IMG/VR virus record: IMGVR_UViG_3300036970_000191
DNA from: an uncultured virus (IMG/VR IMGVR_UViG_3300036970_000191)
Lineage: Duplodnaviria; Heunggongvirae; Uroviricota; Caudoviricetes
Direction: 5' to 3' (one strand)
Length of the DNA stretch: 20,000 nt
Shown here: positions 1 to 20,000 of the stretch, in pieces
Position numbering within the stretch: position 1 is the stretch's first letter
Layout: each line of letters opens with the position of its first letter
Position numbers and translations under genes: made by a program
The notes under the pieces: model-generated
What the model was told of the DNA's origin: nothing
Seen by the model: only the letters and a program-made list of their open reading frames with translations
The model's database searches: none

Positions 1-387
1 ATCGGACTAGGTCGCGCCATCAGCTATCGCACACCACTGCCTTCAATGCCAGTGGCATCCATCGAACAACACTTTCAAATCCAATGCGAACCTGCCATTC
101 GTGACTTCGTCAGCCGGATCAATGAGATGTATGTCATCGATCACGAGATGGTTCGGTCCACGGCGAAGATGCTTTACGTGTTCCGTTACAACCTCACCTA
201 CGACCCCTACACGGTCGCCAATGCGCTAGATCGACTGGCCGCGTTCCAAGAGGGTGTTGTCCCTGAGGCATATCGTGGTATGCTGAACACCGTCACTTCC
301 AGTCAGGAAATGGTTGACAAACTGGCCAACGTGATGGTCCTGTTCCAATCCCAGATTGAACAAACCGAAGACAGTAACAAGGAGTAA
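1..387 (+). CDS. Jumbo-phage protein, 5'-truncated by the window edge; probably virion/head associated
   Basis: Frame 1 is open from base 1 (IGLGRAISYRTPLPSMPV...) to TAG at 385-387. Its 3' end carries the AAGGAG ribosome-binding site of the next gene. Function is inferred from position only. Confidence 0.7.
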   Translation: MGLGRAISYRTPLPSMPVASIEQHFQIQCEPAIRDFVSRINEMYVIDHEMVRSTAKMLYVFRYNLTYDPYTVANALDRLAAFQEGVVPEAYRGMLNTVTSSQEMVDKLANVMVLFQSQIEQTEDSNKE

Positions 388-390
388 GAC

Positions 391-3300
391 GTGGATCTTT
401 CCAACCTGAGTGTGAAAGATCTCTCTAGCCGCATCAAGCGGCTAGAGGAGATCGAACGTGTTCTAAATGACAGCAATCGCACCAAACTAAGTCGTCGTTT
501 GGCGGTTGAACAATACCGTGGTGATCTGGCAGAATACAATGTCGTTTCTCTAGAAGAACCCAGCGCGCTAAAGAAAGTGGTTGGTATCGCACTGGCCTTG
601 CTGGGCATCACCCTGATGGCAAAGATCTGGGCCTCGGCTTCTGATGGGGGTTCAGGAAACGGGAAGAGTTCTTCTGGTGGGTCGGCGTCCACTGCCAAGG
701 CTGTTACGACATACAACGATGTGTCGTCTATTCTCAGCGAAGAAGAGCTAAAGCAGGACAAACAAAAAGCCGACAAGTACCTAAAGGATCAGGTTTTCAC
801 TGACCCGGCAACCCAAAGCCAGTTCATCACTGAGTTCTGGAACAGTTATAAAGGCGGTGGCAACTATTACGTTGGCGCACTGCTGCTTGGCAAAGTGGGT
901 AAAGGTCTTCCCTATCGAGAGGTTTATAAGAAACCAGAGGAGTTCAAGAAGCACATCGCGGCTTTTGAAAAGTCTGTTTCTGCCCTAGAGGCCATGGTGG
1001 ACTATGTTGTTACCATGCCTGGTATTATTAAGGGCCAGTTGGATACAAACGGAATGTCCGACAAAGTTAAAATCGATGTAGCCAATAAAACAAAGGCGGT
1101 CTTGGATACACTCAAGGCAGGTTTTTCTGTTATTGCCGACACACCTCACGAAGGTGAAGCTGACGATTCGGAAGTCGTCAAGAATATGCTTAACGTTGTG
1201 CGTGAGTCATTGGTGGCCGTCAGCGATAACTTTAAGCCCAAGAACGACGCCTCTTTGGACGACATCAAGAAAGCTGCCGATGGTCTAATGAAAATCTTTG
1301 GCACTGACGGCACGAGCGACGCTACAAAAACGTTTGACGCTTTCATCGCCAGTTACGAGAAACATGTCCTTGGCTCGACCAACACCCAAAAAAGCATCAA
1401 TGATGCCGTGGCAGAACTGACCAAGATGCAGAACGATGCGGAGATCGCGGCCAAGTTGAAACTGGGTCAGTCCGCAAGCGACCCCAGTGACCCTAACAAA
1501 ATCTATTCATTTTACAACAACACCATCAAGACTGTTGGGTTCATGGCAAAGACCTGCGCTCGCTTGGTCTCAATTTTCGCAAACCTCGACAAGATGTTTG
1601 TCGCAAGCGAGAAGTCGTTTGCCTCCGCCAGTCGCGTGGTAAAACACGTCAACGATCTGATCAAATCGGAGGCAGGGACCAAAGAGAACATCGGTAAGCT
1701 TTCGGTTGCCCGAGAATCTTTCGACCCTTATGAAATCGCATCGACGCAGCTTTATTCAATCGTACCTCGTCGGCAGATTTCAATCGAATCAAATGGTGCT
1801 GCTACGCCGCAGGGCCAGTTTGATGAGTTTGAGTTCTCCAACTGGATTGACAACGTTTCTCAAAAATGGATCGGTAACGACGTCTCGCTTAGCTGGTCCA
1901 CCGAGTCACTCAATCAGGTTGCCGAGTATTGCCGTGCTGTAGGCATCGAAACCCAGTCCAGCTTTGAAGACACGTTTTATTCTCGTGGCCTTGCCCTTGA
2001 AGACCTTTCCAAAGCCAAGAAGTTTGGCATCCTGCTGGCCATTCTGGCAAGCTTTGGAGGCTTGTTTGCGCTCTGGAAACACTTTAGGAACAAGGATAGC
2101 GGCAACTCTGAATCGGTAGGCTCGGTTGGAGAAACGGTTGCTGCAGTGGAAACCAACGTGGCCAAGATTGCCGAAGGTTCAAAAGACCTTGCCGACCAGA
2201 TTCGCCACATGAAGTTCACTGGTCCTGAAGCTGAGCGCAACCTAAAAACCGTCAAACACCTTAGACAAGGTATTCAAAAGCTTGTGGGTACCAAGGGCAG
2301 TGAAGAAGACGAAATCAAGATGATCGTCGAATTCTTCGATGCCGTGGGTAAAGGCAAGGTCAACGCGATCTACCTTAAAATGGCAGAGAACGAATACCTT
2401 GGCGCGCTAGGCTCACGGTTCGTTGCCGCAGGTCCCTTTGGTAAAGGCAATACGGACAAAGAGGTTTACAAGAAGTTCTTTACGATCTGTAATACGCTGG
2501 CGTCATACCTGCCAAAGCTGTCGCATCGCGCCATTGCAATCTCCGAAGCCTACGTCAAGAACCTCACGAAGCTCTCAACCACCACTCAGCTTGACAAAAC
2601 CACCCTTGACGAATGCAAGCAAAGCTGGCAAGCTGCACTGGACACCAATAAGTCTGAGCTAGACGGTTTTCTAAAAGCGCTTGAAGAAGCAGAGCAACTG
2701 TGTCAGCTTGATCCAAAGGCACAGGAACTCAAAGACCAACACGTCCGTATCCGTGAAGTGATTTCTGTCATTCGAGGTGAATTTGAACGACTCGATTCCT
2801 CGAAGATCACGGACCAGAACGTCATTGCTGATGGGGTTAAAACCCTCTCAGAATGTTCAAACGAAATGAAAAACTTCGTGGAGACTTGGAAGGAGATTGG
2901 TACCAAGTCCCACTCCTCAGGTGGCCTTGATCTTGAAACGCTGGAGAAGTGCAGTAAACAAATCAAAGGCGCTGAAGAATCAATCAAGAAAATCGGCGAA
3001 CTCTTTGCTGAAGCCAAAACCAATACCCCCGATCTGCTCAAGGATCAAAAAGATGCCGACCTCGTCAGCATCATGGGCAATGGAACCAATGGGGCTGTAA
3101 ACGGGCTGCTGGGCCTTAGCAACATCAGTCAAGGCGTTGTTCGTAACATCGGTAACTTCTGCGACAAAATGGACCATATCAAATCGGCGACTGAAGATTT
3201 GGTAAAAGCCATGAATGTTCGCAGTGGTGCATCCACTGAATCGATGGACAATCGTTTCTCCAGACTGCGTCTACCGCCAGGATTGTCGCTGGAAGTCTTT

Positions 3301-4539
3301 GAAGACGACAGCTACATGAACATGACCGATGACAACTACCTTGAAAGCTTCGAGCTACTCAGCAGTGACCTCGATCGTCTGGATCAGGATACACTCGAAG
3401 TTGAACACTGGGTGGAACGCATTCGGCTAAGACGCTCAATCAGTCAAGAAGATGCTCGCTACATCGAACAATTCTGTCCTGGACTACTGACCAACAAACG
3501 GCCATTGGCCACCTTCACAAAGTTCCCCTCTGGCACCAACCTGCAAATCTCCCTTGAAGAAGGCGGTGCTTTGGCAACGGGGATGAAAGTCGCCGTATTT
3601 GCCGCACTGGCAGCCTTGGTGGTTCGTGGGGCCATGTGGATGAAGAAGCGTTTTGAAAACTCTTCCAACTCTCTTGCCGCCATCAAGAATTACCAAGAAG
3701 AGATCGAGAAAGCCACCAAGCGCACAGACGCTCAATCCGTTTCGCTACGGCAACTGCTTGAAGGCGATCAAATCGCTGATCGGGAACTCGACCTCTCGGA
3801 TGGCTTTAAGTTCAGAACCAAGGGTGGTGAATCCGCGATTCATGACCTGCGCGATGAATGTATCCGTAAGGAAATGGCCAATCGAAACTGGGACAAAAAT
3901 GCCAGGATGGAAAGCGCCATTGATCCTAAGGGCGAGATCCACAAAATGTTCATGCCTGTACAAACCTTTGTACTTGAGAACATCGAAGTGCTCACCAAGT
4001 CTCTTGATCAAGTCAAATCGCAAGTGAAAGGGGGTTCCGGGACGGTTTCTCAGACCAGCGCTACCTCATGGAAGGGTATTGAAGCATTGCAACGCGAGGT
4101 CGGTGGCGGAAACATCATTGGCATCGTGGCTTGCGCAGATGCAATCAAAGCCATGGTTGACAATGCTGGCGGGGCCCAACCCAATACCAAGGTCGATTCG
4201 CTGACCTACGCTGATCTCGACAAGAAACGCGTAGAACTCATGAAGTCGTTTAAAGACATCGACAAATCGGTGATCAATAAACTTGACAAACTACTCGATA
4301 AAGCCAAAGGGTTGGAATCCTCTGCCGCTGCTGGTAAGGGCGATGATGCCCAACGCCAAGCAGCCAAGGATTCCGCCAAGGCCGCTCAAGAGGACATTAA
4401 ATCGCTGCAATCTTTGGTGGCCGCTCATTCGGGTGCAACCGAGATTTACAAGCAGTTTTACGAAGCTTTCCTGGCAGGACTCAACCGTTATGGTAAACTC
4501 ATGACCGAGATCCAAAAGAAAGCCACTTCGGCCAAATAA
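391..4539 (+). CDS. Large head/ejection protein (1382 aa), apparently three fused modules resembling phiKZ/SPN3US processed head proteins with a hydrophobic helix
   Basis: GTG start after AAGGAG. Three SLE/ALE sites (aa 53-55, 535-537, 1054-1056) are each followed by a ~20-aa hydrophobic segment and a Ser-rich stretch. The propeptide motif ISQEDARYIEQFCPGLL...TFTKFPSGTNLQISLEE resembles phiKZ-like head proteins. It lies next to the gp87-like gene. Confidence 0.8.
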   Translation: MDLSNLSVKDLSSRIKRLEEIERVLNDSNRTKLSRRLAVEQYRGDLAEYNVVSLEEPSALKKVVGIALALLGITLMAKIWASASDGGSGNGKSSSGGSASTAKAVTTYNDVSSILSEEELKQDKQKADKYLKDQVFTDPATQSQFITEFWNSYKGGGNYYVGALLLGKVGKGLPYREVYKKPEEFKKHIAAFEKSVSALEAMVDYVVTMPGIIKGQLDTNGMSDKVKIDVANKTKAVLDTLKAGFSVIADTPHEGEADDSEVVKNMLNVVRESLVAVSDNFKPKNDASLDDIKKAADGLMKIFGTDGTSDATKTFDAFIASYEKHVLGSTNTQKSINDAVAELTKMQNDAEIAAKLKLGQSASDPSDPNKIYSFYNNTIKTVGFMAKTCARLVSIFANLDKMFVASEKSFASASRVVKHVNDLIKSEAGTKENIGKLSVARESFDPYEIASTQLYSIVPRRQISIESNGAATPQGQFDEFEFSNWIDNVSQKWIGNDVSLSWSTESLNQVAEYCRAVGIETQSSFEDTFYSRGLALEDLSKAKKFGILLAILASFGGLFALWKHFRNKDSGNSESVGSVGETVAAVETNVAKIAEGSKDLADQIRHMKFTGPEAERNLKTVKHLRQGIQKLVGTKGSEEDEIKMIVEFFDAVGKGKVNAIYLKMAENEYLGALGSRFVAAGPFGKGNTDKEVYKKFFTICNTLASYLPKLSHRAIAISEAYVKNLTKLSTTTQLDKTTLDECKQSWQAALDTNKSELDGFLKALEEAEQLCQLDPKAQELKDQHVRIREVISVIRGEFERLDSSKITDQNVIADGVKTLSECSNEMKNFVETWKEIGTKSHSSGGLDLETLEKCSKQIKGAEESIKKIGELFAEAKTNTPDLLKDQKDADLVSIMGNGTNGAVNGLLGLSNISQGVVRNIGNFCDKMDHIKSATEDLVKAMNVRSGASTESMDNRFSRLRLPPGLSLEVFEDDSYMNMTDDNYLESFELLSSDLDRLDQDTLEVEHWVERIRLRRSISQEDARYIEQFCPGLLTNKRPLATFTKFPSGTNLQISLEEGGALATGMKVAVFAALAALVVRGAMWMKKRFENSSNSLAAIKNYQEEIEKATKRTDAQSVSLRQLLEGDQIADRELDLSDGFKFRTKGGESAIHDLRDECIRKEMANRNWDKNARMESAIDPKGEIHKMFMPVQTFVLENIEVLTKSLDQVKSQVKGGSGTVSQTSATSWKGIEALQREVGGGNIIGIVACADAIKAMVDNAGGAQPNTKVDSLTYADLDKKRVELMKSFKDIDKSVINKLDKLLDKAKGLESSAAAGKGDDAQRQAAKDSAKAAQEDIKSLQSLVAAHSGATEIYKQFYEAFLAGLNRYGKLMTEIQKKATSAK

Positions 4540-4549
4540 AGCAAAGCCT

Positions 4550-4581
4550 GGATAGACGGGGGCCTAGGCCCCCGTCTATCC
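4550..4581. terminator. Perfect 32-bp palindrome; probable bidirectional terminator between convergent genes
   Basis: GGATAGACGGGGGCCT|AGGCCCCCGTCTATCC lies between the stops at 4539 (+) and 4591 (-). Confidence 0.8.
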
Positions 4582-4590
4582 TTAATCTAT

Positions 4591-7518
4591 TCACACTCGG
4601 TGAGGAACAAAAACGTAATCGATGTCGTTGATGACACGCAACGATTGGGTGCCTGTCACCACAAGGCGTTTACCCACCACAGGACGAACCGATTTGTCAA
4701 TGACCGTGACCACGTAGTGTTTATCCTCAAACAAACCTGCGATACGGGCACTTAAAATGTCCGTGGAGAAAGCCTCTTTTAAAGCAATCTCAACATCGGT
4801 CTTTGAGATCACGGTCTGCTTTAGCACCGCATCAATAACCCGTCCAGCCCGATCACACAGACTTTGTTTTAGCGAAGGGTTGTCATAGACGCTCTGACTG
4901 ACATCAAAGGTCAGTGTCAGTCTTTGTTCTGATCGAATGGTTTCTGGATCGCCAACACCCGTGATCACTTTCACTTGTCCAAAGTTCTTCTTTGGGTGAA
5001 AGTAAAGTTTGGTTTGATCAATGAGTCGACCAGAAAGATCTTCAAGGTCGTTGTCAATCCATTGGACCACCCTTGTCAAACAATCTTCGTAGTAAGAAGA
5101 CGTACCCACGTCATCGGCATACCGGTAACAGGCGTCCAAAAGGAACATGTCGATCTCACGCAACTGACCGATCACGCCACCATCTGGAATCGGCTGCTGG
5201 TTATTGTCAAGAACGAAGTCTCCAGCACGATGTTTGTACACCGGATCACCAGCGCTATCAAAAACCGGATCACCCTGACTGTGCAGTTTACGCAGGCTCA
5301 CTGCACCACTGACTTCGTCGTAATCGATGATCGGCAAACCGGTGGCATCCGTTTCATAGACGTCGCTTTCATAAAGCATGGGAATGTCCACGGGATAGCG
5401 CAGGTATTCTTGAACCCCGCCGATGGTTCTCATTCGGGTCCAAAGCCGACTCAAACGTCGACCAAAACGAACGTATAGCTTTTCATGAGACAGGCCGTAG
5501 TAAAGAGAACCCTGTTCGTAGTTGCTCAGGCTTGACGTCTCAACCAGTGCGTCAATCGCGCTGTTGATGGTTGTGTTGGGCACATAGTCCTTGATGACGT
5601 AGATCAGGTCAAACTCTGTGTTTAGTGACAGGCTAGAGCTTTCTGTCCCAAAACTCATGCGATCGTCTTCATCCACATCAAAGCGGGTTGGAATGTCAAA
5701 GACAAACAACCATTGACCATCCAATGGCTTTTGCGTGGAAGGGTCGAATGGTCCTTTTAGTTCCCCTTGAATGTAATGTCTGCCATGACTGTCGGTGTAA
5801 GACAACTGCGCTGCAACATCGCCTGCTCGAAGTGCTGTAGGCAAACCGTCGGTTGCCATGACCACGCCTACCCGATAACCAGTGCCATCGGGTTTTACAC
5901 CAACAATGCTGCCGGTTGTTGACGTGTTGATCCCAAGCGAAAGGTTCTCGTCTACAAAATCAACCCCCTCAACCTCAGGGTGCGTCATGTCAAATGCGCT
6001 TAAACGCATGCGATCATAAGACGTGTCCACCACGTAATGAAACGGCGTGAAGAGGTAGTTTGCCGTGTTGATTCGATTGGCCAGATCACTTGGGGTATAG
6101 ACCGAACGATCGTCAAGCAGGTCCACATCCATCTGATCGATTCGCTTAAGACCGCTGCTGGTTTCTTCAAACAAGACGTTTGGTTTAATGACCACTCGTT
6201 CACCAACGCGAACGATCCCTTTGCCATCGATCTCTTCTTCAAGTCGAGTCAGCCACGGCAATACGGTCATGTCCATACCGTTGACCAGATCGCCGTTGGT
6301 TGGAGCAGGTTGATCGCGCGTGGCCACAAAGACACGGTTGGTGACGTTGTCAATATACTTCACCACATCAAAGCCCAATACCGCTGCACTTTCCTTAAGC
6401 TGCAATTCGGTGATCGGCATGCCCATGGCATTGCCCGTACGATTAATGACCCGATCACGCATCTGGACAAAGGTCAAGCCCTTGGTCCCCCCTTGAATCT
6501 TGTACGGGGAAACAATCTTGAATGAACGCATGGTCTGTAGGGGTGTGGAGTACAGGTCAAGCGGTTCCACGCTCTCCATCAGTTTAACCCTAAAGTCCTC
6601 TGCCGTCAGGTTGCTGAGGTTAAGGTTAATGGGTCCTTTGGTGCTGTAGATGTCTACCCTGACATCTTCTTTGATCAGTCCATTGGCAAAGTAAATCTGG
6701 GGAATGTTTACCACGAGGATACCGTTTTGTACCCTCAGACATGCCGTGGCATTGTAGGGATCGTAGACATCATCCACGTGGGTGGTCTTGATCTCTATCC
6801 AGTCAATGGCGTCGCTGGCCCGAGTGTAAACACGAGCATAGTAGAAATAATCCGTAAAGGAAAACTCCTTTCGATAACCCGCCAGACTGTTTAGGTTGAC
6901 GTAGTTGGTCGACAGCCGCAATTGTTTCATGTCAATCGTAACGGCCAGTTTCTTTTTGCCAGCAACGTAATGAATGTTCCAGCTTAGCCGATTGGATTTT
7001 AGGACATCAAACGGAGAATCCACGGAAACATCATAAACCACTGAAATGTTGTCCTGGGGCAGCACCCGAATCTCAATGGGATATTGCGTACAAAACCAGT
7101 GGTCTTCCACCACAACTGAGGTGAACCTTGGAATAACCAGCTTTCTTACGCCATTGGCATTGGGCACCAAGACGGCCCTTGAAGTGACTTCGTCCAAATC
7201 CAGCAGCAACACAAAGGTGCCGGTGGCAGGCGAACTAAAGCGATCCAGAAAGTCCTTGTCTGCCATGTGTCGATACAGGTCAACCATCTTAAGCGTTGCA
7301 GACTTGTACAAAGGGCGAGTGGCGTTTTCAACCGCCAGGATCGTACCTGCGCTGATTGAGCTTGCCATTTCCGTCACCAAGGCAACCGGATTTGAAGCTT
7401 CAACCAATCCAAGTTCACCACCTGAACGTTCGTTAAGATACTGCAATGCCAGGCGGGTCAGTGCCCGTGGATTTATACGCGACGAAACAATCCGTTCCGC
7501 CAGATCAAATGTGGCCAT
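4591..7518 (-). CDS. Baseplate wedge-like structural protein (phiKZ gp87 / SPN3US gp48-like), ~975 aa
   Basis: Long ORF; ATG at 7518 is preferred over TTG at 7524 (AAGGGG upstream). N-terminal ASNPVALVTE and YRHMADKDFLDRFSSPA motifs; GG..LTF..MRDRVIN...PITELQL resembles the T4 gp6/baseplate-J core. Size and synteny match gp87. Confidence 0.8.
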   Translation of the reverse strand: MATFDLAERIVSSRINPRALTRLALQYLNERSGGELGLVEASNPVALVTEMASSISAGTILAVENATRPLYKSATLKMVDLYRHMADKDFLDRFSSPATGTFVLLLDLDEVTSRAVLVPNANGVRKLVIPRFTSVVVEDHWFCTQYPIEIRVLPQDNISVVYDVSVDSPFDVLKSNRLSWNIHYVAGKKKLAVTIDMKQLRLSTNYVNLNSLAGYRKEFSFTDYFYYARVYTRASDAIDWIEIKTTHVDDVYDPYNATACLRVQNGILVVNIPQIYFANGLIKEDVRVDIYSTKGPINLNLSNLTAEDFRVKLMESVEPLDLYSTPLQTMRSFKIVSPYKIQGGTKGLTFVQMRDRVINRTGNAMGMPITELQLKESAAVLGFDVVKYIDNVTNRVFVATRDQPAPTNGDLVNGMDMTVLPWLTRLEEEIDGKGIVRVGERVVIKPNVLFEETSSGLKRIDQMDVDLLDDRSVYTPSDLANRINTANYLFTPFHYVVDTSYDRMRLSAFDMTHPEVEGVDFVDENLSLGINTSTTGSIVGVKPDGTGYRVGVVMATDGLPTALRAGDVAAQLSYTDSHGRHYIQGELKGPFDPSTQKPLDGQWLFVFDIPTRFDVDEDDRMSFGTESSSLSLNTEFDLIYVIKDYVPNTTINSAIDALVETSSLSNYEQGSLYYGLSHEKLYVRFGRRLSRLWTRMRTIGGVQEYLRYPVDIPMLYESDVYETDATGLPIIDYDEVSGAVSLRKLHSQGDPVFDSAGDPVYKHRAGDFVLDNNQQPIPDGGVIGQLREIDMFLLDACYRYADDVGTSSYYEDCLTRVVQWIDNDLEDLSGRLIDQTKLYFHPKKNFGQVKVITGVGDPETIRSEQRLTLTFDVSQSVYDNPSLKQSLCDRAGRVIDAVLKQTVISKTDVEIALKEAFSTDILSARIAGLFEDKHYVVTVIDKSVRPVVGKRLVVTGTQSLRVINDIDYVFVPHRV

Positions 7519-7524
7519 GTGCAA

Positions 7525-8625
7525 TCACACCCCTTTTACCAAAGCGTTGTAGACCGTCTTCTCCACCCACCATTGCATTTCCATGGTGGAAGGTTCGATC
7601 CTTGGATAACAACAGAAATTAAAATGCCGATAATAAGCCATCGGAATCTTTTGCATGCGACTTTCCCGATTTTCATCGGTCATGTCGGCATTGAACATCT
7701 GCACCACGCGATTAAACTCAATCACCGTGATGGGGTCATTGTACTCAGCCCCAATGCACGAGAATTGAACCGACACCTGATCAACATCAGGGTTAACCGG
7801 CTTTGTTGAATCGTAATTAAAATGCGCCCCTTCATTGCTAAACACTGGTTGAGCTGCGCCACAGGCAGCAATCTTTTGTACCCGTGTTTTGGTCGCATCC
7901 AGAACAATTCGGTAGATTCGACATTGATAATCGATGTACCGGTAAATCAAAGCCTCAACCCTTGGCATAAACTGCCCCAGGTAAACCAAAGAACCATACC
8001 TTGTCCAGGTTGAGAACAGGTGGGTGATGGGGTCATTGAGCGCGTTTTGAAAGTTTGCCGTTAAGCTAAACTCCCCATTGATCTTGTAGGTGCCATCGTA
8101 CATCATCCATTGCTCGCGCATGTTGCCCTGCTTGGATTTGTACACTTCAACCGAAGAGTCAGGCCAACCAGAACAATTGATGCACAGGTTGCTAAGCAAG
8201 GTGATAAATGCGTTTTTAGGGTCAACCAATGGACAATCTCCACCCGAAGCATTTTGTCTTTGCCCCACTGGATCAAGATACGCCCGAATCGCTCTCCACA
8301 TGCTGGTTCTTTCAGATGTGGTCATTTGTGCAAACCTACGATCAGCCACCAGATTATCGTATGACAGATTAAGGCTTGGTCGCGTGAAAAAGATTAGGCC
8401 ATAATGATCCGTGTTGGGATGCACTGGAAATGGCGTGCCTAGGTGGTTAAGGCCCCACATCGATGCGGTGTACCTGGACGCATGACTACCGCCCCACCCT
8501 GACTCCAGTGCAATCAATGCCAATTCCCGGTCAAGGTCACCGTCTTTTAATTTTGCTTTGTCTGAAGGGGCAGCGCCCGTTTCAAATGAGGTTGAATCGA
8601 AGATAGGATCGGACTGATCTACCAT
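7525..8625 (-). CDS. Virion tail/baseplate protein (phiKZ gp88-like), possibly tail-tube/tube-initiator fold
   Basis: 366-aa ORF with GGGAG RBS. Motifs GLIFFTRPSLNLSYDN, SGWPD, DPITHLFSTW, YQCRIYRIVLD. It lies directly upstream of the gp87-like gene. The fold assignment is inference. Confidence 0.75.
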   Translation of the reverse strand: MVDQSDPIFDSTSFETGAAPSDKAKLKDGDLDRELALIALESGWGGSHASRYTASMWGLNHLGTPFPVHPNTDHYGLIFFTRPSLNLSYDNLVADRRFAQMTTSERTSMWRAIRAYLDPVGQRQNASGGDCPLVDPKNAFITLLSNLCINCSGWPDSSVEVYKSKQGNMREQWMMYDGTYKINGEFSLTANFQNALNDPITHLFSTWTRYGSLVYLGQFMPRVEALIYRYIDYQCRIYRIVLDATKTRVQKIAACGAAQPVFSNEGAHFNYDSTKPVNPDVDQVSVQFSCIGAEYNDPITVIEFNRVVQMFNADMTDENRESRMQKIPMAYYRHFNFCCYPRIEPSTMEMQWWVEKTVYNALVKGV

Positions 8626-8650
8626 TTCATTTACTCCCTGGGAAGTTCAA

Positions 8651-9754
8651 ATGCTTGAAAAAATCATCATGACGCCCCTGATGGCAGTCGGTCGACTCAC
8701 TGACCTGCTCCGTTCGGCACGCTCAAGTTCGCTGGTGGACTACACCAAAGCCACCCGGTCTGAACCCATCACACTGATCGATGACACCTTGATTTCACTC
8801 GATCAACTCCCCGACATTCTGCAATCGGTTAACTCGATCTACGCTGGTTATTACCTGCAGGCCATTGCCCTGAGCGTGAACGTGGGTAAAGTTGACGTGG
8901 TTCGTTTGCTGGAGAAAGTCAACCCAGCCCGCGATCCGCTGGAAGCTGGTGGTTGGCTGATCGAAGCAGGATTGTCTGCCGAGTCATATCATTATCGCCT
9001 GCCCGGCAAGGATGCCCGTAAAGGTGCCGTGTCTTTGGAAGGCCATCTGGGCGCTGCTGACGACTGTTTACCAGATACAGCGGCAATCAACCAAAAGTCA
9101 CTGGATGTACTCTCAACCTCAACCAACCTCTCGGTTGGCAAGATGTTCAACGTAGAGATCAACAGTGAAGGCAACAGTGCCAGCATCCCCGTCTCGGTTC
9201 GACTGATGTCTGTTCCCATTGACCCATCGACCCTCAACAACATTTTGTCCTATGCCCAAAAAGACAATTCCATGAAGGAACGTTTTTATGGCATGAAGTC
9301 AGGTCGCCTAAGCTTCATCAAAGATGGCATTTTGTGTCGTGACCTGATTCGCGAACATCGCAAGACCCTGATCAACGACCGTTCTGGTGTTTACGCGGAA
9401 ATCGTTAAACGCGCAAACAAGAACAAGATCAGCGGCATGCTGTCGATGAACCCATCAGTTGCCACGGCAAGCAACATCGTCCTGATGTCCTCTGACACCG
9501 CAAGACAACTGGAAGTTGAGATCGGTGGTCGTCTAAAAGACGCTTCGCTGCGTCAGCGGATGTTTGACAAAACCTACCTGATGATTCTGGTGGTGATCGA
9601 CCCTGACTACAAAATGGTTCGTTTCTATTACGATGGTATCTCGACCCACACCGAGCTTTCGTTTAACGACGTGAAGAACCTGAACAAGAACGGTGCAATG
9701 GACGTGGGTGAAGTCCTGCGTACGCTGCAACTGGGTCAATCGCCACGCTTTTAA
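8651..9754 (+). CDS. Internal head / inner-body protein (phiKZ gp89-like)
   Basis: 367 aa. Motifs SLVDYTKATRSEP, IYAGYYLQAIAL, LSVGKMFNVEI, FIKDGILCRDLI. Candidate prohead-protease sites SAE (aa 109-111) and SLE (aa 128-130). Divergent from the gp88-like gene. Confidence 0.8.
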   Translation: MLEKIIMTPLMAVGRLTDLLRSARSSSLVDYTKATRSEPITLIDDTLISLDQLPDILQSVNSIYAGYYLQAIALSVNVGKVDVVRLLEKVNPARDPLEAGGWLIEAGLSAESYHYRLPGKDARKGAVSLEGHLGAADDCLPDTAAINQKSLDVLSTSTNLSVGKMFNVEINSEGNSASIPVSVRLMSVPIDPSTLNNILSYAQKDNSMKERFYGMKSGRLSFIKDGILCRDLIREHRKTLINDRSGVYAEIVKRANKNKISGMLSMNPSVATASNIVLMSSDTARQLEVEIGGRLKDASLRQRMFDKTYLMILVVIDPDYKMVRFYYDGISTHTELSFNDVKNLNKNGAMDVGEVLRTLQLGQSPRF

Positions 9755-9769
9755 GAGGATTTAAATCAG

Positions 9770-10666
9770 ATGGAAATCGCAAAATACCTGGCAGACCTCA
9801 TGCCGCAACTGTCTCGTCGTCAAATGGACGAGGACCTGGACCGTGTCATTGGGCAATTCGAAGACGACCTGATCCCAACCATCCATTCTGCCGATGAACT
9901 CTTTGGCAAGAAACCCTTTAAGCACCCCTGGAACAAACGGTTCGACGATGTCTTCAAACGCGAAGCACCAAAGCACCGTGATGGAAACTACCTGCACTAC
10001 ATGGAAAAGTCCATCCCAGACATCATGGAGAACCTTTCTTCTTTGGGCCGACTGATTGATCGCTCTGAAGAAAAGATCACCCGTGAAATGATCACCGTAC
10101 TCAACATCAACATCCTGCAGTTGATCGAAGCGGCTGACTTCATTGCCCGTTACATGAGTCGTCTGCTCAACGCCACTCTGGCCCGTGAGATTGCCGCGTA
10201 CGAAGGGACCACCGAGGACAAGGAAATCAGCAAACCCTTGTTGATCTGGCTGGATAAAAACCGCGACATCTTCATCCGTGCCTTTCACATCCTTGCAACT
10301 GAGCATACGGCATTTAGCAAACGGCTAAAAGAAGTGCCGGATGTTGTGGTCAATGAAAAGACCGTGGATCAGCAGGTGGCAACGCTTGGCAATGAGCGGG
10401 TTGATCCGCTGGCCCTGGGACTGGTTCCCGTGCGGTTTAACCCCTTCTATCGAATCGGTATGGTGATCGGCGAATGGCAAGCCCAAAGGCTACTGGCCAC
10501 TCGGGCTGAACGCGATGTGATCAACCTGCGTTTGATTCGACTGCAGCAGCTACAAGACCAGACTTCCAGCAAGGACCCTCAGTACAACCGTGACATCGAA
10601 ACGCTTCAATCCCGATTGGAGAAGCTCGATTATCGGATCAAGGAAATGGAAGAGGACTATGTCTAA
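9770..10666 (+). CDS. Internal head / inner-body protein (phiKZ gp90-like)
   Basis: 298 aa with AAGAGGA RBS. FNPFYRIGM motif followed by a C-terminal coiled coil. Size and synteny match gp90. Confidence 0.75.
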   Translation: MEIAKYLADLMPQLSRRQMDEDLDRVIGQFEDDLIPTIHSADELFGKKPFKHPWNKRFDDVFKREAPKHRDGNYLHYMEKSIPDIMENLSSLGRLIDRSEEKITREMITVLNINILQLIEAADFIARYMSRLLNATLAREIAAYEGTTEDKEISKPLLIWLDKNRDIFIRAFHILATEHTAFSKRLKEVPDVVVNEKTVDQQVATLGNERVDPLALGLVPVRFNPFYRIGMVIGEWQAQRLLATRAERDVINLRLIRLQQLQDQTSSKDPQYNRDIETLQSRLEKLDYRIKEMEEDYV

Positions 10667-11195
10667 CCAAAGACCCGCTTACATCGCCATGACGGACGGA
10701 CCGTTCTTCATGACGCCCACCGTACCACACAGCTTCCCCAAGGTCATCGACGGATACAAAGACCTCAAGAAAGCCTGTGCCAGGTATTCCAGCTCCATGT
10801 TATGTGATGTCTGGGAAAACGACCTTGAAATCTGCCGACATGCACTGTTTTGTTTCGGCGATTTCAACCGTTGGATAGACTATCATTTGAACCAAGTGGC
10901 ATTATCGGATTGGTGCTTTGCCTTCCTAGAGGACACCATCCGCTTCATCCGCACGGGACAAAGAAGGTATTCGGTCCATTCGCTAGAATCCTTCATTCGA
11001 CCAGACACCGACGTACAGGTCTCAAACGAACTCCGGAAAAATCGTTTGAAATCGCTCTCGTGTTTCTGGGAAGCCAAGGACAACCCATTTCCCGATAATT
11101 ACATCGGACTTTGGTGTTCTCATGAAAATGGTCTGCGTGACTTGGTCACCACGTTATCCGTCTTGTTTACGGGTCGACGTGTCCAAGCCGTTTAG
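10659..11195 (+). CDS. Conserved jumbo-phage protein (phiKZ gp91-like position), 178 aa
   Basis: ATG at 10659 overlaps the end of the previous gene (ATGTCTAA), suggesting translational coupling; preferred over the GTG start at 10590. Motifs FLEDTIRFIRTGQR and WCSHENGLRDLVTTL. Confidence 0.7.
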   Translation: MSNQRPAYIAMTDGPFFMTPTVPHSFPKVIDGYKDLKKACARYSSSMLCDVWENDLEICRHALFCFGDFNRWIDYHLNQVALSDWCFAFLEDTIRFIRTGQRRYSVHSLESFIRPDTDVQVSNELRKNRLKSLSCFWEAKDNPFPDNYIGLWCSHENGLRDLVTTLSVLFTGRRVQAV

Positions 11196-11251
11196 GTCTA
11201 GCGACCAAGCAAAGAAAAAAGCTTTTTTCAACCCTCTCCATGGAGACAGAC

Positions 11252-12706
11252 ATGTCTAAATTCAATCTGCTGGGACGTTTTTCCGCTCTGGAAAGTGATG
11301 TTCCCGAATCCTCTGTTAGCGCAGCCGAAGACATTCCTCAGGACGTGCTGGAAACCGCCGTTGACACCGAAGTTGATGGTACCGACACCGTAGAAGGTCA
11401 TGCCGTAGAAGCCGAAGAAGCTGAAGCTGATGTTGTCGAAGCCGAAGGCGCTGCAGAAGACCTGCAGGAAACTTCTGAAGCTCTGGAAAGCTATCTGGAG
11501 ATCGTTCAAGACGCTCGTATGAGCCGTCGTGGCCTGACCAAAGGCGAAGCCCACATTCTGTACGTTGGCATCAACAACGCCGTGAAGAAAGTCGGCATGG
11601 ATGTCGGCGATATCGCAGGCAACGTATCGGTTGAAAGCTTTGATGGCGGACGCGACTCTCTGGGTCGTTGCGCTTCTCTGGAAAACGCCATCGTTGATGC
11701 AATCAAAAAATTCTGGGAAGCCATCAAGAACCAAATCAGCAAGATGGTCAAGTACGTTCGTGACTGGTGGCTGAAGCATCTGGACGGTGCAGCTCGTCTG
11801 AAGAAAAAAGCCGAGAAACTCAAAGAGAAAGCCAACGGTACCACCGGTACCGCCAAAGAGAAGAAGGTAAAGCTGTCGGTACATCGCCAACTTTCCAAAG
11901 GTAAAAGCGTGTCTGACATCGACTTCATCAAGTCGGGCTTGGACATTACCACTCAAATCATCGATTCGCTCACCGTTGGTCGTATCGCCGATAGTTTTTC
12001 CGAAAACCTTGACGAAGTTGAAAAAGCGGTTAACGAAATCTACGATAACGATACCCCAGTCGCTGCCAGTGCCGTGAAAATTGACCTCTCTAAGGTAGGT
12101 ATGGCGCAACAGAGCGTCATGAAGGTTGACCCCAAATATAACAAGGTTGTGGGCACCGACGGTAGCGAATTTGTTGCCACCGTTACCGATGAGCTGCCGG
12201 GTTATAAAATCTTCGCCATGGGTAAGGCCAACTCGAATTTCGTTTCTAAGTACACTGGCGAAAGCGATCCGGTTAAAAAATCCGAGCTTTTCAAACGTTA
12301 CGTCGAAGGACAAAAACCGAATGTTCGTTATGCGGTCGATAAGATCCCCGAAATCGATTCGAGTGCCGAGTATAAAACTCTTACCCCCAGCGAATGTTCA
12401 GAACTTTGCGATGGCGTGATCAAAATGTGTGAGTCAGTAATGGCTTATAAACAGAATTTCGATCGTTACGAATCTGCAACTAAGAAGTTTCTGAACAAGA
12501 TGGATGGTATTTACAAGAAAACCATCAAAGGAGATGAGAAGTCCGCTATGATTAATCCTAAGGTAGGGAAGAATCTGGGCGGTGCTGCCGCTTCTTATAT
12601 TCGTGGTCGTACAACCGCCATTACATCTCTGATCGGATACGGCAACGGCTTGGGTCGTGCTAGTTGTGCATACGTTCAATCGTCTCTGTCCCAGTACAAA
12701 GACTGA
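11252..12706 (+). CDS. Internal head protein, phiKZ gp93/gp162/gp163 and SPN3US gp53/gp54-like family; paralog 1
   Basis: Start at 11252 is supported by GGAG at 11242-11245 and by alignment with paralog 2 (MSKFNLLGRFSALESDVP vs MSIMKLGRFAALESDVP). Very acidic ~144-aa propeptide with ALE/ALE/SVE/SLE sites, then SLE|NAIVDAIKKFWEAIKNQI, an amphipathic helix typical of this family. Confidence 0.85.
   Translation: MSKFNLLGRFSALESDVPESSVSAAEDIPQDVLETAVDTEVDGTDTVEGHAVEAEEAEADVVEAEGAAEDLQETSEALESYLEIVQDARMSRRGLTKGEAHILYVGINNAVKKVGMDVGDIAGNVSVESFDGGRDSLGRCASLENAIVDAIKKFWEAIKNQISKMVKYVRDWWLKHLDGAARLKKKAEKLKEKANGTTGTAKEKKVKLSVHRQLSKGKSVSDIDFIKSGLDITTQIIDSLTVGRIADSFSENLDEVEKAVNEIYDNDTPVAASAVKIDLSKVGMAQQSVMKVDPKYNKVVGTDGSEFVATVTDELPGYKIFAMGKANSNFVSKYTGESDPVKKSELFKRYVEGQKPNVRYAVDKIPEIDSSAEYKTLTPSECSELCDGVIKMCESVMAYKQNFDRYESATKKFLNKMDGIYKKTIKGDEKSAMINPKVGKNLGGAAASYIRGRTTAITSLIGYGNGLGRASCAYVQSSLSQYKD
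11810..11861 (+). repeat. DNA block shared with 13346-13397 (48/52 identical; two perfect 23-mers)
   Basis: GCCGAGAAACTCAAAGAGAAAGC-N6-TACCACCGGTACCGCCAAAGAGA occurs in both paralogs. Another perfect 23-mer, TACGTTCGTGACTGGTGGCTGAA, is at 11753-11775 and 13289-13311. Confidence 0.9.
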
Positions 12707-12728
12707 TCTCATCCATCCGTGGTGACAT

Positions 12729-12761
12729 GAAAACACGGGGCCTATTTGGCCCCGTGTTTTC
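12729..12761 (+). terminator. Hairpin, probable intrinsic terminator
   Basis: 14-bp stem GAAAACACGGGGCC / GGCCCCGTGTTTTC with a TATTT loop, just after the stop at 12706 and followed by T-rich sequence. Confidence 0.8.
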
Positions 12762-12805
12762 TTCATTTACCCAAACGTTTTTTTCATTGAAAAGGTACTG
12801 TAAAA

Positions 12806-14290
12806 ATGTCCATTATGAAACTCGGTCGCTTTGCCGCTCTGGAAAGCGATGTGCCCGATTCCCCCGTTCTCGACGCAGATGATCTGGACGAAAGTGGCGC
12901 TCCCGTAGACGCTTCGAACACCGTTGAAGCCGTCGCTATCGACGCCGCTGAAGTAGAGCAACCGGTGATCGAGGAAGCCAACGAAGAGCTCGAAACCCTC
13001 GACGATTCCGCAGAATCCCTGGAAGCCTATCTGGATTTCATCCAGGAAGCCAAGCAAAATGGCGGTATGGATAAAAACACCGCTAAAGCCGTTAAGATTG
13101 GACTGGACAGCGCATTGCGTTCGGTTGGAACAAACGCCGAAAATTTCCTGGGCATGAGTCAGGCCTCTTTGGAATCATTCGGTACCAATCGTCGCTTGAA
13201 CCAAACCATTTCTCTGGAAAATGCGGTAACTGAAGCACTGAGATCTGTTTGGGAGGCTATTAAACGGGGGATCAACAAGTTGGTCACCTACGTTCGTGAC
13301 TGGTGGCTGAAAAACTTTGACATCGCTACACGAATTAAGAAGCGTGCCGAGAAACTCAAAGAGAAAGCGAGCAATACCACCGGTACCGCCAAAGAGACCA
13401 AGATTCAGGTCCCTAATATTTCTCAACTACATATCTCGAAGAAGTCGCCAACGGCTAAGGAGATTGTTGAGAGTATTAATAAGGTAATGGGTCCATTTGA
13501 AGATTTTTCCACAGGAAAAATTTCGTCGAGCTTTCCGGATATGATGGATTCGATGGTTGACGAAGCCGAAAAAGGCATTGTTTCAATCGAGAATAAGAAT
13601 GATGTGAGTCAGTTCCCCGATTTTGTGGTTCAAAGTCTGGTGGCCGGACTTCTTGAAAATCTAACAAAAGGACTCGCTAGTGACCCGGCATACGCCTTAG
13701 CTCGCGATAGCTTCGAGGGACATGCCACACGTTTTAGTTCTTACGGGGAATATTCGGTCTACGTTGGGAGAAGTCACCAGTTGTGCGGCGGAAAAGCAAT
13801 GTTCGGTTTTGGTAAAACTGGAATGGATGCCCTAGTTAAAAACGTAGATAAGTCTAAACCTGCCGAAGTCTTGGCTGCCTCCGAAAAGCTCGCACGTTTT
13901 GTATTTCTCGACATCCGGGACTATTCGGAAAAGAAAGTCGAGGTCGATTCTAATACAAACGGTCCTACCCTGAAGACCAGTGAAGTGACAGAAATCTGCA
14001 GTGCTGTCATTGATGCCATGGAGTCTATTATGGCGTATAAAGCGGCTTATGGCAAATATGAAAAGGTAACCAAAGACACGATCAAGAAACTGGATAAACT
14101 GACTAACAATAATAAGCTCGATTCCGATAATCCGGATAAAGCTAAATGTGTTAGGACAGTTGCTAAAAACGCAAGCAGCCTCATCAAGAGCGTAACCCAT
14201 TCGATTAACAGTACGATGGGTTACCTAGTGACCACTTCTCGCGCAGCACTGAACTACTGCAACAGTTCTCTGGCTCAGTACAAAAACTGA
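12806..14290 (+). CDS. Internal head protein, same family; paralog 2
   Basis: 494 aa. Acidic ~138-aa propeptide with ALE/SLE/SLE/SLE sites. Shares YVRDWWLK, AEKLKEKA..TTGTAKE and the C-terminal SSL.QYK with paralog 1. Confidence 0.85.
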   Translation: MSIMKLGRFAALESDVPDSPVLDADDLDESGAPVDASNTVEAVAIDAAEVEQPVIEEANEELETLDDSAESLEAYLDFIQEAKQNGGMDKNTAKAVKIGLDSALRSVGTNAENFLGMSQASLESFGTNRRLNQTISLENAVTEALRSVWEAIKRGINKLVTYVRDWWLKNFDIATRIKKRAEKLKEKASNTTGTAKETKIQVPNISQLHISKKSPTAKEIVESINKVMGPFEDFSTGKISSSFPDMMDSMVDEAEKGIVSIENKNDVSQFPDFVVQSLVAGLLENLTKGLASDPAYALARDSFEGHATRFSSYGEYSVYVGRSHQLCGGKAMFGFGKTGMDALVKNVDKSKPAEVLAASEKLARFVFLDIRDYSEKKVEVDSNTNGPTLKTSEVTEICSAVIDAMESIMAYKAAYGKYEKVTKDTIKKLDKLTNNNKLDSDNPDKAKCVRTVAKNASSLIKSVTHSINSTMGYLVTTSRAALNYCNSSLAQYKN

Positions 14291-14314
14291 CCCTTTTCAA
14301 CGCTCCTTGCTTGT

Positions 14315-14346
14315 CTGCTCACAGGGACCTAGGTCCCTGTGAGCAG
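14315..14346. terminator. Perfect 32-bp palindrome; probable terminator
   Basis: CTGCTCACAGGGACCT|AGGTCCCTGTGAGCAG, 24 nt after the stop at 14290. Confidence 0.8.
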
Positions 14347-14380
14347 CGTTATTCGTACATTGATCAATCTATTTGATTCC

Positions 14381-14412
14381 ATTTTATTTTAGTTATATAC
14401 TACTCAATTGAA
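14381..14412 (+). promoter_or_regulatory. Candidate early (virion RNA polymerase) promoter
   Basis: AT-rich ATTTTATTTTAGTTATATACTACTCAATTGAA resembles the phiKZ early-promoter core TATATTAC. It lies after a terminator and before an isolated gene. Confidence 0.55.
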
Positions 14413-14487
14413 CCCGCCCGTTTAAGTACCCCTCTACTTAGACATTACAAAGGGCATTCTCGTGAGGGAAAATCAAGGAGAGCCACC

Positions 14488-15135
14488 ATGGCTACCACCA
14501 AGCAACAACGCCGTTTTAACGGTGCCAAAAACGTTGTTGCGGCACATCGCCGCAACAGCAAAACCACCACCGCCACTGCTCCGGCTGCACCCGTTGCACC
14601 GGTAGTTCCGGCTGCTACTGAGCAGGCCGAAGCAATCGTAGTTAACCTGGACGCAAGTCCGGTCAACGCGCCTGCGGCACCTGCTGAACCCGCTGCTGCT
14701 CCTGAGGTTCCTGTTGTCCCAGAGGACCCTAAGGCTACTGCTGAGGCCCCTGAGGTTCCAGAGCAGAAGGAACCCGCCACCCCTGCGGCACCCGCTGAAC
14801 CTGCTGCGCCTGCTGGCTTCACGGTCGAGCAGGAACTGAGCTTCATCGGGATGGGGTTGAAAACCCTTCTCGGGGTCGAGCAGGACATCCCGACCACCCC
14901 AGAAGACCTCCTCCTGCTGGGTCTTCGTACCGCCCGCCAGACCCTTATGGGTCTCTTGGCAAACGAAGAAGTAGTGGCAGGCATCCAGGCCAAGAAGGTC
15001 GAGTTGCTGAACAAGGCGAAAGCCTTGGTACCGACCGCTCCTGCTGCTGCCGCTGAACCGGCTCCTGCTGCTGCTCACTGCAGTGAAGAAGACCTCCGCA
15101 AGATGGGCATGTCTCTCGACGACGTCTATCTGTAA
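14488..15135 (+). CDS. Hypothetical Ala/Pro/Glu-rich protein (215 aa), probably early and largely disordered
   Basis: Strong AAGGAG RBS. Basic N-terminus, repeated PAAPAEPAA, a helical segment at about aa 110-175 and an acidic tail. It has its own promoter candidate and terminator. Confidence 0.8.
   Translation: MATTKQQRRFNGAKNVVAAHRRNSKTTTATAPAAPVAPVVPAATEQAEAIVVNLDASPVNAPAAPAEPAAAPEVPVVPEDPKATAEAPEVPEQKEPATPAAPAEPAAPAGFTVEQELSFIGMGLKTLLGVEQDIPTTPEDLLLLGLRTARQTLMGLLANEEVVAGIQAKKVELLNKAKALVPTAPAAAAEPAPAAAHCSEEDLRKMGMSLDDVYL
14671..14807 (+). repeat. Intragenic direct repeat encoding PAAPAEPAA
   Basis: CCTGCGGCACCTGCTGAACCCGCTGC (14671-14696) vs CCTGCGGCACCCGCTGAACCTGCTGC (14782-14807), with a degenerate copy near 15040-15070. 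Confidence 0.8.
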
Positions 15136-15140
15136 AAACC

Positions 15141-15182
15141 CACAGAGGGACCTTCGGGTCCCTCTGTGAATTCTTTTTTTTT
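15141..15182 (+). terminator. Rho-independent terminator with UUCG tetraloop
   Basis: CACAGAGGGACC-TTCG-GGTCCCTCTGTG (15141-15168) followed by a long T tract. Confidence 0.9.
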
Positions 15183-15190
15183 ATTTCTGG

Positions 15191-15204
15191 TTTTTATTTT
15201 TATG
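15191..15204 (+). promoter_or_regulatory. Candidate late promoter (TATG motif)
   Basis: TTTTTATTTTTATG with TATG at 15201-15204, between a terminator and a structural operon. TATG is the reported phiKZ late-promoter core. Confidence 0.45.
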
Positions 15205-15238
15205 ACCTTTAAACCTTTTAAAAAAGGAAGAACGTGCC

Positions 15239-16675
15239 ATGCCTCAGTGTGCCATTGAGATACCCGAAGTTTACCGCTGCGTCACCAGACCCATCTGCGC
15301 CGAGATCGCCAGAAAGCTCATGCTAAAATGGGGCATGGACATCCAGGACGTACGCCTTAATTACGCTGGAGACACCCAGGCACTACTCACCACCAATTCA
15401 GGACTGCAATCAGAGCAAAGGCCCAATCGACTCACCACGGACAAAACCATTACCCTAAACGTCAATGAAAACTACGACCCTACGGGAACGCCCTATGTCC
15501 CCTTGATGCGGCCAGAGCAACCCCTCATCTTTAGTGACGATGAACTAAAGATCTTCATGTTCTCAACCTACAAACGCCATAAAGTCACCATTGACGTAGA
15601 GGCCCGTTTTGGAGATCGTATCTCTGCTCAGATCTGGCGTAGAGACGTGGCCACCAGAATGACCACCTACGATGAAATGGACCAATACAACATTGACTAT
15701 ACGGTCAACATTCCCGATGTTGCCATCATGGCCTTAAAGACTTTCCATGGTCTGCGCGAGAACGTAGCGCCCTTACATGAAGATTTTGGGGATTGGCTTG
15801 ATCGTTGCCTAGATTCCAGGTATACAGCGTCCTTGAATCAATCGGGCACCAGATCAGTCTTTCAGATCACCGAGACACAGGTGGGCGTTGTCGGCTACTA
15901 CGAGTTTGGTCAGGACGACATTCCCCCAGTAGAATCCCAGGATGCAGGCACAACCTTCACCGCAAGCTTCACTTATTCGTTTTATTACCTAAGACCAGAA
16001 TGCGTTGTCATGGGTTATCCGCTCTCTATTCACAATCAAATGGTTCCTCCAGACTACATTGTCAAGGATGAAACCTATCGGGTGGAGAATTACCTCAGGC
16101 AGTATTCCAGGACTGATTACAACCTGCAATACTTTCGGTACAATGCCGGTAAAACCCCAAACGAAATCATTGCCAAAGGAATCCCCGTCCCTTACTACGA
16201 CGACTGGCTACTCTACAAAGAGTTCCCTGGCCATCAGCAGGTCTTTCGATTCCACATCACCGTTGATCCACAGGACCCAACCCTGGTCATTAACCTGACT
16301 CAACTGGGCGATTGGTCACTGGGCCCAGAAGTGATTGACTACCTCAAGGAACATCATGCAGACCTGACCACCCTAAATGGGGCATTGATTTTCCTGAATC
16401 TTTACGACTGGGACAAGATCATTGGCCTTGACAAGCTCGATGTGGATGCCGAACTCAATGTACGCACCACTGAACCGATGGACCCCAGGAAGATTTACCA
16501 CTTCACCATCAGCCTGTGTACAAAGCCCTGTCATTTGTCCAGATATGCCTACGTGGGCAGTAAACGACAATTTGTCAATGACCACATTCGTTTCTTTGGT
16601 ACCTGCAAAGATCGGGTTTCTTCTCCTAAGTACGTGGAGTTTGCCCAGTTGATCGCGCATCACAGGGAGGTTTAA
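15239..16675 (+). CDS. Virion structural protein (phiKZ gp98 / SPN3US gp61-like); possibly neck or tail-terminator
   Basis: 478 aa with AAGGAAG RBS. Motifs VTRPIC, LRENVAP, ETQVGVVGYYEF, FTYSFYYLRP, YPLSIHNQ, GIPVPYYDDW. Synteny fits gp98. Confidence 0.75.
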   Translation: MPQCAIEIPEVYRCVTRPICAEIARKLMLKWGMDIQDVRLNYAGDTQALLTTNSGLQSEQRPNRLTTDKTITLNVNENYDPTGTPYVPLMRPEQPLIFSDDELKIFMFSTYKRHKVTIDVEARFGDRISAQIWRRDVATRMTTYDEMDQYNIDYTVNIPDVAIMALKTFHGLRENVAPLHEDFGDWLDRCLDSRYTASLNQSGTRSVFQITETQVGVVGYYEFGQDDIPPVESQDAGTTFTASFTYSFYYLRPECVVMGYPLSIHNQMVPPDYIVKDETYRVENYLRQYSRTDYNLQYFRYNAGKTPNEIIAKGIPVPYYDDWLLYKEFPGHQQVFRFHITVDPQDPTLVINLTQLGDWSLGPEVIDYLKEHHADLTTLNGALIFLNLYDWDKIIGLDKLDVDAELNVRTTEPMDPRKIYHFTISLCTKPCHLSRYAYVGSKRQFVNDHIRFFGTCKDRVSSPKYVEFAQLIAHHREV

Positions 16676-17169
16676 TGATGGCGCTAAAACCCCTGTTTCA
16701 CTTGTCGTTCAACAAGACGTTGGAAGGGATATGGTACCCAAGGGCCCCCATGTCGCCTTCCAACGCTGATGGAAGTTTCCGTAGCGGTGAAGTGGACTTT
16801 GCCAGGATCTGTGTTTCACCCACCATCGAGGGGTGCTTCTATGCCATTTACCCAAACGTCTCTTCTTTTTTTGAAGAAAGGAAAAAGCCCTATATGGACT
16901 TTTACGTCTATCAGGCAAGACTTCTGCGTAAGCCAAAGATACTGACGCCCGAGCAACTGATCCAAAGAAAATTAGTGCCTGATGCACATGTCACGAGGGA
17001 GCATGGGATTTTAGAGCCCGTCTACATGCGGCTCTTTCAGAAGATCCGCGTGATCAACACCACGGCACTTAGAGACAAGGAAATCTGGTATCACCCCTTT
17101 AACGACCCAAGTAAACCCATGATCTTTCTTTCTCCCGTTTGCTCATACCGAGTCATCAACCGTTTTTAG
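16675..17169 (+). CDS. Putative ADP-ribosyltransferase-fold phage protein (164 aa)
   Basis: TAATG overlap with the previous stop and GGGAGG RBS. Motif series LFHLS / WYPRAP / RICVSPTIEGC / FYVY / VPDAHVTREH gives an H-S-E arrangement like small phage ART-fold proteins. Confidence 0.55.
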   Translation: MMALKPLFHLSFNKTLEGIWYPRAPMSPSNADGSFRSGEVDFARICVSPTIEGCFYAIYPNVSSFFEERKKPYMDFYVYQARLLRKPKILTPEQLIQRKLVPDAHVTREHGILEPVYMRLFQKIRVINTTALRDKEIWYHPFNDPSKPMIFLSPVCSYRVINRF

Positions 17170-17181
17170 GAATACCCTGTC

Positions 17182-18483
17182 ATGCCAATCATCACCCCAA
17201 GTACGTCAGAAGCGCTCCCTCCAGAGCAGCTCTCGGCCAATTCAAAGATCGAAACCTCGACCTATCGAACCAGTCTGGTTGACCCCAGGGAATACCCCCG
17301 TGGTACCATCCTCACCAACATTCAAGGCAATCCACTTCGTGTAGATTACTACTCGCAAGTGCTGGGTTCTGATGAATCCGCAGCGCAATATGACCCTGGA
17401 CAGACTGCCGTTTATCAGCAGTACCTGCACATCAGCAATTTTGAATTGCGGATGCAAGGAGGACTTAGCGCCACCAATGATTCCACCACCAGCGAAATGT
17501 CGCTTGAAGGGACAGCGATTCTCTACCCAGGCATCATCCCCAATCGAGGCGATGTGATTCTAACCGATGTGGGTGATGGACGAGCCGGTATCTTTGGCGT
17601 CACCAACGTTGAGAAGAAAACGCTTTTTAAGCAAGCGGCTTATGAAATCACGTTCAAGATGCTTCGGTATTTAACCGCGCTTGAAAAGAAAGACCTGCTT
17701 CAAAAGACCGTTGAAGAATACGTCTTTAGAAAGGATTACATCACCTACGGGCGTTATCCGTTCATCACAAGACAGGATGAGCTTGAGTCCAAGAACCTTT
17801 CGGTTTTGCTCAGTGAATTGCGCACCATGTTCTTAAACCACTTCTACTCCCAAAAGAACCGCTGCATTCTACTGCCTTCTCAGCAGATGCTCACGTACGA
17901 CCCTTATTTGGCCAAAGCCTTCTTAAGGGTGGTGAATGTTGAAGATGACACGCGTATCCCCAAGATCAAACTCTTGAACGTTGATGACCACGGTCTAAAC
18001 AGCGTACGCAGTCCCTGGGACATGTTGCTCGATCGCAACAACGACCTACGCTCTTTTGTCTTTAAAAAGGCAGGACTCATCACTTCAGGTAACTTTAGCA
18101 ACAACGCGCTTTTAAAGTCCATTCGTTACACTGACGTTGACTACGTGGTCGTACCCGATGATGTTCCGCTCAACGTCGACTTTGAACACCTTGCGCCACC
18201 CAAGCCAACGATTGGCCTCTTCACCGACGCTTACAGTCAGGACAATCTGGTCAATGTGGGAAATGACAGTGATTACCTTTTCACAGAAGCCTTCTATGCC
18301 AATGACAAGCCCGCTATGAGCGTTTTCGAGAGAATGGTAGATAGATACCTCAATCACGAACACAATGCCTATAACGAGCTTGTAGAGGCCGTACGACAGG
18401 TCAAGCAAACCACCCTCGTCAATCGTGCTTATGGCATCGTGGTACTCATGATTCTTTTGATTGCCGAGATGCGAAATGAATGA
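17182..18483 (+). CDS. Virion structural protein (phiKZ gp99 / SPN3US gp62-like); possibly head-closure/neck
   Basis: 433 aa with AGGA RBS. Motifs VDYYSQVLG, PNRGDVILTDVGDGRAGIFGVT and TYDPYL. Synteny fits gp99. Confidence 0.75.
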   Translation: MPIITPSTSEALPPEQLSANSKIETSTYRTSLVDPREYPRGTILTNIQGNPLRVDYYSQVLGSDESAAQYDPGQTAVYQQYLHISNFELRMQGGLSATNDSTTSEMSLEGTAILYPGIIPNRGDVILTDVGDGRAGIFGVTNVEKKTLFKQAAYEITFKMLRYLTALEKKDLLQKTVEEYVFRKDYITYGRYPFITRQDELESKNLSVLLSELRTMFLNHFYSQKNRCILLPSQQMLTYDPYLAKAFLRVVNVEDDTRIPKIKLLNVDDHGLNSVRSPWDMLLDRNNDLRSFVFKKAGLITSGNFSNNALLKSIRYTDVDYVVVPDDVPLNVDFEHLAPPKPTIGLFTDAYSQDNLVNVGNDSDYLFTEAFYANDKPAMSVFERMVDRYLNHEHNAYNELVEAVRQVKQTTLVNRAYGIVVLMILLIAEMRNE

Positions 18484-19060
18484 GGAAAAAACAAAGCCGT
18501 TGTTGCCAGGGGAAAAAGATACCCCTTGCTATCAGCTCTTTCACACGCTGTTTTTGGTGAAGGTGCCACAGATCGCGCTTTATTCGCCGGATTACCTTAG
18601 GACCTTTGGCGTGGTGACCTCGGGGGACAAAGACCTCGACGATCACCTCATGATGTCCATGGTTGACACCTACCTCACCATCAATTCAATGATTGAGATT
18701 CGCAGGCGGGGCTATTCTGTAGGCATCGTTGGCGAATATGACAAAGCGTACATGATCGTGGTCAACCACCTCTACGACTGGATCGACATCTTAAAGGAGC
18801 CGCTTTGTTATCGAAAGCCCCCACCCATTGAAGACATCAAGGACCTTGATCAGTTGGCCCAGGACCTTTACCCGTTTGTTTCAATCAAACTGCTGACCCA
18901 GCAGGAGAAAGAACAGAAGGTCAGTCAGCGGACCTACCTAAGCCGGGGAACCAAACCGGCCAATCTGGTCGAAGGCAATGCTGCTGTTTATTCCCCGGTA
19001 CTCAGGGAATACATTGAAGTCTACGAGGCGAAATATGGACGTGTTGGACTCGGCGCTTAA
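18476..19060 (+). CDS. Conserved jumbo-phage protein (phiKZ gp100-like), 194 aa
   Basis: ATG at 18476 overlaps the end of the previous gene (ATGAATGA). Motifs YLRTFGVVTSGDKDLD, TINSMIE and PPIEDIKDLDQLAQDLY. Confidence 0.7.
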   Translation: MNEEKTKPLLPGEKDTPCYQLFHTLFLVKVPQIALYSPDYLRTFGVVTSGDKDLDDHLMMSMVDTYLTINSMIEIRRRGYSVGIVGEYDKAYMIVVNHLYDWIDILKEPLCYRKPPPIEDIKDLDQLAQDLYPFVSIKLLTQQEKEQKVSQRTYLSRGTKPANLVEGNAAVYSPVLREYIEVYEAKYGRVGLGA

Positions 19061-20000
19061 GCCAGAAATCTCCAAGGTTCTAAATGCCCCCAGGCCCAGG
19101 GTGTTTAACCACTGGACCGCTGTGTTGCACTGTGGGAATGAAAACATCAAACCCATGTACGTTGATGAAGTCAACCTCATGCGCAATTACGCCAAGAGCT
19201 TTGGAGAAAACCTTTCAATCACCCTGACCATCCCAGAAGGCGATTTTAACTTCATGGTTTACCCCAATCGGGAGAAACTACAGATCACCTTAAAGCAAGA
19301 ACCCTTGCATTCAGGCACAGGCTTTGTTAAAAACCGTGACGACACCGTCAAGACCAAACGCTATAACGCGGTGTTGATGGACCAGCGTTCAAGCGTCATT
19401 GAACAAAACTCCCCCACGGTTGCCAGTCGACAAACTGCCAACCGAATGAACTTCATTCGTGTGCAAATTCAGTTGGTTGACCCGATCCTTGATTATATCC
19501 GCAAGTCAACCTTTGGCGCAACCTTCAGACAAACCACAGGGGCAACAGCGCTAAGGGCTTTTCTTGGGTACATCTCACAAACGGTTACTGAAGGGACCGA
19601 AAGACGTGTCTCTGGGGTTGATGTCTGCGAAGGGTTTAACCCCAAGGTCATTGAACAATGCACCGTCCCGCATCAGACGCCCATGGAAAAGGTCCCCTTG
19701 ATCATTGACCAGGAATCAGGCGGCATCTATCCAACGGGAATGCGTTATTTCCTTCAGGAAGACCATTGGTTCATCTACCCCATCTACGACATCAGACGCT
19801 ACGACAAGTCTGCACGGGTGGTCAATTTGATCAACGTGCCCAGAGGAAGACTGACCGGGATTGAAACGTCGTATCGTCAGACGCAAAATCAGGTGATCAT
19901 TCTGGCCACAGGGGAGGCAAAACAGTTTGACCCCTCACAGGCCCTTCGTTTGCAAGAAGGCAACGCGGTTCGCTACATAGACGCTGTTCAGCTATTTGAT
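19035..20000 (+). CDS. Baseplate hub-like structural protein (phiKZ gp101-like), 3'-truncated by the window edge
   Basis: Absent from the ORF track because it has no stop in the window. ATG at 19035 after GAGG; reads MDVLDSALKPEISKVL...GGIYPTGMRYFLQEDHWFIYPIYD...QEGNAVRYIDAVQLFD to the end of the window. Confidence 0.75.
   Translation, partial: MDVLDSALKPEISKVLNAPRPRVFNHWTAVLHCGNENIKPMYVDEVNLMRNYAKSFGENLSITLTIPEGDFNFMVYPNREKLQITLKQEPLHSGTGFVKNRDDTVKTKRYNAVLMDQRSSVIEQNSPTVASRQTANRMNFIRVQIQLVDPILDYIRKSTFGATFRQTTGATALRAFLGYISQTVTEGTERRVSGVDVCEGFNPKVIEQCTVPHQTPMEKVPLIIDQESGGIYPTGMRYFLQEDHWFIYPIYDIRRYDKSARVVNLINVPRGRLTGIETSYRQTQNQVIILATGEAKQFDPSQALRLQEGNAVRYIDAVQLFD

Follow-up and report, generated by a model that had tools for sequence, protein, structure and literature searches.

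The window, by which is meant the whole 20,000-nucleotide stretch of DNA analysed here, carries near its left end an open reading frame (ORF) of 1382 codons that begins with GTG and runs from 391 to 4539 on the plus strand without an internal stop. The ORF is placed between a gp85-like gene and a convergent gp87-like gene, which is the slot held by phiKZ gp86, SPN3US gp47 and Goslar gp65, and the synteny of this slot is shared with cultured phages and with the metagenomic relative L007. In phiKZ, gp85 is the partner of gp86 in the vertex-binding complex. The features of the locus are listed below.

1..387, plus strand: gp85-like gene, truncated by the window start (synteny; PHROG 8529 match)
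379..384, plus strand: ribosome-binding site AAGGAG, directly 5' of the stop codon (385-387) of the gp85-like gene
391..4539, plus strand: predicted precursor, three-module gp86-slot head protein, 1382 aa, ~152 kDa; full-length relatives exist
391..555, plus strand: N-terminal leader, aa 1-55, with motifs AVE-40 and SLE-55 at its end, both present in 7/7 other three-module proteins
556..1716, plus strand: module 1, predicted mature aa 56-442, 41.5 kDa; a hydrophobic helix leads through a Ser/Gly spacer to a helical body
1717..2001, plus strand: acidic internal leader 1, aa 443-537, with conserved sites STE-505 and ALE-537
2002..3240, plus strand: module 2, predicted mature aa 538-950, 45 kDa; paralog of module 1
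3241..3558, plus strand: acidic internal leader 2, aa 951-1056, with SLE-1056 at its end; junction profile iE 2.5e-21
3559..4536, plus strand: module 3, predicted mature aa 1057-1382, 35 kDa; gp86/gp47 ortholog by profile and hhalign matches
4550..4581, no strand: perfect 16-bp inverted repeat, terminator-like, between the converging genes (repeat search)
4591..7524, minus strand: gp87-like virion gene, a locus marker (locus comparison with cultured phages)

No sigma-70-like promoter was found in positions 1-4700, and no protease domain was found in the ORF. The original prediction treated the ORF as real and its linkers as free of stop codons, and independent assemblies bear this out: the ORF is intact in them, full-length versions of 1321-1405 aa occur in several Logan/ENA assemblies, one further full-length relative has 1418 aa, and a contig from another study covers positions 1-4046 of the window without a gap. 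The computed mass of the intact precursor is ~152 kDa, which replaces the earlier figure of ~145 kDa. The same assemblies weigh against the explanation that three separate genes have been joined by an assembly error, or that the modules are translated from internal starts. Tandem genes of the family are found at the gp86 slot in RP12 and pEa_SNUABM_37, and a methionine at aa 952 could serve as an internal start, but the scan of in-frame starts finds only two that are led by a Shine-Dalgarno (SD) sequence, the AAGGAG-led start and a TTG at aa 356, and none near module 2 or module 3, while Met952 is absent from the distant three-module proteins; this explanation is largely refuted and is considered extremely improbable.

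The ORF contains three junctions, SLE-55, ALE-537 and SLE-1056, with a hydrophobic helix after each of them (19-mer Kyte-Doolittle peaks of 2.1, 1.84 and 2.13 for helices 1, 2 and 3), and the computed sites agree with the junction positions proposed originally. The two linkers, expected to be acidic and about 95-105 aa long, are indeed 95 and 106 aa long with pI values of 4.15 and 4.59, compared to 6.5-8.9 for the mature parts. Linker 1 has low confidence in the structure model, and it is therefore probably disordered and probably accessible. The accompanying claim that the linkers are dense in S/A/G-x-E motifs holds as an enrichment, since 13 such motifs occur in the 262 leader and linker residues versus 20 in the 1120 mature residues (Fisher p=0.006), but the effect is modest: counted per Glu the enrichment has p=0.054, five of the 13 sites themselves define the region borders, and the interior sites alone number 8 versus 4.2 in shuffles (p=0.035). 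The per-Glu and interior-site tests thus place the motif density modestly above chance, and the conservation of the sites is the stronger signal.

The same anatomy occurs three times, as had been claimed, but the further claim that the modules are three paralogs is borne out for modules 1 and 2 alone. These two are clearly related (Smith-Waterman z=12; hhalign 95.9%) and share a 35-nt DNA repeat that lies in register between them (898-932 and 2440-2474). Module 3 is only weakly related to module 1 (hhalign 3.5%, z 2.2) and to module 2 (hhalign 27.8%, z 5.7), and for linker 1 hhalign detects no homology (~1%) with either linker 2 or the N-terminal leader.

The assignment of the modules to the gp86 family is clear, as judged from sequence comparison, for module 3 with its internal leader, and weak for modules 1 and 2. 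Module 3 with its leader matches a set of single-module proteins at hhalign 99.6% and a set of 11 cultured genes that includes gp86 at 98.7%, and module 3 is matched at 7.7e-19 by a profile built from 19 slot genes of cultured phages. Modules 1-2 match the single-module set at 94-96%, but hhalign detects no link between them and the cultured set (~1%). A profile built from 13 single-module, stand-alone proteins matches the ORF three times, with the first two matches beginning at the SLE and ALE junctions (iE 1.5e-3 and 3e-7) and the third beginning inside leader 2 (3e-34). Leader 2 reproduces in full the propeptide with which stand-alone members of the gp86 family begin. Homology to the phiKZ gp83-86 proteins had been anticipated; it is found with gp86, through module 3, and of the four proteins gp86 alone is a member of the modules' family. 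PHROG 32764 matches junction 3. The ORF matches Pfam only below the cut-off, and neither it nor its thirds match PF12699, the family of the internal head proteins phiKZ gp92-97 and SPN3US gp53/54, in which an acidic leader with repeated S/A-x-E motifs likewise precedes a helical body; two downstream genes in the window do match PF12699 (1e-39 and 1e-43), and their leaders carry the same S/A-x-E motifs. The junction profile scores PF12699 proteins only at iE 0.06-4. An Rz-like PHROG match was rejected as an artefact of the hydrophobic helix.

Fold comparisons give a weaker picture. The AlphaFold models are poor (mean pLDDT 50 and 57), and the match of module 1 to phiKZ gp86 (8y6v_G) is weak, with Z 5.9 and rmsd 6.7 over 225 aligned residues at rank 35. 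Foldseek produced no match against the PDB at E<=0.001, two RP12 slot proteins rank 2nd and 4th in BFVD with TM-scores of only 0.16-0.17, a wide fold search with module 3 returned coiled coils only, and the ESM Atlas gave no usable match for module 2. A direct sequence search of the PDB with the ORF had no match, and a search with the profile of alignment A2 found generic helical bundles, with Goslar gp65 at only E 1.8.

Rarity of the fusion is not supported: multi-module forms are present in 11 of the 25 relatives found, and the fusion recurs in cultured Goslar, whose slot holds two genes of ~930 aa. Fourteen of 16 cultured loci have only genes of 336-573 aa in the gp86 slot, the exceptions being Goslar and the rearranged RTH11. 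Direct similarity is sparse: tblastn with the ORF as query, run over 50,697 phage records, matched three of them, all from RP12/RP31 and confined to aa 1003-1102. Similar loci numbered one in metagenome_contigs and none in viral_contigs. No shorter stand-alone versions of modules 1-2 were found among 7999 candidates, which is weak evidence, and among longer forms, of 890-2540 aa, the four close triples were all that turned up.

The cleavage sites are conserved where the module bodies are not. The S/A-x-E motifs at aa 40, 55, 537 and 1056 are present in all seven other three-module proteins, three of which are close strains, at identities that fall to ~19%, while each of the 20 S/A/G-x-E sites in the bodies occurs in at most four of the seven. 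Conservation across the triples is higher in the linkers than in the bodies of modules 1 and 2, and the body of module 1 (~nt 680-1714) is exchanged between near-identical strains, being 31-32% identical where the leaders are 81-98% identical. E1056 is the sole invariant column of alignment A2 and aligns with the cut site mapped in phiKZ gp86 at SQE-116 (SQE-122 in the 428-aa PDB numbering; PMC5694885), so far as the sites of Thomas et al. 2012 are cited in PMC5694885 and PMC11297242. Among 29 single-module proteins, Glu occupies the SQE-116 column in 27 and completes an S/A/G-x-E motif there in 24, and junction 3 matches the profile of these proteins at iE 2.5e-21. The ORF thus has a leader ending in S/A/G-x-E at the maturation position given by these citing papers.

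It is proposed that the gene yields a single precursor of 152 kDa in which three head-protein modules of the gp86 slot each follow an acidic leader of their own. By analogy with the relatives phiKZ gp86 and Goslar gp65, this precursor would be built into the prohead, where it would line the capsid vertices from within. A head protease of the gp175/gp245 type, encoded elsewhere and acting in trans, would cleave the chain behind the S/A-x-E motifs that end at aa 55, 537 and 1056 and would also trim near aa 442, 505 and 950-968, and the products would be three equimolar helical proteins of ~41, 45 and 35 kDa, each with a hydrophobic helix at its N-terminus. The gp86 ortholog is module 3, to which modules 1 and 2 have been added as a duplicated pair. 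The fusion of gp86-slot head-protein modules that was originally predicted is supported, and a fused three-module precursor that is cut in trans by the head protease into three proteins is considered probable.

Viral polyproteins with a built-in protease also give several equimolar products from a single ORF; in the present case the cut would instead come in trans, from the head protease inside the prohead.

The single-module relatives show what has been elaborated here. The phiKZ gp86 protein (PDB 8y6v_G), which occupies the same slot after gp85 and is reported to be cut at SQE-122 by gp175, has a leader and junction homologous to those of module 3, but it consists of a single module of 422 aa whose first helix is amphipathic; the ORF has three modules with hydrophobic helices and contains two internal leaders. 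SPN3US gp47 (573 aa, essential; profile E 6e-7) is also a single module in the same slot, with S/A-x-E followed by a hydrophobic helix as in the ORF, and is cut by gp245 at AVE-79, with a cut expected at ALE-111.

The closest parallel is in Goslar, where gp65 (934 aa, PDB 11fg/11mk) and gp64 (930 aa) occupy the same slot, as two long genes in place of the one three-module gene. Goslar gp65 has the same order of leader, body, acidic linker (net charge -13.8 per 100 residues), hydrophobic helix and body, and the family profile matches it twice, although its halves have no detectable similarity to each other (z 2.3), tblastn finds no direct match between the ORF and the Goslar genes, and the Goslar sites resemble V/K-x-E rather than S/A-x-E. 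Evidence on processing was obtained by rereading the published virion peptide table (data S3), which represents one sample. Among the 60 peptide rows of gp65, one ends at E506 and one begins at D510, after SFE-509, and neither of the tryptic peptides expected across the sites, 505-523 and 560-577, is present; among the 70 rows of gp64, three end at E686 and none crosses it. The four rows that end at E506 or E686 are the only ones of the 130 with non-tryptic C-termini, and all four end in Glu, in a K-x-E context for E506 and E686 that falls outside S/A/G-x-E. The table also contains many non-tryptic N-termini without a preceding Glu, and a positive control, semi-tryptic starts at the predicted sites of Goslar gp58/gp57, found only uncut forms. 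Because Glu-ending internal peptides are present in Goslar and site-spanning peptides are not, internal cutting is also likely, by analogy, in the phage that carries the ORF; together with the conserved sites and the alignment of E1056, these peptides make the predicted cuts after S/A-x-E likely as well.

The Goslar data may also be read as favouring one multi-domain vertex protein from which only the N-terminal leader is removed, with the internal sites being relics or partly cut and the extra domains filling neighbouring positions of the vertex complex. The available portions of the Goslar report present gp65 as a single long protein with two domains, the second at the position of phiKZ gp28, and do not remark on internal cleavage of gp65/gp64; peptides of the gp65 internal leader occur in virions, which runs counter to the original expectation that linker peptides would be absent; peptides across the gp64 sites LKQE-110 and LVQE-381 are seen uncut; and all mapped SPN3US substrate cuts remove N-terminal propeptides, none giving two mature parts (PMC10052503). 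Relic sites, however, would not remain invariant while the bodies drop to 11-40% identity, the Glu-ending peptides and missing spanning peptides of gp65 and gp64 point to cutting, and linker 1 is probably accessible, to judge from the structure model. A single multi-domain protein is accordingly thought quite unlikely.

If the precursor is cut into three proteins, the products might exit the head along with the DNA and become anchored in the host inner membrane by their newly exposed N-terminal helices, contributing to an ejection conduit or early infection vesicle, a role originally suggested that is compatible with three-protein processing. All three post-junction helices are hydrophobic (mean 0.67-0.86) and, with a low moment of 0.08-0.16, non-amphipathic. 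The original description of them as membrane helices is nevertheless weakened, since their uncharged stretches extend over just 12-18 residues and the equivalent helix is amphipathic in phiKZ gp86 and in PhiPA3, RP12 and Eowyn. SPN3US gp47 has a predicted transmembrane helix right after the cut and is essential, with mutant particles that look intact, but its ejection is itself inferred. The divergence of the module 1 body between strains whose leaders are well conserved is what would be expected of a host-facing part. Solved structures instead show phiKZ gp86, and Goslar gp65 with its two folded domains, as capsid-lining proteins of the inner vertex-binding complex, which would include the domain with the hydrophobic helix if the domains modelled there correspond to the two modules, and gp86 is not named in the main-text passages of the EPI-vesicle paper. 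Empty Goslar capsids without the vertex complex are classed by their authors as defective assemblies, so their loss of the complex is uninformative on ejection. Exit with the DNA and membrane insertion are therefore regarded as doubtful, and the suggested conduit or vesicle role is weakened to the same degree.

Processing by phiKZ-like head proteases has so far mostly been described as the removal of terminal propeptides, and no literature calling these head proteins polyproteins was found in a search that covered the Goslar preprint and few subscription papers. If the proposed three-protein processing is correct, the splitting of a gene of repeated leader-plus-body units in the prohead would deliver several proteins at a fixed ratio to the capsid vertices, and the reading of the published two-domain gp65 would change. 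It is conceivable, though unlikely, that the gp86 slot of chimalliviruses is an expandable polyprotein cassette in which one module would dock the chain at the capsid vertex and the head protease would release passenger modules with N-terminal membrane anchors, to be injected and to assist in opening or anchoring the early infection vesicle, and in which the module 1 body would be a swappable, host-adapted allele within a fixed leader and cleavage frame. The swapped module 1 body is a candidate host-facing protein.

The window covers the structural gene region of a phiKZ-like jumbo phage: Pfam and PHROGs identify genes for tail tube, internal head (PF12699) and head-tail joining, and a gp87-like gene has matches in 290 phage records (about 30%). 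The ORF at 391-4539 (+), a single 1382-aa frame, is a real and conserved fusion of three modules (predicted mature parts aa 56-442, 538-950 and 1057-1382) in the gp86 slot, the position between the gp85-like gene and the convergent gp87-like gene which by synteny is that of phiKZ gp86, SPN3US gp47 and Goslar gp65. The three junctions (SLE-55, ALE-537 and SLE-1056), the hydrophobic helices and the acidic linkers (linker 1, aa 443-537; linker 2, aa 951-1056) of the original prediction are all present in the ORF; the density of S/A/G-x-E motifs which it also described amounts to a modest enrichment, with 8 sites against 4.2 expected when border sites are left out (p=0.035).

An origin of the ORF as an assembly artefact is ruled out by full-length versions of 1371, 1384 and 1405 aa in other Logan/ENA assemblies and by spanning contigs in three of four runs from other studies: one contig covers nt 1-4046 gap-free, and linker 2 is spanned in two further runs, in one of them together with linker 1. 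Among the matches listed, contigs of the four runs show no indels other than one 6-base insertion and one compensated one-base pair; the 24 runs listed all come from wastewater, groundwater, sludge or aquatic metagenomes. No SD-led in-frame start was found near modules 2 or 3. A perfect 16-bp hairpin at 4550-4581, between the converging genes, is probably a two-way terminator; the terminator scan of the window did not pick it up.

On sequence evidence, module 3 is the ortholog in the gp86 slot, and the propeptide of the stand-alone proteins is copied in full as linker 2. Modules 1 and 2 are paralogs of each other; hhalign relates them to the single-module set with a probability of 94-96% and gives no direct match to module 3 or to the cultured set. 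In an unbiased fold comparison of the module-1 body against 48,161 solved chains, phiKZ gp86 gave the longest alignment in the best 50 rows (225 residues, Z 5.9, rmsd 6.7), which by the tool's own caution may reflect a mere common helical arrangement. The ORF is not a PF12699 protein; neither the whole frame nor its thirds hit that Pfam model.

Multi-module forms recur among relatives, and one of them, Goslar gp65, is already structurally solved. When modules 2-3 were searched against 1.84 billion representatives, a query biased toward multi-module matches, 25 proteins were hit, of which 5 have three modules (1321-1418 aa), 6 two (890-1055 aa) and 14 one (417-597 aa). A metagenomic relative, whose protein is close to P0003 (39% against the window across modules 2-3), has the same gene order: DNA polymerase-like, gp84-like, gp85-like, then the fused gene. 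In 14 of 16 cultured loci every gene in the slot is of ordinary size, RP12 and pEa_SNUABM_37 among them having two separate family members; the RTH11 slot is rearranged, and that of Goslar holds one gene of 934 aa and another of 930 aa. A gene of ~340 aa, to which the family profile gives no score, lies between the gp85-like and gp86-like genes of Totoro (L009 10147-11157), FBKp24 (L010 10152-11192) and PhiEaH1 (L012 10362-11396).

The fusion is probably split by the head protease. Cuts are reported at SQE-122 of phiKZ gp86, SQE-113 of 201phi2-1 gp148 and AVE-79 of SPN3US gp47, in which ALE-111 is also expected to be cut (PMC5694885). In SPN3US, head-protease substrates follow an A-x-E rule with several cuts inside propeptides, and the 14 sites in the accessible text lie in terminal propeptides only (PMC10052503). 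The column of the phiKZ gp86 site holds Glu in 27/29 single-module proteins, and E1056 falls in the same column. Among seven other three-module relatives, three of them close strains, sites 40, 55, 537 and 1056 are kept in all seven and site 505 in six, while each of 20 body sites is kept in at most four.

Goslar offers a test case. Its gp65 belongs, at 55 copies, to the inner vertex-binding complex, where another folded domain of the protein takes the position of phiKZ gp28, and gp64 is present at ~110 copies per virion and absent from the structural model (PMC13742148); internal cleavage of either is not mentioned in the accessible text of that paper or, by term search, of the Goslar preprint. 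In the published virion peptide table (data S3, a single sample; PMC13742148), non-tryptic C-termini occur in 4 of the 60 gp65 and 70 gp64 rows, and every one is Glu (gp65 E506, gp64 E686). One gp65 peptide begins at D510, directly after SFE-509, and no peptide in the whole table crosses E506/SFE-509 or E686, though such peptides would have 18-30 residues. Against cutting count the non-tryptic N-termini not preceded by Glu, also numerous in these rows, the presence of two peptides from the gp65 internal leader, two gp64 motif sites observed uncut, a control on predicted sites of gp58 and gp57 that gave uncut forms only, and the reliance on one sample. On our reading, these data give good but not final support for internal cutting, and the Glu-ending internal peptides of gp65 (L002 14891-17695) and gp64 (L002 12039-14831) suggest unremarked internal head-protease cuts; gp64 may consist of three parts, with the L/V-x-Q-E sites 110, 381 and 686 between them. 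The PDB chain 36za_C7 is Goslar gp65 residues 134-934, yet the entry labels it "Inner-peripheral baseplate spoke gp32", which looks like a naming error.

In the vertex complex, cut gp86 makes up an elongated edge of helices beside the gp85 dimer (PMC11297242), and it is not named in the available text of PMC13250141 or of the EPI-vesicle preprint, so that capsid lining is established for relatives and ejection would be an inferred role. In the accessible part of a phage TnSeq preprint, the only minor capsid genes found essential at 37 C are orf28, 91 and 119, with no mention of gp86; SPN3US gp47, in contrast, is essential (PMC5694885). The three helices of the ORF are of the hydrophobic type, as in gp47, pVa-21, PhiEaH1, Xoo-sp14 and the second gp65 module, unlike the amphipathic helix of phiKZ gp86, and could therefore insert into a membrane. 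A membrane or ejection role of the modules is rather unlikely.

At 680-1714 of the window the module-1 body is replaced in two close strains (P0028 and P0029) by an allele only 31-32% identical, while the leader is 95-98% and linker 1 81-96% identical. In contigs from runs X2 and X7 the divergence sets in near nt 680, where the helix spacer ends, and stops near nt 1714, at the ARE-442 site. This exchange would be one sign favouring a host-facing role. Shorter diverged patches lie at 1051-1231 and 4061-4185.

Further genes in the window carry sites of the same type:

8651-9754, gp89-like gene, with SAE-111 and SLE-130 sites
11240-12706, PF12699 internal head protein, acidic leader, 8 S/A-x-E sites in the first 150 residues
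12806-14290, PF12699 internal head protein, acidic leader, 7 S/A-x-E sites in the first 150 residues

The gp89-like product is presumably processed as is its phiKZ counterpart. A 215-aa Ala/Pro/Glu-rich low-complexity ORF at 14488-15135 matches nothing in Pfam or PHROGs. Lengthening of a head-protein gene is seen a second time in RTH11, whose internal head protein WJJ54912 (L004 2362-5154, 930 aa) has a recent tandem duplication of ~215 aa (SW z 86) and many S/A/G-x-E sites preceding its PF12699-type unit. Genes of ~760-820 aa, about twice the usual size, in the internal-head clusters of Totoro (L009 1-2106), FBKp24 (L010 1-2066), FLC9 (L011 1-2020) and phiKZ (gp97, L005 28883-30001) are possibly further fusions.
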